In this document: positions 1-64,000 of the stretch, piece by piece | Layout: each line of letters begins with the position of its first letter | Position numbering within the stretch: position 1 is the stretch's first letter | DNA from: a virus | Lineage: Duplodnaviria; Caudoviricetes | IMG/VR virus record: IMGVR_UViG_3300028048_000045 | Coordinates: 64,001 to 128,000 of that record | Reading direction: 5' to 3' (one strand) | DNA length: 64,000 nt | Notes under the pieces: generated by a model | Told to the model about the DNA's origin: nothing | Seen by the model: only the letters and a program-made list of their open reading frames with translations | The model's database searches: none | Program-made: the position numbers and the translations under genes

Positions 1-1
1 T

Positions 2-1771
2 AAGTTAGATATAACTCCAGATTTGGAAGATAACTTAACCTTTAAAACTTATTTAAAAGGTGGTCCGTTTGTTAGAAATTATGATAATAGTCCTGTAAAT
101 GATGCCGAAGTATCAGATTCAGACTATGCAAGTACTGAAAAATATAAACGTTTAGCTCCACACTTAGGTATTGGTTTAGGTGAAGCAACGATATTAAATC
201 CACAATTCCAATTCAATAAACGTGATGATCCTAGAACTAATCCAGTTTATACTAAGATTGGAAGAATTTATTCTTCTGAAGTTATGAATAACTGGCCTAT
301 AGTTTTATTCCAACCTGGAAGAATTAAATATCATACAGGATTCTTTAAAATGCTTGGACTTGGTTCCGGGGCAGGTATGAATGAAACTTTAATTCGTACT
401 GGTGGAGAAGGATTGTTAGGAGTTCTTTCTAAACTTTGGACTGGTGTAACAGATATTTTAGGTGTGGTAGGTTCTATAGGTTCTGCTATATTTGGTGGAA
501 ATAAAGTTATTGAATTTAGGCAGGCTAGAAACCTATTCAAACAATATGTAGAATTTCTTTGGAAAGATTTAGCAACAATTATGGGACTTTATACAGATAA
601 TGGATATTGTGGTTCTATTAAAGATCTAGATCTTAATAAAGTTATACCTACAAATATTATGAATGCTGAAGGTGGATCTGGAGTAAATGTTTTAAACGAC
701 CAATTTATTTCTTTCAGATGTTCTAAAGATGTAATTGGATCTGAATCATTTTCAAACTCTACAGAAACTAACCCATTGATGGAAAGTATGAATGCTACAG
801 CTGCTCAAAATGATGATGCTAATCCTAATAGTGGTGAAACTGGATTAGGTGCTGTTACAGCTGGTGTTAAAAAATTAGGTTTGAAAATGGCTTCTTCATT
901 CTCAGAACAAGCTGCAGTATTATCTGGAAAAGGACGAATTACATTACCGGATGTATTCTCATCAAGTTCTTTCTCTAGAACATTTACTTGCTCATTTAAA
1001 TTTCATTATCCGTACGGTGATCCTATGGGTAAATTTGAAAATCTATATATTCCATTTTTAACATTACTTACTATGAGTGCTCCTAGACAAATTGGTAAAA
1101 TGTCTTATACATCACCATTTGCTGTAAGAGTATTCGTTAAAAATAAAATTATGATTAATTATGGAATGGTTGAATCATTATCTGTAACTCGTGGTGGAGA
1201 TGGAAATGATTGGGGTCCAGATGGTTTCCCAAAAACAATGTCTGTTGAAATCAATATTAAAGATATGGAACCTAATATTAGTTTACCATTAGCATCTCGT
1301 GGGCCAGTTCGTATGGCTTTGGAATCAATGTTCCCATCTTGTGGTATTTCTGAATATTTAGCAACACTTGGTGGTTTATCACTTGATGATATGACACATA
1401 ACTTCCGTAAATCGCATTTCAAACGTGCTGGAATGATGTTTGTAAATGCTTGGAAAGCTAAATTAGATCCATCAAACATAGTATCGTCAGTTACTAACAC
1501 TAGAGCAATTTCTAATATTATAGGTTTATTCTCTTCAGTAGATTTCGATACTTATAATTCTCTTGGTAATTTTGCTAAAGAAAATGCGGATCAAATTTTG
1601 AAAAACACAGCTAATGTAAAATTTGCAGCGCCATCATTTGGTTACCATTTCGTAAACAGATCTGGTGGAGATGGTTATAATGAAATTGCAAAGATACATA
1701 AAGCTGATAGTGAATCTATTTCAGCAATTTCATCTGAATTTACAAATTCCAACTATCCTGAAATAAAATAA
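2..1771 (+). CDS. Virion tail/baseplate protein (tail-tube initiator / baseplate hub-like); 5' end lies outside the window
   Basis: The frame is open from base 2 (aag tta gat...), so the TTG at 23 is not the true start. The C-terminal LPDVF..SSFSRTF..F..PYGD..YTSPF..GMVESLSVTRGG..W..DGFP..INIKDM pattern resembles jumbo-phage tube-initiator proteins. It lies among baseplate genes. Confidence 0.55.
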   Translation, partial: KLDITPDLEDNLTFKTYLKGGPFVRNYDNSPVNDAEVSDSDYASTEKYKRLAPHLGIGLGEATILNPQFQFNKRDDPRTNPVYTKIGRIYSSEVMNNWPIVLFQPGRIKYHTGFFKMLGLGSGAGMNETLIRTGGEGLLGVLSKLWTGVTDILGVVGSIGSAIFGGNKVIEFRQARNLFKQYVEFLWKDLATIMGLYTDNGYCGSIKDLDLNKVIPTNIMNAEGGSGVNVLNDQFISFRCSKDVIGSESFSNSTETNPLMESMNATAAQNDDANPNSGETGLGAVTAGVKKLGLKMASSFSEQAAVLSGKGRITLPDVFSSSSFSRTFTCSFKFHYPYGDPMGKFENLYIPFLTLLTMSAPRQIGKMSYTSPFAVRVFVKNKIMINYGMVESLSVTRGGDGNDWGPDGFPKTMSVEINIKDMEPNISLPLASRGPVRMALESMFPSCGISEYLATLGGLSLDDMTHNFRKSHFKRAGMMFVNAWKAKLDPSNIVSSVTNTRAISNIIGLFSSVDFDTYNSLGNFAKENADQILKNTANVKFAAPSFGYHFVNRSGGDGYNEIAKIHKADSESISAISSEFTNSNYPEIK

Positions 1772-1780
1772 ATATAAAAT

Positions 1781-1810
1781 AATCTTGGTGGGATTATTCC
1801 CACCAAGATT
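1781..1810. terminator. Bidirectional intrinsic terminator between convergent genes
   Basis: Perfect 13-bp stem aatcttggtggga-ttat-tcccaccaagatt. Confidence 0.85.
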
Positions 1811-1816
1811 TATATA

Positions 1817-4048
1817 TTACATTACGTAATTTCTAATATCAGCAATATCTTCTTTTGAAAGGAAACCAAGTTTATCTGCTGTAATATAAGCTGTTGAAAT
1901 TGCTTTGGCTTTATTTCTAATTAGAAGAGCCTCAGATGAATTTTCAATAGTCTTATCAGCAGCAAGCTTAGACATTACCTTTTCAAAAATATTCGAATCG
2001 ATCTTAGTTGTATCTTCTTCTTCAAGAATAAGTTCAACCAATTTATCGGTATCGAAGTTATATTTTATACCGCTGTTTCTAAGTTTTTCATTCCAGTTAG
2101 AACGAACTTCTTTCTTAATCTTTTCTGCTTCTTCAAAGAATGAATAACCATAAGCATCGATATCTTTAAGAGAAGTCAATGTTACTCTCTGATTATCATT
2201 TCCATCTTTTTCAGAACAGAATACCTGCATATCCATCAAATCACTGAGACTAATCTGAGATTCAATAGACTGAAGAGCTTCGATTTTATTTTCAACTTCG
2301 AACTTTTCATTAGGTTCAAGATTTACAACCTTTTCATTGAGAAGTTCATTAAGATATCCGAGCTGTTCCTTATTACCAATAACATCAGATCTATCAGCAA
2401 TTTCAGATTTAACGTCAGAAATCTTAAGAGCGAGTTTGAAAATATCAGCAAGTTCATGTTCATGAAGTTCTTCTTTAGAAGCCATGTCTTTAGTCATAGG
2501 CTTAATAAGTTCAGGGTTGAAAAGTGAATTTACAGCATTTTCTACAGGATTACCAGTTCTCTGGAATTTATTATCCAAAATACCAGCGATACCCATATCT
2601 TCAAGAAGTTTGTTAACTCCTTCTTCAGTAGCGTTGATCTTTTCACAAGTATCAGTAAGCTGTTTATCGATATCTGACTTAGCCATTCCTTCGATAACAT
2701 CGCCTTCTGTCTTATTAAGCATTTCAAATGCATGAGATGCTCTAGTACGCATTGTGTCGAAGAACATCTTACCATTATCTTTCTGAAGAGCCAAATAAGC
2801 TGTAAGTTTTGAAGAAGGTTCAAATGCATGAGTTCCAATCTTTTTAAGATTCATAGGAATAATATTCTGAACCATAGCTTCGAGACTTGGAATAGGATCT
2901 GGTGTAATTTCATTATCATATGAAGACTGGAATTCTTCGATAACATTTCCATTATCATCTTCATAATCATTTTCAGTAGATTCAGCTGTAGATGAACCCT
3001 GGTTATCGATACAAGATTCACCATTATCACTGCTTACTGAATATGCTTCATCGTCATTAACTGTGTTAGGATCAATGCCATCATCAAGTTCACGGAATTG
3101 ATCGAGAATATCTTCAGCAGCTTCTCTTGAGAAAGAAGTAGGATCGTAGTTTGTTGACCAGTCTTCACCAGACTGAATAGATGTTCCACCAATATCTCTC
3201 ATTGAGAAAAGATCTTCACATGAAAGCATCTTATTTTTCTTACCACGTTTCATAGCTTTAATGAGGAGACCTTCAGTTGCTTGAGCAGCATCTCCCATAT
3301 CAGCATCATCTGTAGAAGTATCATCACTTGATGTATCGTTTGAAGAATTATCGCCATTTTCTTTAGCTTCTTTTTCTTCATCAGTTTCACCATTGATCTT
3401 CTTTTCGATTTCGGCTTTAGTTTCATTAATTTCTGAAACAGCTTCACGAATTACAGAATTTTTAGCTTCAGTTTCAAGAACTAATTTAGATACTGTATCT
3501 TTAATATCGTCAACAAGTTCAGCACCTTCTGTAGACATAAGAACTTCCAAACCTTTCTTAAGGTTTTTACCATTATCAAGCTGTTTGATAAAGAGAGGTT
3601 CGTAAATAGTATCTACATATTTTGCAGCATCTTCGAAACTCATATTGTTAATCTTTCCAGCATCGAAATCAGCTTCAAGCATTTTAGCACGGTCATCAGC
3701 TTCATTATAAATATGAGCTGCTACAAGTTGCATGATAGATTCTGTAAGATTTTTAGGATTTACAATTTCATGAGCTACATTAACGTTGTACAGTGCACCA
3801 GTTTCTTCATTAACAGCATTGTTAACGAATTCTTTAGCTGAATCTTTAATTGTTTTTGTAACTTCATTTAAGATTGCTTCCTTTGTATCAGTTCCAAGTT
3901 CTACATTTTTTGGAGCATCAATTGTTACAGCATCTTTAATCATTGAAGACATAAAGCCTTCCATACAAGATTCATATGAGCGTTTCTTATATTCTTTAGA
4001 AGCGTTGTCTACAACAGACATAAAGTCATTTTTATTATCATTAACCAT
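1817..4048 (-). CDS. Virion structural protein, probably processed by the prohead protease
   Basis: 743 aa, acidic linkers, many S/A/G-x-E sites (SYE, STE, ATE, SCE, SGE, SLE); aaggag RBS; downstream of the baseplate gene in a late operon. Confidence 0.5.
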   Translation of the reverse strand: MVNDNKNDFMSVVDNASKEYKKRSYESCMEGFMSSMIKDAVTIDAPKNVELGTDTKEAILNEVTKTIKDSAKEFVNNAVNEETGALYNVNVAHEIVNPKNLTESIMQLVAAHIYNEADDRAKMLEADFDAGKINNMSFEDAAKYVDTIYEPLFIKQLDNGKNLKKGLEVLMSTEGAELVDDIKDTVSKLVLETEAKNSVIREAVSEINETKAEIEKKINGETDEEKEAKENGDNSSNDTSSDDTSTDDADMGDAAQATEGLLIKAMKRGKKNKMLSCEDLFSMRDIGGTSIQSGEDWSTNYDPTSFSREAAEDILDQFRELDDGIDPNTVNDDEAYSVSSDNGESCIDNQGSSTAESTENDYEDDNGNVIEEFQSSYDNEITPDPIPSLEAMVQNIIPMNLKKIGTHAFEPSSKLTAYLALQKDNGKMFFDTMRTRASHAFEMLNKTEGDVIEGMAKSDIDKQLTDTCEKINATEEGVNKLLEDMGIAGILDNKFQRTGNPVENAVNSLFNPELIKPMTKDMASKEELHEHELADIFKLALKISDVKSEIADRSDVIGNKEQLGYLNELLNEKVVNLEPNEKFEVENKIEALQSIESQISLSDLMDMQVFCSEKDGNDNQRVTLTSLKDIDAYGYSFFEEAEKIKKEVRSNWNEKLRNSGIKYNFDTDKLVELILEEEDTTKIDSNIFEKVMSKLAADKTIENSSEALLIRNKAKAISTAYITADKLGFLSKEDIADIRNYVM

Positions 4049-4069
4049 GACTAGTTATCTCCTTAAAAT

Positions 4070-7000
4070 TTATTCACCTACTACATTAACTGTAATATCA
4101 GGTTCGAAAACTATCGATCCGTCATCCGTAGATGTTACTTTTTGTGATACAGTTAATACTTCAGTTGAAACACTGGTATCATTTACAATGGTCTGTACCT
4201 CACCATTTTTATAATCATTAATTCTTACTATGTTAATGTATTCGATATCTGGAACAACTCCCTTAATAGCTTCGAAAAGACTATCAGTTGAGAAATTGTT
4301 ATCTCCAAGAGTTTCGATATAATTAGCAGTAGTAGAAATTATTTGAGAACGTTTGAATTCTATAGATTCATTAGTTTTAAATTTAACTCTGAATTCTATT
4401 TTCAAAGCTATATTCGAAATGTATTCATAATTGTTTGTTGAAAGTAAGAATGCTTTATATTTAGAAGATTTGCCAGAAGTATTCTTCAATCCTCCAAAGA
4501 TTTTACCACCATCAAACATATTAGAACGAATCTTAGAAATATTATCAGTAATATTTAAATACTTTTCACGAATTGTATTAAACATATCTTCTGAAGAGAA
4601 GTAAAGTCTATTAATCCATGGAACGTTTTTAATAATACCGATGTATTCTGTAGTTAAAGCTTTTCGCATTAAAGTAGGATCTGTAAATGCTTCTCTTTCA
4701 CTAAGATCTGAAAGTTCACCAGGAACATAAACTCCATTTCTAAGAACTTTCTTATACCATTTAGTATCACCTTTTTTATGCTTAATTCTAGCTTTAGCTG
4801 TATAATAATCTACACCAGGTTCGAAATCATCTAGATTTGAAACCAATGTATACATTTCATAGTTAGGATCGTAAGTATAATATTGTACAGTATCATCCGG
4901 ACCATATTCTATTTCATCTTCTGTTAATTTTGTATAATCATATACGAAATCTCCAGCTTTATGAAGAATCTTAAACTTAGGAACTACATTTCCACCTTTA
5001 AGTGAAATGAATATTGGTAATCCATCTTCTCCAATCTCAACTACATTTTCATAATAATTAGGATCGGATTTATTTTTAGATTCAGGATCATAATTCTTAT
5101 TAACTACATATTCTGTAGTTTCATAAGTTTCACCAACATCTTGTTCATAAGTTTCATATCCAGGAATTCGAGTTTCAATATCAAATTCTAGACCAAATGA
5201 TTCTGACATATTTTCAACCAATTTTACATAATCAGTTTCATATGAGATACAATCAGCATATCCATCAAACTTAGCAGATAATTCAAATTTAACTTCAGTA
5301 TCAACGTTATAATACACAGTATAATCTTTTGAAACTAAACTTGTATTACGTATACCTTTTAATTGAATTTGAGATTCATCTGTTACGAAGTTATTTGTTG
5401 TTACTGTAGCTTGATAAGCGATGTATCCATCTTCAAGCATAGTATCAACGTTAACTATTTTAATTTTTGTAGGATCTACTACATAAATAGTACCTGTATT
5501 CTTTCCAATCATTTTAAGATTGAATGAAATGTATTGTTTTAAATATGTACTTTCGTCTGTACTGTTTACATAGTTAATTTTATCATCAGGATCATGACAT
5601 TGAGCATATATTTTTTCAAGAGTATTTGAACCCGCATGTAATACAAATGAGAAGAAATAAGTATTTGCTAAATCTTTTTCAAATGTACCATCTATAGAAC
5701 CCTTAAATGGGTTTCTTAATATTTTTAAGAAAGGAACATCTACTTTATCCAATGTATAATCTTCTTTATAAGATTTAAATGATAAAATTTCCGTTTTATT
5801 TACAGTCATATCATAAACTGTAATTTTAGGATTTGTACTATTCTCATAACGTATATAGAATGGGAATTGTGCCTGTAAAATAGATTCAATATTAGATGTA
5901 TCGTTATAATCCAAAATATACTGTTTCCAAGATTTCAAATTCTTAGAAGGATCACCCTCATAGATTTTTGGAGAATATTCGAAACGTCTAGTTTCACTAT
6001 CATATGAGAAAACATCTGTAGGTTCAATCATATAATAATTATAACCAGAAATCAATAACGGTTTCTTTTTCAAATCGAAATAGAAATTATTAGATCCTGT
6101 TGAAAGAATCATATCATTGTAAACTAATTTGTCTAGAGCTTTATAGTAAAGATTGATAACATCGTGTCTATACTTCCAAGCATCCAAACCATATTCTTTA
6201 GCTTTATTAATGATTTCGTTTCCAGAAATAAGAATATTACGAGTATATTTTTTATTGATAACTTTTGCACGAATTTGTTCAATGTCAGTCTGATTAGAAC
6301 CACCTGTTGAAGCTTCATCACGAGCGAAAGCTAAAACAACAATATTCATTACAGTGTTTTGATAAGATATTGCTAAATCTTGAGCATAGTTGATAGTTAA
6401 ACTATTTAAATTGTTTATCATATTAGGAAATTTAATATTTCCTTCTTCACCCTTAGTTGTGTAAGTAACAATTCTTAATTTATCACCAATACTTAATGAA
6501 GCAACACCATTCATTTTACTAAACGTAATATTGTAATTCTGTTTATTACGTTTATAATCATAACTGTAATTGTATGAATTTTGTATTAATGGAGAACCAT
6601 CTGTAAATCCTTTCATAAGAACTTCACCGGATTTATTCTGACGAGTTCTAAATACTTCAACACCTATTAAAGAATCACTAAATGAAACTGTTGTATCTGC
6701 TGTATTAGGATCTGATACGTAAACTTCTGTTTCTTTACGTTCCATTTGAAACATCTTTAAGAAGAAAACTACATAAACATTACCATCGTATCTCATTTCA
6801 CGAGATGAAATGTATTGATTATTTATACCATAAATTAATCGCATTCCATCGTTATTATGATCAGGCATATTATATGTAGCAAAAATATTTACATCTCCAT
6901 CAGAAAGCTGTTTTACATTTACGATTACATCATAAGGTAAAGTAAAACTTGGATGGGATTCAAATACCGCAGTCATATTTTTATTAATAATTATTTTCTT

Positions 7001-7384
7001 TAAATCAGGAGTATCAATATCATCGATTGCATATTTTAGAATATCTTCTTTCTTTAAACAGAAAGCAATGGTAGTTGACGCTGGAGTACCAAATATACCT
7101 AATAATTCATCGGAATTTAACTTATTTATTAAAGATTTTGGTAAAATTGCTGTAGATTCATTTGTTTCATTGATTCTTGCAGCAGATTCATACATCATTT
7201 TGGCTGCACCTTGAGCTGTAAGATGCATAAAAATATTGAATGAATTACCTGGATCATCTGTTAATTCTTCTGTTTCATTAAGGGCATACTTTTTAAACAT
7301 TTTAGACCAAGCAGCTGTTAGAGCCATAGCACTATTATGATTATTGGCTTCTATAACGTCTTCAATATTAATTTTTGTAGCCAT
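4070..7384 (-). CDS. Baseplate wedge subunit (T4 gp6 / baseplate J-like)
   Basis: 1104 aa; GGSNQTDIEQIRAK motif typical of gp6/J wedge proteins; aaggag RBS; late promoter motif upstream. Confidence 0.65.
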   Translation of the reverse strand: MATKINIEDVIEANNHNSAMALTAAWSKMFKKYALNETEELTDDPGNSFNIFMHLTAQGAAKMMYESAARINETNESTAILPKSLINKLNSDELLGIFGTPASTTIAFCLKKEDILKYAIDDIDTPDLKKIIINKNMTAVFESHPSFTLPYDVIVNVKQLSDGDVNIFATYNMPDHNNDGMRLIYGINNQYISSREMRYDGNVYVVFFLKMFQMERKETEVYVSDPNTADTTVSFSDSLIGVEVFRTRQNKSGEVLMKGFTDGSPLIQNSYNYSYDYKRNKQNYNITFSKMNGVASLSIGDKLRIVTYTTKGEEGNIKFPNMINNLNSLTINYAQDLAISYQNTVMNIVVLAFARDEASTGGSNQTDIEQIRAKVINKKYTRNILISGNEIINKAKEYGLDAWKYRHDVINLYYKALDKLVYNDMILSTGSNNFYFDLKKKPLLISGYNYYMIEPTDVFSYDSETRRFEYSPKIYEGDPSKNLKSWKQYILDYNDTSNIESILQAQFPFYIRYENSTNPKITVYDMTVNKTEILSFKSYKEDYTLDKVDVPFLKILRNPFKGSIDGTFEKDLANTYFFSFVLHAGSNTLEKIYAQCHDPDDKINYVNSTDESTYLKQYISFNLKMIGKNTGTIYVVDPTKIKIVNVDTMLEDGYIAYQATVTTNNFVTDESQIQLKGIRNTSLVSKDYTVYYNVDTEVKFELSAKFDGYADCISYETDYVKLVENMSESFGLEFDIETRIPGYETYEQDVGETYETTEYVVNKNYDPESKNKSDPNYYENVVEIGEDGLPIFISLKGGNVVPKFKILHKAGDFVYDYTKLTEDEIEYGPDDTVQYYTYDPNYEMYTLVSNLDDFEPGVDYYTAKARIKHKKGDTKWYKKVLRNGVYVPGELSDLSEREAFTDPTLMRKALTTEYIGIIKNVPWINRLYFSSEDMFNTIREKYLNITDNISKIRSNMFDGGKIFGGLKNTSGKSSKYKAFLLSTNNYEYISNIALKIEFRVKFKTNESIEFKRSQIISTTANYIETLGDNNFSTDSLFEAIKGVVPDIEYINIVRINDYKNGEVQTIVNDTSVSTEVLTVSQKVTSTDDGSIVFEPDITVNVVGE

Positions 7385-7408
7385 AATAATTTCAGCTCCT
7401 TAAAAATT

Positions 7409-7421
7409 ATATAATAATGTC
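7409..7421 (-). promoter_or_regulatory. Late-type promoter motif GACA-N6-TAT
   Basis: Minus strand GACA TTATTA TAT, 25 nt upstream of the wedge gene; same spacing as 13 other sites. Confidence 0.6.
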
Positions 7422-7435
7422 AACCGTAATATATA

Positions 7436-7463
7436 AAACATTCGGGCAAAAACCCGAATGTTT
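7436..7463 (-). terminator. Intrinsic terminator
   Basis: 11-bp stem aaacattcggg/cccgaatgttt downstream of 7474..9177. Confidence 0.75.
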
Positions 7464-7473
7464 CTTAATATTT

Positions 7474-9177
7474 TTATTGTTTTTTAATATCAGGAGATAC
7501 TTCTGCTGATAAATCCAAATTTGTATAAGAAGGTTGAACCCATAAAAATTCTCGACCTTTATAGATAAATGGATAACCTCCCCAGAAGTTATTAGGACGT
7601 CTAGAATCAGGATATAAACTAGGTGGTAATTTACCAGACATACCTGGTTTCTTTACAAGATCCCATAATCCAGAAGGTCTATTAAATGATTTTTCAATTA
7701 TCTGTTTATCAGTTGCAGATGAAGTATCATATATATTAGAGCCTAAATTCTTTTCAGAACCTCTAGTATATAGATTTTCCCATAAAGGATCTTTAAGTTT
7801 TATCAACCATTCAGTTTGAGAAATAAAGTTAAAATCTGTAAATATCTGAGGATCCATTGGTGTATATCTATTAAAATGCCAGTTTACTGAAAATTTATGA
7901 AGCATATCAGGATCGATCTGATTATTATGAATTAACTGTTGTGATAATGGAAATGATGTAGGGAAACATCCTGTAAATTTACCAAAACGTTCGATTCTTC
8001 TACCATCTTCACCAATTACAAAAACATAAGCTGAACAAGTATAATCAAGAATACGTTCTGTGATATGTTCTCGAGTAGGCATAATGTAACCACGAGATAC
8101 ATAATGAATGTATAATAACCAAACCATGAATAATAATGAACCTGGAGAATAGGTGATATCTTCAATAGATGTTGTGAAATCTCCTTCTTTCCAGACACTA
8201 TCCATACCTGTTGCTACAGATAATGAAGTTCCGTGTTCATCTTCTTCATAATTATAAAGATCCAATTGAAAATCTTTAGCACCGTCCAAAGAAGTTACTA
8301 TATTAGAAAGCAATGGTATAAAAGGTGTAGTGTTTAAATAATCATCTCCACCGAATATAGATGTTTTAGCCTGGAATAAATTATTTTCTCTTAAAGTTCG
8401 AATGTATTTATTATTGGTTCCATTTTCATCTCTACCATTTGCATAAGCCAATGAAGTAGCTAGAGTTTTTGATACTGATGCATAAAAATCAGTATATTGA
8501 GATTTTAATGCATCTGAGTTTTTTGCTAAAATTTGTAAAGCATTTTCATCCATACCAATGGAATCCAAATTTACAGCTTGTAAGTTCGCAACATCTTCAG
8601 CATCATCTTCGGAATCATCAGATAAACCTGAAAAATCCTGTCCATTAGATGAATTCAAACCGTATTTAGCATATCCATCCTCTGGTGAAGTTCCAGCCAT
8701 ATTTTTTTCAGAATTTTGCATAGCGGTTTTAAACTTACCTAACATCTCTCCAAAATCTTTACTGTTAAAATTTGATGCATTAAATGCTGTAGGAGCATTG
8801 ATAAAATATTCGGGATCAGTTAATGATGCCATAATCATTTTACCAATATCTTGGGCATACAACCATTTAAAGAATGGAACCGAACTTATGTTTTCAAAAC
8901 TAAAGTTTAATTCAGGACGTGTGAAGAATACATAAGTTTTAGTAACTCTAGGTTGATCAATATTTCCTTTAAAACCTAATTTATTGTAATGAAACATATT
9001 TGCTTCAAATGGATCTGCTACATTTAAACCTTTAGCGTTTAAAGCATCTCCATATAGGTTATTAAGTCTTCTTAAAAAAGATATATCGTTTGTATTATAT
9101 TCGCTTACATTATTTTTGAATATTTTTTGAGATTCTCGTTGAAAATCTAATTCAAAAGGTTTCTTTTCTGTACTCAT
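7474..9177 (-). CDS. Virion structural protein (tail tube/baseplate-like)
   Basis: YVFFTRPELNF and LDYTCSAYVF..KFTGCFP motifs resemble conserved jumbo-phage tube-fold baseplate proteins; late promoter upstream. Confidence 0.5.
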   Translation of the reverse strand: MSTEKKPFELDFQRESQKIFKNNVSEYNTNDISFLRRLNNLYGDALNAKGLNVADPFEANMFHYNKLGFKGNIDQPRVTKTYVFFTRPELNFSFENISSVPFFKWLYAQDIGKMIMASLTDPEYFINAPTAFNASNFNSKDFGEMLGKFKTAMQNSEKNMAGTSPEDGYAKYGLNSSNGQDFSGLSDDSEDDAEDVANLQAVNLDSIGMDENALQILAKNSDALKSQYTDFYASVSKTLATSLAYANGRDENGTNNKYIRTLRENNLFQAKTSIFGGDDYLNTTPFIPLLSNIVTSLDGAKDFQLDLYNYEEDEHGTSLSVATGMDSVWKEGDFTTSIEDITYSPGSLLFMVWLLYIHYVSRGYIMPTREHITERILDYTCSAYVFVIGEDGRRIERFGKFTGCFPTSFPLSQQLIHNNQIDPDMLHKFSVNWHFNRYTPMDPQIFTDFNFISQTEWLIKLKDPLWENLYTRGSEKNLGSNIYDTSSATDKQIIEKSFNRPSGLWDLVKKPGMSGKLPPSLYPDSRRPNNFWGGYPFIYKGREFLWVQPSYTNLDLSAEVSPDIKKQ

Positions 9178-9205
9178 TTATAAAAATATCTCCGTTTAAT
9201 AAGAT

Positions 9206-9251
9206 ATATGTAAATGTCGATTTTTACTTTTAGACGAAAACAATTAAATAT
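9206..9251. promoter_or_regulatory. Back-to-back late-type promoters
   Basis: Minus strand GACA TTTACA TAT (9218-9206) and plus strand AACA ATTAAA TAT (9239-9251) in the divergent intergenic gap. Confidence 0.65.
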
Positions 9252-9285
9252 ACTTAATATAAAAATATCCTTTAAGGAGTAATAT

Positions 9286-10821
9286 ATGGGTTTCATAAGT
9301 GACGTTATTACACTTACTAGACTTGCAAATAAAATTAAACAAGATGCAGGTTTAGATTCTGAAAATATGAAAACAGCTGCAGCTTGTTGGTCTAAAGCTA
9401 AAGCTATTTCCGCTCAAGCTGCAAAATATGTTATGGAATATCCTGTAGCTTGCTCAAGTCAAATTACTGATTATAAAAAGGCTCTTGCTATTGCTAAACA
9501 AGTAGAACTTGATTGTGCTCGTTTCGTAATTTTAGCATCTGGATTAAATCCTATTGTAGATAGAAAACATGGTGATACAATTGAAGCCCATTTAAATTCA
9601 ATGGTTACTTCATTTGAATCTTATGGAGTTCCTTGTACAATAGAACCTGCTACTACAGAATTTATTAATGCTGGTAGAGAATATATGGATAAATATTTCT
9701 CAACAGAGCTTTATCATACTTATAAAGATGAAGAACCTGATAATTCTGTAGCCATGTCAACCGAAGCTATCGGAACTGTAAATGCTTTCAATGATGAAGG
9801 TGATGATGAAAATGTAATGAATAATCCTACCGATTTAAACGGCAATGATTATGATAATTTCTTAAAAAGAGCTTCATCTATATCTAAAGATCACGATGGA
9901 TCAGATTTAGCAACTTTCAAAGAACCTACAGAAGACAACTTCAAAGAACTTTATTTCCAATTAACTGGGCAGCAAATGAAAACTCCAGATGAATTAAAGG
10001 CTGAAGGTGTAGATTATACTAAAGCTAAAGCAGATTATGATGCTGCTTTTGATAAGTATTCTAATATCATGAAGCAGACAAAAATTTCTATGGCTATGGC
10101 TAATGCTAGAGATAATGCTGATATTCTTAGAAAGCTTCAGGATGTTGGTCCTACAATTGTAACTATTACATTGTATCTTACTGATGGTGCTGGTGGTCAG
10201 AGAGCAATTCAGTTACCTCTTGCTATTAAATCATCTCTTCAATTCGTAGATTCTATAGATCTTATGACTGTATTATCTAGAACTAATACAAACAATAGAA
10301 AACTTGATAGATTTATCAAAGTTACATCTGGTCAGATGGGATTCTTCAAAGATTGGTTAGCTTCTCTTAGCGAAATCAATGAAGATATCGATCGTGAAAA
10401 AGCATTAGGAAAAGTTCCTATTTTTAGACGTTTACTTGATGCTAAGAATCGTTATAGAATTAAAACTATTGCTGAAACTAGACCACGTCTTGCTAAATTC
10501 ATCGCAGGAAAGAATCAAAAAGATCTTCCTATGTGTACTATTGTTTGCACAGTAGCTGAACTTGAAGAAGCTTATAATCAAAAATGGACTTATATTTATC
10601 GAACAAGAAAGATTATCGATGATATTATCGATACTTATATGCTTCTTGGTTTTGGTGTAGTTGATACTACTTCGGATTATATTTATCTCTTCTATGCTGG
10701 AGAATCTGAACCACAGATTATTGCTATGGATAAACTTGGAAATAATGCTGGTGGTGATAATACTAATAAGTCTCTCGCAGAAGCTATTGCTAATACAACA
10801 CGTCTGTTAGCACGTCATTAA
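9286..10821 (+). CDS. Virion head protein, conserved jumbo-phage type
   Basis: 511 aa; aaggag RBS; late promoter; SFE/STE/STE processing-type sites. Confidence 0.5.
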   Translation: MGFISDVITLTRLANKIKQDAGLDSENMKTAAACWSKAKAISAQAAKYVMEYPVACSSQITDYKKALAIAKQVELDCARFVILASGLNPIVDRKHGDTIEAHLNSMVTSFESYGVPCTIEPATTEFINAGREYMDKYFSTELYHTYKDEEPDNSVAMSTEAIGTVNAFNDEGDDENVMNNPTDLNGNDYDNFLKRASSISKDHDGSDLATFKEPTEDNFKELYFQLTGQQMKTPDELKAEGVDYTKAKADYDAAFDKYSNIMKQTKISMAMANARDNADILRKLQDVGPTIVTITLYLTDGAGGQRAIQLPLAIKSSLQFVDSIDLMTVLSRTNTNNRKLDRFIKVTSGQMGFFKDWLASLSEINEDIDREKALGKVPIFRRLLDAKNRYRIKTIAETRPRLAKFIAGKNQKDLPMCTIVCTVAELEEAYNQKWTYIYRTRKIIDDIIDTYMLLGFGVVDTTSDYIYLFYAGESEPQIIAMDKLGNNAGGDNTNKSLAEAIANTTRLLARH

Positions 10822-10839
10822 TTGAATAGGAGATAAAAT

Positions 10840-12318
10840 ATGAAATTAAGTGAAATTTTAAAACTTAATGATGATCAGTTCGATAAACAGTTGGATATGT
10901 TTGATGCTATTCCAAAATCTAGAGTTCTTTCTAAATCTGAAGAACATGAACTCAGAAAAAGTTTAATCGAATATGAACATACATTGAATAAATGTGTAGA
11001 TGGAAAAATTATTTCATCTGAATTGAGACCAATTGTTGATGAATTCGAAGCGGCTAATTACAGTCTTGATGGGTTAAAACCTCATGTAAGAAATTCTCTT
11101 CAGAATACTTATGAAGAATTAAAATATTGTATCGAAAACGATCCTAAAACTTTCAAACATTCTTCTGCTAAATTGTATTGTGATCTTTATGAAATGTTTA
11201 AGTTAAATAAAGCATCAGAAGCAATTAATCGTTTGAAGAAGACTAAGTTCTTTAAGAGTAGTAAACTCTCTAAAGAATCATTCTCAATTGAATCTTTGGA
11301 AAATTATCTCGCAGAAAATGGTCAATTAAGATCTACTGAAGGATTTATTGATAATTTCTTTACAAAACTTCTTCATAAATCTCAGATACCTGCTGCGTCA
11401 GATTCGATTCAATACGGAATGTTCTTAGTATCAATCGTTTTGGTACTTATAACTATTTCAATTATTGCCCTCTGTATTATCAATGCACAGTATCGTGCTG
11501 AATTGGTTAAAATTCTTGATAAATTGTCAGATGATGATGTTAAACTTAAAGGAGCTTTAAAAACACGTCAAGATAATGTTAAAGAAGCTGCTCTAGCTAT
11601 GGAACAGAATATGCCTAATTTAACAAAACAGACTATTGTAAAAGCTTCTAAATATAGCATTAGACAGATAAATCAGCTTTCTAAAGCAGATTATTCTGCT
11701 CTTGATAAATCTGTAGAAGAATTTAATCAAGAATGTAATGATATTGTAGCACAGTCTGAAGAAGGTGCAATTGAAGATAAAATTATCCAAATTGCTCAGC
11801 CGCTTTATGATAAATTTATCACATTTGCTGCTAAATATAAAACTGCTATTATTGCAGTTGGTATGATTATTGCAGCTGTTAAGGTTGGTATTCCATTACT
11901 TCGCGCTTGTATTTATCAATTCAAGAGCTGGCGTATAAGAATGAGTACATTCTTTGAAGAGCAGGTAGAGACAACTAATGCTAACATTGAATATCTTATC
12001 GAACTTCGTGATAAACCTACAACCTCTCAAATGGAAAAAGATCGCTTAAATAAGATCATCCAGAAACAGAGAGTTTGGATTAAGAATATGACAGCTTGGG
12101 CTAACATGTTCTATAAATCAGAAGTAGATGCAAGTTCTGATACTATGTACGAAATCCGTCAAGATGAAAAGATTGATTTCGATAAATTAGCATATGATCA
12201 GGAATCAGCTGAAGAATCATCTAATGATGAACTTTCTGGTACAGCTACTACTGATGATACAACTATAGATATTGAAACTGAACCAGTTCCAACAAATAAA
12301 CCTGTAGTTTTATTCTAA
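10840..12318 (+). CDS. Virion inner-head protein with two hydrophobic helices
   Basis: SKE/SIE/SLE/STE cluster followed by hydrophobic MFLVSIVLVLITISIIALCII; SEE site followed by AIIAVGMIIAAVKVGIPLL. Confidence 0.5.
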   Translation: MKLSEILKLNDDQFDKQLDMFDAIPKSRVLSKSEEHELRKSLIEYEHTLNKCVDGKIISSELRPIVDEFEAANYSLDGLKPHVRNSLQNTYEELKYCIENDPKTFKHSSAKLYCDLYEMFKLNKASEAINRLKKTKFFKSSKLSKESFSIESLENYLAENGQLRSTEGFIDNFFTKLLHKSQIPAASDSIQYGMFLVSIVLVLITISIIALCIINAQYRAELVKILDKLSDDDVKLKGALKTRQDNVKEAALAMEQNMPNLTKQTIVKASKYSIRQINQLSKADYSALDKSVEEFNQECNDIVAQSEEGAIEDKIIQIAQPLYDKFITFAAKYKTAIIAVGMIIAAVKVGIPLLRACIYQFKSWRIRMSTFFEEQVETTNANIEYLIELRDKPTTSQMEKDRLNKIIQKQRVWIKNMTAWANMFYKSEVDASSDTMYEIRQDEKIDFDKLAYDQESAEESSNDELSGTATTDDTTIDIETEPVPTNKPVVLF

Positions 12319-12329
12319 ACCACATATTA

Positions 12330-12356
12330 AATGGTAGACACTAAGTGTCTACCATT
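12330..12356 (+). terminator. Intrinsic terminator
   Basis: 12-bp stem aatggtagacac-taa-gtgtctaccatt followed by a T-rich run. Confidence 0.8.
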
Positions 12357-12370
12357 ATTTTTATATTAGT

Positions 12371-12383
12371 AACAATAGAATAT
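12371..12383 (+). promoter_or_regulatory. Late-type promoter motif AACA-N6-TAT
   Basis: AACA ATAGAA TAT directly after the terminator. Confidence 0.6.
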
Positions 12384-12518
12384 AATATTTTCCGGAAGAA
12401 GATGACAGGTTTCGCAAAACTTAGTATTAAGCCGTCAGACCACTTAATCTTTGTTTAAAAAGAAATACAATCTTCGATGCTCAATTTAAATAATTTTTTC
12501 CTTAAGGAGAAAAACAAA

Positions 12519-13859
12519 ATGGCTAATTACCACGAATTCAGTATCGAATCTGCTATCATGCCTTCAACAACACGTAGATCTGTTAAGATCGAAGGTGTTA
12601 ACAATGTAAAGAAGATCTTCGCAGATCCTTCTAAATCTACAGAAGCATTTATCACAGGTGCTATTGCAGATACAGGCGCAGCAGACCGCAATATTATGTA
12701 CGTAAACAAAACCCTCGGTGCTCTCAGTGATCGTCTTCAGACAGCTGCTAAGATTGCAAAATCTGTAAACACTGCTAAAGACAGAGGAGTAGAGGGATTC
12801 CAGTCAGTTGAATACCTCAATCCTTGGGAGTATGCAATTGAAGGAAAAGCTTCAGAATTCTTCAAGAAAGTTTGGGAAGCAATCAAGACAACTTGCCGCA
12901 AGATCATTGCAGCAATCGCTAACGCTATCAAATGGTTGTCAAACCAGATCCAGTCAGCTTTCACAAAAGCTCAGGTTAAGGATTACAACTATTACAAAGC
13001 TAACAAAGCTACTCTTGGTGCTGTTGCTAAGAAATCTAAGTCAACTGTAAAATCTATTGAATGGGTACCTGCAAGTGAATTCTCTAAGGTTCTCGCTAAG
13101 TTCAATGGTGAATACATGAAGGTTGTACGTTCTAAGTCAGCTGACATGGCTACAGTTGAAAAGATCGGTAACATGGATGCTTCTTTGCTTACTGATCCTA
13201 CTAAGTTTGGAAAGATCTTCTCAGAAGCTAATGCTGGCTTACATTTGGGAAGCTCTGCTGAATCTAACTTCAAAGGATTCCGCACAGTATTCCAGAAGAT
13301 GATCGACTCTATCAATAAAGAACTTGAAGATGTAACTACAAGTGCTTTCGGTAGAGCTCAGGAAGGAAAACAGAATGCACATTCTGTAGTTTACGGTAAA
13401 CTCGCTAAGGGTGATACTGTAAAAGATATCGCTGTTTCTAAACTTTGCTCACTTTCTGGTGACTTCTCAATTCTTTCAGATTCATGGATGGCAGACAATG
13501 TTAAGTCTTATGTAACTCTCTGTAACGAAAGTATGAAAACTTTCACACAGTATACAAAGGCTATTGACAAAGTTGCTGCAGCTTTTGATCGCGCTGTTGC
13601 TAAAACAGGTGAAGAGAACGCTAAGATTTCTTCACTTTCACAGCTTACATCACAGCTCTGTAACACACGTTGTCGCTACAACTCATACATGAACTCTATC
13701 TTGCTTGAAGTTGAATCTGCAGCTCTCCGCTATCGCCGTTCAGCTCATAACGCTCTCAAAGCTGTTATTGCTGAAGTAAAGGGTGGTCCAGCTAAAGCTG
13801 CTAAAGCTAAGGCAACAGAATCTTATCAGTCAGTAGAATCACTTTTTGTTTTTGACTAA
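12519..13859 (+). CDS. Abundant inner-head protein (phiKZ internal head protein-like family)
   Basis: Start moved to the ATG at 12519 (aaggag RBS). SIE/STE/SVE/AIE sites precede amphipathic FFKKVWEAIK...IIAAIANAIKW. Strongly biased, high-expression codon usage. Confidence 0.65.
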   Translation: MANYHEFSIESAIMPSTTRRSVKIEGVNNVKKIFADPSKSTEAFITGAIADTGAADRNIMYVNKTLGALSDRLQTAAKIAKSVNTAKDRGVEGFQSVEYLNPWEYAIEGKASEFFKKVWEAIKTTCRKIIAAIANAIKWLSNQIQSAFTKAQVKDYNYYKANKATLGAVAKKSKSTVKSIEWVPASEFSKVLAKFNGEYMKVVRSKSADMATVEKIGNMDASLLTDPTKFGKIFSEANAGLHLGSSAESNFKGFRTVFQKMIDSINKELEDVTTSAFGRAQEGKQNAHSVVYGKLAKGDTVKDIAVSKLCSLSGDFSILSDSWMADNVKSYVTLCNESMKTFTQYTKAIDKVAAAFDRAVAKTGEENAKISSLSQLTSQLCNTRCRYNSYMNSILLEVESAALRYRRSAHNALKAVIAEVKGGPAKAAKAKATESYQSVESLFVFD

Positions 13860-13884
13860 TTGATAATCTGGTTGGATTATGTAG

Positions 13885-13912
13885 TAAAGATGGACCTTCG
13901 GGTCCATCTTTA
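13885..13912 (+). terminator. Intrinsic terminator with cUUCGg loop
   Basis: taaagatggacc-ttcg-ggtccatcttta. Confidence 0.85.
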
Positions 13913-13970
13913 TATTTATTTTCGCCTTCTATTCGAAAACATTATTATATATCTTAATATGGTGAAAAAT

Positions 13971-15563
13971 ATGGAACCGAACTTTGATGAACTAACACAA
14001 ATCGGTATGGAATTCACATTACCGAGAGTTAATAATCGTCAAGCGACGAAAGAAGAAATAAAACATCTTAGAGAAAACATTAATGATGATATTAAAAAGA
14101 CTGAAGAAAAAATGATTTCCATAGTTATGAAACCTGATCCAGATTATGTAAATCCAGATCCTACAGGAAATGAAATAGCTGAAGGTATGGAATCATATGA
14201 ATTTTCAGTTGAGGATGAAATTATTAATGGGTTCAATGATGAAAAATATCAACAAGAAATCATTCAACTTATTAATACTATTAATAATCACATTAGTATT
14301 TGTCAAAATGAATTAATAAAGATCGATAAATCTTTAGAACTTAAAGATAAAGAAGTTGTAAATTCTATTTTCAATAAAGTTGTAAAGAACTTAAAATCTA
14401 CTATTTGTACACATTATATGTATCGTGATACTGGTAGTAAGATTGGAGCATTACTTAAAATATGTGACCAAGTTTTTAACGGATTATCTGAATTAAATCT
14501 GGAAAAATTTGATACTTATTTGAATTTTTTCGACAATTTAGATACATCTTGGTTGTTTACTAAAGAAATGTATGGATATCTAAATAATAAAGATATGAAC
14601 AGTTTCTTTACAAATCTTGAAAAATATTCTGTAGCTTATATAACTACTAGACTTGAGAAATATAGCGGGTTAATTATAAATGAAAAAGAAGTACCTTTGA
14701 TTTCAGTTCTTGCTAATCCTAATAATATAATTAGTAATTGGAAAGAATGTAATCACAATATTGGTAATATGATTTCTACTATTAAAATAAAATCTGTTAC
14801 TAATATACCTAATGCCGAATACGCATGTGTGTTTGTAAAATTTATTTTTTCATTATTATCTGCTTTCTTTAGAATAGTTTTAAATGTAAGTGAAGATATT
14901 CAAGCTATTATGAATAAAATAGAACCTACAGGATTAAATAAACCCGTACCTGGTTTTTTAATTGATAATCTTGAAGAAAAAGATCCTTGGATTGTAACGG
15001 ACTATCATTTGTTGAAAGAATTTAAACACGGATCTACAGATACAACAAGAACTGAAAATATTATCAAAATGCATAACAGTGTTATAAAACCTAATGATTT
15101 AGTTTTATTCGAAGGTGATATAACTGAAGAAGAGTATTTTGATATGAATATTATTAAGTATATTAAAATGGTTTCTAATCTTGTTAAAAAGCTTAATGGT
15201 CATAAAATTATGATTATGGGTAATAATGATTCAGGAACTAAGGATATGTATCTTAAAATGGGTTTTGAAGAAGTATATGATAGACCATTACTTGGTAAGA
15301 AATATTTATTCTCTCATGAACCTCAAATTATGACTAAGTATCCTGGAATTTTAAATATACACGGTCATATTCATGGTAGTAAAAAATATTACAACATGGA
15401 TGCTAAGAACCATTTGGATTCATATTATGGTCTTTATGGTAAACCTATGAAATTGTCAGAACTTGTAAAGTATTACAATTCTGGTAAATATAATGACGTT
15501 GAAGGCAATATCAAAAATGATTGGAAAGAACCTATTGATGTTGAACCTATCAAGATAAATTAA
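13971..15563 (+). CDS. Head-protein-like N-terminus fused to a calcineurin-like metallophosphoesterase
   Basis: Start probably 13971 (ggtga RBS; late motif at 13938-13950). C-terminal DYH / GD / GNND / SHEP / HGHIH motifs; N-terminal GME, SYE and SVE sites. Confidence 0.7.
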   Translation: MEPNFDELTQIGMEFTLPRVNNRQATKEEIKHLRENINDDIKKTEEKMISIVMKPDPDYVNPDPTGNEIAEGMESYEFSVEDEIINGFNDEKYQQEIIQLINTINNHISICQNELIKIDKSLELKDKEVVNSIFNKVVKNLKSTICTHYMYRDTGSKIGALLKICDQVFNGLSELNLEKFDTYLNFFDNLDTSWLFTKEMYGYLNNKDMNSFFTNLEKYSVAYITTRLEKYSGLIINEKEVPLISVLANPNNIISNWKECNHNIGNMISTIKIKSVTNIPNAEYACVFVKFIFSLLSAFFRIVLNVSEDIQAIMNKIEPTGLNKPVPGFLIDNLEEKDPWIVTDYHLLKEFKHGSTDTTRTENIIKMHNSVIKPNDLVLFEGDITEEEYFDMNIIKYIKMVSNLVKKLNGHKIMIMGNNDSGTKDMYLKMGFEEVYDRPLLGKKYLFSHEPQIMTKYPGILNIHGHIHGSKKYYNMDAKNHLDSYYGLYGKPMKLSELVKYYNSGKYNDVEGNIKNDWKEPIDVEPIKIN

Positions 15564-15577
15564 GGAGATATAAATCT

Positions 15578-17017
15578 ATGACAGATTTACATTCTATAGA
15601 AAAACTTCGTAGAGAAGAACTCTCTTATAATGAAAAACAGAAAATCTTCAATTTAAGTTATGAATCTTATTTTGGAGAATCTGTTGAAAATCTTTTGAAG
15701 TGTGATTCACTCGATAAAGATATTTTCAAAGTTACTACTGATTATGAAACAACTGCTAAAATGTTGAAAGGTAAATATGCTAATTCTACAGAAGCTGAAG
15801 AACAGGATGAGATGAAAATTTCATTTGGTGCTAATGTAAAATTGTGGTTTACTAAAGTTTGGGCATTTATCGTAAGTATTTTCCAAAACATCACATATTC
15901 AATTGTAAATATGATTAAAGCACTTATTTTGTATATTCAGAAGAAACGTACAGTAAGTCAATCTATTTATAAAAGAATTAATGATATGTACTTCAGTAAT
16001 TCTAATGGTTTCCATACTCATGCTGATGATCGTTTTGGAACATTAGCTTCAGATCCTAATTATTATTCTGTAAAAACAAAAGATATTGGCGGATCTGGTA
16101 AAGGCATGACATTTAGTGATATTCATGCTAGAATCAATGATGCTAATCTTCATTGGTTCATTTATGATAACAAAATTATTTTACAGAATAAAAAATCTTT
16201 ATTCAACTTGGATACACTTAAACAATTTGCTACTAGTGATCTTGCTAAAGAAAGTTCTGAAGAATCTTTAGCAACACTTGAACAAAATGTTGGAATCTTA
16301 GCTGCACAAGGAATTATTGCTGGAGAAGTTTCAGCAAACTTCAATGCTAACACTAATAAATATATTGAACTCATCAAGAATGGTAATAAACCTAAAGTTA
16401 TTGCAGATTTAATGATTTATGGTTCAGCTGAAATTTCAAATGTTTCAATCCCTACAACAGAATTTTTAGGAATTGATAGAAATTCTTCAGCAAGTGTTAC
16501 TAAACTTTTAAGAATGTATCTTGATGATTCAAGAAAAATTATTGGTAAGGGTGGATATATCGACGTTCTTACTGAAATTCTTAAAAAGTATAAAGATATC
16601 GCTGCTAAGGATTCTAAAGTAATTAAAGAAATTTCTGACTATATTAATAGTCAACTTGTTACTTATGCTGAAAATCCACAAATTATTGGTAAATTTAAAA
16701 GATTTACTAATATGATGGTTAGTATTAAATCTGTAAAAACAAAGTTTGTTGCATTACGTCAAGGAATTATCGGAAACCTTCTTACTATGTATTCTATTAT
16801 GGATTATGGTATTAATCAATTAATCGGTGCTTCTGATGAAATGAAACCTATTCAGAATGGTAAGAATACAGTTATTGTAACTGATACAGGAACTTATAAT
16901 TCTAATCGTAACCAAAAATCTAAAGATTTAACTGGTAAAGATGGTGATATTATCTCTAATATTACTAAACCTGTAGAAGATCTTTATGAAGAAGGTGACG
17001 AAAGTCTTAAAAATTAA
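15578..17017 (+). CDS. Inner-head protein paralog
   Basis: SYE/SVE/STE propeptide followed by WFTKVWAFIVSIFQNI helix; aaggag RBS. Confidence 0.6.
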   Translation: MTDLHSIEKLRREELSYNEKQKIFNLSYESYFGESVENLLKCDSLDKDIFKVTTDYETTAKMLKGKYANSTEAEEQDEMKISFGANVKLWFTKVWAFIVSIFQNITYSIVNMIKALILYIQKKRTVSQSIYKRINDMYFSNSNGFHTHADDRFGTLASDPNYYSVKTKDIGGSGKGMTFSDIHARINDANLHWFIYDNKIILQNKKSLFNLDTLKQFATSDLAKESSEESLATLEQNVGILAAQGIIAGEVSANFNANTNKYIELIKNGNKPKVIADLMIYGSAEISNVSIPTTEFLGIDRNSSASVTKLLRMYLDDSRKIIGKGGYIDVLTEILKKYKDIAAKDSKVIKEISDYINSQLVTYAENPQIIGKFKRFTNMMVSIKSVKTKFVALRQGIIGNLLTMYSIMDYGINQLIGASDEMKPIQNGKNTVIVTDTGTYNSNRNQKSKDLTGKDGDIISNITKPVEDLYEEGDESLKN

Positions 17018-17104
17018 CAATTAAATATATGTTAGTATAAGTCTCGAGCTCATTGTCTTATACTAACAATTATAGATATCTATTATTATAAGGAGAATAT
17101 TCTC

Positions 17105-18931
17105 ATGGAAAATAACGAATTTGGAATGGAAGCCATTATCAGTAATGGTTTAGGCTTCTCAGATTCTCTTTTCAATACTAAGAAAACAAATTTCGATGGC
17201 GATTTTGATTCTATGAGTCTTGAAATAGCTTCTACAGAAAACCTTGTAAATTTTGCTGAAACATATAATCAACTTGATGCATATAATGCTGATCAGAAGA
17301 TTAGAATGTTGAAGAAACTTCATGTACATACAAATAATGTGCCTGGAAATTATGGTAAATCTGTAGAAAAATTTATTGTTGAACAGTCTCTTGAAGAGGC
17401 CGCTACTAAAGAAGCTGCTGGAGAAACATCTGGTGCTAATCCTGCTAAACTTCCTAATGGAGCTATTGGTAAACAACGCGATGGCTTTATTGCTAAAGTT
17501 TGGCAAACACTTAAAGATTTATTCTTTAAAATCGTAGATTGGTTTAAAAAGAAACTTCAGTGGATTGCTGATAAAATTGGTAAACGTCCAACTACATCAG
17601 AATCTATTCAGGCTCTTTCTTCATGTACAAGTGAAGAAGCTAAAGATATTTGGGATACACTTCTTGAAAATGACATCGATGCTTCTACTAAATCAAGTGA
17701 ACAGGGTAAAGTAATTTGTATTTCTGCTAACGCTATTAACAAATTTGCTGCAAATGTAGAAAAATTTGATATGGTTGGTCGTAGACTTATTGCTTGTTCT
17801 CAGACTGTTGAAAAACAGGGTGGATATTTAGCAGCTAATAAAGACTCAAATCTTTCATATAATGATATTATTTCCAATGTTAATGGAATTAAATCACAGT
17901 TAGCTGAATTTATTCCTGGTGGTAAACAGGTTCCTGAAACAATTCAGAAACTTACTAAGGAAGATATCACTAAGTTCAATAGACAATTTAAAGAATGTCT
18001 TTCTTATTTACAATGGGATCATGATCCTGAGGGTTATGCTAAATTATTCACAGGAACAAATCTTATTGCTAAAAAGGCTGGTGGAAATGCCGCATCTGTA
18101 GCTGCTGCTCAGTATGGTACTACAAATCCTGCTGAATTAAGAAAACTCATTCCTTCTTTAACAGAATCTTTAAAAACTATTGATTCTACATTGACTAAAT
18201 TACAGCACGATGTAACAGAAGCTGATAAAGCTTTTAATAGATATATTTCTCATAAAGATCGTAACATTGCTGATGGTAATGGAAACCTTAAAGAATATAA
18301 AGGTGGAGATGAAAATTACGCTAATGCTATTATCGTATATCAGTTTGCTACTACAACAATGACTTGTTTCAAAATGTTGAATAAGTTAATTCAAGTAGCT
18401 GTTACAGTTTATAAGAAAATGGATGATGAATTGGTTAAATTGACAAACGTTCTTGATAAAGCTGCTAAAGCTAAAAAAGAACGCAAATGGTTCCAATTCA
18501 AAAAGAAAGATCGTGATGCTAAGAAATCTAACGATACTCTCAAAGAAGCAGGTCTTGATACCGAAAATGAAGAAGAAGTAGATAAGAGAAATGCTAATTG
18601 GGACAAACTCGAAAAGTTTGAAAAAGGTGCTAAGGCTGCTGGAAAAGCTATTGGTAACGGTGCTCAGAAATTTGGTAAAACTAAACCTGGTACTGGTATC
18701 AGAAATGCCGCTGATGCTATAGCATCTGGTGTTAAATCTACCGCTCAAGATCTTTTAGGCAGAGATAAAGAAGCTGCTAATACTAGAAAGAATTTGGAAA
18801 AACGTATCAATAAACGTGAAGCCAATGCTGAAAAACGTGCTAACGCTGCAGCTAATTCTAGAATGGCTAAAGATAATGCTAGAACTAAAACTACAGAATC
18901 TTGGCTGCTTGATCCTGAGAATTATATCTAA
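17105..18931 (+). CDS. Inner-head protein paralog
   Basis: GME/SLE/STE/SVE/SLE propeptide followed by FIAKVWQTLKDLFFKIVDWF; late motif at 17016-17028; aaggag RBS. Confidence 0.65.
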   Translation: MENNEFGMEAIISNGLGFSDSLFNTKKTNFDGDFDSMSLEIASTENLVNFAETYNQLDAYNADQKIRMLKKLHVHTNNVPGNYGKSVEKFIVEQSLEEAATKEAAGETSGANPAKLPNGAIGKQRDGFIAKVWQTLKDLFFKIVDWFKKKLQWIADKIGKRPTTSESIQALSSCTSEEAKDIWDTLLENDIDASTKSSEQGKVICISANAINKFAANVEKFDMVGRRLIACSQTVEKQGGYLAANKDSNLSYNDIISNVNGIKSQLAEFIPGGKQVPETIQKLTKEDITKFNRQFKECLSYLQWDHDPEGYAKLFTGTNLIAKKAGGNAASVAAAQYGTTNPAELRKLIPSLTESLKTIDSTLTKLQHDVTEADKAFNRYISHKDRNIADGNGNLKEYKGGDENYANAIIVYQFATTTMTCFKMLNKLIQVAVTVYKKMDDELVKLTNVLDKAAKAKKERKWFQFKKKDRDAKKSNDTLKEAGLDTENEEEVDKRNANWDKLEKFEKGAKAAGKAIGNGAQKFGKTKPGTGIRNAADAIASGVKSTAQDLLGRDKEAANTRKNLEKRINKREANAEKRANAAANSRMAKDNARTKTTESWLLDPENYI

Positions 18932-18940
18932 TATTTCTTA

Positions 18941-18970
18941 TAAAGATCCTGGGTTTATCCAGGATCTTTA
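18941..18970 (+). terminator. Intrinsic terminator
   Basis: taaagatcctgg...ccaggatcttta followed by a T run. Confidence 0.8.
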
Positions 18971-19009
18971 TTTTTTACAATTTTACATCATTATATAGGA
19001 AGTTTAACA

Positions 19010-19789
19010 ATGAGAGACGATGATATTAACTTAAAAATGAAAGTTGATCCTAATTTGAAAGATGATACTGTCTTACAAATGGGTGAAAATCAAGTAACTT
19101 ATGGTGAACTTAAAGATATGTATAAAGTTGTAAACCAAGAACCAATTAGATGTTTAATCTATTGGGATGACGTTTGTCAATATACTTCTTTAGGTTTAAT
19201 TGAAGTTATTAATGCTTTATTTAAAACTGATGCTAAAATTGATTTTGAACATTTCTTTACAAGACCAAATGACTATATCTATGGTATAGAATATGTTTAT
19301 AAAATCTTTGAAAATGTTTTAAAACCTCAAGAAATTGATAAAATAAAGCGTAAATATTATTGGAAAATAATGGAAATATCATTAAAAAGTATGGTATTTA
19401 ATTCTTCTGTAAGAATTAATAATTTTTATGAAAGAATTGGTTTTTATTTTCCTTACCATTTTAAAAATTCTGATATGCTTAGAGCAGGTTTTAAAGAAAC
19501 AATATTTACTAAGATTCCATTAGAAAATATCAGATTTTATTATGGTGAAACCGATGGTGGTTTCAATGATATTCTTAAGAAAGATGCTTATAATAGTGTA
19601 ATAACTCCAAATATTAAAGGAACTTACGAATACATTATTAATAATAATCTTAAGAAGATAGCTATTATTGGTCCTGAAGATCATAATGGTATGACTGAAG
19701 AAATTTATGAAGTATTGGAAAAATATAAAAAGCTTCCATTACCTAATTATTGTTCACTAAATGTATATTCTGAACAAATATACAAGTAA
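19010..19789 (+). CDS. Hypothetical protein (possibly degenerate HAD-like fold)
   Basis: 259-aa ORF; late motif TACA-N6-TAT at 18984-18996; LIYWDDV only weakly HAD-like. Confidence 0.35.
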   Translation: MRDDDINLKMKVDPNLKDDTVLQMGENQVTYGELKDMYKVVNQEPIRCLIYWDDVCQYTSLGLIEVINALFKTDAKIDFEHFFTRPNDYIYGIEYVYKIFENVLKPQEIDKIKRKYYWKIMEISLKSMVFNSSVRINNFYERIGFYFPYHFKNSDMLRAGFKETIFTKIPLENIRFYYGETDGGFNDILKKDAYNSVITPNIKGTYEYIINNNLKKIAIIGPEDHNGMTEEIYEVLEKYKKLPLPNYCSLNVYSEQIYK

Positions 19790-19825
19790 TTATGAACAAA
19801 ATAATATAATTTTAGGGAGTATCTT

Positions 19826-21139
19826 ATGGAAACAACTTCTTATAAAGACTTCCTATATTCTGTAGAAGCGGAAGTCGCAGAAAAAAAGAAACAGATTGAA
19901 AAACAAAATGTTTCTGCTTCTAAACCCGTAGAGAAAAATTCACATATGGTAGCTGCTAAGAAAGCTGAAAAGCCTTCTGTTTTTGATCAATTAAAAGAGT
20001 TACCAGGTAAAGTAGATAATCTAAATAAACGTTTTAAACTTTGGAAAAATCAAAGAAAGAATTTAGGTTTTTATAAACGTTATTTGGATAGAGTTGAAAG
20101 CGGGTTATATTCAAGATATGGATCAGATTCATATGTTTTTGAAAACGAAATGATTGATGATCCTGTAAATATTCTCAAAGGCCCAGCTCAAGAATATATT
20201 CGTGATATTGTGGCAGATGTAAATAAGCTGTTTAAACAAGTTTTGGATATGTCTAAGGCATTAGAAACTAAGACAACAGCTGAAGGTGCAATCTCTGTAG
20301 TAAACGGATATGTTAAAGAGTACATAGGTCAAAATATAAAAGGTCAGAAAGTTGACCAAAATAAACTTTCATGGCGAGATAAGATTCTCAATGCTACTAA
20401 ATTTAAAATTGCTAATATCTTATTAAGATATGGTAAACGTGAAGTTTATGGATACACTGCAAAAAATATGGTTTTAAAAGGATATCCTCCTGCAAATCAT
20501 TTAATTGTAACTATGTTTGTAAGTAATCCAGAAGAACATCCTTCTAGACGTTCTATAACTTCAGTATTTACTAGTCCTGAATCTTTCAGAATTCTCGCAG
20601 ATTCTGATAAACAAGATGTCTTCAGTGTAGTTGGTATGACTACTTCTGTCTTAAGTAAAACTGTAGACGGAAAAGTTATGAATGATATCAAATTATCAAA
20701 ATCAAATGCTATCAAAGAATTTAAAGCAAGCAATAATCCTAATAAATCTGATGAAGCTAAAATCATCGATTCTATATGGGATGGTATAAATGTTTCTTGT
20801 AAAGAATTACTTGGTAGAAAAAGTTATTTTATCGACTGTATCAATGTTTATTATGATATGATTCTTAGAATCGATCGTTTAGCAGTTTTAGCAATTAAAT
20901 CTATGCTTGATACTGAAAATGCTTCTCGAGATAAAGGTTATAAGAATGGTGCTCAGTATAAACGAGATACAAATGATTACCGTGATGGACAAGTTCAAAC
21001 TGCTACCGATAGACAAATTTCTAGACTAGAAGAAAAACATGCTGGTGCTAAAAATGGTAAAGTTTATCGAGAAGGTTTAAATTCTAATGCTCATCAGGTA
21101 AATGAAATTGCAAAAAAGGTTAACAAAATGAATAGATAA
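19826..21139 (+). CDS. Probable virion protein
   Basis: 437 aa; late motif at 19795-19807; SVE site at residues 12-14; lies within the inner-head array. Confidence 0.45.
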   Translation: METTSYKDFLYSVEAEVAEKKKQIEKQNVSASKPVEKNSHMVAAKKAEKPSVFDQLKELPGKVDNLNKRFKLWKNQRKNLGFYKRYLDRVESGLYSRYGSDSYVFENEMIDDPVNILKGPAQEYIRDIVADVNKLFKQVLDMSKALETKTTAEGAISVVNGYVKEYIGQNIKGQKVDQNKLSWRDKILNATKFKIANILLRYGKREVYGYTAKNMVLKGYPPANHLIVTMFVSNPEEHPSRRSITSVFTSPESFRILADSDKQDVFSVVGMTTSVLSKTVDGKVMNDIKLSKSNAIKEFKASNNPNKSDEAKIIDSIWDGINVSCKELLGRKSYFIDCINVYYDMILRIDRLAVLAIKSMLDTENASRDKGYKNGAQYKRDTNDYRDGQVQTATDRQISRLEEKHAGAKNGKVYREGLNSNAHQVNEIAKKVNKMNR

Positions 21140-21234
21140 CCTTTTATATAAATATGCCTTATCTTTATAAATGAAGTTTTCATTTATAAGATTTGTATAT
21201 ACAAATTTTTATTCCTTATAAGGAGAAACTAAAC

Positions 21235-22578
21235 ATGGATAATTCAAGAAGCCTTGAAGCACTTTACCAGGATGGAACTGGTATGGTATCTCTTCCTAAA
21301 AAATCATACAAAGCTTCTATCGAAGGATATGATGGCTTTGACGATATTCTTTCTGCCGATTTAGCTAAATCTGAAGAAAATCTGGCATTCCTCGATACAT
21401 TCCAGATGATCGAAGCTAAGAATGCTGCTGACAAAATGAAGATGTGTAGAAAACTTGCTGCTAACTACGGTTCACGTTCTGGTATGCCAGCTGGTGCTGC
21501 TACATCTGTAGAATCACTTTGTAACATCATGTCACTTGAAGCTGAAGAAACAGCTGAAGCTGCTGGTATTAATACAAAAGATGAAAAAGCTAACAATCCT
21601 GAAACAACTAAAAAGAAAGGCGAATTCTTTAGAACAATTTTCAAAGCTATTAAAGATTTTTTCAAAAACATTTGGGATGTTTTTGTTGGAATGATTAGCA
21701 AAATTGGCTCATTATTTAAAAAGAAAGATGCTCCAACAGAAACAAAAACATCATCAGATACAGTTGATATGAATGTCAATGGAACATCTGATAATAAAAC
21801 TGCAACTTCTTCAGCTACGAATGGACGCGAAACAGGTTCTAAATTAAATTTAGATTATGAAATATTTGTAGATATTTCTAAATTTAATCCAGCAGGTATT
21901 AAAAACTTCTCTAGCAAATATCAGAATACTTCAAAAGCTGTAAAAACTTTCTCAGAAGGTCTTAAAAAAGCTGAACAAGCAAGTGCTGAAAAACGTAATA
22001 CTTTTATGGATAATGAAGGTAAAAAACTTATTGAAGCTATTGATGCTACTAGTTCTATTGTAGCAGGAGTTGCTGATAGACGTAAAACTCTTGGAGCTCG
22101 TGGTGATGCTAAATCTATTAAAGCTGCACTTGATGCTGCAAGTAAAGATCTTCGTTTCGAAGCAGGTTCGGATAATGCTTATACAGTTCTTCAGAGTCTT
22201 TTTGGTGTAACAGAAGATAAAAAACTCAGAGAAGCTGCAAAAAATAAACAACAGGTAGCTAAAAAATATCTTGATGAAATTGCAGATCGTAAATCTAGAA
22301 TGCAGTCATATGTAATTAAATCAATTACAGATATTCCTTCTCAGATGAAACCTTCTCACGACTTAATGGTTCAAATTTGCGATGAATATGAAGCTAATAT
22401 TAATACTTATTTAGGAAAAATTGGTTATAATGCCGCAGATCCTAATAAAGGTCAAAATAATAATGCTTCAGAATATTATACAAGTTTGACTGTATTAACA
22501 TCTGCTTTGAAGGTTTGTACTAAAATCGAACAGGTTGTTGTTAAAGCTGTTTCTTCAATGATTAAACTTGTAAAATAG
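21235..22578 (+). CDS. Inner-head protein paralog
   Basis: Start moved to the ATG at 21235 (aaggag RBS). The propeptide aligns by eye with 17105..18931 and is followed by FFRTIFKAIKDFFKNIWDVF. Confidence 0.65.
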   Translation: MDNSRSLEALYQDGTGMVSLPKKSYKASIEGYDGFDDILSADLAKSEENLAFLDTFQMIEAKNAADKMKMCRKLAANYGSRSGMPAGAATSVESLCNIMSLEAEETAEAAGINTKDEKANNPETTKKKGEFFRTIFKAIKDFFKNIWDVFVGMISKIGSLFKKKDAPTETKTSSDTVDMNVNGTSDNKTATSSATNGRETGSKLNLDYEIFVDISKFNPAGIKNFSSKYQNTSKAVKTFSEGLKKAEQASAEKRNTFMDNEGKKLIEAIDATSSIVAGVADRRKTLGARGDAKSIKAALDAASKDLRFEAGSDNAYTVLQSLFGVTEDKKLREAAKNKQQVAKKYLDEIADRKSRMQSYVIKSITDIPSQMKPSHDLMVQICDEYEANINTYLGKIGYNAADPNKGQNNNASEYYTSLTVLTSALKVCTKIEQVVVKAVSSMIKLVK

Positions 22579-22600
22579 TTTATTTTAAACAAATAAAAAA

Positions 22601-22630
22601 AAAGAAGAGGGAGTTATCTCCCTCTTCTTT
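22601..22630. terminator. Bidirectional terminator between convergent late and early blocks
   Basis: aaagaagagggag-ttat-ctccctcttcttt with an A run upstream. Confidence 0.85.
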
Positions 22631-22645
22631 TATATTGGTTTTTTT

Positions 22646-23713
22646 TTACTTAGTAGCAGAAATCATTCTACTTTCATAAGCTACTATTTCAGCCCAGTCC
22701 TTTTCAGGGAAAGTTGCTAAGAAACCAGTCTTATGGAAGAAGATTTTCTGTGTTTGAATTTCTCCAGAATCTACTGATTTATCATAGTTCTGAAGATCCA
22801 AATATAATTGATAATTAACATCCTTTAATAATTCTCTATTTATTATTGGATATACTTCACTATCAGTTGTAGCTACCTGCCACCAACCAGGATTAGTAGC
22901 CGGTTCTATAATGTAGTGAACCCTTTCAGGATCAAATAATATACTTGGTACATATTTGTCAAGAATCAATGTACCACAAAATGCTTTCTCTTCAAGTTCA
23001 CCTACATGATTTTCTTCATAAGATTTTTTCAAATTCTTATAAGTACTTATCATTCCTTTGAAAATTGCTCTTACAAAATCAACAGCTTTCATAAAAGCAT
23101 CCATTTGTAGTATTGGATCTTTAGGATCAACATTCATCCAATTGATGGATAATGCGAGTGGATTCTGCATTTTAGAATATCCACCATTGAAAGTAGGATT
23201 ACTCTTTATTGATCCAAAATTATCATTCGTATCAAGAAGCATAAAGAAATCTCTATCAACTCTTGATGTAAATTCTTTACCAATTAATTTTGGCCCTATA
23301 ACAAGCCATAATTTTGATGAAGCTGTGTAAGGCTGTTCGATTCGTTTTCTTTCTACAAACGAATGTTCATTAAAACCATCATTTATAGGATTACGAACAA
23401 CCAATTGATCATGATGATCGAAGACTCCACCACCAATATCACCAACGATGTATTTTTTATTTTTAGCTTCTAACTCAGAAATTGTCTTGTCTACATCATT
23501 TCTTGAAACTCTAATAATTTCCGGAATTGTTGTAATTCCCATTTCATTACGAGCTTCAATTATCTCAGCAACGAATGTTACATCATCAAGGTGAAATGAA
23601 CCACCATGAACAATGATTGCATCCAATTCTTTTAAATCTTTCATTGAAATGGAAGATTTAATTTTTTGAATTTCTACTGCATTTTCTTCATCAAATAAAA
23701 ATTCTTTAGCCAT
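22646..23713 (-). CDS. MYG1-family (DHH-like) exonuclease/hydrolase
   Basis: HGGSFHLDD and DIGGGVFDHH motifs match the MYG1 HxGxFHxDE and DVGG..DHH signatures. Confidence 0.75.
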   Translation of the reverse strand: MAKEFLFDEENAVEIQKIKSSISMKDLKELDAIIVHGGSFHLDDVTFVAEIIEARNEMGITTIPEIIRVSRNDVDKTISELEAKNKKYIVGDIGGGVFDHHDQLVVRNPINDGFNEHSFVERKRIEQPYTASSKLWLVIGPKLIGKEFTSRVDRDFFMLLDTNDNFGSIKSNPTFNGGYSKMQNPLALSINWMNVDPKDPILQMDAFMKAVDFVRAIFKGMISTYKNLKKSYEENHVGELEEKAFCGTLILDKYVPSILFDPERVHYIIEPATNPGWWQVATTDSEVYPIINRELLKDVNYQLYLDLQNYDKSVDSGEIQTQKIFFHKTGFLATFPEKDWAEIVAYESRMISATK

Positions 23714-23749
23714 TTTTCTTACCCCCTGGCTTTTAAATTTATTATAAAT

Positions 23750-23760
23750 ATAATATATAA
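23750..23760 (-). promoter_or_regulatory. Early-type promoter motif TTATATATTAT
   Basis: The same 11-mer TT(A/G)TATATTA(T/C) recurs upstream of minus-strand genes at 24592, 25896, 29574, 30788, 31157, 45168, 48717, 49573, 49996, 53982 and 54416. Confidence 0.6.
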
Positions 23761-23816
23761 ATTAACATATTTAATAAACAAAAAAGAAAGGGATAACAAA
23801 TATCCCTTTCTTAAAT

Positions 23817-24554
23817 TTATTGTAAACTATATACAATGAAGATAGTTTTAGTTTTAGTATCTTCAATTGCACCATATTTACAACAATATTTTGTAATACT
23901 TTTATCATTTTTTATAGATGAATTGAAATAATTTTCAAAATCTGATAAAGTTCCATTTTTATCAACATTTGAAAAATGAATTGATGGTATTTCGAATGCG
24001 TATAATTCTCCATTTTCATCTGGAAAACAATTTAAATATTCTAACACAGTTCGATACTTTTTAATTTCTCTTTTATTCGGATAAATTATATCTTCACATT
24101 TATCCAAATTATTTAGTATTTTATAAGCATCTTTTGTTATATTTACACATGTATATACGCATTGATTTCCATCATTGATTGAATTTATCCGATCCATAAT
24201 TCTTTGATAATCATTTTTGTACAATTTTTTCAAAGTTTTTTCTTCAAGGACAATGAATCTATCAGACACATCAGTTGTGAGAGAATTATTTTCATGATCG
24301 ATAATATTCATAACTATTCTTCTAACATAACCAGTTGTCTCTTCGAGTCCGGTATTTTTAATTCTTGGATAATTACCTTCTGATCCGTTTAATCTGTATT
24401 TTAATTTAGATAATCCATAATCTTCCATATTCTTTTTATATGAAAGTTGTATTAAATCTGAGCCAATAGCAAGCTTTCCACTACTTATCACAATTTCTTC
24501 CAATTCAGATTTAGTAAAAACTATCTGATTAGGACCTGGTTCCAATTTAGTCAT
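23817..24554 (-). CDS. Hypothetical early protein
   Basis: Start moved to 24554 (gaggaggt RBS); the ATG at 24587 is too close to the promoter motif. Confidence 0.55.
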   Translation of the reverse strand: MTKLEPGPNQIVFTKSELEEIVISSGKLAIGSDLIQLSYKKNMEDYGLSKLKYRLNGSEGNYPRIKNTGLEETTGYVRRIVMNIIDHENNSLTTDVSDRFIVLEEKTLKKLYKNDYQRIMDRINSINDGNQCVYTCVNITKDAYKILNNLDKCEDIIYPNKREIKKYRTVLEYLNCFPDENGELYAFEIPSIHFSNVDKNGTLSDFENYFNSSIKNDKSITKYCCKYGAIEDTKTKTIFIVYSLQ

Positions 24555-24600
24555 ATTACTTACCTCCTCATACGACTTATTTGTCATAAATATAATATAT

Positions 24601-24630
24601 AAAAAAGAGAGGATTTATATCCTCTCTTTT
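24601..24630 (-). terminator. Intrinsic terminator, identical to the one at 48730..48758
   Basis: aaaaaagagagga-ttta-tatcctctcttt. Confidence 0.8.
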
Positions 24631-24634
24631 TAAA

Positions 24635-25258
24635 TTATGCTTGTTTCTTTAAGATTTCAATTCCGGCATTCTCTATGAATTTATCCATGAGAATACCACA
24701 ATTGATATCTACTTTTTCATTACCTTCATCTCCAGAATGGCCAGGAACATGAAGCCAATAAATTTTTCGTTCAGAATTTAATTCATAAAGAGCTTGCCAT
24801 AATTCGACATTTTTAACTGGTTCAGACTGTCCGTCTTTATTAATTTTCATCCAGTTATTTTTAACCCATTTCTTAGTCCAGAATAAAATTCCAAATCTTA
24901 CATAATCAGAATCAAGATAAATAGTTACCCATTTATCTTTAGGAACACCATTGTTATTTAGGTATTCAATAGCTCTAATAGCAGCCATTAATTCCATCTG
25001 ATTATTGGTTGCATTATCTTCAGCTTTTCCATGAACTTCATTTGTTTCAGTATCATAGAAAGACCATGCACCAATGTAACGTTTTCCATCAGGAGTATTC
25101 AAAATACGAGAACCACCATCAGTATATAAAACTTTAACAGATTCTTCATTAGGTTTAAATTCCCTACGAGGCGACTGATTAGTTGTCTCACTTGCGTACT
25201 TCTGATTGTCATTAGGAGTCCATTTAAATTCGGATCCAAAATTATCAATTGTTTCCAT
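24635..25258 (-). CDS. rnhA: Ribonuclease HI
   Basis: YTDGG, TNNQMELMA, DSDYV, KNVELW and HVPGHSG..GNEKVD catalytic motifs. Confidence 0.92.
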   Translation of the reverse strand: METIDNFGSEFKWTPNDNQKYASETTNQSPRREFKPNEESVKVLYTDGGSRILNTPDGKRYIGAWSFYDTETNEVHGKAEDNATNNQMELMAAIRAIEYLNNNGVPKDKWVTIYLDSDYVRFGILFWTKKWVKNNWMKINKDGQSEPVKNVELWQALYELNSERKIYWLHVPGHSGDEGNEKVDINCGILMDKFIENAGIEILKKQA

Positions 25259-25745
25259 AAGCTATTTCTTCCTTAGTTTCATCTTTTGATAAAACTGTTC
25301 TATTTGTAGGATTGTAGATTTTTAATCCTGTAGGTACATCTTCCTTAACTTCTACAACATAGCCATTTTCGTTTATGTATTCACCAACTTTGACTAATTG
25401 AATTTTCGGACGTTGAGTGCCATCTGGATTCAATCCTAATTTACGCATTGTAGCCGGAGACTGCTTATAAATAGGATTGTTTTTATCAAATTTCTTTTCT
25501 TCAGGTTTTTCATCATTTGTAGATTCTGTATAATCTGAAGATCTGAAATTTGTTTGTGCTTTTTCGTAAAAATCATGTTCATTAATAAAAGCTCGTAAAC
25601 GATTATTTTCATTTACAGTTTCATCATATTCACGCTTTACTTCTTTAACTACATAGCCTATACAACCAATTGTAGTTAAGCCACCGATCCCAATCAAACA
25701 GCCTTTAATAATTTTTCCAGCTTTTGATTTTTTTCCGTTGTCCAT
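25245..25745 (-). CDS. Hypothetical protein with an N-terminal membrane anchor
   Basis: Basic N-terminus followed by GCLIGIGGLTTIGCIGYVV; ggagg RBS. Confidence 0.5.
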   Translation of the reverse strand: MDNGKKSKAGKIIKGCLIGIGGLTTIGCIGYVVKEVKREYDETVNENNRLRAFINEHDFYEKAQTNFRSSDYTESTNDEKPEEKKFDKNNPIYKQSPATMRKLGLNPDGTQRPKIQLVKVGEYINENGYVVEVKEDVPTGLKIYNPTNRTVLSKDETKEEIAYGNN

Positions 25746-25869
25746 TTTTTCCTCCTTTATTATTGAACTTTGGAACTAATCCATCTTTATCACATTCATA
25801 ATTTTTAATATGATCTAACGGATTAAATAGTTTGGTAATAATACGATTAAATATTTGTTTTATTTTCAT
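25705..25869 (-). CDS. Small hypothetical early protein (54 aa)
   Basis: ATG at 25869 with ggaggg RBS, just below the early motif at 25896. Confidence 0.45.
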   Translation of the reverse strand: MKIKQIFNRIITKLFNPLDHIKNYECDKDGLVPKFNNKGGKNGQRKKIKSWKNY

Positions 25870-25980
25870 ATCATTGCCCTCCTTGATGTATAAAAATAAT
25901 ATATAAAGAAGAAAAAAATAAAGATGTATGGTTTTACAACCACACACCTTTACTTCCGGAACTAAAGATTTCGTGTAAGA

Positions 25981-26373
25981 TTACTTCTTATCAGAAAGAT
26001 CTACAACGTTGCTGATTGTGTCATAAACACATTTTGATGCAACAACACCAGTTACACCTTTAAGAGCAACCTTACCAATTGTCTTGAAAACGCTGGCTGT
26101 TTTATCTTTCTTAGAAACATCACTTTTACGGCAAGTTTCGATTGACTTAACAATATCGTGACCTGCGCTGAAACCTGAACAGAATGCTGGAATTTCACTG
26201 ATAATTCCTGCAACAAGTTTCTTACCATTGATATACTTGTAGCCCCATTCACCATACTGAGATGGCTTTTCTTCTTTTGCTACGATTGGCTGAATTACCA
26301 CTGTTTTCTGTGCTACTGCCTTTGGCTGCTGTGTGTTCTTTGCTTCTTTTGAATTTTTCTTACCGAGACTCAT
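25981..26373 (-). CDS. Lys-rich hypothetical protein
   Basis: Start moved to 26373 (gaggagg RBS); high-expression codon usage. Confidence 0.55.
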   Translation of the reverse strand: MSLGKKNSKEAKNTQQPKAVAQKTVVIQPIVAKEEKPSQYGEWGYKYINGKKLVAGIISEIPAFCSGFSAGHDIVKSIETCRKSDVSKKDKTASVFKTIGKVALKGVTGVVASKCVYDTISNVVDLSDKK

Positions 26374-26374
26374 A

Positions 26375-26959
26375 TTAGTCTTCCTCCTCGTTGTTACTTT
26401 CGTCTGATGATATATTTTCCTTTTCATCAGAATTAATTTTTTCTAACCTGTCATCAAAATTAGATGGACGTATCGCATTTGCCGACGGCATATCATCTTC
26501 GAATACGTAAATCTTATATTTGAGACCCAACTTATTAAGCAATACTCTGAATCTATTCAGAGAAAGCTGACCATTTGGAGATTTTTCAATAGCTCTTCGC
26601 ATATTATTCATATCCGAATCATTATCGAATAATTTCCTAAAAGCATTTTTGGTAAAACCTTTATACAATTCCTTGATAATAATCAATGTGGAATCATCTC
26701 CAGGTTTTACCTCCAAATCTAATTCATCAGAATCATCTACTTCTTTTGCAGGTTTCTCGATATCTTTCATTCGATTTAACCTTTCAAGATCGACTCTTCT
26801 TATATACAAAAGACCATCCATACTGTAAAGACAGTTTGAATTAGGTACCTCATGTATTGTTTTCACTTGTCCTATGTATTTGTAGAAACCATTTGGTCCA
26901 AGTCTAAGATAATCATCCTTTCGAATAACTATCTCATTGGTTTCAGATATGTATTCCAA
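26375..26959 (-). CDS. Hypothetical protein (possible DNA-binding C-terminal domain)
   Basis: 194-aa ORF in an operon with the helicase; ggaggt RBS. Confidence 0.45.
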   Translation of the reverse strand: MEYISETNEIVIRKDDYLRLGPNGFYKYIGQVKTIHEVPNSNCLYSMDGLLYIRRVDLERLNRMKDIEKPAKEVDDSDELDLEVKPGDDSTLIIIKELYKGFTKNAFRKLFDNDSDMNNMRRAIEKSPNGQLSLNRFRVLLNKLGLKYKIYVFEDDMPSANAIRPSNFDDRLEKINSDEKENISSDESNNEEED

Positions 26960-26963
26960 AACA

Positions 26964-27620
26964 TTATACCTCCTCTTGTAGCATAAAATGATTCATTAAT
27001 TGTATAGATAATTCATACAAGTTTTCAAGATTTTTTATCAATATTGAACCGAGAGACATGAATTCCGTAAGACTACATGTTCCTAAAACACCTTGCTGGC
27101 ATTTGAAAATTACGCCAGGATATCCGATATTATTTAAGGAATCTGTTATTACATACGGTTGGATAGATAGGAAACTTCCTGTATATCCACTACTACAATT
27201 CATAACTACCGATAACTCATTGTATTTTTCTGATACTCTATAAGGAATATTATCCTCATATTGAAATAAATCATTTTTTATATCTGAAGTAAACCACGAA
27301 CTTGCAGTTGCAAATATTCGTTTTATTTCAGAAACATCACTATAAGTTAGATATACTGATGGTGGAATTCGTTTAATATCATCTTTACTAAATGAAACAC
27401 CTTTTAAGATTATTGAATCTTTAGTATTTCGAAAAGCTACTGATTTAAATCCGATGATCCCACCTTTAGATTTTGTCGAAACAAAATCTTTTTTATACGG
27501 AACATTCTTTTCACCTGAAACCTTAGAAGGTTCGAACAGATTGACTCGATGTTCTAAACCAATACTACCAAAGTTGGCTATTGGTCTATACAAGCTGTCA
27601 ATGTTTAATTTGTTTTTCAT
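26964..27620 (-). CDS. Hypothetical protein
   Basis: 218-aa ORF with gaggt RBS, downstream of the helicase. Confidence 0.5.
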   Translation of the reverse strand: MKNKLNIDSLYRPIANFGSIGLEHRVNLFEPSKVSGEKNVPYKKDFVSTKSKGGIIGFKSVAFRNTKDSIILKGVSFSKDDIKRIPPSVYLTYSDVSEIKRIFATASSWFTSDIKNDLFQYEDNIPYRVSEKYNELSVVMNCSSGYTGSFLSIQPYVITDSLNNIGYPGVIFKCQQGVLGTCSLTEFMSLGSILIKNLENLYELSIQLMNHFMLQEEV

Positions 27621-27658
27621 TTGACAACCTCATATCATTATCAGAATATATAAGGAAA

Positions 27659-29227
27659 TTATTTTCTAATATAATTGATAACATCCTGATAACTTATTTT
27701 TATTTCTTCTTCGGATTTTGTTTTTTGTCTAAATACATGAATACGTTTAACTCTTTGAGAATACATTGTTTTAAAACCAGTATCGATGAAATCATAATGA
27801 AATAATTCTTTGGTTTTAGATTCTCTTAAACGTCCAATCATCTGATTAGAAATTATAATAGAACTATAAGGTACGAATGATAATGTTGCTACTAGATCTG
27901 AAACATCCAGACCTACGCCTCCAGAACCAATAGTAGTAAAAATAATATTATTTCGAATTTCATATCGTTTTTTATTTTTATTTACTAAACCTGTATAATT
28001 TCCAAAACTTATATCAGAATCTTTATAAAGATTTTCAAGCATTTCTTTAAAAGTTTTAATATGCTCATTCTTTGCTAAATATATTAAAATCTTTCCATCT
28101 GGTTCTTTATCAAGACATTCATCTATAACCATTTTAATCATACCTAGTAAATACAAACGACGTTTATCATTATTAAAAATATAATTCCAATAGTTTATAG
28201 CTGACAAACCTTTATAAGTCATACAAGATTGTATTTCATAATCAGTCGGATATGTATTATAATCAATTAATCTTAAATTGATATCATTTCTAATTGTTTG
28301 TGTTTTTTGACCATAAATTGGAATCTTATTCATAGTACGTCTAAAAACTCTACTTTCACCATTATCAGTTCTAGTAGGAGTTGCTGTTAGATACCAAGTA
28401 TTCTCACAATTTATAGCCATATTTATTTTTACATTTTGTACCCAATGCATATGGAATTCATCGAAACAAACAATACCAATACTTAATTCATCGCAAAGTT
28501 TATTTAAACCATCCATTCCATAAACATCTATGTATCTTGCTAAAGATGATGAAGTTGTTATATAAAATGCTTCAATGTTTTTAGAATAATCTCTTTGAGC
28601 TAATTTGTGAAGATTATCTGTACCTTTAACCATTTTAATCATATGGTTTTCGATTGTACAATCGTAATTTGTATATTCAATAATCTTTTCACACCACTGA
28701 TCACCTAATGTTTCTGAAATGATTAACATAGGAACTTTAAGTCTATATGCCGCTGAAATAGCACAAAATGTTTTACCAATACCTGTGGCGAGGGCTAAGA
28801 TTTTAGAATGAAATAATTTTTTAGTGGTTAAAAATTCGATGCCTTCAGCCTGATATTTGTCCTTTATTTGGTATTTTGGGTCCAAATTGAAGGCTATTTC
28901 ACGTGGTCTAATTATCTGTGATGTAAAATCGTGAATTTCCCACTGAGCGTTGACTTCGTACAATTTCTCTTCAATATAATCATCACCTACACCAATTGGA
29001 AGATATAAGGTTTTCTTTTCTTTATCATATAATTCAAGTTTATCTTTTTTAATAGTTCGTAAACCTATTTTAGGTAACATAACCTTTTCAAATACACAAA
29101 ATGAATCATCTAAGTTAGGAGCTGTACCAGATTTAGTTCTAGTTTCTTTATCCCATTTACATTTCTCATAAGGTGATAATTCATATCGGTTATGAAATTT
29201 CTTTATAATAACTTTTGACTCGAACAC
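27659..29227 (-). CDS. Superfamily 2 (DExH) DNA helicase, UvsW/Rad25-like
   Basis: Walker A LATGIGKT, DEFH, TATP, GLD and QMIGRLR motifs; GTG start with ggaggt RBS. Confidence 0.9.
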   Translation of the reverse strand: MFESKVIIKKFHNRYELSPYEKCKWDKETRTKSGTAPNLDDSFCVFEKVMLPKIGLRTIKKDKLELYDKEKKTLYLPIGVGDDYIEEKLYEVNAQWEIHDFTSQIIRPREIAFNLDPKYQIKDKYQAEGIEFLTTKKLFHSKILALATGIGKTFCAISAAYRLKVPMLIISETLGDQWCEKIIEYTNYDCTIENHMIKMVKGTDNLHKLAQRDYSKNIEAFYITTSSSLARYIDVYGMDGLNKLCDELSIGIVCFDEFHMHWVQNVKINMAINCENTWYLTATPTRTDNGESRVFRRTMNKIPIYGQKTQTIRNDINLRLIDYNTYPTDYEIQSCMTYKGLSAINYWNYIFNNDKRRLYLLGMIKMVIDECLDKEPDGKILIYLAKNEHIKTFKEMLENLYKDSDISFGNYTGLVNKNKKRYEIRNNIIFTTIGSGGVGLDVSDLVATLSFVPYSSIIISNQMIGRLRESKTKELFHYDFIDTGFKTMYSQRVKRIHVFRQKTKSEEEIKISYQDVINYIRK

Positions 29228-29343
29228 AATTCGAACCTCCGGATGTATATTATATAATTCTATAATTTTTAAAAAAATAAAAAAAAAAGAAGGAGAGCTT
29301 TCGCCCTCCTTCCATCGTGAATTTTTAACAGCTCTAAAAATGA

Positions 29344-29529
29344 TTACTCATCAGAGCTGTTTTTGTTGATGTTAACATCAACAGTAGCTTTAGCAGCCTT
29401 TTTAGCAGCGACCTTCTTTTTGATAGCAGGTACTACCAATTTTTCTGTTGCGAGTGTTCCTGCAACACCAATGCCTACGCCGGCAGCGACCTTAATTACG
29501 TCGCTCTTCTTAATTTTATTCATAGCCAT
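29344..29529 (-). CDS. Small Lys/Ala-rich membrane-anchored peptide
   Basis: ATG at 29529 with ggaggt RBS; VAAGVGIGVAGTLA hydrophobic segment; own promoter (29574) and terminator (about 29289-29312). Confidence 0.6.
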   Translation of the reverse strand: MAMNKIKKSDVIKVAAGVGIGVAGTLATEKLVVPAIKKKVAAKKAAKATVDVNINKNSSDE

Positions 29530-29655
29530 AACTTTACCTCCATGGACTATCATTTACCTTAATTATTATAAATATAATATATAATTATTTAATAGTTAAT
29601 TTAACAAATTAAAAAAAAGGAGAAATGGCTTCCATTCCATTTCTCCCACCCTTTT

Positions 29656-30165
29656 TTATTCTTCACCGAGATATAAATCGGCGAAGTTACATCTCTTGAG
29701 AATGTTGGCATTTCCCTCGCTGTCTCTTAAGATGTTGCCTTTTTCATCAGTTTCCACAAGATATGTGAAACCATCAGAGCCTTTGGCATAGGCCCAGTGA
29801 TATACAATATCACCAATCTTAATCTCGACATGCATTCTTATGCAGTCAAGGATTTCAAATGCCTCTTTAATATCACAATCGACATCTAAAAGAGACATAT
29901 TACCTTCTTTGGAATATTCTATTCCATAAGAAGTAGTGGCTTTTTCAACCACATTGAATTCCTCATCGACATATGTTGTCATATTAACATATGTTGTTTT
30001 TCCTGTGACAGAATCTATTAACCAGAATCCATCTCCACCACAGGCAGCTTCAATTTTTCTAGTAGTAGAAATATTTTTAATTTCCACTACACCAACAACG
30101 ATTACTGTAATAAACAATACTACAGTAGCGACCATTAATAATTTAACTGAAGATTTTTTATTCAT
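29656..30165 (-). CDS. Hypothetical membrane-anchored protein
   Basis: N-terminal transmembrane segment LLMVATVVLFITVIVVGVV; gggagg RBS. Confidence 0.55.
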   Translation of the reverse strand: MNKKSSVKLLMVATVVLFITVIVVGVVEIKNISTTRKIEAACGGDGFWLIDSVTGKTTYVNMTTYVDEEFNVVEKATTSYGIEYSKEGNMSLLDVDCDIKEAFEILDCIRMHVEIKIGDIVYHWAYAKGSDGFTYLVETDEKGNILRDSEGNANILKRCNFADLYLGEE

Positions 30166-30752
30166 TTTTTTCCTCCCTTAATAAATTCTTCAATTTTATC
30201 CTTCTCTTCAAATTCGAGTGGATCTTCTCCCAAGTATTTTCCGTAAAGAATACTTAAGACTGATAACTTTCTTGGAACGGAGAGTTTCAAGAAAGAAGGT
30301 GACACATTTTCACACCATTTACACAAATTTGTGTTAGTGGTTAATGGATCATCTTCAATAATTGCTGGAGCTGTAGTACATTTAGCAAGAGTCTCCAGAT
30401 CTTTTACACTTTCTATAATTTCGTTTTCGAAACTATATAGAGTGTGTGCTGCTCTACAAGCATACGTTGTATTCTTATAGAGGTCCTTGAGTTTTTCAAT
30501 CTTCTTCCTCCTGAAGAAGATGAAAGCATCTCGTTTTAGTGGCTTAAATTTAAACCACCATTTTGAAAGATTAGTTTCTTCAATATAAAGTTTGAGAAAC
30601 CAATCTTTTTGGATTTCATTAAACTCGGCTACTAATGCTCTGAGTTTCTGAGCGTCTTCACCATAGTTAATGTCAATTTCTGAAGGCCCTTCTTTAAAGA
30701 AATCACCTTCAGAAATCATTTTGAAAAAGTGCCATCTTTGGATATTAAGCAT
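30162..30752 (-). CDS. Hypothetical early protein
   Basis: 196 aa; aaggag RBS; early motif at 30788. Confidence 0.55.
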   Translation of the reverse strand: MLNIQRWHFFKMISEGDFFKEGPSEIDINYGEDAQKLRALVAEFNEIQKDWFLKLYIEETNLSKWWFKFKPLKRDAFIFFRRKKIEKLKDLYKNTTYACRAAHTLYSFENEIIESVKDLETLAKCTTAPAIIEDDPLTTNTNLCKWCENVSPSFLKLSVPRKLSVLSILYGKYLGEDPLEFEEKDKIEEFIKGGKK

Positions 30753-30857
30753 AGTAATAATCTCCTTCTAAACTCTTTCTTACAAATATAATATACAAAT
30801 TAAACGATTTGTTTACAAAAAAAGAAGAGGGAAATCCCTCTTCTTTTTTTCATTTAG

Positions 30858-31137
30858 TTACATGATATTATCAACCATATCACATAACCAGTCACCGTAT
30901 TCATTTACGGTAACATTTGATTCCGGAGGATCTAATTTACAAGCTGTTCCACCATACATAGAAAGATGATTATTACGTTCAATTTTAATTGAGTCGTATA
31001 CAATACCATCTTGTTCTACGTTTTCTCTAGAAACAACTTTTGTTCCAGGTTTGTTTTTTAACATAATCGATCAAATCTGTAACAAAATCATCATCAAATC
31101 CTTCATTAAGATATGCTGTTAAAATGTTCGTAGCCAT
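30858..31137 (-). pseudogene. Small early gene split by a +1 frame offset at an A6 run
   Basis: The ATG at 31137 (ggaggt RBS) gives 36 aa and then TAG. Removing one A at 31054-31059 fuses it in frame to ORF 30858..31064. Confidence 0.45.
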
Positions 31138-31216
31138 TTTACTTACCTCCATAATTATAATATATAAGTGAAATAAAAAAATAACCCACCAGGAATATTC
31201 CTGGTGAGCTAATAGA

Positions 31217-33355
31217 TTAAATAATCTTAGCTTTCTTTAAAGCTTTTTTCATATAACTGAAATCGTGATGAACTGTAGTTTTGAATGATGAATCATGAAT
31301 ACCATCACCAATACCTTCACGTTCAAATGAATCAATATCTTTACAAGTTTTTGAAACTTCCTGATATACCAATGCACTCAATAAATCACCTTTGAATATA
31401 GCTGTTTTAAGATTGATAACCATAAACTCAAGATTATCTTTACTAAAATCAGGATGTTTAAGAATATTGTTCTGATCTCTTGTTAAAGCATAAATAATTG
31501 GTTCCAAGAATACCATCTCTTCATTCTTTAATCCTGCTTCAATTACAAGATCAGCGAAATCATTCAATGGTGTATCAAGGTCATTAAAATACCAATTAGG
31601 TTTAGAACGTTCGATAATATTCTTAAGTTCTTTAAGATATCTTGATGTTTCAGCCGTAATATATTTAATATTAAATACTGGTGTTCCAGGTTTAATATTT
31701 GAAAGTTTCAATTCTGCTACATCTGAATCAATTGGAATATCGATAGCTTTCAAGTTGTTTCCAGAAAGCATATCTTCAGACAATGTTAAGAATGAACCAT
31801 CAAGTTTTACAACATATTCGTCTTCATATGGTTCACCATTAGCATCAATTTTCTTTGTAACGATTTTAAGATCAACAAGCATTTTAGAAACTACGCGTGT
31901 AGATCCTTCTTCGTCATCGTCATCCTCTTCATCATCATAATCGTCATAGTCATCGTATTCATCATTTCTAACACGATCAATAATGTCTTCGATATACTCT
32001 TTATCGAATATGATAGAAGTATTTTCTGGATCTTCGAGACGTTTCAAAACCAATCTATTTTCATCATTTGTGAATATAGAAAGTAAAACTTCATCATCGA
32101 ATTCTTTAGTTTTTGTACCAGCAGCATGTTTTACAGCCATTACAGCATTTGACAATTTGTTTTCAACTTCTGTAGATGTTGCACCGCCGATTCTATAAGA
32201 AGATTTAAATTCTGGCGGATTGCCGTAACAAGCTTTACATACAAGTCCTTTAACTGGATGTGCACAAGTACAAATACTTCTAAGTTTTACAGTAGTTCCG
32301 ATTAAATCAGTATCGTTCTTTGTAACTTTCTTAAGTTTACCATTATTCATAATGATATTCTTAGAAATTATTAATTCGAGATGTTTTGGAGTTTTAACTT
32401 CATAATTAATATAGTGTTTAGTTCCACAATCATTCATCTTATAATCGATACGATTATTAAGACCTGCTAAGTTTGTTTCACGTGACATGTAACCAGAAAC
32501 ACCTACGAACTTTTTCTTATAAATAAGAGCTTTCGCAGCAAGTTCCGATTCAGCAATCTGATCACCAACATTCTGTAATCCATTCAAATATGAACGTTTC
32601 ATAATATGAGGAAGAACGATGTTGTTAATAGACATACGCGGACCTACAGCAATAAACATCTGAGTAAGCTGTAATACTGACAAACAATTTGACTGTACAA
32701 ATGGGAACAAACATGAATTTTCATCTTTAAGAATGATATCAAACAATTTTTGTCCATCTTCTTTCAACTGAGCTTCGAGCTGTGCTGATGATTTAGTATC
32801 ATCAAGTGTAGTATTGAGAAGATTATCAAATTCTTTATTTCTTCCACAGAAATCAATAAGATCAATAATTGAAATTGTTGGAGAAGAAATAGTTGCCAAT
32901 AATTCAGACAATTGTTCCATTCTTTCAGTTATATGAGAAAGAATGAATGAGAAACATTCTTCGGAATTAATCTTCTTCTTTTCAATAATTGGATAGATCT
33001 TTTCCTGACAAATCTTTTCAAGATTTTTATGATAATCTTTTAAGAAGTTAACATCAATATCCTGCATCCAATCTCTTGTAATTGGAATTTTATACATGAA
33101 ATTAAATTCGAGAAAGTATAAGTTTATAAGGAACTGGAATAATGTAATTTCTACTTCTTCATCATCCTCACATATTATCTTTACAGTTTCATTTGTTGCT
33201 CTGGAATAATCATCCAGGATATAATTCTCAATTATTTCACAGAAGATATCATAATCTCGCTTGTTTGTAAAATAATCAAAAATTTCTTTTAGTTTAATAA
33301 CTAATTCCTTCTTGCATAAACTAGTAACCAATTCATTTACTTTGAAAGACAACAT
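31217..33355 (-). CDS. rpoC: RNA polymerase beta'-like subunit, C-terminal half (probably the non-virion RNAP)
   Basis: Bridge-helix SGYMSR, DCGT, Zn-site LRSICTC..VCKACYG and trigger-loop-like IGG...VMAVKH motifs; lies in the early/replication block. Confidence 0.85.
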   Translation of the reverse strand: MLSFKVNELVTSLCKKELVIKLKEIFDYFTNKRDYDIFCEIIENYILDDYSRATNETVKIICEDDEEVEITLFQFLINLYFLEFNFMYKIPITRDWMQDIDVNFLKDYHKNLEKICQEKIYPIIEKKKINSEECFSFILSHITERMEQLSELLATISSPTISIIDLIDFCGRNKEFDNLLNTTLDDTKSSAQLEAQLKEDGQKLFDIILKDENSCLFPFVQSNCLSVLQLTQMFIAVGPRMSINNIVLPHIMKRSYLNGLQNVGDQIAESELAAKALIYKKKFVGVSGYMSRETNLAGLNNRIDYKMNDCGTKHYINYEVKTPKHLELIISKNIIMNNGKLKKVTKNDTDLIGTTVKLRSICTCAHPVKGLVCKACYGNPPEFKSSYRIGGATSTEVENKLSNAVMAVKHAAGTKTKEFDDEVLLSIFTNDENRLVLKRLEDPENTSIIFDKEYIEDIIDRVRNDEYDDYDDYDDEEDDDDEEGSTRVVSKMLVDLKIVTKKIDANGEPYEDEYVVKLDGSFLTLSEDMLSGNNLKAIDIPIDSDVAELKLSNIKPGTPVFNIKYITAETSRYLKELKNIIERSKPNWYFNDLDTPLNDFADLVIEAGLKNEEMVFLEPIIYALTRDQNNILKHPDFSKDNLEFMVINLKTAIFKGDLLSALVYQEVSKTCKDIDSFEREGIGDGIHDSSFKTTVHHDFSYMKKALKKAKII

Positions 33356-33450
33356 ATTAAAACTCCTTTACGATATATAATGTTTGTACTTAGCAGTTTA
33401 AAAATATATAAATAAAATTTGGATAGGGATTATCTCCCTATCCAATATAA

Positions 33451-35802
33451 TTATTTTTTAGAATCTTTAGCTAATTCTGTTTCAACAATTTCTTTAATTT
33501 TTAAAAAGCTTTCATATTTAATACTAGTATGCATACATAAATAGAAAGCTACCTTAACATCTTCAAGTTTATAAGGTTCATTAGATGCAAAAATATCATC
33601 ATTAAAATATGAATGACCATTGACAAAGAAAACAGGTCTTACATCAAAACCTTTTCTTGCCATTTTACCACATTCAGAAATTATTAATTTCTTAATAGAT
33701 TTATAACTAGATTTTATAGCTCCCATTTCAATTAATAAAGAATCTTTTGTATGTTCATCAACATCATCTCTATATTTACCAGTAACAGGATCGTAAACTC
33801 TACCAGATTTTCTATTAAATTCATTAAGCAATTCTAATAATGGTTTACCTTCAGCAAGAACATAAGTGTATTGGATATTATCAAAAATAGATTTTATTTC
33901 TCTAGGATTTTTATTCTTCATTTCTTTGAAAGCATAGTATAATTTGTTTACAATATCCTGAGCAAAAGTTGTTTCATCAACTAATAAGAAAGAATCTTTT
34001 GAAAAGTCACTATTTTCAGTTGTAAATTGGTATTTTCCATATTTATCGATAGTGTATAGACCATTGATGAATGAGCCTTCTTTCATAGCTTTATTATAAA
34101 GAGCTGTATAATTAGTATAATCTGCTATAATAGGCTCTTCAATAATATTGATATTATCAGAAATAGTTTGAATAATTTTTCTATTTTTGCTCCAAAGGAA
34201 TTTATCAAATAGATAAACTATAACTCCGATTACTCCAAGAACTAAAGTAGAAATTCCTACAGCTATTGTAACTCCACTTATAACACCTTCTGTAGAATAT
34301 TCAGGTTCATAATATGTATTTAAATCTTCTTTAGCAAATTCTTCTTCAGGTTTGATTTTATTTTGAGCATTTGTAACAAGAATCTCTTCTTCTTTAGAAA
34401 TAGTTCTTAACTGACTTACAGTTAAAATAAATGATTCGAAACTATCTTTAGTATCAGTAACATCATCCAATACTCTACATTTGAAACTTATTTTTCCAAG
34501 TCTTTCAGAAATAGTAGGAATTATAAGTTCATCACGAATCTTATGGAATTCTTTAATAGCAACGTCTTGATTTGCACAATTTTGTAATCTTTCAACAAAT
34601 CCTTTATTAAGATTTACTTTAAGAGTTATAGGCATATCGTTTTTAACAACTGCTCCAGCTTTTAAAGTTCCATCCTTTAAGCAAATGAATGATGATTTTA
34701 ATAAGAACTCTTTATATTTAGATTTATTTGAATCTGTGATAAGTTCTTTAAGATATGCTGGATCACTATCCATGCTATTTACAAACATTTCTAATCCGGT
34801 AATAAGTGATTTATCATCAACAGATGTACAGAATGAAATATAATTATTCCAATCTGAATCTAAGAAACTCAAAGGCATTTCATCACATCTTTCAACAAAG
34901 TTAGAACAAACTTCTTCTACAGATTTAAGATACGCTTGTTTACGTTCTTTTAAAATAAATTCAGGATTTATAGCTATTGCTTCTGAAGACATACCTTGTT
35001 TGATAGCTTTAGCTGTAGCTGTTCCCAAATCATTAGCAATACATTCTTTAATTTTAGAACAAGTAGTTTTAAGATACATCTGTTCATCTTTATTACTCAT
35101 GATGAACATTTCAGGAGTTTCATTATTAGAACCATTACCAATAGATAACCAAGGAACTATATCAAACATATAATGTGAAGGTGTTCCAAATTTACCATAA
35201 TCCCATGTACCACGATTTATAGAATCAGTAACAAGTTTTCCACTGTTTTCATTATAGATAAATTGACAACCTTCAAATGAAGAACCTGGAGTTCCACGGA
35301 ATGAAATATTTCCTATTCCAGCTTCTTTTTTATCATGCATAAGCTTATGACTGATTAAATAAAGCATTCTACTTACAGCAGCTTTACGATTTGGTTCTGT
35401 ATCTTCTTTTAAATTGTGGCATGGACTGTAGCCTTCATTAATGAAGTATCCACGTTTAACAAATTCATTCATTGTTTTTAAATCTTTAGGAGCTTTTCCA
35501 TATTGATTTTTATTTCTATCGATATGTCTAGCTTTACCATCAGTTGTAGAAAGATCGAATGTTTTCTTATTATCTAAAATTTCAAAAGCATTCATATATT
35601 CAACTGATTTGATACGATGATTCGAAAGTTTTACATAAGCTTCTCTACCATGACCTTTTGATAGGTGATCAAGAGCTTCGTAATCAGTATATTCAGGATG
35701 TGTTTTGGATAAAGCCTCTAAACTTTTCATAGCTTTATTTTTATTTTTACCGAATAAGAAAATCAAATCATCATCGTTAAATCCAAAATATTTATTATTC
35801 AT
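33451..35802 (-). CDS. Multidomain late protein with protease-type sites, a toxin-like domain and a transmembrane helix
   Basis: Late motif at 35826-35838; SLE, SVE, SSE, SVE, GLE, SFE and STE sites; transmembrane VISGVTIAVGISTLVLGVIGVIVYLF. Confidence 0.5.
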   Translation of the reverse strand: MNNKYFGFNDDDLIFLFGKNKNKAMKSLEALSKTHPEYTDYEALDHLSKGHGREAYVKLSNHRIKSVEYMNAFEILDNKKTFDLSTTDGKARHIDRNKNQYGKAPKDLKTMNEFVKRGYFINEGYSPCHNLKEDTEPNRKAAVSRMLYLISHKLMHDKKEAGIGNISFRGTPGSSFEGCQFIYNENSGKLVTDSINRGTWDYGKFGTPSHYMFDIVPWLSIGNGSNNETPEMFIMSNKDEQMYLKTTCSKIKECIANDLGTATAKAIKQGMSSEAIAINPEFILKERKQAYLKSVEEVCSNFVERCDEMPLSFLDSDWNNYISFCTSVDDKSLITGLEMFVNSMDSDPAYLKELITDSNKSKYKEFLLKSSFICLKDGTLKAGAVVKNDMPITLKVNLNKGFVERLQNCANQDVAIKEFHKIRDELIIPTISERLGKISFKCRVLDDVTDTKDSFESFILTVSQLRTISKEEEILVTNAQNKIKPEEEFAKEDLNTYYEPEYSTEGVISGVTIAVGISTLVLGVIGVIVYLFDKFLWSKNRKIIQTISDNINIIEEPIIADYTNYTALYNKAMKEGSFINGLYTIDKYGKYQFTTENSDFSKDSFLLVDETTFAQDIVNKLYYAFKEMKNKNPREIKSIFDNIQYTYVLAEGKPLLELLNEFNRKSGRVYDPVTGKYRDDVDEHTKDSLLIEMGAIKSSYKSIKKLIISECGKMARKGFDVRPVFFVNGHSYFNDDIFASNEPYKLEDVKVAFYLCMHTSIKYESFLKIKEIVETELAKDSKK

Positions 35803-35904
35803 AGGAACATTCCCCTTATTCTAGTATATTATTTTGTCCTTCATCGAAAAAAAGAAGACTTATCATAATAATATAAAAAGTGGACAAAATGTCCACTTTT
35901 AATT

Positions 35905-36630
35905 TTACTGAATAAATGATTTAAAAAGTGTGTCCAAAACATTGTAAGTAGTAATAAAATCGCCAAAAATATAATCACAGATATAATCAAAAAAAGTCAT
36001 GATTAAATTAGTTTCTCCAAAGAACATATCGTCTTTATCGAAAATTTTAACATTGTTTTTAAGATCATAAACATGATTAAAGAAATATCTTTTTAATGAA
36101 TCACGTTTTACTTTAGATAAAGGTCTTGATGAAATATTTCTATACATTGTGCTCATCGAAGTAATATTCGAATTACAATGAGTCGCCATCCAAGATTGAT
36201 CAAAAATAAATTCATCCAAACGTTGTACTTCATCTTCTGTAAGATATGAATCAGGATCATTGAAATCACTACCGTTAAGAGTTCTAAATTTATCAGCAAA
36301 TTTCGATAGGAAATCTTCTACAAAATGCGAAGTTTCTCTAAGAATAATTATAGAATTTTCAAATCCCATTGAAAGGATACTATTCTTGATAAGATTTTTA
36401 TTTTTATTAAAATCTATTTTCTTAGTAATGTTTTCATCATATTTGGATTCACCAAACATCAACATTACAAAGACATCAATTAAATCTATCGAACTATAAG
36501 GATCTGGTTTATAACCAACCTTTTTCCAAATTTTTTCAATAGTTTTATAAGCATCTTTTTTAAGATTTTCAAGAGAATGATACAATTCTCTAATTACTTG
36601 ATCTTGAGAAACTGTTTTATTATTTCTCAT
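35905..36630 (-). CDS. Hypothetical protein
   Basis: 241-aa ORF flanked by hairpin terminators (35877-35900, 36648-36677). Confidence 0.5.
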   Translation of the reverse strand: MRNNKTVSQDQVIRELYHSLENLKKDAYKTIEKIWKKVGYKPDPYSSIDLIDVFVMLMFGESKYDENITKKIDFNKNKNLIKNSILSMGFENSIIILRETSHFVEDFLSKFADKFRTLNGSDFNDPDSYLTEDEVQRLDEFIFDQSWMATHCNSNITSMSTMYRNISSRPLSKVKRDSLKRYFFNHVYDLKNNVKIFDKDDMFFGETNLIMTFFDYICDYIFGDFITTYNVLDTLFKSFIQ

Positions 36631-36689
36631 AAATTCGCCCTCGAAAAAAAAGAACGAGTTTGTATAAACTCGTTCTTTTAAATATAATA

Positions 36690-36950
36690 CTACATCAACA
36701 AATTTTCTATGTAATTGTTGATGTCAACTGATTCTACACCATTTGATGGAATGTAAACATTCCCTGGTGTAGAATTTTTCAATTTTGACATGAAATCCTT
36801 AGATGTTTCATGTCCAGGATTAGATCCTCTAAAACCTGAAGTTTTAGAAGATCTGATTCCTGCCCCAAATGATTTGTTAGCACTAGAAGCAAATTTACCA
36901 TATCTAGAGCTAACAAAATCCCTTCGGGGGTTAACATTTAAACTTCTCAT
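36690..36950 (-). CDS. Small hypothetical protein
   Basis: 86 aa; aaggaggt RBS. Confidence 0.5.
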   Translation of the reverse strand: MRSLNVNPRRDFVSSRYGKFASSANKSFGAGIRSSKTSGFRGSNPGHETSKDFMSKLKNSTPGNVYIPSNGVESVDINNYIENLLM

Positions 36951-37006
36951 AGTTAACCTCCTTCCTATATAAAATATATAAGAAAGTGATACTACTTCAC
37001 AAAGTT

Positions 37007-39124
37007 TTACATTGAAATCATTGAATTCTGAGCCATATAAGCTGCACCAGTTTCAAGCTGTTTCAACTGAAGAGCTTCAAGGTCCATGTTTGGTGAAAGT
37101 AATGTAATCATATTACCTACAGTCAACAAATCACCTACAGTTTCAAGAATGATTTTGATAAGACATGCATCTGTTTCTTTTGGAACAATCAATGTTGTAC
37201 AATTGTCAGGATCATTTCCATCAAACTGTTCAATCATGTTTGTCATGATATTGTAAACAGATGGTGTTTCTTTTTCAATACATTCTCTCCATTTAGCCAT
37301 AGTTTTCTTAGAATCGCGATACATATTAAACAATGCATAACGATAACCATTACCAAATGAGAATTCAATAGATTCAAGAATCAATTTTACAATCTGACGA
37401 ACATTACTATAATTTTCAGCAGCAGTAATATTGAGTTTAGCATCTGTAATCTTCTGCATAATTTCATCAACGAGATTGTTGATATTATGCTCGATATAAT
37501 GACAAACACTGATATTACTTCCGATTGAAACTCCACCATTTTTGATAGCAGATGAAACTGCCTGAACAGCATCATCAATGATGAGCTTTCTTGCATACTT
37601 AGCATTGTCTGTACGTCCGCCACAATAGTAGTAAGTTGTACGAGACTGAAGCTTTTCAATACGCATATTAAGATCTGCAACTGTCCAATCATTGAAATGA
37701 TTTGTTGCTTTCTTAAGAGCTACAAGCTTATCATTAAGCATAGCAATTTTCTTATCAAATTCTTCTTTAACAGGATTTGTACCAATGAAGTTAACATCAG
37801 CATAACCAGCAGAAATATGTTCACATGTACCAAACATTCCTTCAATCTGTTTACAACGTGTTTCACGATCTTCTGCAAATGGAGAAAGTTTAGTATACAT
37901 TGTCTGGAATGGATTAGCACGTACCATCATTCTGAGATCATCAAATTCTGCAGCGTCAGCAATTTCTTTGTTACGAAGAACGATACAAGCGATATCGACT
38001 CTAGCTGGACGAGAATCTGGATCAGATTTAGGATCGTTAAGTTCCTGACCAAGAGAATTGTAATAAGTACCAGAAATACATTTGCGAAGATAATCTGCAA
38101 TATCTTTATCGTACTGTGGTGCAATTACAAACAATGGTCTATGCATATCAAATGCGACTGTTTGTACAATCTGTTTAAATACTGGAAGGTCTGTAGCATA
38201 AAGATTACCATCAAACATGGCAATCAATGGTTTATCAGCTTCCCATGAAGTCTTATCAGGTGTATTAGCCATAGCTTCAAGATCAAGCAATCCCATTGAA
38301 AGTACATAAGCATCGCTTTCTTTTACATATTCTTCTTCAGTATTTGAACGGAGAACAATTACATCACCGCGACCATCAAGTTTGTTTTCATAAAGTCTTG
38401 CAATTCTTTCACCAGTCAAATAATCATTGTTTGCTGAAATAGTTGCAATCTTAGAAAGCCACTTAATGATTTCTTCTTTTTCTTCTTTAGTAAGTTCATC
38501 TGATGAATTTACTTTTTTGAAAGATTTCTGATAATTTGGATTATCGCGGATGTGACTAATGATAACATCGCCACAAATCTTACAAATGTTTCGAATACCA
38601 ACTGGAGAGAATTTCCATCCACCTTCGTTAGAAGTTTTGAAAATTTCTACGAGTTTAGTATAAAGAGCATTCTGAATAGGAATACCAGATGATGTAGAGT
38701 CACCAATCTTTTCATTCATATATTCAGAAGTTTGACGAATAATTTTGAAAATAGCATTAGGAATAGGCTGTGTAAACTTCATATTCTGAAGAATTGTATA
38801 ACCATCCCTAGTATTATAAACTGGAACTTCCCGAGTATAATATGTTTGAACTAATGTGTTATCAGCATAAGGACCAATTGTGTGAGCTATGGCTGTTTCT
38901 GCAGCAGCTGAAATCTTTTTAATTTCATTAACAACCGCATCATTTTTCAAAATATTTGGGTTTGAAGATTTGTAATCCTTTGCCCCGAAACCAATATCAG
39001 AAATATTCATTTCCTGGAAATCACCACTAAATGATTCTTTAATTATACTTTCAGGAGAGTTTTCCAGTTTATTATCGATTTCATTAGCAAATTTTTCCAT
39101 TTCGGCAGAATTTATTTCTCCCAT
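37007..39124 (-). CDS. groEL: Phage-encoded GroEL-like chaperonin
   Basis: TIGPY, TRDGYTI, GDSTSS (equivalent to GDGTTT), ATISANND and DDAVQAVSSAIKNG motifs. Confidence 0.88.
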   Translation of the reverse strand: MGEINSAEMEKFANEIDNKLENSPESIIKESFSGDFQEMNISDIGFGAKDYKSSNPNILKNDAVVNEIKKISAAAETAIAHTIGPYADNTLVQTYYTREVPVYNTRDGYTILQNMKFTQPIPNAIFKIIRQTSEYMNEKIGDSTSSGIPIQNALYTKLVEIFKTSNEGGWKFSPVGIRNICKICGDVIISHIRDNPNYQKSFKKVNSSDELTKEEKEEIIKWLSKIATISANNDYLTGERIARLYENKLDGRGDVIVLRSNTEEEYVKESDAYVLSMGLLDLEAMANTPDKTSWEADKPLIAMFDGNLYATDLPVFKQIVQTVAFDMHRPLFVIAPQYDKDIADYLRKCISGTYYNSLGQELNDPKSDPDSRPARVDIACIVLRNKEIADAAEFDDLRMMVRANPFQTMYTKLSPFAEDRETRCKQIEGMFGTCEHISAGYADVNFIGTNPVKEEFDKKIAMLNDKLVALKKATNHFNDWTVADLNMRIEKLQSRTTYYYCGGRTDNAKYARKLIIDDAVQAVSSAIKNGGVSIGSNISVCHYIEHNINNLVDEIMQKITDAKLNITAAENYSNVRQIVKLILESIEFSFGNGYRYALFNMYRDSKKTMAKWRECIEKETPSVYNIMTNMIEQFDGNDPDNCTTLIVPKETDACLIKIILETVGDLLTVGNMITLLSPNMDLEALQLKQLETGAAYMAQNSMISM

Positions 39125-39483
39125 TTCCTTTCCTCCATAACTCCTTTAGAGTTTTTATTAATTGTAACAGATTTTAATTGTCCATCCTGAATATCACATT
39201 CAAGATTATGATCATCGCAATAAGATTTGATTTTATCAACATCTAACGTAGATGATTCTTTGAACTCTGCAATAACAGATTTCTTTTTATTGTTTTGGAT
39301 TACTTTAGTAATCTCTGGAACTTTATTTCTCGCTTTATTATTAGTTTCAAAATCATAAAGAGATTGATAATGATTAGCGAATTCAACATCGTATGGCGAT
39401 GCTTCAGTTCCTGTATTCGAAAGACATTCTTTAGCGATTTCAGTAATGAAATCAATGAATGTCAGATTAGATTTGCTTGCCAT
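39112..39483 (-). CDS. Hypothetical protein, translationally coupled to the chaperonin
   Basis: 123 aa; overlaps the chaperonin start; no GroES-like signature seen. Confidence 0.5.
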   Translation of the reverse strand: MASKSNLTFIDFITEIAKECLSNTGTEASPYDVEFANHYQSLYDFETNNKARNKVPEITKVIQNNKKKSVIAEFKESSTLDVDKIKSYCDDHNLECDIQDGQLKSVTINKNSKGVMEERKWEK

Positions 39484-39533
39484 TTTGAATATATTAATAC
39501 TCCATCATAAAATGAAAAATTTAAGTATTACAA

Positions 39534-39980
39534 TTAGGGTGTTTTAATGGTTGTCTTACGGTTAAATTCTTGTAACACTTTATTATCCATATTCATAACT
39601 TCGTTCCTAGTATATGCATTGATAGTTCCGTTCTTAGTAAAAGCTTCGTAAGAATTATCAATATTAGCAAACTCATTATTTACGATATTCTCAAAGTTAG
39701 GAATATCCAATTCTACCAATTGATCAAATGTGAAACGACCTTCAAGTAACTTAGAAGCATTAAGAATATTTTGCATGATTCTATCGGATTGTTTATCCAT
39801 AACATCATGCGTAACTTTTTTCTGTTTCTTCTTCATTATCACAAATAGATTATTGTTTAATATGTCGTTATTATCATCTTGATCTTCTTTGGTAGAATTA
39901 GTTGTTGTTTCTTTTCCATTCTTAGCTTTGAGTGCGGCTATTTCTTTTTCTAGTCTTTCTAGTTTCGCCGCGCGATCATA
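39534..39980 (-). CDS. -1 frameshift extension of the tail-assembly chaperone (gpGT-like C-terminal part)
   Basis: The -1 frame is open from the T8 slippery site (39980-39987) to the stop at 39534 and includes ORF 39534..39842. Confidence 0.7.
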   Translation of the reverse strand, partial: YDRAAKLERLEKEIAALKAKNGKETTTNSTKEDQDDNNDILNNNLFVIMKKKQKKVTHDVMDKQSDRIMQNILNASKLLEGRFTFDQLVELDIPNFENIVNNEFANIDNSYEAFTKNGTINAYTRNEVMNMDNKVLQEFNRKTTIKTP

Positions 39981-42031
39981 AAAAAAAGTGTTTCAGGCTC
40001 TACAGGCAATAAGCCAAGTTCTGCTCCACAAGATTCTTCAGGACATTGTTTTCCATCAATAAGGTGACGAATACCAGAAATATTCATAATTGAATTCAAA
40101 CGAGGATCGTCCATAAGTGTATTATAATCTTCTGGAGAAAGATTATAAACAGAATCAATAATACCGTCAAGATCAGTGAATCTAATGTATGAAACTTTTG
40201 TAGCATTAGACTGATCATCAACGATATGTGGAACCATGAGAGATTTGAGATAAATATATTTTCTCAATTCAATCATATAATCTGGTAAACCAAATGTTGA
40301 ATCGATTGATACGACCTGTTCTGTATCTTCATCAACATATTCAAGAGGTTTATCTCTGAATTTTTCAATAATTTCTGCAAGAGCAGCATAAGCCTGTTCA
40401 ACATAAGGAACCTGAAGTTCGTAAATGAAAGAAGAAATAGGAAGTTTCTGCTGAATACGATAAATCTTATTAGCAGATTCTACAACTTTTTCTTTCTGGA
40501 ATTCTTCATATACTTCAGCAGTTGAAGAACCGCTGATAGCTCCCTTATTAATATATTTAGCAAGCTTATCATATTCAATGTGTTTATTGAGTAAGAAACA
40601 AAGATCTTTAGAACCTACTGAAAGATCGTGTGTTGCTCCACAAGTAGCACATGTTAAACCAATAGTTGTTGGTTTCTGGAATGTAGCAGCATAAGCAGCA
40701 AAGAATAACTGTTGGAAATCTGGGAATTTGATAATTTCACCAAACAATTTATGTTTAGAAGGTTTATTTTCAAAACCAGATACAGAATAAATATGCTTAT
40801 AGAAGATATCCATCTGTTTTTCACGCTTTTCCAAGAAAAGAAGGTTTTTATTATAAATGTAATCATCTGAAGAAGGATCGAGTTCATCTACCTTTTCATC
40901 GATCTTACAAATATCTTTGATATCAACCCATTGGAAAGCAGTCATTGTAATAACTACACCAGATACAACAAATGGTACAACTGAATAACTAGGTTGTAGT
41001 GTTGGAAGTACTGTAGTCATATAAATATTCTGCTGTTCTTTCTGTGTTTTCTTAGAAATATCAGTAGCTGTAATAGAATTTGTATCTTCAAGTTTAATGT
41101 TTCTAAGAACTTTAGCTACCTTAGCTGTACGAAGTTTGAAAGCTGTTTGTACACCATCACCACCAAAATAATTATGTTCACGTGGTTCTTCAGCAGCAGC
41201 TTTTTCAATAGCAGCTTCTACTTTTTCTTTTGTATCTTCAGAAGAATCGTCAACAATTTCAACTTCTTTATTATCGGAATTATCAACTTCTTCAGAATCT
41301 TCATAGTTATTATTGAATGTATCGATTACTTTTTCAGGTGTAAGTTCATCATCATCGATTTCACCAAGACGAGCTTCATTAGCTTTTCTGATTTCAATGT
41401 TTTCTTCACGAACACGCTGATCCATATCATCGGTGATTATTTCTTTTCCAAGCTGTGATTTTTCTTCTTCTTTTTCTTTAATAACTGCAGCTTCTGCAGC
41501 AGATACAACAGAAACTTCTTTTTCAACTTTAGGTTTAGAAACAACCTGTGGTTCAGGTTCTTTAATTTCCTCTTTAGGAGGTTCTTCTTCCTTAATTTCT
41601 TTTTCTTCAACAACTGGTTCGTTTTTAACTACAGTAGTTTCTTTTTGAATTGATGGTTGTTCCACATCCCAAGGAGCATCGTCATCAGGAGTGTCATCAA
41701 CAGGACGTTTAGCTGTAATTTCGAGAGTAATATTTTTTATTTCAGGTTCAGCATTTGTAATTTTAGCATCTTTACTAAGATTATGTAATGCTTCTGAAGT
41801 AACAGGTGAAGCTTGTAATTCATCGATAGTTACACGTGGATAATCTTCTTTTTCTTCACTGACTACATCTTTAGATTCTTCCTTAGATTTAATCATCATT
41901 TCCATTTGAAGATTTTCGCGTTCGATATCAGCTTCGGATTTTGTAGGAATTGCTTCTTTAGGTACACTAGAAGCTTCCATCTTCTCAATGAAGTCTTTTT
42001 CAGTCTTCATTTCTTCAGATATCTTATCCAT
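39959..42031 (-). CDS. Tail/baseplate-hub assembly chaperone (T4 gp26-like C-terminal domain) with a long acidic N-terminus
   Basis: CATC and CPEESC Zn-ligand pairs; ends in ..PETLFF at a slippery site, as tail assembly chaperones do; aaggag RBS. Confidence 0.6.
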   Translation of the reverse strand: MDKISEEMKTEKDFIEKMEASSVPKEAIPTKSEADIERENLQMEMMIKSKEESKDVVSEEKEDYPRVTIDELQASPVTSEALHNLSKDAKITNAEPEIKNITLEITAKRPVDDTPDDDAPWDVEQPSIQKETTVVKNEPVVEEKEIKEEEPPKEEIKEPEPQVVSKPKVEKEVSVVSAAEAAVIKEKEEEKSQLGKEIITDDMDQRVREENIEIRKANEARLGEIDDDELTPEKVIDTFNNNYEDSEEVDNSDNKEVEIVDDSSEDTKEKVEAAIEKAAAEEPREHNYFGGDGVQTAFKLRTAKVAKVLRNIKLEDTNSITATDISKKTQKEQQNIYMTTVLPTLQPSYSVVPFVVSGVVITMTAFQWVDIKDICKIDEKVDELDPSSDDYIYNKNLLFLEKREKQMDIFYKHIYSVSGFENKPSKHKLFGEIIKFPDFQQLFFAAYAATFQKPTTIGLTCATCGATHDLSVGSKDLCFLLNKHIEYDKLAKYINKGAISGSSTAEVYEEFQKEKVVESANKIYRIQQKLPISSFIYELQVPYVEQAYAALAEIIEKFRDKPLEYVDEDTEQVVSIDSTFGLPDYMIELRKYIYLKSLMVPHIVDDQSNATKVSYIRFTDLDGIIDSVYNLSPEDYNTLMDDPRLNSIMNISGIRHLIDGKQCPEESCGAELGLLPVEPETLFFMIARRN

Positions 42032-42111
42032 AGGATTATATTTCTCCTTATAAAAAAAGAAACTAGTTTGTAATTAACTAGTTTCTTTTCCATATTTTTT
42101 ATAAAATATTA

Positions 42112-42846
42112 TTAAAATGGTGAATCAGCAAATTCTTCTTCACCACCATAATTTGAAGAATTGTTATAACCACCAGATCTATTACCAGCACTGTGGAAGT
42201 TTTTGAAACAAGCGCTGATATATTTGGTGATTGTGCTAACAGCAGCATCCTGCATACGATAAATCATAGGAACCAGAGGATCCTGCAATTCTTTGTATGT
42301 TGTTACAAATTCATATGCTTCGATATCTGCATAATCAATCTTGAAATCGAGACTTGTCGAAGCTTCAATTTCACCTGATGGAACACGTGAATTAAATACA
42401 ACTTCAATAGAATCATTCTTTTCAAGATCATGATATGAAAGACGAAGTCTTGGAATACCGTCATACATTTCTGTATCAATCATGAGATATCCTGTTGGAA
42501 CTTCCTGTCCATCACGATAAGCTGATGTAGGAATCTTGTAAACTTCGTCAGACTGATAATTCTTACCAGCAGCATAAGCTTCACGACGTCTTCCCATAAT
42601 ACCTTCAAGAAGGCGAGCAGCATCATAAGCTTTTGCAGGTGAAAGATAACATGTGAGATCAAGTATATTTTCGGAAGTGATTCCACGTTTAAAACGAAGA
42701 GTCAATTTTCCATCATGATACATGATATTTACGAAAGCATAAGCTTTTCCATCGGCAGGTTTCTTGTAGCTGAAAAATGTCTTAGACATCTGAGCATACA
42801 AATGATATACCTGATTTGATTTATTTTCATTAGATTCAACTGCCAT
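42112..42846 (-). CDS. Putative single-stranded DNA-binding protein
   Basis: G/N/S-rich linker and acidic tail EEEFADSPF; high-expression codons; aaggag RBS. Confidence 0.5.
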   Translation of the reverse strand: MAVESNENKSNQVYHLYAQMSKTFFSYKKPADGKAYAFVNIMYHDGKLTLRFKRGITSENILDLTCYLSPAKAYDAARLLEGIMGRRREAYAAGKNYQSDEVYKIPTSAYRDGQEVPTGYLMIDTEMYDGIPRLRLSYHDLEKNDSIEVVFNSRVPSGEIEASTSLDFKIDYADIEAYEFVTTYKELQDPLVPMIYRMQDAAVSTITKYISACFKNFHSAGNRSGGYNNSSNYGGEEEFADSPF

Positions 42847-42860
42847 ATAAGTTTTACTCC

Positions 42861-43028
42861 TTAACCCATTGACTGAGCTGGGTCACGCTGCTGATTTTCT
42901 GTGGAATTTTCCATAGATTTTTCCAAACGAGGTTCGTTAAGTCGACCATCCATTTGGTCACGAAGACTTTCATTACCACGGGCATGTTCTTCGTATTCTT
43001 TCATCTTATCTGAATTTGAATCGCACAT
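42861..43028 (-). CDS. 55-aa hydrophilic protein missing from the ORF track
   Basis: MCDSNSDKMKEYEEHARGNE...DPAQSMG*; aaggag RBS; fills the gap between 43047 and 42846. Confidence 0.65.
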   Translation of the reverse strand: MCDSNSDKMKEYEEHARGNESLRDQMDGRLNEPRLEKSMENSTENQQRDPAQSMG

Positions 43029-43046
43029 AATTAAACTCCTTTAATA

Positions 43047-43412
43047 TTATGCTTCTTTTTTATCTTCTGTCTTTTCAGCAGCTCTAATAGCAGCAATCTG
43101 AACTTCTTCACGATATCTCAAATCGAGAATATTCATAAGTGTTCCGAGAGCAGCATCAATATTTCCCATAGCACAAAGCTGTGTAGAAATGAGTGTGCGC
43201 TGTTCATATGTGTAATCTGACTGACCAGTTTTATCAATTTTTTCATTATCTGTAGTGAGTTTCTTATTCAAATTTTCTGTGATATTAAGAAACTTCTTAT
43301 AATCGTCAGATTTGATAATGTTACGGATTTTTGTTCCAAGAGTTTCAAGTTCTTTGAGTGTATCATCACTTGAAAGTGAATCTACAACAGACTTTTCTTT
43401 AGTTTCAGCCAT
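43047..43412 (-). CDS. Hypothetical helical protein
   Basis: Start probably MAETKEK at 43412 (aaggagg RBS). Confidence 0.55.
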   Translation of the reverse strand: MAETKEKSVVDSLSSDDTLKELETLGTKIRNIIKSDDYKKFLNITENLNKKLTTDNEKIDKTGQSDYTYEQRTLISTQLCAMGNIDAALGTLMNILDLRYREEVQIAAIRAAEKTEDKKEA

Positions 43413-43462
43413 ATTAGGCCTCCTTTCTTTATTATAAATATATAAATTTATCGTTCTAAATA

Positions 43463-43879
43463 TCAAATTTTAATATCAGATATCTGAATTTCTTTAAATT
43501 TGATATTAAATTCATCAGCAAAATACTTTGCCTGTTCTATAATATAATCAAGATATTCCATTTCGAAATATTCTTGTTTAAACACTGGTTTTATTTTTAG
43601 AGAACGCATTCTCCATTTAACTAATGTTTCAACTTGTTTAGGATTATTACATCTATATAAGTGAAACAAATCGATAAAATAACCGACTGTTTCACTATTA
43701 TTGTACTGCTTGAATCTTTTTAAAGCATTTGAAGTTATACCGAACTTAACTATATCTCTACCTTTAAATTTTACTTTAATAATGTAGAAATATTTTAATG
43801 TTTTAGATTCAACTGGAATTATTCTTTTTCTTCCAGGTTTCTTTTTAACTACTTCTGTTCCAAGAGATTTCTTTGCCAT
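43463..43879 (-). CDS. GIY-YIG superfamily T5orf172/MUG113-like protein
   Basis: YFYII..IVKFGIT...KRFKQYN...VE...EYF pattern. Confidence 0.7.
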   Translation of the reverse strand: MAKKSLGTEVVKKKPGRKRIIPVESKTLKYFYIIKVKFKGRDIVKFGITSNALKRFKQYNNSETVGYFIDLFHLYRCNNPKQVETLVKWRMRSLKIKPVFKQEYFEMEYLDYIIEQAKYFADEFNIKFKEIQISDIKI

Positions 43880-45138
43880 AGTTTATCATCCATGGACAAA
43901 CGAGCTCTATCCGAATTCGAACTTTCAATTTGAGCTAATACTGTATTTGTAGCATTTGTAATAACATCAATCATGTTTTTGATATCTTTATTACTACAAC
44001 CAAGATTTAACATAGCTTCTCTTTCAACGGTTTCAATCATATCATATTTAGCTATATCTCCACTAAGTTCAACATTATTCATAATGTCTTCTGTATCAAT
44101 AGAGAATTCATTATAAAGATGATAGATTGGTTTTGTTATTCGAATTTCTCGTTCATTTCCTCCTTCTTTATATAAATAATCTAGAATTGCAAATTTTGTA
44201 TCGAATGAATAGACTAAATAGAAATCTTCATCAATTTTAGCATTTATAATTTCTGCTTGTTTTTCACAAATACATAAAATTTCTTCAATGAAATCATGTT
44301 TTACATCATCGTTAAACTTAGCAAAGAAACCACATTTGGTAACATTGAATTCAAGATGTTTATTCGCCTTTTTCATTACAATTTCAATTTTTTCCAAACC
44401 AATATAAAGAAGTTTTTGAAATACATCATTTATAAAATCGTTTAAAGCTCTTGTCCTGTTGTTAATATATATCCCTGTTTTCACTTCATTATTTATAAAA
44501 TTTTCAACAGAAGTCGAGCCATATGTATTACAGAATATTGTAGTTCTATTATCGACAAATTCATTAATATTTCCGCTTCGTTGTTTCTGCATATCCAATC
44601 GAGCGTCAATACTATTATAGAATTTAGGATTGAATGAATTGTTATAAATCTGATCTTTAAATTTAGGAAACTCACCTTTGTTATCGGCAAAGTTTATAAT
44701 ACCACAAGAACCTGAAACTGACAAATCACACATTGATAGACCCAGGTCAACATAGCTATTTTGACGACGAACTATATGACCTGTTTGAAATGCATATGTA
44801 GGTCTAATATATGCAATTTCTATAAAAGGTTCTATATTTTTAACAATAGCTTCCATATTTAAATCTTTAGGAAACTCAACATCACAGAAATAAACAGTTT
44901 TATTAAACATTCTAGAATCTCTATCAATATCAACTACAGAATAGTTTGTTATCAACGCTGCTATTTCTTGAACCTTTCTATCAGGTATCCCATTAATTCT
45001 TTCTATTTCTTTTATGAATAATTGAATAGTTCTTTTATAATCAATAAATCCTAATTCTTTTAAGTTATTTGATGGTTTAGTCTCTAACATATTTTCATTG
45101 AGTCTAATTCGATCAATAACTATTTCTCGCATATTCAT
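43849..45138 (-). CDS. Hypothetical early protein
   Basis: About 430 aa; gaggt RBS before the ATG at 45138; TATATTAC motif at 45168. Confidence 0.5.
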   Translation of the reverse strand: MNMREIVIDRIRLNENMLETKPSNNLKELGFIDYKRTIQLFIKEIERINGIPDRKVQEIAALITNYSVVDIDRDSRMFNKTVYFCDVEFPKDLNMEAIVKNIEPFIEIAYIRPTYAFQTGHIVRRQNSYVDLGLSMCDLSVSGSCGIINFADNKGEFPKFKDQIYNNSFNPKFYNSIDARLDMQKQRSGNINEFVDNRTTIFCNTYGSTSVENFINNEVKTGIYINNRTRALNDFINDVFQKLLYIGLEKIEIVMKKANKHLEFNVTKCGFFAKFNDDVKHDFIEEILCICEKQAEIINAKIDEDFYLVYSFDTKFAILDYLYKEGGNEREIRITKPIYHLYNEFSIDTEDIMNNVELSGDIAKYDMIETVEREAMLNLGCSNKDIKNMIDVITNATNTVLAQIESSNSDRARLSMDDKLWQRNLLEQK

Positions 45139-45247
45139 AATATAATACCTCACTTTATTACATAGAAGTAATATATAAATAATAAAAAAATAAAATAATG
45201 TAAATTATAGGGAGTTATTACTCTCCCTATAATTTATTTACAAATAT

Positions 45248-46165
45248 TTATTTTCGTTTTGTAGAAACTGGTGTAGAAATCAGTGGAATTTCTTTAATTA
45301 CAACTTTATTAAACTGATGTTTAACATAATCGTAATTTTTATCCATAGCTTTCCTTTTGTTCTTATTATTGATATAAAGAATATATCTTACACCGAGATT
45401 AGCAGGAATCGGTTTAGATATGTAATCGTAATTATTAATAAACTCGACAAAAGCAAATCTTGAACTAATATTAAATTCCGAACCAACGTTCTTTTCTTTT
45501 CTAACATCAGTGTTTCTGTAAATCAGATGATGTATTTTAATTGAATATGGGATCTTTCCAGTTGTTTGTTTACAATTAGCAGCATAAGAATCGTATAGAT
45601 CTGCTATATTCATTACAAAAGCCCATTTCCTTTTTCCATTAGAAAGAATCTTTTTATAGAAAAATACATCTCTTGCTTTCGGATCTTTATTAAAGAATTT
45701 ACCATGATTAAAATTATGTTTAATAATTTTCTTAAGCATAATTTTGATATCTTTCTGCATATCTTTTTCCATAAAACAATAATCATATTTCTGACGGAAA
45801 ATTTCCAAAGCCCATGAATTTGTTTCGAAGAAATTTACAATAAGTTGTGTAGATTTTTTAGATAATCTATGATACCATTTCATGACTACAGGAATTTCGA
45901 TATACAAATTTTCAAAATAATCTGTAGCAATTATAGTATTAGCTTCTGGAAGTTTTTTACAAACTTTTCCATATATAGATGACATTTTCACTTTATACTT
46001 TTTATTTTCATTACTTACAGATTTTTTATTTGTCTGTTTAGAATAAGCTTGATATTGTTTACTATCAATCTTCTTAGAATGTTCTTTTCGGCTACGAGCC
46101 TTGCTTTTCGGATTAGAATACGATGACTTATCGGTTCGTCTTCCATTAGTTCTACTCATGTTCAT
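45248..46165 (-). CDS. Basic hypothetical protein
   Basis: 305 aa, K/R-rich N-terminus; gagg RBS just after the polymerase stop. Confidence 0.5.
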   Translation of the reverse strand: MNMSRTNGRRTDKSSYSNPKSKARSRKEHSKKIDSKQYQAYSKQTNKKSVSNENKKYKVKMSSIYGKVCKKLPEANTIIATDYFENLYIEIPVVMKWYHRLSKKSTQLIVNFFETNSWALEIFRQKYDYCFMEKDMQKDIKIMLKKIIKHNFNHGKFFNKDPKARDVFFYKKILSNGKRKWAFVMNIADLYDSYAANCKQTTGKIPYSIKIHHLIYRNTDVRKEKNVGSEFNISSRFAFVEFINNYDYISKPIPANLGVRYILYINNKNKRKAMDKNYDYVKHQFNKVVIKEIPLISTPVSTKRK

Positions 46166-46171
46166 TTCCTC

Positions 46172-48163
46172 CTAGAATCTTATGAGTGTACTTGTGCCCA
46201 TTTTCTTAGTACTACTTCCTTCTGCTTGATATCTAGCTGGAGATAACAACAATGAAGAATACAATGATGTAATAGGCTGTAAATGTTTTTGAATCATTGA
46301 ATCTGTACGGATAAATGGAATTACCCATTCTGGTAACTTCTTAGTATTACCATTTACTGGAATAGCAAATGCTTTCAGACCAAAACTAGAAAAATCCATA
46401 CCTAAAGAATTAACTCTAAATACATTTTTTCTAATCTTTTCTTTTATATCATTGAACTTAGGATCAATTCGTTCCAAATCTTCTTCATTCATGAGATTTG
46501 TATCAAACATGTATACAGCATCTCCAGGAACGATGTAATCATCAGGATACAAAAGATTCCAAATACAACTTGCTCTTGCAGCTATAGTTCTTACAGGATC
46601 TTTGATATTGTTAATACCATTGTATCTTGTAAAAATACCAAAAGTTTTATCTCCTTCTTGAATAGATTTATCAATATGATCTTCAATCTCATGGACACCA
46701 TGTAGAATGTTTACAGGATCATACTTATTGGCTCTTAGAACCATATTCTGAAGAAGATCAATGATATGTGTAGACACATATTCATTGAGACCAGATGAAC
46801 CTAAAGAACGTCCAGTAATAGCTAACTGTGCTTCTTCAGGAATCATTTTTCCTTCCTGAATAGTCTGAATTCCTATATAATTTTTCTTTACAGGGAATAA
46901 CAGAATAATTGGGAAGAAGAATTCATTTTTCATATACATAAAGAATCTGTCTTCAGGATGGAATGAATTACAACATTCTACATAATTATGGCAGCACTCA
47001 TCGAGAAGTGTAGTAACCAAAGATACGAATATCATCGTCATTCTAATCTGTACATTCATATCATCCATAAGATTTTCTTTTCCATATATTTTCAATGTAT
47101 TCAAAACTATTTCATAAAGTGACGGCATTGTTGAATCTGTATCTCCAACAACACAACACTTTCTTTTACGAGTCTTATACTTTTCAACACGATTATAATT
47201 AATAACAGTTGCGAAAGCAAAGATTTTCATATAATCTGTAAGTTGTTCCAGATCAGTTTTCATTCCTTCTGGAATTTCATAAGGATTGATAAATTCAATT
47301 CCATTTTCAATAAGTCTATCAACCAAATCGTAAACTTTCTTATTACGTCTGATTAATTCTACAGGATTGTTTGCATAATAAAAAGCTATGCGTTTCCAAT
47401 CTGGCATCATTTCAAACATTAAGAAAGATGATTGTGTAAATTTATTAAGACTCTTTCTGATTCCAACAACATCTTTAGTCATAAGAATGAAACGAGTTCT
47501 ACAATCTTCTGGAGTAGGAATATAATCAATAATTGAAAGTGCTTCTGGAGTAAATAATGATTCTTTGATTTTAAAAATCTGATTAATCCAAGTCATTACT
47601 TCATTTACATTTTCAAATGCAAAATTTCCAGCTAAAAATCTTTCAATTGTGAATACCTGTTCAGAAATAAAGTTACGAGCTTGTGCTGGAATGGATCCAC
47701 CCATATCAATATTTGAAATGAATGAAGATTGCATTGTTGAAGCCCCGTAAATTGAGTTAGTATTAGCTTTTACCTTATTCTGTTTATTATTATATTCGCG
47801 GAAATCATCCATATTACCTGCATTTTTAGCTTCAAGCATTTTCTTCTTAAATACAGCACGAGAATCCATCCAATCGGTAATAATGAAATAACTTGCAGGG
47901 TTCCAATTCTCTGTTAAAGTACCATTTGCAAGAATATTCAATTTATCTTTTTCAATTTCCAACGGAATTGTATTTGGATCCCTTTCAAGTTGCCATTCAT
48001 ATCTATACAGATTCCTACAATGAGCTACTAATTTCTTTCCGGCTGTTTTACGTTCGACAATGTCATTCACGTAATTTTTAAGCCATTCGGCATTGATTTT
48101 TCCATTATAGGTTGTTTTAAGAGTTTCAAACACTTTCTGTTTATACTCATCAAGTAAAGTCAT
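46172..48163 (-). CDS. Family B DNA polymerase, polymerase module of the split phiKZ-like type
   Basis: Motif B QNKVKANTNSIYG, motif C VGDTDS, and KKNYIG; no exonuclease domain in this ORF. Confidence 0.85.
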   Translation of the reverse strand: MTLLDEYKQKVFETLKTTYNGKINAEWLKNYVNDIVERKTAGKKLVAHCRNLYRYEWQLERDPNTIPLEIEKDKLNILANGTLTENWNPASYFIITDWMDSRAVFKKKMLEAKNAGNMDDFREYNNKQNKVKANTNSIYGASTMQSSFISNIDMGGSIPAQARNFISEQVFTIERFLAGNFAFENVNEVMTWINQIFKIKESLFTPEALSIIDYIPTPEDCRTRFILMTKDVVGIRKSLNKFTQSSFLMFEMMPDWKRIAFYYANNPVELIRRNKKVYDLVDRLIENGIEFINPYEIPEGMKTDLEQLTDYMKIFAFATVINYNRVEKYKTRKRKCCVVGDTDSTMPSLYEIVLNTLKIYGKENLMDDMNVQIRMTMIFVSLVTTLLDECCHNYVECCNSFHPEDRFFMYMKNEFFFPIILLFPVKKNYIGIQTIQEGKMIPEEAQLAITGRSLGSSGLNEYVSTHIIDLLQNMVLRANKYDPVNILHGVHEIEDHIDKSIQEGDKTFGIFTRYNGINNIKDPVRTIAARASCIWNLLYPDDYIVPGDAVYMFDTNLMNEEDLERIDPKFNDIKEKIRKNVFRVNSLGMDFSSFGLKAFAIPVNGNTKKLPEWVIPFIRTDSMIQKHLQPITSLYSSLLLSPARYQAEGSSTKKMGTSTLIRF

Positions 48164-48267
48164 TTAAATTCTCCTATTATATTACACAATATTGTTTTCT
48201 AGTATTTAAATATATAAATAAAAAAAAAGAAAGCTATTAATTAAAATAGCCTTCTTTTTCATGTAGT

Positions 48268-48654
48268 TTAGAAATTACTACTAGATGTTTGATCTGGAAG
48301 AACTTTATCCAATATAACTTCTCCACCATAAATAATTCTATCCCAAGCAAGTTGGGATTTTTGAACATTTAAACGTTCCAATTCAAGTTCTTGCTGCCGT
48401 ATCTGTTCACGTTCTTCGAATTCCGCTTTTCGAGCAGCTTCTCTTTCAGCAATGTGAACTTTTTCAGTTTCCAATCGACTTTTGTTCTGTTCTTTAATTT
48501 GTTCAATAAGATTATTAGCTATAGCTTCTCTAGCTTTGTTTTGTTGTTCTAATAAAGCTTTAAAACTTTCAGGATTAGTTTTAGCTAATTCTAATTCCTC
48601 GGGTTCAAGTTTCATTTGAAAACTATTTGTTTTTCGATCGAAAATAAATTTCAT
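48268..48654 (-). CDS. Coiled-coil early protein, paralog of 54072..54359
   Basis: EELELAKTNPESF vs EELELAKANPEAF; shared leader. Confidence 0.6.
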   Translation of the reverse strand: MKFIFDRKTNSFQMKLEPEELELAKTNPESFKALLEQQNKAREAIANNLIEQIKEQNKSRLETEKVHIAEREAARKAEFEEREQIRQQELELERLNVQKSQLAWDRIIYGGEVILDKVLPDQTSSSNF

Positions 48655-48762
48655 ACAAAATTTCTCCTTATAATTATTATAATATTTAAGAACTCATGCG
48701 AATTCTTTACATTATAATAATATATAAATAAAAAAGAGAGGATTTATATCCTCTCTTTATCT

Positions 48763-49554
48763 TTAAAGATTTTCTGATAAAAACTTTTCGAAGTTTGATT
48801 CTCTAGCAGAATCTTCTTCTTTATTTTCATCAGAATCTAATTTTATAAATCGCTTAGCAATTATTTTTAAGCAATCTAATTTTTCTTTATCGAAGCCATT
48901 ACAAATAACTTCAATATTTTCTCTTCCGTAAAGCATCATTCCACAATTTGCGATGTGCTTTAATCGGAAGCCTTCATCACCAACCAAATATTGACGATCG
49001 TTATATTCATTCAGATCGATACTATTTGATTTTTTAAGAAAGTTAAATCCTTCATTATCCGCAACAATTTCCCTTTCTATATCTCTTTTAATATCATCCG
49101 GTAAAGGATTAGACGGATGATCTAACAAACAGTGGCCTATTTCGTGTGAAAATGATAACCACGTGATCCTATCTGAAAGATGATCATAAGCATCACTATT
49201 CAATGATATTACATAATCATAACTTTCAGTTCCGTAATTATAAATACGAAACGCCATTGCACCTGTTGTCTGATACAATGATGCGAAGTATTTAAAATTT
49301 TTCCTATCTGTTGAATTGAAGAATGCTTCTCTCCAACTACAATAGGAATATTTGATTCTATGACCATCATTTGATACACATTCTGTATCATCTGATAGCA
49401 TAGCCAGGTTCTGATAGAAAGTATTTTTAACTTTTCCTTTAAAAAGTTTTCTATCATTTTTCTTAATCATCTTGACACATTTTTTATTCTGTGCCAAGAA
49501 ATCGTAGAATATTTTAAAAGCATGTTTAGTGCTTTTAATTTCTTCGTTTTCCAT
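48763..49554 (-). CDS. Putative zincin metallopeptidase (ImmA/IrrE-like motif)
   Basis: FSHEIGHCLLDH...REIVAD; start probably the ATG at 49554 (gaggtgg RBS). Confidence 0.6.
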   Translation of the reverse strand: MENEEIKSTKHAFKIFYDFLAQNKKCVKMIKKNDRKLFKGKVKNTFYQNLAMLSDDTECVSNDGHRIKYSYCSWREAFFNSTDRKNFKYFASLYQTTGAMAFRIYNYGTESYDYVISLNSDAYDHLSDRITWLSFSHEIGHCLLDHPSNPLPDDIKRDIEREIVADNEGFNFLKKSNSIDLNEYNDRQYLVGDEGFRLKHIANCGMMLYGRENIEVICNGFDKEKLDCLKIIAKRFIKLDSDENKEEDSARESNFEKFLSENL

Positions 49555-49644
49555 ATTTACCACCTCATTATTATAATATACAAAATAACTAATTAATTTA
49601 CAAAAAAAAGAGAGGGATTTGTTCCCTCTCTTTTTAACATGTAT

Positions 49645-49971
49645 TCAGACCACAATGTACACCTGACTTGCCATATGATATACTCTATTACATTGTATAG
49701 TAATAGCATTGATATTTTCATATTTATGATATTTACTATTATAATGGTTTATAATCTTCGGTTGAATAGTTGCTTTTGTTCTCACAAAGTTTACAACGTA
49801 GTAAATATCACCGGTTTTCAGTTTTACAATTTTAAACATCAAGTTTTTTCCAGAATTTTTCATACGATATAATTCTGGATAATGATCTAAATAACCAATT
49901 TCGTTCAGAATAAATGCACCAGAACCATCTGGAACACATTCTAATTCTTCTTTAAGTAATTTTATTTCCAT
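49645..49971 (-). CDS. Hypothetical early protein
   Basis: 108 aa; gaggag RBS; early motif at 49996. Confidence 0.55.
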   Translation of the reverse strand: MEIKLLKEELECVPDGSGAFILNEIGYLDHYPELYRMKNSGKNLMFKIVKLKTGDIYYVVNFVRTKATIQPKIINHYNSKYHKYENINAITIQCNRVYHMASQVYIVV

Positions 49972-50044
49972 AAACTTATTTATCTCCTCATTTTTATAAT
50001 ATATAAATAAAACTAGGGAATATTTTTTCCCTAGTTCTAATTAT

Positions 50045-50800
50045 TTATTTTTTATCATATTCAGATCTAATCATATTTCTTAATTTTTCAATTTTCAAAT
50101 TATCCGTAAATATGTAAGTGTATTTATGAGCTATTTTATACATAGTGCGTTTCTTTTTATCTCTTTTAAGAGCACGAATCGTACTAGTTATACCAGCAGT
50201 TCCTTTGAAAATTATAGGATAAGTTTTAAGCTGCTCATAATTAATGATATTATCTTTATCATTTAATGATAACCAAATTTGAACGCCTTCAACTATTATT
50301 TTATGAGATAATTGTTTATTCATAATATAATTTATAAATTCTTCAGCCAAATCATAACATTTGTGTTCATTTCTATGTAATTTAGCATATTCGTTTTCTT
50401 TAAAGAATTCACAAATTATAGGATCTATTTTATTAAAATCTGAATCGGTAAACATATCTGGAGTCATAATATCATCCAATTGTATTAAACTACAATGATA
50501 TTTTTTAGACAATTCTCCACCTAATGTAGTTTTACCAGAACCAGAAAAACCAGTTACAAATAAAATATTATAGTTACCATTTTCAAATTCTTTTAATTTA
50601 TAACATTCATCATCAATTGTAAAAATTAAATTTTCATTAGATTCTTCAGCTTTATCTAAATCAGGATCTTCATGACCATTGTTACAGTCACCGAGTTGAA
50701 AATCTCCAACAGTTTCTACACCTTCATCCGGTCCAAAAAGACCTTGAGAACATGCGTAAACATTCATTTCAGTAGCAAATATTTTATCATTATTAATCAT
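50045..50800 (-). CDS. P-loop nucleotide/nucleoside kinase-like protein with an N-terminal virion-type leader
   Basis: VTGFSGSGKTT, IQLDD and IIVEG motifs; leader MINNDKIFATE. Confidence 0.7.
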   Translation of the reverse strand: MINNDKIFATEMNVYACSQGLFGPDEGVETVGDFQLGDCNNGHEDPDLDKAEESNENLIFTIDDECYKLKEFENGNYNILFVTGFSGSGKTTLGGELSKKYHCSLIQLDDIMTPDMFTDSDFNKIDPIICEFFKENEYAKLHRNEHKCYDLAEEFINYIMNKQLSHKIIVEGVQIWLSLNDKDNIINYEQLKTYPIIFKGTAGITSTIRALKRDKKKRTMYKIAHKYTYIFTDNLKIEKLRNMIRSEYDKK

Positions 50801-50811
50801 AACTATTTTCC

Positions 50812-51705
50812 TTATTTAGAAAAATCTAAAACAACCATATTTATTAACGATTGTGTTGTACCATGATGATCACCGCCCCAAGTTTTTTCATAATAAATTT
50901 TATTTGGTTCTAACTTAGGTTTATTTCCATCTTTCCATTGTTCATATTCTGTCATAGGAATATTCATTTTATTACAAGTATCTTCGACGACCTTATCAAA
51001 TACTTTATCAAATTTAGTGGTATCCGAATCATCATAAGATTCATCCAATGTATATCGTTTTAAACCATCTAAACCAAATGAGTATTGTTGTACAAGAATT
51101 TCTACTTTTTCTTTATTTTGAATAGCTTTAGCAATATCTATACATTTATTCCATAAATGCGTAGATAATTCATTATATTGATCGCTATCATCTTCACAAT
51201 CGTAAATAGCAATATAATGTTTAGGATCAATTTTACTTATTTCATTTTTTAGAATTGGAACAACAGTTTTGCCAAATTTATTAGCTAAATTCAATGTTCT
51301 AGTTATTTCATTTTGCAATCGTTTTAACTCGGGATGATTTTTTATTTGTTCGAAAGCAGCATCTTCAGCTTTTCTTTCTTCTTTATATTTTTCATAGCGT
51401 TGTTTAGATAATTCTTTTTCTTTTGCTTCTTTACGTTTTAATAAATATTTGTATAATGGTGTTTTTCTATAAAGAGGTAGAATTATATATGCTAAAAGAC
51501 ACCATGCTAAAGCCACAGCACCCAACCCAATTTGAATTTTTTCAAGTATATTAGATTCTTGCGACTGTTCATTATCTAAATATTTATCAAGATCTGGATC
51601 TCCAGTAGTTCCTGTTTCAGGATCATACCGTCGCTCAGCTAATCTTTTCAATTTTTCTTCTATAGTGAAAGATTCGCAAGAGAATATCTTATCATTATTA
51701 ATCAT
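50812..51705 (-). CDS. Membrane-anchored protein with an N-terminal virion-type leader
   Basis: MINNDKIFSCE...DPDLDK...SQE followed by transmembrane IGLGAVALAWCLLAYIILPLY. Confidence 0.55.
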   Translation of the reverse strand: MINNDKIFSCESFTIEEKLKRLAERRYDPETGTTGDPDLDKYLDNEQSQESNILEKIQIGLGAVALAWCLLAYIILPLYRKTPLYKYLLKRKEAKEKELSKQRYEKYKEERKAEDAAFEQIKNHPELKRLQNEITRTLNLANKFGKTVVPILKNEISKIDPKHYIAIYDCEDDSDQYNELSTHLWNKCIDIAKAIQNKEKVEILVQQYSFGLDGLKRYTLDESYDDSDTTKFDKVFDKVVEDTCNKMNIPMTEYEQWKDGNKPKLEPNKIYYEKTWGGDHHGTTQSLINMVVLDFSK

Positions 51706-52160
51706 TGTTGTACTCCATAAGCTTTTTTAAAAGCATCAATAAATATATTCCAACCAGGAAATCCTGGAAAACTTCTATCATCTAAATAATAATCAGCATA
51801 AATCTTTTTTGAAGGTTTAAAATTTATACTATCCGAATTATCATTAGCTTTTGTAACTTTAATACCATTAGCCAATAAAAATGCTAATGCTTGTTTAAGA
51901 TATTCGCCATCTCTACAAGTCCATAAAATAATTTGAACTCCAAAAGATTGTAAAAACTTTATAGATTCGATAGCATTCGGTTTAACTTTACCAATTTTTG
52001 GAAAAGTATCATCGACAATTGTACCATCGAAATCTACAGCAAGTATCAGTTTATCACTAGGTTTATTAAAGTTACCAATAGAAAGGCCGGTAGGATTTAA
52101 TATAGTTATAGGTTCAGTGTTCATAACTTCATATGAAAATAATCTATTATTATTGATCAT
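51702..52160 (-). CDS. HAD-superfamily phosphatase with an N-terminal virion-type leader
   Basis: AVDFDGTIV, LWTCR and KIYADYYLDDR motifs; start at 52160 (ggtga RBS) gives MINNNRLFSYE. Confidence 0.8.
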   Translation of the reverse strand: MINNNRLFSYEVMNTEPITILNPTGLSIGNFNKPSDKLILAVDFDGTIVDDTFPKIGKVKPNAIESIKFLQSFGVQIILWTCRDGEYLKQALAFLLANGIKVTKANDNSDSINFKPSKKIYADYYLDDRSFPGFPGWNIFIDAFKKAYGVQQ

Positions 52161-52905
52161 CTTTGTCACCAAAATCTATATTACCGTAATCATTTCCAGA
52201 GAATTTAACCTCTAGACCAGCAGCTTTGCAGAAAACTTCTGTAGTATTAACTGCCTGTTTATTGTGAGTTCGAATATCCAAATCAGATAATCTAACATCA
52301 CCAGTTGATACAATAGTATTCAACATTTGTTGTTTACTTATTTGATCATCTGCACGAGGACCAAGGAATTCTTTAAGAGCATTAGTTTGATTTGTTGCAG
52401 CTAACGCATAAGTCTGAACGTTTGTAGTAGAAGCAGTTTTATCTTCTTGTACAACCTGACCAGTCAATGGGTTAATATGATCACTACTATTAGAAATAGA
52501 GTTTTTATGTTGCAACATCTGCTGGAAGAATCGTCTAATTGGACAGTAAATAATTGGTACCTTTGTTAATGTACACATTGGTTTGCCTCTAGGATTTCTA
52601 AAAGGCATAAATACATATTCGAATAAACCGATCTTCCATTTATCAGCAATAGCTTTAATCTTTTCAAGAGTCATATTATCAGACTTTTTCTTTTCAAGTT
52701 GATTAATATCTATAAAAAGATTTAAATCATCCTGCTCTATATATTTCTTCATCAAATCAATGAATTGTTTATCTGACATTTTAGCAAAAGCTATTCTATA
52801 AGTATCAGCATTAAATCCTGAAGGATCAATATCATCCATTAATTTGTAAATATTTTCTTCATACTTTTTACGTATTTTTTTAAACTGTTCAGCAGAAACT
52901 TTCAT
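52150..52905 (-). CDS. rpoB: RNA polymerase beta-like subunit, C-terminal fragment (virion RNAP, phiKZ gp149-like)
   Basis: QQMLQHK..NPLTGQ...TYALAA..ALKEFLGPRADD parallels the beta C-terminal TQQP...WALEA..LQEMLT.KSDD; late operon. Confidence 0.75.
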   Translation of the reverse strand: MKVSAEQFKKIRKKYEENIYKLMDDIDPSGFNADTYRIAFAKMSDKQFIDLMKKYIEQDDLNLFIDINQLEKKKSDNMTLEKIKAIADKWKIGLFEYVFMPFRNPRGKPMCTLTKVPIIYCPIRRFFQQMLQHKNSISNSSDHINPLTGQVVQEDKTASTTNVQTYALAATNQTNALKEFLGPRADDQISKQQMLNTIVSTGDVRLSDLDIRTHNKQAVNTTEVFCKAAGLEVKFSGNDYGNIDFGDKDDQ

Positions 52906-53354
52906 TATATAATAATCCTCCTACCATAGTCATAGGCATAATTTATATAGTCGTAACTTTCGAGAGATTCATCCATTTCATTAAATTCATAACAAAAATA
53001 ACGAATCTTTTCACAAGAATAATTATTAGTCATTATCTTAGCCAAATTATATTTTAAAGCATTTTCTTTATTATGAAAATGCTTAATTTTATTATCATCA
53101 GTTCTAAGATAATAACCCGATTTATCAGAATAAATCGAAAAGAAATAAGATTCAACTGATCTATCCCAATTACCACTATCTATTTGCAAGACATACGAAT
53201 CTTGTTTTATGTGTTCTAAGGATAACATTGAATCTTTTAATTTATCAAATGAATTTTGGTTTTTATGCTTATTTGTAAAATCTTTAATAGTACTATAAGC
53301 GTATTTAGGTGTAAATTCATATGATTCGAAACTAAAAATTTTAGCCAAATTCAT
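52905..53354 (-). CDS. Hypothetical late protein with a leader-like N-terminus
   Basis: MNLAKIFSFESYE; late motif at 53384-53396. Confidence 0.5.
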   Translation of the reverse strand: MNLAKIFSFESYEFTPKYAYSTIKDFTNKHKNQNSFDKLKDSMLSLEHIKQDSYVLQIDSGNWDRSVESYFFSIYSDKSGYYLRTDDNKIKHFHNKENALKYNLAKIMTNNYSCEKIRYFCYEFNEMDESLESYDYINYAYDYGRRIII

Positions 53355-53453
53355 AATTGTTATCCCTAATGTTTAATCGTAATATATAGAAATGTCAATT
53401 TAGAAAAAAAAGAAGGATACTTAAATTTCTCCTTCTTTTTTAAAAATCATCAA

Positions 53454-53963
53454 TTAATATGAAACTTTTACAGGTTTCAAACTATAGATGATTTTTCTAA
53501 TCAAAGCCTTATAGAAATTCCATAAAACTTTGAAAAAGTTTTGAATAGCTTGTAAAAGAGTCTTTATTAAAGACTTTCTCTTATAATCATATTCAACAAC
53601 CCAACCTAGTTCAGCATAAACTGCAAGTGGGTTTTTGATACCGGACAGATGATATTTTAACCATCCATCTGGTGCTTCTTCAGAGAGCTGTTCATTAACT
53701 CTCTTGAAGTAGTATTTGCAGAATTTTCTAAATTCTCTGCTATTTTTATAAACAGATTTAGAAAATCCTGTAAGGTCTTCTGAAGAAATTTTGTTGTATT
53801 CAGTCAACCCATTTTCCGTAATATCCTTGAAACGCTTTCCAAGGATATGAATCACTGGATATCCAAATGCCTTAGAAAACTCTAAGTATTCAGATCTTTT
53901 TACGATATTAGAACTCAATCTAACATCGTAATTTTTCAATAATGTTTTCAGGTTCTTTTTCAT
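53454..53963 (-). CDS. Hypothetical early protein
   Basis: Start probably 53963; 5' region nearly identical to that of 48763..49554. Confidence 0.55.
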   Translation of the reverse strand: MKKNLKTLLKNYDVRLSSNIVKRSEYLEFSKAFGYPVIHILGKRFKDITENGLTEYNKISSEDLTGFSKSVYKNSREFRKFCKYYFKRVNEQLSEEAPDGWLKYHLSGIKNPLAVYAELGWVVEYDYKRKSLIKTLLQAIQNFFKVLWNFYKALIRKIIYSLKPVKVSY

Positions 53964-54071
53964 ATTTACCATCTCATTATTATAATATACAAAAATAAAC
54001 AATTAGTTTACAAAAAAGAACCTGAGATTTATTCAGGTTCTTAAATTGAAAATTATTTCAATTTCAGCAAT

Positions 54072-54359
54072 TTACTCATTCGAAAGTTGCGTGTTATCAC
54101 ATATAATAGACATAATACATTTTGTTCTCGATTCGAACATTTGATAAGTTTTCTCATGTTCTATTTTAGATTTTTCAACTTCCATTTGTTGCAATTCAAT
54201 TTCTTTTTCATGAACAAGTCTTTCAGCATCAATCGATTTTAATAAATCTCTTTTATAATTGATATAATTGGTAAATGCTTCCGGATTAGCTTTAGCAAGT
54301 TCTAATTCTTCTTTAGTCAATCCGATACCACTAATATTAGATGTTTTTAAATCATCCAT
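54072..54359 (-). CDS. Coiled-coil early protein, paralog of 48268..48654
   Basis: Shared EELELAK.NPE.F motif and duplicated leader; aaggag RBS. Confidence 0.6.
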   Translation of the reverse strand: MDDLKTSNISGIGLTKEELELAKANPEAFTNYINYKRDLLKSIDAERLVHEKEIELQQMEVEKSKIEHEKTYQMFESRTKCIMSIICDNTQLSNE

Positions 54360-54461
54360 AATAGTCTCCTTAATTATTATGATATTAAGAATTCATACAA
54401 ATTCTTTACATTTTAATAATATATAAAACAAGAGGGAACAGATTCCCTCTCGTTTAATTAT

Positions 54462-57400
54462 TTAGAAACCACCAGCTTCATCGTTACCAATACCTTGATT
54501 CAAACCATCATTAGTTGTTACTTTACCATCTGGTGTAACAATTATAGGTTTAAATTCAGTATTAACGATTTGATCATTAACTGATCTATTTACTCTGTTT
54601 TCAATAGCAGTTTTATTAGCTTCAGGTCTAAGATTCTGTGCAAGACGTATATATTTATCCAAACCGATACCAGGCATAAGTTGTTGATAAAGTTTTTGTT
54701 TAAATTTAAATCTTGTAGAATTAGTAACTTCGGTATCATCATCAGGATTAATAACAATACCAATAATATTCTCAATGTAAGATTGAACAGTTGAGAATAA
54801 GTTATTAGCGTTTTGCATATTCAAACTTTCAGGTGGAGCAAATCGTACAAGAATTTCTGAAAGAGAGAAATCTTTATTTCCATCTTTAATTTTCTTATAC
54901 AATCCAGAACCAACAATAAGTAATTTGATAAATTTAGTAGCAATATTACCAAATACTCCCTGAAGTTTAATAAGATCAAAACGATATTCAGCATTTCTAG
55001 AAGCTGCTAATGAAGCAAAATCTTCTTCTTGATAAGGATTAGTAATAGTTACAGGACATTTAAGCTGTGTAACAATATCATTTTCCAATCTTTGTTCAAG
55101 ATCATCCTGTTGATCTATGGTGTTATGCTGTGAAATATCTTCATATTCAAACAATTGTTCGCCATCATAAATTGGTACAACAATTGTTTCAGATAATGAT
55201 GCTGATTTAAGAACTCTTGATAATGAAGTGAATGGAGATTCAACATTCAATTTACGAGTTGTTAAAGCATTTTCAATAGCTCTGATAGAATAACCAAAGT
55301 TTTTAGCTTTACCAACATTAACTGTAATCTTATCACGCTGTCCTGTACGAGTAAGACGAGTCATGATATTATTCATATTTACAAGAATCTTCTCATAACA
55401 TGTGAACAAACAGTTTTTCATAAATGATTCAGGAATACCATTTCCATCCAAACCAGGTGTGAAATAACACATATATTTTTCAGGAATGTACATAATCTTA
55501 ATACGATTCTGTACAATAGCTCCATCTCTAATAAGAGCCATGATAGTATCCATAAACGTTTCATCATCTTCAATATCATGTCTATGGATTTTTTGTTTAA
55601 GTACATTAAACATAATCTTTTTCATGATATTATTTCGACGAATAGCATCATCTCCAGCTACACCAACATCAAAACCTGCTATATCCAATCCTGCTCCAAG
55701 AGCCATTGAACCTGCACCTGTAATACCTACTGAAGGTAAGTCTGATACAGCAGCAATTCCACCCATAGGAACTCCCTGAACACCTGCTCCAAATGAACCA
55801 GATGTAGCTGGTGAAGGAGATATAGCAAAATCATTATTGATACCGAGATTGAGGAACATATCTGTAAAGTTACAGTTACGTTTATTTACAGATTCAACAT
55901 TTCCTGTATATGGTGAAGTTTCAATAATATAATAACCTACATGTCTACCTGCAACAATTACAGGAATAACATCTTCAGCATCATATTCTTTAATCAAACA
56001 ATCGTTTAATAAAGAATATTCATTAGGTGAAAAATCTTCTGTAAATTCATCAAGTACCGATTTAGGTCCATTATCGATTTCCATTCCATCTTTAACTATT
56101 GGATCTTGATCATAATTCTTATCACGTTCTTTAAGACGTTTTTCATCTTGAAGTCTAGCATTGAATGCTTTTAATCCAGCTTTAGGATTTTCATGATAAG
56201 CTGACATCTGCATAAGTCTACGGAAGTTATTAATAGAAACACCCATAGCTAATTCAGACTGATCGTAGAATTCGATATTACTATCGATTGTTTTGACAGC
56301 ATTAAAGATTTGTTCCTTAAAGTGTTCAGACAATGAACCGTCAACTTTTACTTTATCTTGGAATTCACGGAATTTTTCATTAACTTCATTAACTTTTTCA
56401 GATTTATTAATTACGTTAGATCCGTAAATATCAAACAATCTTTCATTTCTAACACGCTCAATATTATTGGAAACATCTTCAATACCACGAGCCATATATT
56501 CGTTAAGATCTTCTTTTGATACAAATTTATCAATTACTGAATCTCTTAAATCTGTATAATTCTTCACATTAAATGATATTTTTTCTTCACCGTCTACAGA
56601 TTCTGTAGACATGATTTTATATTTAGGATCATTGAAATTAGGAATTAAACGATGTTCCCTAGAATGATAATCTGAAATAACATCTTCATAAGCTTCTGTA
56701 GAATTAGCAGAAGTTCTGAACTTATAGTCTGCATATTTTTGTGAAAAATTACGCATACTAATTTTAGCCATTTCCATAATATCTGTGTATGGGAAAACAA
56801 CTACAGGTTTAGCACCTTCGATAAGAGCAGTACGTAAATATCTAGGAAGCCTGTCTTCAATACAATATCTATCAAGAATTTCTTTTTCAATACGTTCATT
56901 GATAGGGTTTTCAGACAATACTGAAGGATCGTTATCATCAGGATTTAATGTACTAGGAACATATACATTTGAAATGGAACGTTTAGTAATTTCATTAATT
57001 GCTAATATATCCCTAGCTTTCATATCAGCACATCTATAAACTGTTGGAATAAGACGTGCTACATTACGATATTCTGAAACAAGATTACGATATGATGAAA
57101 AAATAGAAGCGTGGAAATTATAAGTTTCCAAATCTTCTTTATTATCATTATCACTGTAAACCATACGGAAACCATCTCTTGTAGTTGGATCTCCGTACAT
57201 TCCGCCGAAATTTCTATTCAAAGATGTATCATATGAATCAGCTATAAATGTTTCTTTAGTAAGATTTTGAAGCTGTTTCATGGTATTAAATACATAATTA
57301 GGATCATCCTCATCAGTATTTTTTAAACTCTTAGATACCATCTTTTCAATTCGATCAAGTTGATTTCTATTATCTTGAACGAACTGTGGTGTCAATCCTA

Positions 57401-57473
57401 AATGATCTGCATAAATACTAAGATTAGCATCATTATTTAGAATATCTAAATTGCTATTATTACTTTTAGGCAT
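54462..57473 (-). CDS. Portal protein (jumbo-phage type)
   Basis: 1003 aa; C-terminal LKCP...EEDFA..A..N..F..IKLQ..F...FAPP pattern typical of large myophage portals; late operon. Confidence 0.7.
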   Translation of the reverse strand: MPKSNNSNLDILNNDANLSIYADHLGLTPQFVQDNRNQLDRIEKMVSKSLKNTDEDDPNYVFNTMKQLQNLTKETFIADSYDTSLNRNFGGMYGDPTTRDGFRMVYSDNDNKEDLETYNFHASIFSSYRNLVSEYRNVARLIPTVYRCADMKARDILAINEITKRSISNVYVPSTLNPDDNDPSVLSENPINERIEKEILDRYCIEDRLPRYLRTALIEGAKPVVVFPYTDIMEMAKISMRNFSQKYADYKFRTSANSTEAYEDVISDYHSREHRLIPNFNDPKYKIMSTESVDGEEKISFNVKNYTDLRDSVIDKFVSKEDLNEYMARGIEDVSNNIERVRNERLFDIYGSNVINKSEKVNEVNEKFREFQDKVKVDGSLSEHFKEQIFNAVKTIDSNIEFYDQSELAMGVSINNFRRLMQMSAYHENPKAGLKAFNARLQDEKRLKERDKNYDQDPIVKDGMEIDNGPKSVLDEFTEDFSPNEYSLLNDCLIKEYDAEDVIPVIVAGRHVGYYIIETSPYTGNVESVNKRNCNFTDMFLNLGINNDFAISPSPATSGSFGAGVQGVPMGGIAAVSDLPSVGITGAGSMALGAGLDIAGFDVGVAGDDAIRRNNIMKKIMFNVLKQKIHRHDIEDDETFMDTIMALIRDGAIVQNRIKIMYIPEKYMCYFTPGLDGNGIPESFMKNCLFTCYEKILVNMNNIMTRLTRTGQRDKITVNVGKAKNFGYSIRAIENALTTRKLNVESPFTSLSRVLKSASLSETIVVPIYDGEQLFEYEDISQHNTIDQQDDLEQRLENDIVTQLKCPVTITNPYQEEDFASLAASRNAEYRFDLIKLQGVFGNIATKFIKLLIVGSGLYKKIKDGNKDFSLSEILVRFAPPESLNMQNANNLFSTVQSYIENIIGIVINPDDDTEVTNSTRFKFKQKLYQQLMPGIGLDKYIRLAQNLRPEANKTAIENRVNRSVNDQIVNTEFKPIIVTPDGKVTTNDGLNQGIGNDEAGGF

Positions 57474-57484
57474 CTGTCAAACTC

Positions 57485-59170
57485 CTATTTAGCTACTGGT
57501 TTTGGAATCATATATGTTAAACCGTAAATACCATGTGGAATAACATTAGGGAATTCACGCATAACATTTCCATTTATACCAACAACATTTGAAATTTCTT
57601 TCATATGTTTGTAAACGTCTTCATTACCTTCTTGTGTAAATACACCTTGTGTAGAAATCTGGTCACCATCGTAATCCGCACCCATCGCAGCAAGATATGT
57701 TGAGAACATACGCATTGTATCTGTAAACATACCTTCAATATCTTCTGATGTTTTGTAATTCAAAATAGGATAACGTGGATATAATACACCATTAAAAAAA
57801 ACAGAAGTATATTCATTACAAGGAATAATATTCATAAGACCACAATAAGTATTATTATATGTGGTCAACGGATATCGTGTATTATAAATAGATTTGTTTT
57901 TAATATTATCCATAGCTACAATATAAAGTAATTCACAATATGTAAGTTCTCTATATGAACTAGGATTTTCTTCATCTTCTGTAATATCTGTTGAAAAAGA
58001 TGGTTTACCATCAACAACATTCATACGAACTGTTAATGGAATTCTAAATCCATTTTCACCTTTAAGTGTTACTTTTTCTACACGATAATATTTAGATTTT
58101 TTATAGTTGTCTAAAACATTCCTAATCGAATCTGTTGTAAATTCATCAATCCATGTACTATCAAGTGGAGCTTCGATCAATTTCTTTTGTTCAAAATCAT
58201 AATAATTGATAGATATTCTACCAGATACATAATTTTGAATCCATCTTGAAACGCCAAAAATCATAAAAGGAGCAAAAATATTTGCTGCTGTAGCTAATGG
58301 TGTTGAAGAGTGGAAGAAATCTGCTTCACACTGTGTATAGTGTTCTGTATTAAAATCTGGTGGAGAAATAACCAAACGAGCACCATAGTCTGTTGCTTTA
58401 CCAACTACAAATTTATTAGCAAAACCATCAGCACCACCAATCTTTTTCATATAAAATTCATAAATCTCATAAAGAGCATCTTGCATTTTTACATGAGAGA
58501 TTGAACGTTTTGGTTCATTTGGATCGTCCATGAATGAAATATCATCAAGATTTTTAATAATATCAGCTAAACGTAATATCTTAGCATATAACTGATTTAT
58601 AATATTTCTTTTAGAACTTCCATCAGATGAATATTTAACATCACGATACCAAGCTGGCATTATTAATAATTTGTCCCAGAAAATTTCATCTACGGTATAA
58701 GCTTTTAACCACTTTCTACGTGTTTTAGCAGCTTTACTCATATCATTTGTAATTCTCCAAGAAATATAAGGCCATGCTTCTTTCAACCAAGTAATTCCTG
58801 TACCAGTATTTTTATAAACTGCATCAGCTGGAACAGTTTCACTAGGATCAATTTTAGTAAGTTCACCAGTTTTATCGACATAGTATCTTCCGATACCAAG
58901 TTTCATATCATTTGCTATGCCTTTTTTCAATCGTTTTAAAACATAAAAAGCATGAGGATTCATAAATACATCATTTAGTCTTACCCATCCCCATTTGGTT
59001 TTACGATCTTCTGTACCAGGAGCACCAAATATTTCTTCAGAAAACATTCCTTCAGGATGTAATTCTGATGTACTAGGAACGAAGTATAAAGTTGATGTTA
59101 CTTCTTTCCAATTATTAATTTCTATATCTTTATTAGGATTAACTAGGTTAATCGACATTGAATCTAACAT
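57485..59170 (-). CDS. rpoC: RNA polymerase beta'-like catalytic subunit, N-terminal half (virion RNAP, phiKZ gp180-like)
   Basis: GMFSEEIFG, GKATDYGARLVISP, TRYP and catalytic GADYDGD motifs; late motif at 59189-59201. Confidence 0.92.
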   Translation of the reverse strand: MLDSMSINLVNPNKDIEINNWKEVTSTLYFVPSTSELHPEGMFSEEIFGAPGTEDRKTKWGWVRLNDVFMNPHAFYVLKRLKKGIANDMKLGIGRYYVDKTGELTKIDPSETVPADAVYKNTGTGITWLKEAWPYISWRITNDMSKAAKTRRKWLKAYTVDEIFWDKLLIMPAWYRDVKYSSDGSSKRNIINQLYAKILRLADIIKNLDDISFMDDPNEPKRSISHVKMQDALYEIYEFYMKKIGGADGFANKFVVGKATDYGARLVISPPDFNTEHYTQCEADFFHSSTPLATAANIFAPFMIFGVSRWIQNYVSGRISINYYDFEQKKLIEAPLDSTWIDEFTTDSIRNVLDNYKKSKYYRVEKVTLKGENGFRIPLTVRMNVVDGKPSFSTDITEDEENPSSYRELTYCELLYIVAMDNIKNKSIYNTRYPLTTYNNTYCGLMNIIPCNEYTSVFFNGVLYPRYPILNYKTSEDIEGMFTDTMRMFSTYLAAMGADYDGDQISTQGVFTQEGNEDVYKHMKEISNVVGINGNVMREFPNVIPHGIYGLTYMIPKPVAK

Positions 59171-59249
59171 ATAGTTACCTCTGTAAGTATATAAATTTGT
59201 CTTTGAATAATAAAGAAAAACTGAGGCTAAAATGCCTCAGTTTATCATT

Positions 59250-60221
59250 TTATCGATACGACATACATATTTCAGATTCATCACCAGCATAATATGTATT
59301 AGAATTTTCAGTTTTATATGATCCTAAGTTAGGATTATCAGCAGCATCTGTATAAGTTATACCAGTACCATCACCAATAAGAATAGCTAACCAGGTTCGT
59401 TTGTTATAATGTGTTGCTCCAACAAATTCCACTACAGATATGTCTGGATCTATAAATCTTTCATCATCCTTAGGATTTTCTAAATCAGGATAAGTTGTAT
59501 TAAAATATTCAACTTGTCTATCTTTTTCATCATAAATATAATACATTTTTATAGAAAAATTAGACGGATTATTTATACAATCAGTAATTACATCGGAAGC
59601 ACTAAAATTAAAATCCTTAGCATTCAATCTTGTTTCTTCTTTTGTTATAGGATTTATATATCTTATAGCGAATCGTTTCCAGAAAGTTCTATCATTAACA
59701 GCTAAAATTGTATTAATTCTAGATTTATCCTGTTGTTTAATAGAAACTTTTATAAAGTATATATCTTCACGAAGTTTAGTAACTTTAAATATATTATCAT
59801 TGAATATATTCGTAGGTTTAGTTTTTCGCAAAGATCTAGCGATAGGAATGAAAAACTTTGAATTAGAAACTAATTTAGAGAATTTAGAAATATTAGCTAC
59901 AGTCTCAGATGATGGACCACTCATTTCTTTAACCCTATAAGCAAATTGAGATGCACCGTTTTTAATAAGTAATGATTTAGCTTTTTCTTCAGTCATAGTT
60001 TTCAAATCAACTATAGGATTAAATATATTTATTGGTTTTTTAACAGGTTTATTAGAACCGTCGTAGGTAGTTATAATTTCAGTAGTTCGTTTTTCATAAA
60101 CTATCCCATCATAGGAATTTTCTAAAATAACAGATTTAGAAAAATCTACTGGGAAATTAAAAAGATTATAACTGAAATCATTAACAGTGTTTTTTAAACG
60201 TTCATAATCAAAAATACCCAT
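59250..60221 (-). CDS. Hypothetical late protein
   Basis: 323 aa; aggag RBS; in an operon with 60231..61019. Confidence 0.5.
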   Translation of the reverse strand: MGIFDYERLKNTVNDFSYNLFNFPVDFSKSVILENSYDGIVYEKRTTEIITTYDGSNKPVKKPINIFNPIVDLKTMTEEKAKSLLIKNGASQFAYRVKEMSGPSSETVANISKFSKLVSNSKFFIPIARSLRKTKPTNIFNDNIFKVTKLREDIYFIKVSIKQQDKSRINTILAVNDRTFWKRFAIRYINPITKEETRLNAKDFNFSASDVITDCINNPSNFSIKMYYIYDEKDRQVEYFNTTYPDLENPKDDERFIDPDISVVEFVGATHYNKRTWLAILIGDGTGITYTDAADNPNLGSYKTENSNTYYAGDESEICMSYR

Positions 60222-60230
60222 AATTAACTC

Positions 60231-61019
60231 CTATTTAATAGCTTCCTCAATAGGAGAAACAATATCTTTCTTATTTTCACCACGAGTGTGTTCCATAGCA
60301 ACAGTGATACCATATTTAGGATCCCATGAAGTTAATGATGTGAATCCTGATGTATATTTAGGAATATGTTCATAGTTAATCATAGTTCCATTTTTTATTC
60401 CAGCAGCATAATATTTTTCATAAACATTTCTAAATAAAACTGTATAATCTTTAGGATCTCTTGTAAGATTCATACAAATTAATTCAAATGTTGCTAAGTT
60501 AGATTCAAGATCTCCAGATCCATTAATAGCTGCACATTTTTGCCATAATATAGCCAATTCTTCATAAGTAATTGTTTTAGGCATGTGTGCTTTAAGAAGA
60601 ATATCAATGTATTTATCTGAAACATCCAAATCTTGTACAATATTAACGTTTACAATAAATGTATCACCCTTTAAGAAAATTAAATCTATAGATTTTTCTT
60701 TTTTCAAAGTTTCATTTTCAACTTCTTCTATAATTTGAATAGAATCATTTATATGAGAAGGTTTCATAATAATATTTGCTGGGAGTTTCATTGTAAACTT
60801 ATGAGAATATTTAGTCAAATCATCTTCATCAGGATCATCAAAAATCAATCCTTCAAAAATTCCCATTGTTTCTACAACAGTTTGATTTACTCTAGTTACT
60901 CCACTTTCATAAAAATAAGGAGGAATTCTTACAATAAGACGTTCACCATTAAATGTTAATGATCCGTCAGATTCTTCTTTAAAATATTTATCGTAAAGAC
61001 TATTTAATTCATTAGCCAT
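60231..61019 (-). CDS. Probable virion RNAP beta' extreme C-terminal fragment
   Basis: FELICMNLTRD and SGFTSLTSWD..ITVAM resemble the beta' IEVIVRQM and SFISAASFQE..LTEA segments; late motif at 61039-61051. Confidence 0.5.
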   Translation of the reverse strand: MANELNSLYDKYFKEESDGSLTFNGERLIVRIPPYFYESGVTRVNQTVVETMGIFEGLIFDDPDEDDLTKYSHKFTMKLPANIIMKPSHINDSIQIIEEVENETLKKEKSIDLIFLKGDTFIVNVNIVQDLDVSDKYIDILLKAHMPKTITYEELAILWQKCAAINGSGDLESNLATFELICMNLTRDPKDYTVLFRNVYEKYYAAGIKNGTMINYEHIPKYTSGFTSLTSWDPKYGITVAMEHTRGENKKDIVSPIEEAIK

Positions 61020-61112
61020 ATTAAGTCTCCTTTAGGATATATTAAAATGTCAACCTTAAAAGAAAATAAAATAAGATATCGTTGGCATTTGATAGCCAAC
61101 GATACCATTTAA

Positions 61113-63077
61113 TTAACGTCTATTTCTTCTAGATTTTTTCTTAGAAGATTTATTGATCTGTGGTACAAAATCACATTCTTCAATAATGCGCTCAGCACCT
61201 TTCTTAACATCTGAAAGATTATAATGGATAAACTGAATAAGTTCTGTACAATCCTTAATGTAAGTACGACGTGTTTCAATAAGATTTACATTCTTCAAAA
61301 GAATATCATCGTTTTTATTTCCGATAATATATGTAAACTTATCTTTAAGAAGATTTTCTGCAAGATCATACAAACCATCTCCAGAAACATTCTGATCTTC
61401 ACCTTCAGTAATAAGTTTCTGACGATAACCAAGTTCATGCTGACAAATAAAGTTACTCATAACTGTTGAGAACATGATATTCTGTGTTTCACCATTATAA
61501 CCAGCTTCATATAAGAAACCGTTCATAGAAGTGATAAGTTCACCAACCATAAACATGTAATAATCTTCAACAAGTCCGCAGAGAACATTGAATGTGCTTA
61601 CACGTTTCTTATCAGCATCAATTTTATCAGATTTAATAGTTGTGTTGAGATTATAAAATAGATAATATCTTTCATATTTCTGAAGATACTTATAAATAAC
61701 AGCCCAGCTTGAGAAATTCTGTTTTGTAACATTTTCAGGAATAAGTTCAGCAATATCCATCATTACTTTTTCACTGTTAGACCAATCATAATTTGGATCA
61801 GAAGCAATTTTCTTTGTAAACGGATCTTTCTGAATAATATCCATAGCAAGTTTCATACCGTTTTCAGCTACAGTAGGATCAAGAAGAAGATCGATAGTAT
61901 CATCAATCCAATTAGCAAGTTCCTTCAATTCAGTATCAAACAAGTTATTAGGATTCATTCTTGAAGAAATTTTTTCTTCTTCTTCAGGTGTCATTTCCCA
62001 TTCTTTTACAGACGCAATACTTGTATTGAATTTTTTGAGAGCCCAAACCATTGGTAATCTCATAAATTCAAAAGTCTTCATATCTGAAGTAAGAACTTTT
62101 TCAATAGTAAGTTTATCGAAATCAAGTTTTCCCTGACGAATATAAACACGAACTGCTTCAGCAAAATCATCAAGATGTGAATTGTAAAATTTAGATCCAA
62201 ACAAGTTGTATTTCATACTAACTTCAGATTTAATTCTATCACGTTCGATGATATTGTGGAAAAGAGGAGCAATATACATTTTATTAAGAAGTTCATCCAT
62301 AATAAACTGTGTATTATCAATCTTATGACGTTCATCAGAAGATGGTCTCCAAGAATTGCTAAGACGATACTTCTTTACAATGTAATCACTACAAGCTTTA
62401 AGTGTTACAGCTTTAATCAAATCTTCAGCAATACGAGATTCCTTGAATTCTTTATCAAGTTTCCTACCATCCTGCTGAATAGATGCAAGAATAATACGAG
62501 AATTTTCTTTAGATTTACTAAGAGAATCGTAATATTCTTTATCATCTTCTGTAGCTTCACCAGAATCTACAAGCTTCTTAACTTCAAGATAGTTTTCGAT
62601 ATCTGCGTGAGCAATACGAATATATGTTTCTACAGCTTCACGATCGATAAAACCTTCAGAAATAGTACAGAAAACATCAAGTTCTTCTTTAGAAACTTTT
62701 GGGAAATTCTTTTCTTCATCTTCGAATTCAATCTTATCCCAATCAATTTCAGCTTCTTTAGAATGCTTTTCAAGATATTCTTTTGCTTCTGCATCAATTT
62801 TATCGATATCTTCTTTTTTCATAGCATTATCTACAATTTCTTCTGTAGATATATCTGTAGCATCTTCTTCAGTTTTTTCTACAGCAATTTCTGTAGGTTT
62901 TGATTCTTTAAATGCCATTTCGTCAAGAGTTACTAATGTTTCATTTGCACCTCTTGGTCTTGGTCTTGGTGGCACGGAATCTTTCGGAAGATTCCCTTCA
63001 GTTTCAATTACAGCTTCTTTAGAAAATTTAGTTGTCTCTTCAGAAAGCAGTTCATTAGTTTCTTTTTCTTCAGCCAT
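61113..63077 (-). CDS. Hypothetical protein with an acidic N-terminus and basic C-terminus
   Basis: 654 aa; aggag RBS; TACA-N6-TAT motif at 63106-63118. Confidence 0.55.
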   Translation of the reverse strand: MAEEKETNELLSEETTKFSKEAVIETEGNLPKDSVPPRPRPRGANETLVTLDEMAFKESKPTEIAVEKTEEDATDISTEEIVDNAMKKEDIDKIDAEAKEYLEKHSKEAEIDWDKIEFEDEEKNFPKVSKEELDVFCTISEGFIDREAVETYIRIAHADIENYLEVKKLVDSGEATEDDKEYYDSLSKSKENSRIILASIQQDGRKLDKEFKESRIAEDLIKAVTLKACSDYIVKKYRLSNSWRPSSDERHKIDNTQFIMDELLNKMYIAPLFHNIIERDRIKSEVSMKYNLFGSKFYNSHLDDFAEAVRVYIRQGKLDFDKLTIEKVLTSDMKTFEFMRLPMVWALKKFNTSIASVKEWEMTPEEEEKISSRMNPNNLFDTELKELANWIDDTIDLLLDPTVAENGMKLAMDIIQKDPFTKKIASDPNYDWSNSEKVMMDIAELIPENVTKQNFSSWAVIYKYLQKYERYYLFYNLNTTIKSDKIDADKKRVSTFNVLCGLVEDYYMFMVGELITSMNGFLYEAGYNGETQNIMFSTVMSNFICQHELGYRQKLITEGEDQNVSGDGLYDLAENLLKDKFTYIIGNKNDDILLKNVNLIETRRTYIKDCTELIQFIHYNLSDVKKGAERIIEECDFVPQINKSSKKKSRRNRR

Positions 63078-63174
63078 ATATGACTCCTATTATTTAGTAC
63101 TAAATATATAAAAATGTAAGCTAATAATTAAAAATATAAATGTAGGAGAATGAATCTCCTACATTATAAAATAT

Positions 63175-63897
63175 TTAATTTTCTAGCAAATCGATCATAC
63201 CTTGATATCTATTCTTGGTATTTTCCATTTCTTGTCTAGCTTTTTCATATTCTTTTATTTTAGAATCCAACTCAGCAAGTTTAGTATTATAATTTGCTTC
63301 CTTGATACGAGCAGCATTATCCAAATCAATCATTCTTTTTCGGAACGATTTATAGGTAGATTCTCTAGCAGTATCAAGTACATCGTATTCTTCTTTTGTG
63401 ATATATAAATCAGAATAATCACTTTCAACTTCTGTATCAAGATTAGAAAATTCAATAAGACCTTTTATACGATTCAATAACTCAGTTTTAGTCTTTGCTA
63501 TAAATTCGTCTCTATCTATTTCAGTACTAAATTTCCTTACTATAGGATAGATATTAAAGCTTATTTTAGAAACCTTAATATATTCTTCACTTTTATCAAA
63601 ATCTATTAAAGATTCTGGAATAAATACTTTTTCTTCAGTGTAAGAATAAGGTTCTAATGAATCTACTACCAATCCGATATAGATAGTTGTTTCCGGTTTA
63701 ATAGCCGAATAATAACTGGTAAGACCTAAACCAACAGGTTCAAAATAAGTTTTATAGATATTATAGTCATCATCATTGTTACTAACCACATTATCTATAT
63801 TAGTCTTACCAATTATTCGTATATTTGATTTATATCCACCGTACAAACTATTTAAGTAAATAGCATAACTTTTACCATATTCAAGTTTTTCAATCAT
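63175..63897 (-). CDS. Probable virion protein with a C-terminal coiled coil
   Basis: 240 aa; gaggtg RBS; terminator at about 63138-63165 downstream. Confidence 0.45.
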   Translation of the reverse strand: MIEKLEYGKSYAIYLNSLYGGYKSNIRIIGKTNIDNVVSNNDDDYNIYKTYFEPVGLGLTSYYSAIKPETTIYIGLVVDSLEPYSYTEEKVFIPESLIDFDKSEEYIKVSKISFNIYPIVRKFSTEIDRDEFIAKTKTELLNRIKGLIEFSNLDTEVESDYSDLYITKEEYDVLDTARESTYKSFRKRMIDLDNAARIKEANYNTKLAELDSKIKEYEKARQEMENTKNRYQGMIDLLEN

Positions 63898-64000
63898 AGT
63901 GGAATCACCTCACAAATTATACTTCTACATAATTAAAAGATTTAGCAAAAGCTTTACCTTTATGAGCGATAACTGTAAAGTTAACATTGTTGATAATAAA

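Follow-up and report, generated by a model that had tools for sequence, protein, structure and literature searches.

The gene here called X, encoded in the window (the whole 64,000-nucleotide stretch of DNA from a giant gut phage analysed in this work), carries near its 3' end what is probably a recoding site of deep conservation, the first to be described for its protein family. Comparison with near and distant relatives makes it probable that the gene yields two forms of a gp26-like protein through programmed -1 ribosomal frameshifting at a run of eight U residues. An invariant run, an open frame, a conserved C-terminal domain, lineages lacking any start codon for that domain and a covarying hairpin jointly lend strong support to the programmed shift into the -1 frame that an earlier examination of the window from its letters alone (hereafter the sequence-only reading) had put forward; its origin on the ribosome, and not in transcription, is what we infer.

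The probable recoding site and its proposed mechanism

The 3' end of gene X reads ...CCT GAA ACA CTT TTT TTT ATG ATC GCG CGG CGA AAC TAG, and past the run the zero frame encodes the tail MIARRN before TAG (39961-39959). The heptamer U_UUU_UUU (39986..39980) stands in the X XXY YYZ register, with both tRNAs able to re-pair in the -1 frame. The latter frame is closed by a TGA four codons ahead of the run and then reads YDRAAKLERLEKEIAALK... for 148 codons, up to the stop at 39536..39534, in a stretch that contains the listed ORF 39534..39842. The run with its in-register heptamer and the -1 frame, closed before it and open after it, had been reported by the sequence-only reading and were recovered on rereading the sequence, and its figure of about 832 aa for the trans-frame fusion agrees with the arithmetic (684 + 148 = 832).

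Table 1. Features of the gene X locus, in window coordinates
Feature	Position	Strand	Details
Gene X, zero frame	42031..39959	minus	690 aa, P0001
Slippery run U8 (T8)	39987..39980	minus	C39988 before, A39979 after
Spacer AUGAUC, 6 nt, run to stem	39974..39979	minus	length 5-7 nt in relatives with hairpin
Predicted stimulatory hairpin	39932..39973	minus	covariation on alignment A2 and folds
-1-frame extension	39534..39980	minus	148 codons plus TAA stop 39536-39534
Conserved C-domain of extension, ~85 aa (MDKQSDRIMQNILNASKLLEGRFTFDQLVELDIPNFENIVNNEF...)	39537..39800	minus	15 invariant columns in alignment A3
Downstream neighbour, 123 aa, unknown function	39112..39483	minus	synteny, alignment A6; context, not recoding signal
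GroEL-like chaperonin gene	37007..39124	minus	PHROG 5725 E 1.5e-43, Pfam Cpn60_TCP1

In the mechanism that we favour, most ribosomes would terminate at TAG 39961-39959 and release the 690-aa form, while a fraction would slip back by one base on U_UUU_UUU (39986-39980), both Phe-tRNAs re-pairing perfectly and the hairpin that begins 6 nt downstream holding the ribosome during the slip. The slipped ribosomes would continue in the -1 frame to an 832-aa form bearing an added helix, a flexible linker and a helical domain of ~85 aa. Since the core is common to both forms, their ratio would be set by the RNA signal, as in lambda G/GT. An in-register heptamer, a covarying structure 6 nt downstream (5-9 nt being typical) and an open, conserved frame that in several lineages lacks a start of its own, i.e. 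the marks of -1 programmed frameshifting, are all found in this family. U_UUU_UUU belongs to the recognised -1 heptamers and is a modest shifter in E. coli, where A_AAA_AAG slips more readily (PMC5009743). Frameshift efficiency, chaperone function and the binding target of the extension are likewise what we infer.

Near relatives and the -1-frame extension

The near-relative set comprises 23 distinct homologs with DNA from independent assemblies (IMG/VR, JGI, ENA and Logan), spanning 33-100% amino-acid identity. C-T8-A is exact in all of them (alignment A2, columns 7-16), each has a zero-frame stop 6-11 codons past the run, and in the -1 frame a stop lies 4-25 codons ahead of the run, with 132-155 open codons following it. 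The sequence-only reading had proposed looking for the T-run and the open -1 frame in homologs and would have taken homologs without a slippery site as evidence against it; both features are kept in 23 of 23, and none of the 23 lacks the site. Elsewhere in the homologs' X genes TTT makes up ~51% of Phe codons and CTT 43% of Leu codons, and from the genes' own codon usage the probability of CTT TTT TTT given LFF is ~0.1 per lineage. Full-length proteins end just after LFF in 118 of 118 cases among the 120 matches listed of 156, and an exhaustive search with the extension among 1.84 billion representatives returned short ORFs only and no in-frame fused homolog. Taken together, these comparisons show the slippery signal, the open -1 frame and the extension domain to be under selection across the family.

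Homopolymers are error-prone, and a true T9 would yield the identical fusion protein as one continuous 832-aa ORF; nevertheless, the chance that the locus reflects a sequencing or assembly error, or a recently decayed pseudogene, is negligible, given that T8 recurs in contigs of numerous samples and pipelines independent of one another and in lineages down to 33% identity, that Bacillus phage BpSp, whose genome is finished, has it too, that the zero-frame stop follows within 6-11 codons every time, and that a T9-type fusion appears neither among the 120 matches listed of 156 nor in the representative library.

The extension begins with an amphipathic helix (YDRAAKLERLEKEIAALKAK), followed by a variable, disordered linker of ~40 aa and the conserved helical C-domain (AF2 model pLDDT 68), and its protein sequence is conserved directly from the run (Y[DNS]R...). 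It matches no PHROG or Pfam family and no known fold, and its C-domain is recorded publicly only as a short separate ORF; in L010-L014 and L038 the gene callers left the extension stretch empty. Four long matches to the extension (P0135, P0137, P0139 and P0143) were rejected as homologs: they are tail-fibre-like, three with a Peptidase_S74 domain and P0135 with only a sub-threshold VbhA match, and the resemblance is limited to a short motif, their 30-aa repeats (DRITxNTLNASKIVAGSIT) being similar to DRIMQNILNASKLLEGRFT.

The annotation of the C-domain as a separate ORF raises the question of whether the locus consists of two genes, the downstream one starting by itself (GTG 39842, ATG 39836 or ATG 39800) or through termination-reinitiation after the stop of X, with the T-run merely coding for LFF. 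An ATG (extension codon 60) does lie directly before the C-domain, both in the window and in close relatives, and public records list such small ORFs as phiR1-37 g242 (with a proposed RBS), AR9 gp229 and S6_1160. However, the codon-60 Met is replaced by T, S, N, A or D in L008-L015, and five lineages (L010/L025, L012, L013, L014 and L019) have no ATG, GTG or TTG at all between the run and the C-domain. The -1 frame is moreover open and conserved as protein from the run onward, the annotated starts of AR9 (CTG) and S6 (TTG) fall inside or after conserved sequence, and the invariant choice of LFF codons runs against the expectation from codon usage, all of which leaves two separate genes a very improbable account of the locus.

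The downstream hairpin, distant relatives and the nature of the slip

In the window, the hairpin pairs a 5' arm GCGCGGC (39973-39967) with a 3' arm GCCGCAC (39938-39932), with one C/A mismatch, around a 28-nt loop; within the loop lie the stop of the zero frame and a smaller CUAG/CUAG stem (39962-39959 / 39953-39950). The sequence-only reading had pointed to the GCGGC (39971-39967)/GCCGC (39938-39934) core of the hairpin, enclosing a CTAG pair, as a stem unusually rich in GC for this genome. The stem exists, but it is weak in the window (5 bp, a mismatch and 1 bp), where it folds at -10.4 kcal/mol with z = -0.7 against shuffles, no better than shuffled sequence. Its significance derives from the relatives and not from the window sequence alone. 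In alignment A2, 82% of the cells of the 7-bp stem are paired, against 18-47% in slid controls, and three of the seven pairs show changes on both sides, with a covariation score of 0.246 compared to 0.109 for shuffled alignments and none of 500 shuffles scoring as high. Pair 26-59 switches among G-C, A-U and G-U without altering the protein, at the third positions of Ala codons, while at pairs 24-61 and 27-58 the amino acids are altered on both sides and the pairing is kept. In L032 and L019 the position is occupied by hairpins unrelated to this one; L010/L025 possess two 7-nt arms complementary to each other, a pairing not favoured when the single sequence is folded. A search of Rfam gave no match at the frameshift site. 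An upstream SD-like stimulator was considered and discarded: GGAG occurs 6-9 nt upstream of the run in some relatives, where it simply results from Pro-Glu codons, and the window lacks it.

Searching 50,697 phage records by tblastn at default stringency with the whole 690-aa protein and with the extension gave no match; only the core at E <= 1 provided leads. The -1 layout is kept in a clade at 25% identity (clade 2), where the run is T10, and accompanies C-T8-A in BpSp, a run of T5 in AR9, S6, SA1 and phiR1-37, and one of T4 in AH12. BpSp, AR9 and PBS1 are Bacillus phages, S6, AH12 and SA1 infect Staphylococcus, and phiR1-37 infects Yersinia. The C-domain is homologous to the small ORFs that follow the X gene in AR9, BpSp, S6, AH12, SA1 and phiR1-37 (hhalign 82%, E 1e-5). 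When S6 is compared with AH12, the sequence that precedes the annotated start of the small ORF shows 63% amino-acid identity in the -1 frame and no stops, with differences distributed 8/6/15 by codon position, i.e. it is evolving as -1-frame coding sequence. On these alignments, the frameshift appears to be common to uncultured rumen and gut phages and to AR9/PBS1, S6 and phiR1-37.

The same product and the same fixed-ratio logic would also result if the RNA polymerase of phage or host, rather than the ribosome, slipped now and then, adding one U on the A8 template, so that some mRNAs would have U9 and code for the 832-aa protein without any shift of frame. A run of T8, and above all the T10 of clade 2, lies within the length range where RNA polymerases slip, and of the 9 A/T runs in the window that reach a length of at least 8, no more than 2 fall inside genes. 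No hairpin was detectable downstream of the T8 of BpSp, nor one clearly at the canonical spacing in the T10 clade; a homopolymer-only mechanism, including slippage by RNA polymerase, could thus operate there. Homopolymers of the U7 kind are known sites of transcriptional slippage, and UUUUUUU is depleted in E. coli genes in all frames, which has been attributed in part to such slippage (PMC4066793). On the other hand, the covarying hairpin 5-7 nt downstream fits ribosomal frameshifting and has no known role in transcriptional slippage. The stems known to stimulate the latter lie upstream of the run, and runs of T4-T5, at which the two-frame layout is still kept, are too short for its known cases. 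Furthermore, an in-register T TTT TTT A also stands in the RNA polymerase beta-subunit gene of the window phage (57801-57794), where a shift would lead to an immediate stop, which speaks against T8 alone being very error-prone in this phage. Slippage by the polymerase is hence an unlikely origin of the long form, and ribosomal frameshifting remains the explanation that we prefer.

The core protein, its neighbourhood and known systems

Residues 1 to ~279 of the gene X product form an acidic, low-complexity N-terminal region, and residues ~280-684 a conserved core with invariant pairs Cys461/Cys464 and Cys663/Cys668, from which we would expect it to bind Zn. The product falls in PHROG 18873, a family of unknown function. 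The AF2 model of the core (residues 280-690; pLDDT 86, pTM 0.83) is matched by Foldseek against BFVD to models of T4-like baseplate hub assembly proteins or hub subunits (E 1e-6 to 1e-3, TM by target 0.45-0.59) and to an ESM-atlas cluster with PF12322 in 14% of its members (TM 0.61 by query), these matches being between predicted models on the query and the target side alike. The core found nothing in the PDB by sequence profile search or Foldseek, and no solved gp26 structure was among the results. PF12322 (T4_baseplate) did not match P0001 even at E <= 10, the BpSp homolog reached 17.4 bits (E 0.004) against a cut-off of 24.5 bits, and hhalign of the core alignment (A4) with that of T4 gp26 (A5) gave a probability of 4.5%, at the CxxC only. 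The description of the protein as a gp26-like assembly chaperone, made in the sequence-only reading, thus draws support from the predicted fold and the gene neighbourhood and none from the sequence tests (Pfam PF12322 and the profile-profile comparison with T4 gp26); judging by the models, the core is probably a baseplate-hub assembly chaperone with a predicted gp26-like fold.

As for the neighbourhood, no tape-measure gene adjoins gene X, as had been stated, and in all related loci, as in the window, the 123-aa ORF and the GroEL-like gene lie downstream of the X module. That X and a GroEL gene of the phage are always found together points to a possible chaperone module for morphogenesis. The X homologs of AR9 and SA1 lie next to, and downstream of, a gene annotated as baseplate wedge subunit; the gene upstream of X in the window, a 244-aa ORF without a family match in Pfam or PHROGs, was considered as a counterpart of the AR9 wedge gene and set aside, their similarity being undetectable. 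The phiR1-37 record marks g239, g240 and g244 as 'phage structural protein', and g241, g242 and g243 are not so marked, an indirect hint that the gene X product may be missing from the virion.

A -1 shift of the lambda G/GT type is conserved in long-tailed dsDNA phages. In lambda it takes place close to the 3' end of a gene whose product serves morphogenesis without entering the virion, and it supplies short and extended forms in a fixed ratio (PMC5009743). Gene X shares with lambda G/GT and P2 E/E+E' the common core, the C-terminal extension and a heptamer with a nearby zero-frame stop. It differs from lambda in its core, a predicted gp26-like fold of ~400 aa with Cys pairs instead of a small G-type chaperone, in its position upstream of a GroEL-like rather than a tape-measure gene, and in its signal, a U8 homopolymer with a downstream hairpin (in this clade) as opposed to G_GGA_AAG; neither core nor extension matched a tail chaperone family of the G/E type in Pfam, PHROGs or fold searches. 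Gene X is best read as following the logic of lambda G/GT with a chaperone of another family.

T4 gp26 is a listed hub assembly chaperone (PMC3004832). Both proteins have two invariant Cys pairs set far apart (C82/C84 and C187/C190 in T4), gene 26 adjoins gene 25 much as the AR9 and SA1 X homologs adjoin an annotated wedge gene, and gene 26 also yields two nested products, 26 and 26'. The core of X is, however, twice as long and is preceded by a 280-aa acidic region; and since 26' arises by internal in-frame initiation, 26 and 26' have a common C-terminus, whereas the two forms of X, made by frameshift, would have a common N-terminus. Bacterial dnaX (tau/gamma) resembles gene X in its heptamer, its hairpin 5-7 nt downstream, the stop soon after and two forms in a set ratio. 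A conserved SD-like stimulator upstream is not seen in the window. The shifted frame of dnaX terminates at once and the shift thus makes the short form, whereas the shift in gene X adds 148 residues and would make the long one.

No published account of recoding in gene X turned up in literature searches that covered frameshifting near GroEL and in phiKZ, AR9/PBS1 and jumbo phages in general. We tentatively propose, as a possibility, that the frameshift is ancestral to the whole AR9/PBS1-S6-phiR1-37 group of jumbo phages and their uncultured gut and rumen relatives, working even at T4-T5 by single-tRNA P-site slippage (for example at CUU UUU CGG in S6), with the gp26-like chaperone as the counterpart of lambda G/GT in T4-type and jumbo phages and the C-domain, made only by frameshift, as an adaptor for a partner. 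If so, the adaptor would recruit that partner to the core in a constant, sub-stoichiometric proportion; candidates are a component of the hub or of the tape measure, or the GroEL that the phage encodes two genes downstream.

The finding bears on the annotation of the cultured jumbo phages examined and their close relatives (AR9, PBS1, Goe21, BpSp, S6 and other Staphylococcus phages, phiR1-37), whose records list the extension as a very small ORF of its own, unconnected with X and with an unusual start codon. Tractable hosts are at hand for direct tests, B. subtilis for AR9 and PBS1 and Yersinia for phiR1-37. For the study of recoding, the natural series of T4, T5, T8 and T10 runs, with and without a hairpin, lends itself to asking how homopolymer length is balanced against RNA structure. 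Finally, it offers a handle on the poorly understood assembly of the baseplate hub, as proteins of the gp26 type would need two forms in a fixed ratio, like lambda G/GT, an end that T4 similarly reaches through internal initiation (26/26').

The slippery site and its conservation

On the evidence of its sequence the window is part of a jumbo phage, and the recoding site lies at the end of gene X, for which the sequence-only reading had proposed a programmed -1 ribosomal frameshift extending a 690-aa assembly chaperone. The underlying observation is confirmed: the T8 run with its in-register heptamer, the open 148-codon -1 frame and the GC-rich stem with its enclosed CUAG/CUAG pair are all present on the minus strand, although the stem is weak when the window sequence is folded alone (-10.4 kcal/mol, z -0.7). 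A TGA closes the -1 frame four codons upstream of the run, and either a -1 shift or the insertion of a U would yield a predicted fusion of 684 + 148 = 832 aa.

Features of the recoded locus in the window, and small ORFs annotated after X in cultured phages
Feature	Position	Strand	Remark
Gene X (690 aa, P0001)	42031..39959	minus	ends ...CCT GAA ACA CTT TTT TTT ATG ATC GCG CGG CGA AAC TAG
T8 run	39987..39980	minus	heptamer T TTT TTT in X_XXY_YYZ register
-1-frame extension, 148 codons	TAA stop 39536-39534	minus	YDRAAKLERLEKEIAALK...
Stem	5' arm 39973-39967, 3' arm 39938-39932	minus	inner CUAG/CUAG pair
123-aa protein	39112-39483	minus	no Pfam or PHROG match; between recoded gene and GroEL-like gene
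GroEL-like gene	37007..39124	minus	two genes downstream of slip site
Split RNA polymerase beta-type subunits	31217..33355 and 57485..59170		
Divergent family-B DNA polymerase	46172..48163		
Small ORF after X, AR9 (locus L040)	2481-2681		'hypothetical protein'
Small ORF after X, S6 (locus L041)	2589-2789		'hypothetical protein'
Small ORF after X, BpSp (locus L036)	3759-3899		'hypothetical protein'
Small ORF after X, phiR1-37 (locus L035)	3837-4004		'hypothetical protein'

Just upstream of the start of X, a hairpin (GAAACTAGTT...AACTAGTTTC) followed by a T-run (42046-42090, minus strand) resembles a terminator for the 244-aa gene that precedes X, in view of which X may be the start of its own transcription unit.

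A search with the conserved core (residues 280-690) returned 156 metagenomic homologs, and among the 120 listed all 118 full-length proteins end 5-12 residues past an invariant ...PExLFF, down to 48% identity. Relatives' DNA drawn from IMG/VR, JGI metagenomes, ENA and Logan assemblies gave 23 distinct sequences (33-100% aa identity to the window), every one of which carries C-TTTTTTTT-A (columns 7-16 of A2, the nucleotide alignment at the slip site), a zero-frame stop 6-11 codons past the run, and a -1 frame that is shut 4-25 codons upstream of the run and open for 132-155 codons downstream. Conservation of the T-run and of the open -1 frame, which the sequence-only reading had proposed checking in homologs, holds throughout this set, and none of the 23 lacks the slippery site. 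Elsewhere in the same genes TTT makes up ~51% of Phe codons and CTT ~43% of Leu codons, so that CTT TTT TTT would be expected in only about one in ten lineages; its invariance therefore shows selection on the nucleotides and not on the LFF peptide alone. Independent assemblies agree on the run, and T8 also stands in the Bacillus phage BpSp genome, which is finished; this comparison excludes a sequencing artefact, and the conservation of two frames with an early zero-frame stop implies that the short and the long product both matter.

The frame beyond the run and the downstream hairpin

As judged from the alignment of extensions (A3) and an AF2 model, the extension has a conserved start (Y-[DNS]-R-A-A...) predicted to form a 20-residue helix and a variable linker, acidic or basic and predicted to be disordered; its strongly conserved C-domain of ~85 residues (QSDxIxQNILNASKLLEGRxTFxxLxxLDIPxFExxVNNEF..., A3) follows. 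Independent initiation of the downstream ORF, which the sequence-only reading had named as refuting it, is not borne out: the Met preceding the C-domain in the window (ATG ~39802-39800) is T, S, N, A or D in other lineages, and in five of them (L010/L025, L012, L013, L014 and L019) no ATG, GTG or TTG lies between run and C-domain. Gene callers left this stretch blank in L010-L014 and L038. An exhaustive HMMER search of 1.84 billion representative proteins with the extension retrieved only fragments of 57-156 aa and unrelated tail-fibre-like repeat proteins, and no in-frame fusion of core and C-domain. The -1 frame is evidently a coding extension, not a separate gene.

Within the extension, residues 64-89 (DRIMQNILNASKLLEGRFTFDQL, within 39537-39800) resemble a 30-residue repeat, DRITxNTLNASKIVAGSITxDRM, found in 5-8 copies in the tail-fibre-like proteins P0135, P0137, P0139 and P0143, three of which end in a Peptidase_S74 chaperone domain; the likeness may be accidental or reflect a short structural motif common to both.

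Columns 22-28 of A2 pair with columns 57-63, forming a 7-bp stem that starts 6 nt past the run. Standard pairs occupy 82% of its cells, as against 18-47% with the 3' arm shifted by 1-3 columns; both-sided changes occur in three of the seven pairs (14 cells), and the covariation score was reached by none of 500 shuffles. Two Ala codons of the -1 frame meet at their third positions in pair 26-59, which varies synonymously as G-C, A-U or G-U, and pairing is likewise kept where residues change, at pair 24-61 (Ala to Thr with Ala to Val) and at pair 27-58 (Ala to Ser with Ala to Asn or Asp). On the evidence of this alignment, protein constraint cannot explain the covariation. A perfect but unrelated 9-bp hairpin lies 5 nt past the run in L032 (33% identity), and a different 6-bp stem 7 nt past it in L019; L010/L025 have 7-nt arms complementary by eye (AAUCGCU/AGCGAUU) that folding of the single sequence (-6.3 kcal/mol, z +1.16) does not favour. 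The slip site matched no Rfam family. The textbook layout of -1 programmed ribosomal frameshifting has a hairpin spaced 5-7 nt from a slippery heptamer, and the architecture predicted here, with its covarying hairpin, is the same.

Other jumbo phages and the probable mode of recoding

A second uncultured clade (L034, L038 and L033), at ~25% identity, carries ATT TTT TTT TTG, a T10 run (3467-3476 in L034; the same site in L038 and L033), with a zero-frame stop 3-5 codons on and a -1 frame that runs without a stop for 136-137 codons and reaches a C-domain homolog; GGAGG or GGAGA follows the run, with no clear hairpin at canonical spacing. Lax tblastn and bridging searches further placed the family in Bacillus phages BpSp, AR9, PBS1, Goe21 and Internexus, in ten Staphylococcus phages (including S6, PALS_2, MarsHill, Madawaska, Machias, AH12 and SA1), in Listeria phage LPJP1 and in Yersinia phage phiR1-37. 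BpSp has the exact C-T8-A and a -1 frame that stays open over 86 codons, through the annotated gp285, and no hairpin was found downstream of its run. The run is only T5 in AR9, S6, SA1, phiR1-37 and LPJP1 and T4 in AH12; wherever the -1 frame could be followed (the LPJP1 record ends just past the run), it holds the small ORF and stays open as far back as the run.

The small ORFs have annotated starts of CTG in AR9 and of TTG, within conserved sequence, in S6. Upstream of the annotated start, the -1 frames of S6 and AH12 are free of stops and 63% identical as protein, and their differences fall mostly at third positions (8/6/15 by codon position); the cultured-phage extensions (A7) match the A3 profile on the core motif (82% probability, E 1e-5). 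By these comparisons the GenBank small ORFs after X are evidently truncated annotations of the -1-frame extension, and re-annotation as a single recoded gene is probably needed in the AR9, S6, BpSp and phiR1-37 records, the two-frame module being unannotated in all public records examined. Because layout and C-domain homology span uncultured clades and cultured jumbo phages, the module is, on this distribution, old.

The invariant run, the open -1 frame and the covarying hairpin give strong comparative support, reaching well beyond the window, to the frameshift reading, and a ribosomal -1 shift is the probable mechanism at the site. Insertion of a U by a slipping RNA polymerase would give the same protein, and both T8 and T10 are long enough for it; U7+ runs are avoided in E. 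coli genes partly owing to slippage (PMC4066793), and the BpSp T8 stands without a hairpin. However, a structure that covaries 3' of the run is not known to play any part in slippage, the T4-T5 sites are too short for it and still keep the layout, and the window tolerates an identical in-register run (G-TT TTT TTT-A, 57801-57794) within a gene for an RNA polymerase subunit, where any slip would cut the product short at once. We consider slippage an unlikely explanation for the window, and a much more likely one for the T10 clade; at T8 and T10 it would be compatible with, not exclusive of, the ribosomal shift. The ribosomal reading also fits U_UUU_UUU being a recognised heptamer of only moderate strength in E. 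coli (PMC5009743), as expected of a low-level shift of the G/GT type.

The run at 57794-57801 (minus strand, GTT TTT TTT AAT, same X_XXY_YYZ register, in ORF 57485..59170) is the sole other intragenic A/T run of at least 8 in the window; its -1 frame gives TAA immediately, making it a natural 'no extension' control.

The core protein and its possible place among assembly genes

By sequence methods the core protein matched only PHROG 18873, of unannotated function. A confident AF2 model of residues 280-690 (23-sequence alignment; pLDDT 86, pTM 0.83) found no match by Foldseek in the PDB; its top BFVD matches, of 475 aa and 389 aa, have the lengths of phiR1-37 g241 and BpSp gp286, and are followed by uncharacterised jumbo-phage proteins (including those of Erwinia phage Special G, Ralstonia RSF1 and RP12, and Erwinia phiEaH2) and then by predicted models of 208-285 aa (E 1e-6 to 1e-3, TM by target 0.45-0.59) annotated as 'Baseplate hub assembly protein, bacteriophage T4-like', 'Baseplate hub subunit' or 'Baseplate hub assembly chaperone'. 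An ESM atlas match is a 542-aa cluster with PF12322 (T4_baseplate) in 14% of members, and the BpSp homolog hits PF12322 below threshold (E 0.004). The type member of PF12322 is T4 gp26 (NCBI family name 'gp26 family baseplate hub assembly chaperone'), listed as a hub assembly chaperone in a T4 tail review (PMC3004832). Like T4 gp26 (C82/C84 and C187/C190), the window family has two pairs of invariant Cys residues at distant sequence positions (C461/C464 and C663/C668), at which a Zn site may reasonably be inferred.

The label gp26-like, already used in the sequence-only reading, finds support in predicted fold and gene context, but not in Pfam, where the window protein has no match, nor in a profile-profile comparison with 16 T4-type gp26 sequences, which aligned the CxxC knuckle and nothing else; membership of the family is not established. 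In the phiR1-37 record g239, g240 and g244 are marked as virion proteins and g241 (X), g242 (extension) and g243 (GroEL) are not, which agrees with a non-structural assembly role for X, and from predicted folds and synteny the chaperone assignment is plausible.

Gene order in AR9, BpSp, S6, AH12, SA1 and phiR1-37 runs X, small ORF, sometimes a ~100-aa gene, GroEL; in phiR1-37 a terminator is annotated between the extension ORF and GroEL. In the uncultured clade the 123-aa neighbour is always found between the recoded gene and the GroEL-like one; most related loci have an ORF of 85-133 aa at its position (phiR1-37 does not), and the 123-aa protein could be a co-chaperone or a client.

Lambda G/GT makes a minor, C-terminally extended form with a common core by a -1 shift close to the end of a morphogenesis gene whose product is absent from the virion, and the extra domain is free for a second partner (PMC5009743). 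The same logic, a shift near the gene end and an extended form sharing the core, is predicted here from sequence; however, X belongs to another protein family and its slip site is a homopolymer. As the sequence-only reading had noted, no tape-measure gene adjoins X; its conserved block stands upstream of the phage GroEL gene instead, preceded by an annotated baseplate wedge subunit gene in AR9 and SA1 and by a putative baseplate protein gene in BpSp. With its flexible linker and small helical domain, the modelled structure of the extension suggests an adaptor. T4 gene 26 likewise has two nested products, 26 (208 aa) and 26' (95 aa), in the same frame (T4 record, L039 7803-8429), the second arising by internal initiation; T4 thus obtains two forms of a gp26-type protein by another mechanism.

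We found no published description of this frameshift, and recoding is directly testable in AR9/PBS1, S6 or phiR1-37. The comparative evidence strongly supports the site as a new, deeply conserved programmed frameshift in phage assembly genes.

Follow-up and report, generated by a model that had tools for sequence, protein, structure and literature searches.

A movable N-terminal leader on unrelated late proteins of an uncultured AR9/phiKZ-related jumbo phage: a candidate capsid-targeting peptide of the clip-off type

When unrelated proteins encoded side by side begin with nearly the same short peptide, what is that peptide for? This question is raised by a late operon of an uncultured 276-kb gut jumbo phage related to AR9 and phiKZ, addressed here in a 64,000-nucleotide stretch of its genome (positions 64,001 to 128,000 of IMG/VR virus record IMGVR_UViG_3300028048_000045), hereafter the window. 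The operon (window 50045-53354, minus strand) comprises five genes, four of which encode a tag of 10-11 residues at the extreme N-terminus, with the consensus M-x(3-5)-[KR]-[IL]-F-[SA]-x-E. Re-translation of the coordinates returned the four N-termini just as the initial annotation of this DNA had given them.

The operon lies behind a late-type promoter element, GACA-N6-TATA (53383..53396, minus strand), found 29 nt 5' of the first ATG and fitting the AR9 late consensus AACA-N6-TA/G (PMC5312081). Such late-type sites number 58 in the genome, with 38 falling within the intergenic 8.3% of the sequence. As read from the sequence, the upstream boundary is a hairpin and T-run corresponding to the terminator of the preceding early gene (53410..53435, minus strand), and the end of the operon is a second hairpin and T-run 3' of the kinase stop codon (50013..50034, minus strand), beyond which an early-type promoter is seen (49989-50003). 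A plausible ribosome-binding site is present at each of the four tagged operon starts. Megablast of the region against cultured phages returned no match.

First in the operon is the gene for a 149-aa protein of unassigned function (52905..53354, minus strand, as are all operon features that follow), with the tag MNLAKIFSFE (53325-53354). In relatives, this gene always adjoins that of the virion RNA polymerase fragment. In an AlphaFold2 model of the 149-aa protein (pLDDT 85), residues 1-14, i.e., the tag, are disordered; assignment of the model to a papain-like or transglutaminase-like fold was rejected, given that the Foldseek matches were weak (E ~0.1) and that no invariant His was seen. The second gene (52150..52905), the untagged member of the operon, indeed encodes the virion-type RNA polymerase subunit predicted earlier, namely, a beta fragment (phrog_3233 at 6.5e-41) with homologues in phiR1-37 and Erwinia jumbo phages that bear the annotation of virion structural protein. 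There follows a HAD-type phosphatase (51702..52160; phrog_1238 at 8.5e-26), whose N-terminal leader of 35 residues (52056-52160) opens with the tag MINNNRLFSYE (52128-52160). The fourth gene (50812..51705) encodes a membrane protein with, as judged from its sequence, one transmembrane segment after a leader (51556-51705) comprising the tag MINNDKIFSCE (51673-51705) and a spacer ending in a Q-S-Q-E site. The last gene product (50045..50800) is a P-loop kinase-like protein, with Pfam matches to AAA_18, AAA_33 and SKI that are all below cut-offs and a body for which tblastn against phages found no match. Its 56-residue leader (50633-50800) consists of the tag MINNDKIFATE (50768-50800), a capsid-protein-like module recognized by a profile match to the capsid protein (50696-50767) and, up to a terminal S-N-E, an acidic spacer. 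Neither the membrane protein nor the 149-aa protein had a match in PHROGs or Pfam, and the same was true of most of the large tagged proteins considered below.

The DPDLDK ... S-x-E stretch reported as common to the kinase and the membrane protein is present, and the DNA encoding their tags is, as described, 22/23 identical, with the likeness ending at the ATG and none being seen upstream. The claim that the bodies are unrelated likewise stands, as an all-against-all blastp of the four proteins at E<=1e-3 gave no match. For the phosphatase, PDB entry 2obb aligns to residues 36-146 only, and the alignments in the best 12 of 341 matching phage records begin at residue 35-38. As judged from these alignments, the 35-residue extension is a graft with no counterpart in the PDB homologue or in those 12 records.

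The best explanation, given a probability of about 0.6, sees in the peptide an N-terminal leader for assembly, of the capsid-targeting, clip-off type of T4, in an AR9/phiKZ-related jumbo phage. Because the operon tags end in a head-protease site and because near-identical strains carry the leader on different proteins, the leader is most likely a swappable capsid-loading label. Late in infection, the tagged proteins would be made alongside the head proteins, and the exposed, disordered leader would bind a component of the prohead core, such that the protein is built into the prohead. An S80-type head protease would cleave [FY]-[SAG]-x-E directly C-terminal to its Glu at residue 9-14, with longer leaders being cut additionally at a second S-x-E site some 50-56 residues in. 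The mature protein, freed inside the capsid, would accompany the DNA and virion RNA polymerase into the host. Every in silico test of a portable, protease-cut leader, as first proposed for this locus, was favourable; core binding, cleavage, encapsidation and injection we infer from the sequence. The tag cannot be the sole route into the capsid, since the virion RNA polymerase fragment and the other RNA polymerase-like proteins of the genome are untagged.

Nor is the tag confined to the operon, also being found on the head protease and on further late proteins, one of them acidic and several of them large. Tags of 9-14 residues ending in [FY]-[SAG]-x-E were assigned to 9-10 late-type genes, with leader lengths of 10-11, 35, 50 and 56 residues. 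The head-maturation protease (genome 30352-31230) is of the phiKZ gp175 or Peptidase S80 type and matches head-maturation-protease families (phrog_207 at 1.9e-9). Homologues of 57-65% identity pass the cut-off for Pfam Peptidase_S80, the phiKZ gp175 family, with weaker matches to S77; the copy of the source phage is itself below Pfam thresholds. The late element seen at the operon recurs 22 nt upstream of the protease gene. The protein starts MGNSNIFSCE and has a second F-S-x-E site at residues 22-25, with both sites being conserved across 66 homologues, down to 50% identity. The large late proteins, all encoded on the plus strand of the window, include a 446-aa protein starting MANYHEFSIE (12519..13859), whose gene is part of a block showing synteny to AR9 virion proteins gp212-gp215, a 608-aa protein starting MENNEFGME (17105..18931), its 447-aa paralogue starting MDNSRSLE (21235..22578), and a 437-aa protein in which an S-V-E site is found at residue 14 (19826..21139). 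In a 263-kb relative of ~60% identity, the counterpart of the 447-aa protein starts MLGNNYSFE and the S-V-E site is kept in a 50%-identical orthologue of the 437-aa protein. One untagged neighbour matched a virion structural family in the PHROGs and Pfam searches.

That the motif fits the S80/T4 cutting rule would also be expected of a propeptide serving for cleavage only, one that is removed by the head protease or that keeps an enzyme inactive until cut, with no part in targeting and with prohead entry relying on other contacts or cutting taking place elsewhere. Work on giant phages has, moreover, shown cleavage, not targeting, for most propeptides (PMC10052503). This reading is nonetheless unlikely. 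In many protease homologues, Asp replaces the first Glu, and in orthologues of the 149-aa protein, Lys does so, with the hydrophobic part of the tag being conserved even then, which argues for a role other than being cut. As T4-type head proteases are expected to act inside proheads, cutting by the head protease would itself imply encapsidation. The 149-aa copy deserves separate mention: among six orthologues, the tag Glu is kept in two and replaced by Lys in three, and the tag is absent from one, such that this copy may not be cut or may be only tag-like. Of the four Glu-ending tags originally described, that of the 149-aa protein ends in a Glu that is not conserved in the orthologues.

A further point weighs against the leader as a label for cargo, since three leader-bearing bodies are membrane proteins, which are awkward to load into a capsid. 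In these proteins, transmembrane segments come directly after the S-x-E site, raising a reading that applies to the membrane proteins only, whereby the leader attaches to the prohead core and the body is embedded in the cell membrane, tethering the assembling prohead until cleavage releases it; the membrane proteins would then not be cargo. For SPN3US, release of the prohead from the inner membrane is believed to require the action of the protease (PMC10052503). Still, such a tether is distinctly unlikely, the genes in question being variable accessory genes that are absent from the 60% relative, an odd trait for an assembly factor. Examination of that relative revealed the kinase, the phosphatase and the membrane protein considered here to be missing, and tags to be present on the protease, the protein adjoining the protease, three large proteins, the orthologue of the 149-aa protein and a different accessory protein beside the virion RNA polymerase fragment gene.

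Close relatives of the phage are plentiful in public assemblies, and closer strains reveal what happens at the leader ends. In strain L148, the virion RNA polymerase fragment is 100% identical to that of the source phage, and the 55-residue leader of the kinase is joined to a multi-transmembrane body, with DNA identity of 95-100% over ~165 nt dropping to ~27% directly after the S-x-E. The body of the membrane gene differs in strains L017 and L148, with the tag and the S-Q-E site being kept; the genes of the three strains diverge directly after the tag or directly after the Q-S-Q-E site. When a leader profile was used to search 1.84 billion metagenome proteins, 26 cluster representatives were recovered at E<=1e-3. 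A few repeat-protein matches apart, these include ~20 further proteins with varied bodies of at least five kinds, with tag variants such as MVNYDKIFSIE. The exact spelling MINN[DN][KR].F[SA].E is lineage-specific, because the strict DNA pattern was met in IMG/VR only in a 99% relative. As seen across these sequences, the leader is a movable module, carried by the P-loop kinase, the HAD phosphatase, membrane proteins and others, with the body varying by strain.

Mosaic junctions lying exactly at the leader ends in near-identical strains, like the 22/23 match between two tags, could also be produced were the conserved 5' coding stretch chiefly a recombination anchor for the swapping of accessory genes, encoding a peptide without assembly function. 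This is improbable, amounting to a small outside chance. Unlinked tags use different codons for the same residues (TCT, TCA or AGT for Ser; ATT or ATC; TTT or TTC), the tag also appears on large late proteins and on the protease, encoded at the 30-kb position of the genome, it persists among proteins of 50-60% identity, for which no homology is left at the DNA level, and the junctions coincide with S-x-E sites for which a pure DNA anchor has no need. Because codons differ among the tags and no similarity among tagged genes was seen upstream of their ATGs, selection acts on the peptide; a shared promoter or ribosome-binding site cassette is ruled out by the same lack of upstream similarity.

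Within the genome, [IL]F[SA].E occurs 11 times in 84,600 residues, 6/11 of these within 11 residues of a start. The broader [FY][SAG].E, ending 7-15 residues after the start, is found at 13/238 N-termini as compared to 17/1609 internal methionines (binomial p ~1e-4), counts that are not fully independent, given that the three MINN copies probably share a common ancestor. Chance resemblance among short AT-rich N-termini, in a genome of 29% G+C where many genes open with Asn/Lys/Ile-rich peptides, deserves almost no credence in light of this enrichment over internal-Met controls, the conservation in relatives, the mosaic junctions and the recovery of leaders on other bodies by profile search.

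An AR9-like late element (consensus from PMC5312081) precedes the operon as well as each convincing tagged gene, and no convincing tag was found on an early gene, the outcome that would have spoken against a late virion role being a motif equally common there. Among 83 genes with AR9-like early promoters, two match the motif only if translation begins at an internal Met; these were left uncounted, as was MNNKYFGF (window 35802), offered earlier as a looser copy, which lacks the Glu and stands behind an early-type promoter. Also set aside were an internal KIFATE in a 650-aa protein (genome 167441-169393) and IFANE in an RNA polymerase-like protein (genome 190827-192470), both attributed to chance and neither conserved in the orthologue of the 263-kb relative, and METIDNFGSE on an RNase-H-like protein, whose orthologue does not preserve it.

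The leader also bears a likeness to the head proteins of the phage itself. The major capsid protein was identified by fold search alone (Foldseek 9e-13 to the S6 capsid), phmmer against the PDB having returned nothing; comparison with the phiKZ capsid gave a VIA Z of 11.4 and an rmsd of 15.1 A over 303 aligned residues. Residues 1-100 are helical, and two sites are invariant, namely, a Glu at position 107, which belongs to a [GST]-x-E site, and an S-x-E at 141-143. The sequence VY-x-S-SQG ... IGG[WY] that follows the conserved [GST]-x-E matches kinase-type leaders in profile searches run in both directions, with all 67 capsid homologues scoring 11.8-21 bits versus a maximum of 11.7 among 1340 shuffled controls, a low-scoring likeness spanning only ~30 residues. 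Looser versions of the tag were seen at the N-termini of the major capsid protein and of a scaffold-like protein encoded upstream of the capsid gene (genome 37958-38647), the latter starting MINHSKILSFS, or MINHxxIFS in 70%-identical relatives. Across the two complete genomes compared, there is an impression, no more, of the cargo tags varying along with the scaffold-like N-terminus. New here, then, are the resemblance, at the level of these profiles and N-termini, of the second part of the kinase leader to the predicted cleavage junction of the capsid protein and that of the tag to the N-terminus of the scaffold-like protein. It is tentatively proposed, as a possibility held at well below even odds, that the leader is a composite mimic, in which residues 1-9 copy the scaffold-like N-terminus and, in kinase-type leaders, the next 25-35 copy the capsid maturation junction and the start of the N-arm, such that foreign proteins pose as pieces of shell or scaffold and strains swap cargo behind a fixed label. 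If true, this would explain in general terms by what rule AR9/phiKZ-type giant phages select the proteins they inject, and would provide a handle for loading proteins into such phages.

Little is understood of how the many proteins packed and injected by giant phages with virion RNA polymerases are selected, with published phiKZ-type work describing long propeptides and mere hints of targeting. Should the short, exchangeable leader act as proposed, the rule of selection could be read off the sequence, owing to the likeness of the leader to the scaffold-like protein and the capsid protein. The leader would also predict the set of injected proteins in uncultured gut phages and would offer a way of loading chosen proteins into such capsids. 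Here, the predicted set comprises a kinase, a phosphatase and membrane proteins, which may act in the first seconds of infection. The swapping of bodies behind a fixed leader among strains suggests fast turnover of the putative cargo; fast turnover is typical of host-defence conflicts.

The nearest cultured relatives are Bacillus phages AR9 and PBS1, with a portal ~22% identical. Features in common with these phages are the two promoter types, early (TATATTAT-N6-G) and late (ACA-N6-TA), split RNA polymerases of the virion and non-virion kinds, and virion-protein blocks that are syntenic. A scan of AR9 N-termini revealed no comparable tag family and hence no published virion proteome is transferable to the tagged proteins.

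With phiKZ, 201phi2-1 and SPN3US, the phage shares the protease family and the kind of cut site. In these phages, head and ejection propeptides are cut by gp175/gp245 (MEROPS S80) after S/A/G-x-E or A-x-E, the related proteases acting after Glu at A-x-E in SPN3US and S-x-E in phiKZ, and long propeptides are cut more than once each (PMC5694885, PMC10052503). The main difference from this pattern lies in length, as most phiKZ-type propeptides are of 111-254 residues, in contrast to the leaders of 10-11, 35, 50 and 56 residues here. The phiKZ-type group is not, however, wholly without precedent for short N-terminal S/A-x-E pieces. Indeed, phiKZ gp93 is cut at SLE-13, and the SPN3US paralogues gp53 and gp54 have an identical 15-residue N-terminus with AXE-12 and SXE-15 (PMC5694885, PMC10052503), which qualifies the earlier remark of knowing of no such tag in this phage group (PMC5694885). 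In SPN3US, the shared N-terminus is found on paralogues, whereas here a 10-11-residue tag is common to non-homologous proteins and exchanged between bodies; SPN3US gp245 is, moreover, cut C-terminally and not N-terminally, whereas the protease of this phage has conserved N-terminal sites.

A further close parallel is the T4 capsid-targeting sequence, borne by internal proteins IPI-III and Alt and removed by the prohead protease gp21 (PMC9026906, reviewing Mullaney and Black 1996). Unlike T4, the present phage is a relative of AR9 and phiKZ that encodes multisubunit RNA polymerases and a protease of the S80 type, its motif has Ser/Ala/Gly at P3, some of its leaders reach 50-56 residues with a second predicted cut site and a capsid-protein-like module, and its tagged bodies include enzymes and membrane proteins. 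As in T4, a leader of ~10 residues ending in hydrophobic-x-Glu is placed at the extreme N-terminus of unrelated, variable proteins, and the protease has a similar N-terminal site of its own, as does gp21 (PMC9026906). Finally, a T4 leader with Asp as its last residue is no longer cut but still targets (PMC9026906), and the same replacement is tolerated in relatives of this phage.

Re-translation of the five closely packed minus-strand genes that extend from position 53354 to 50045 of the window confirmed that four begin with a related peptide, M-x(3-5)-[KR]-[IL]-F-[SA]-x-E (hereafter, the tag), with a ribosome-binding site preceding each start. These encode a 149-residue protein (52905-53354, minus strand; MNLAKIFSFE), a 152-residue HAD-type phosphatase (phrog_1238, 8.5e-26; MINNNRLFSYE), a 297-residue membrane protein (MINNDKIFSCE), and a 251-residue P-loop kinase-like protein (Pfam AAA_18, AAA_33 and SKI, all below cut-offs; MINNDKIFATE). 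The fifth product, a 251-residue RNA polymerase beta fragment (phrog_3233, 6.5e-41), is untagged; its homologues are annotated as "virion structural protein" in phiR1-37 and many Erwinia jumbo phages and, as such, the virion RNA polymerase label of the initial annotation is reasonable. The bodies behind the four tags had been described as unrelated, and blastp indeed detected no similarity among them. No tag similarity was seen 5' of the ATG in these four genes, and identical tag residues are encoded by varying codons (TCT, TCA or AGT for Ser; ATT/ATC; TTT/TTC). The conserved unit is the peptide, not a DNA cassette. The kinase and the phosphatase share one tagged cluster (50045-52160, minus strand), and the latter weakly matches polynucleotide-kinase family phrog_415 (7.6e-4); such a pairing would be consistent with end-healing functions divided between two proteins, comparable to T4 Pnkp. 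For the kinase, no phage homologue was detectable by tblastn of its body against phages, nor could a specific family be assigned.

The record is a single sequence of 276,071 bp (29% G+C; the window being its bases 64001-128000). Its 1003-residue portal-like protein shares about 22% identity with the portals of Bacillus phages AR9 and PBS1 and of Staphylococcus jumbo phages, and megablast of the region revealed no DNA-level match to cultured phages. The source is therefore an uncultured, distant AR9/phiKZ-related jumbo phage. Its two promoter classes, namely, early TATATTAT-N6-G/A (76 sites, 47 intergenic) and late [GA]ACA-N6-TATA (58 sites, 38 within the intergenic 8.3% of the genome), match those defined experimentally in AR9 (early, AAATATATATTAT-N6-G; late, AACA-N6-TA/G; PMC5312081). 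The early promoters are near-identical to the AR9 consensus, yet the proteins are just about 22-30% identical.

A late-type element (53383-53396, minus strand), with a terminator hairpin, precedes the tagged operon, which ends at a terminator (50013-50034, minus strand) and is flanked on both sides by small genes behind early-type promoters. All convincing tagged genes lie within late-type units, and the motif is not equally common on early genes, where 2 of 83 matched, both requiring an internal Met start and hence not counted. Early-type promoters, found at 49989-50003, 48655-48720 and 54360-54420 (all minus strand) and in some 45 further intergenic positions genome-wide, frequently have a terminator hairpin and a TTGTAAA box upstream, while GACA-N6-TATA elements precede structural genes. 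Small early proteins with the motif L-x-x-E-E-L-E-L-A-K-x-N-P-E form a paralogous set (window 48268-48654 and 54072-54359, both minus strand; genome 218418-219636), each preceded by an early promoter whose leader sequence (GTAAAGAATT.GTATGA.TTC) is conserved; the tagged operon sits between two of the copies.

A search of N-termini across the whole genome and relatives, as proposed initially, revealed further carriers, which are unlinked. Genome-wide, the 84,600 residues contain 11 instances of [IL]F[SA].E, six of them N-terminal. With internal methionines as control, [FY][SAG].E ends 7-15 residues downstream of 13 of 238 gene starts versus 17 of 1609 internal Met (p ~1e-4), although the three MINN copies probably share descent, so that these counts overstate independence. 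The carriers include a head-maturation-protease match (genome 30352-31230; phrog_207, 1.9e-9; MGNSNIFSCE) and a highly acidic 274-residue protein (genome 22000-22824; D-I-F-S-M-E at residues 7-12), whose gene sits after a homologue of an AR9 virion protein. Four large late proteins starting at window positions 12519 (F-S-I-E), 17105 (F-G-M-E), 19826 (Y-S-V-E) and 21235 (R-S-L-E) lie in a block that shows synteny with the AR9 virion proteins gp212-gp215; a scan of AR9 N-termini revealed no comparable tags. Over 81 residues, the acidic protein (L002:8000-8824, a piece of the source genome) is also 48% identical to the C-terminal part of an otherwise unrelated 400-residue protein (genome 246887-248089; L014:8887-10089).

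Homologues of the protease at 57-65% identity pass the cut-off of Pfam Peptidase_S80, the phiKZ gp175 family, and more weakly match S77, the T4 gp21 family. Related proteases cleave after Glu, at A-x-E in SPN3US and S-x-E in phiKZ (PMC5694885, PMC10052503). Across 66 homologues, conservation covers the N-terminus, M-x(1-5)-[IL]-[FY]-S-x-[ED]-[RK], as well as a further site at residues 20-25, D-[ML]-F-[ST]-x-E; many of them have Asp at the first site. This closely parallels T4, where Asp at the last position of the capsid targeting sequence (CTS) prevents cutting while targeting still works, and where a comparable N-terminal site in gp21, LIE-9, was proposed as its prohead-targeting signal (PMC9026906).

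The kinase-type leader, in which the tag is followed by a further module and an acidic spacer, resembles head proteins. A 654-residue protein (genome 38677-40641) is assigned as the major capsid protein on the basis of a model of modest quality (pLDDT 60), the best matches of which are jumbo-phage capsids (Foldseek: S6, 9e-13; phiKZ, 2e-10; phi-kp24, 4e-10). VIA comparison with such capsids gave Z scores of 11.4 (rmsd 15.1 A, 303 aligned), 11.3 (15.7 A, 281 aligned) and 10.3 (14.8 A, 300 aligned), with alignments spanning model residues 155-635, approximately. Residues 1-100 are helical and are followed by an invariant Glu 107 in a [GST]-x-E site, GWGGG, a VY-x-S-S-x-G-x-F stretch, IIGGW and an invariant S-x-E at 141-143. 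Kinase-type leaders present the same order, namely, [SA]-x-E, VY-x-[CS]-SQG-x-F and I/V-G-[GD]-[YF]. Run against 4078 ORFs, a profile of capsid residues 98-146 matched leaders (E 1e-5 to 8e-4); in the reverse search, the first non-leader matches were two capsid proteins (E ~0.002), and all 67 capsid homologues scored 11.8-21 bits against at most 11.7 in 1340 shuffled controls. Estimated from the aligned ranges of solved capsids, Glu 107 is the likelier maturation site, in which case the common stretch would begin the mature N-arm. Directly upstream of the capsid gene, an acidic 229-residue protein, scaffold-like by position and composition, starts MINHSKILSFS (MINHxxIFS in relatives of about 70% identity); the tag is thus close to this N-terminus with an added Glu. 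In more distant relatives, the protein opens with an E-S-Y-E site and then SLFF.

The claim that the tag is portable was borne out by relatives, strains and metagenomes. G002, a 263-kb relative of about 60% protein identity, carries tags on the protease (MKSSNIFSCE), an adjoining protein (MSDLFSME), three large proteins, the 149-residue orthologue (MKIMFGYE) and a 284-residue protein (MKMSDTMSYE) encoded next to the polymerase fragment. The kinase, the phosphatase and the window's membrane protein are all absent from G002, and the two enzymes are therefore accessory. In three near-identical strains (the window, L017 and L148), leaders are followed by differing bodies. In L148, whose polymerase fragment is 100% identical to that of the window, the 55-residue leader of the kinase precedes a 288-residue multi-transmembrane body, DNA identity to the kinase gene being 95-100% over some 165 nt, then about 27%. 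The membrane genes of the three part ways directly after the 11-residue tag or a common Q-S-Q-E site, such that the junctions coincide with predicted cut sites. Homologues of the phosphatase align from residue 35-38 onward only (PDB 2obb; best 12 of 341 phage records); its leader is therefore an addition. Among 1.84 billion proteins, the kinase-type leader profile matched 26 cluster representatives (E<=1e-3), a few being repeat-protein matches, with bodies including kinase fragments, the multi-transmembrane body, a family of about 300 residues, a borderline SUKH-1 (SMI1/KNR4) match and several leader-only ORFs; related tags (MVNYDKIFSIE, MIDNKKIFATE) were also found.

Leader-only proteins from this search span 55-67 residues (e.g., P0137, P0141, P0146). 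In L149, a 66-residue ORF comprising the leader alone (5927-6127, plus strand) overlaps the next cargo gene (6114-7010, plus strand) by 14 nt in a different frame, an arrangement also seen in G002 (L034), and L153 has this leader fused in-frame to that cargo gene's body family. The arrangement reflects gene fission/fusion or else a product joined by frameshifting.

The tag of the 149-residue protein is the weakest of the four copies, since its orthologues, while retaining the hydrophobic part, have Lys for Glu in three cases and lack the tag in one. In its AlphaFold2 model (pLDDT 85), residues 1-14 are disordered, as would be expected of an exposed tag. The model shows weak likeness to papain-like/transglutaminase-like folds (SseI, vasohibin; E ~0.1), with Cys121 invariant and no invariant His. 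The orthologue in the relative G004 (L020:5367-6026, plus strand) has no N-terminal tag; a copy of the capsid-like module of the leaders is found at the C-terminal end instead (E 1e-5, capsid-segment profile). The gene invariably adjoins that of the polymerase fragment, and its product could be a polymerase-associated factor carrying the tag on behalf of the untagged polymerase piece. Because that piece is untagged, the tag is not the sole route into the capsid; packaging of the SPN3US polymerase requires that it first be assembled into a complex (PMC5694885).

The most economical reading is that the tag would direct proteins to the capsid and then be clipped off, as in T4; head components of the phage itself would use this leader, and variable accessory proteins would have borrowed it. 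The tagged membrane proteins may be cargo or, alternatively, may act as membrane tethers for the prohead, with cleavage providing the release. A targeting and clip-off leader is of a kind already known, namely, the T4 CTS and S80 propeptides. Published giant-phage propeptides are, however, mostly 111-254 residues long and share N-termini on paralogues only, as in SPN3US gp53/gp54, with phiKZ gp93 being cut at SLE-13 (PMC5694885, PMC10052503), unlike the short, portable tag considered here. New, relative to the searchable literature, are the occurrence of such a tag in a phage of the AR9/phiKZ type, the likeness of composite leaders to scaffold-like and capsid proteins, and strain-level swapping of the bodies behind the leaders.
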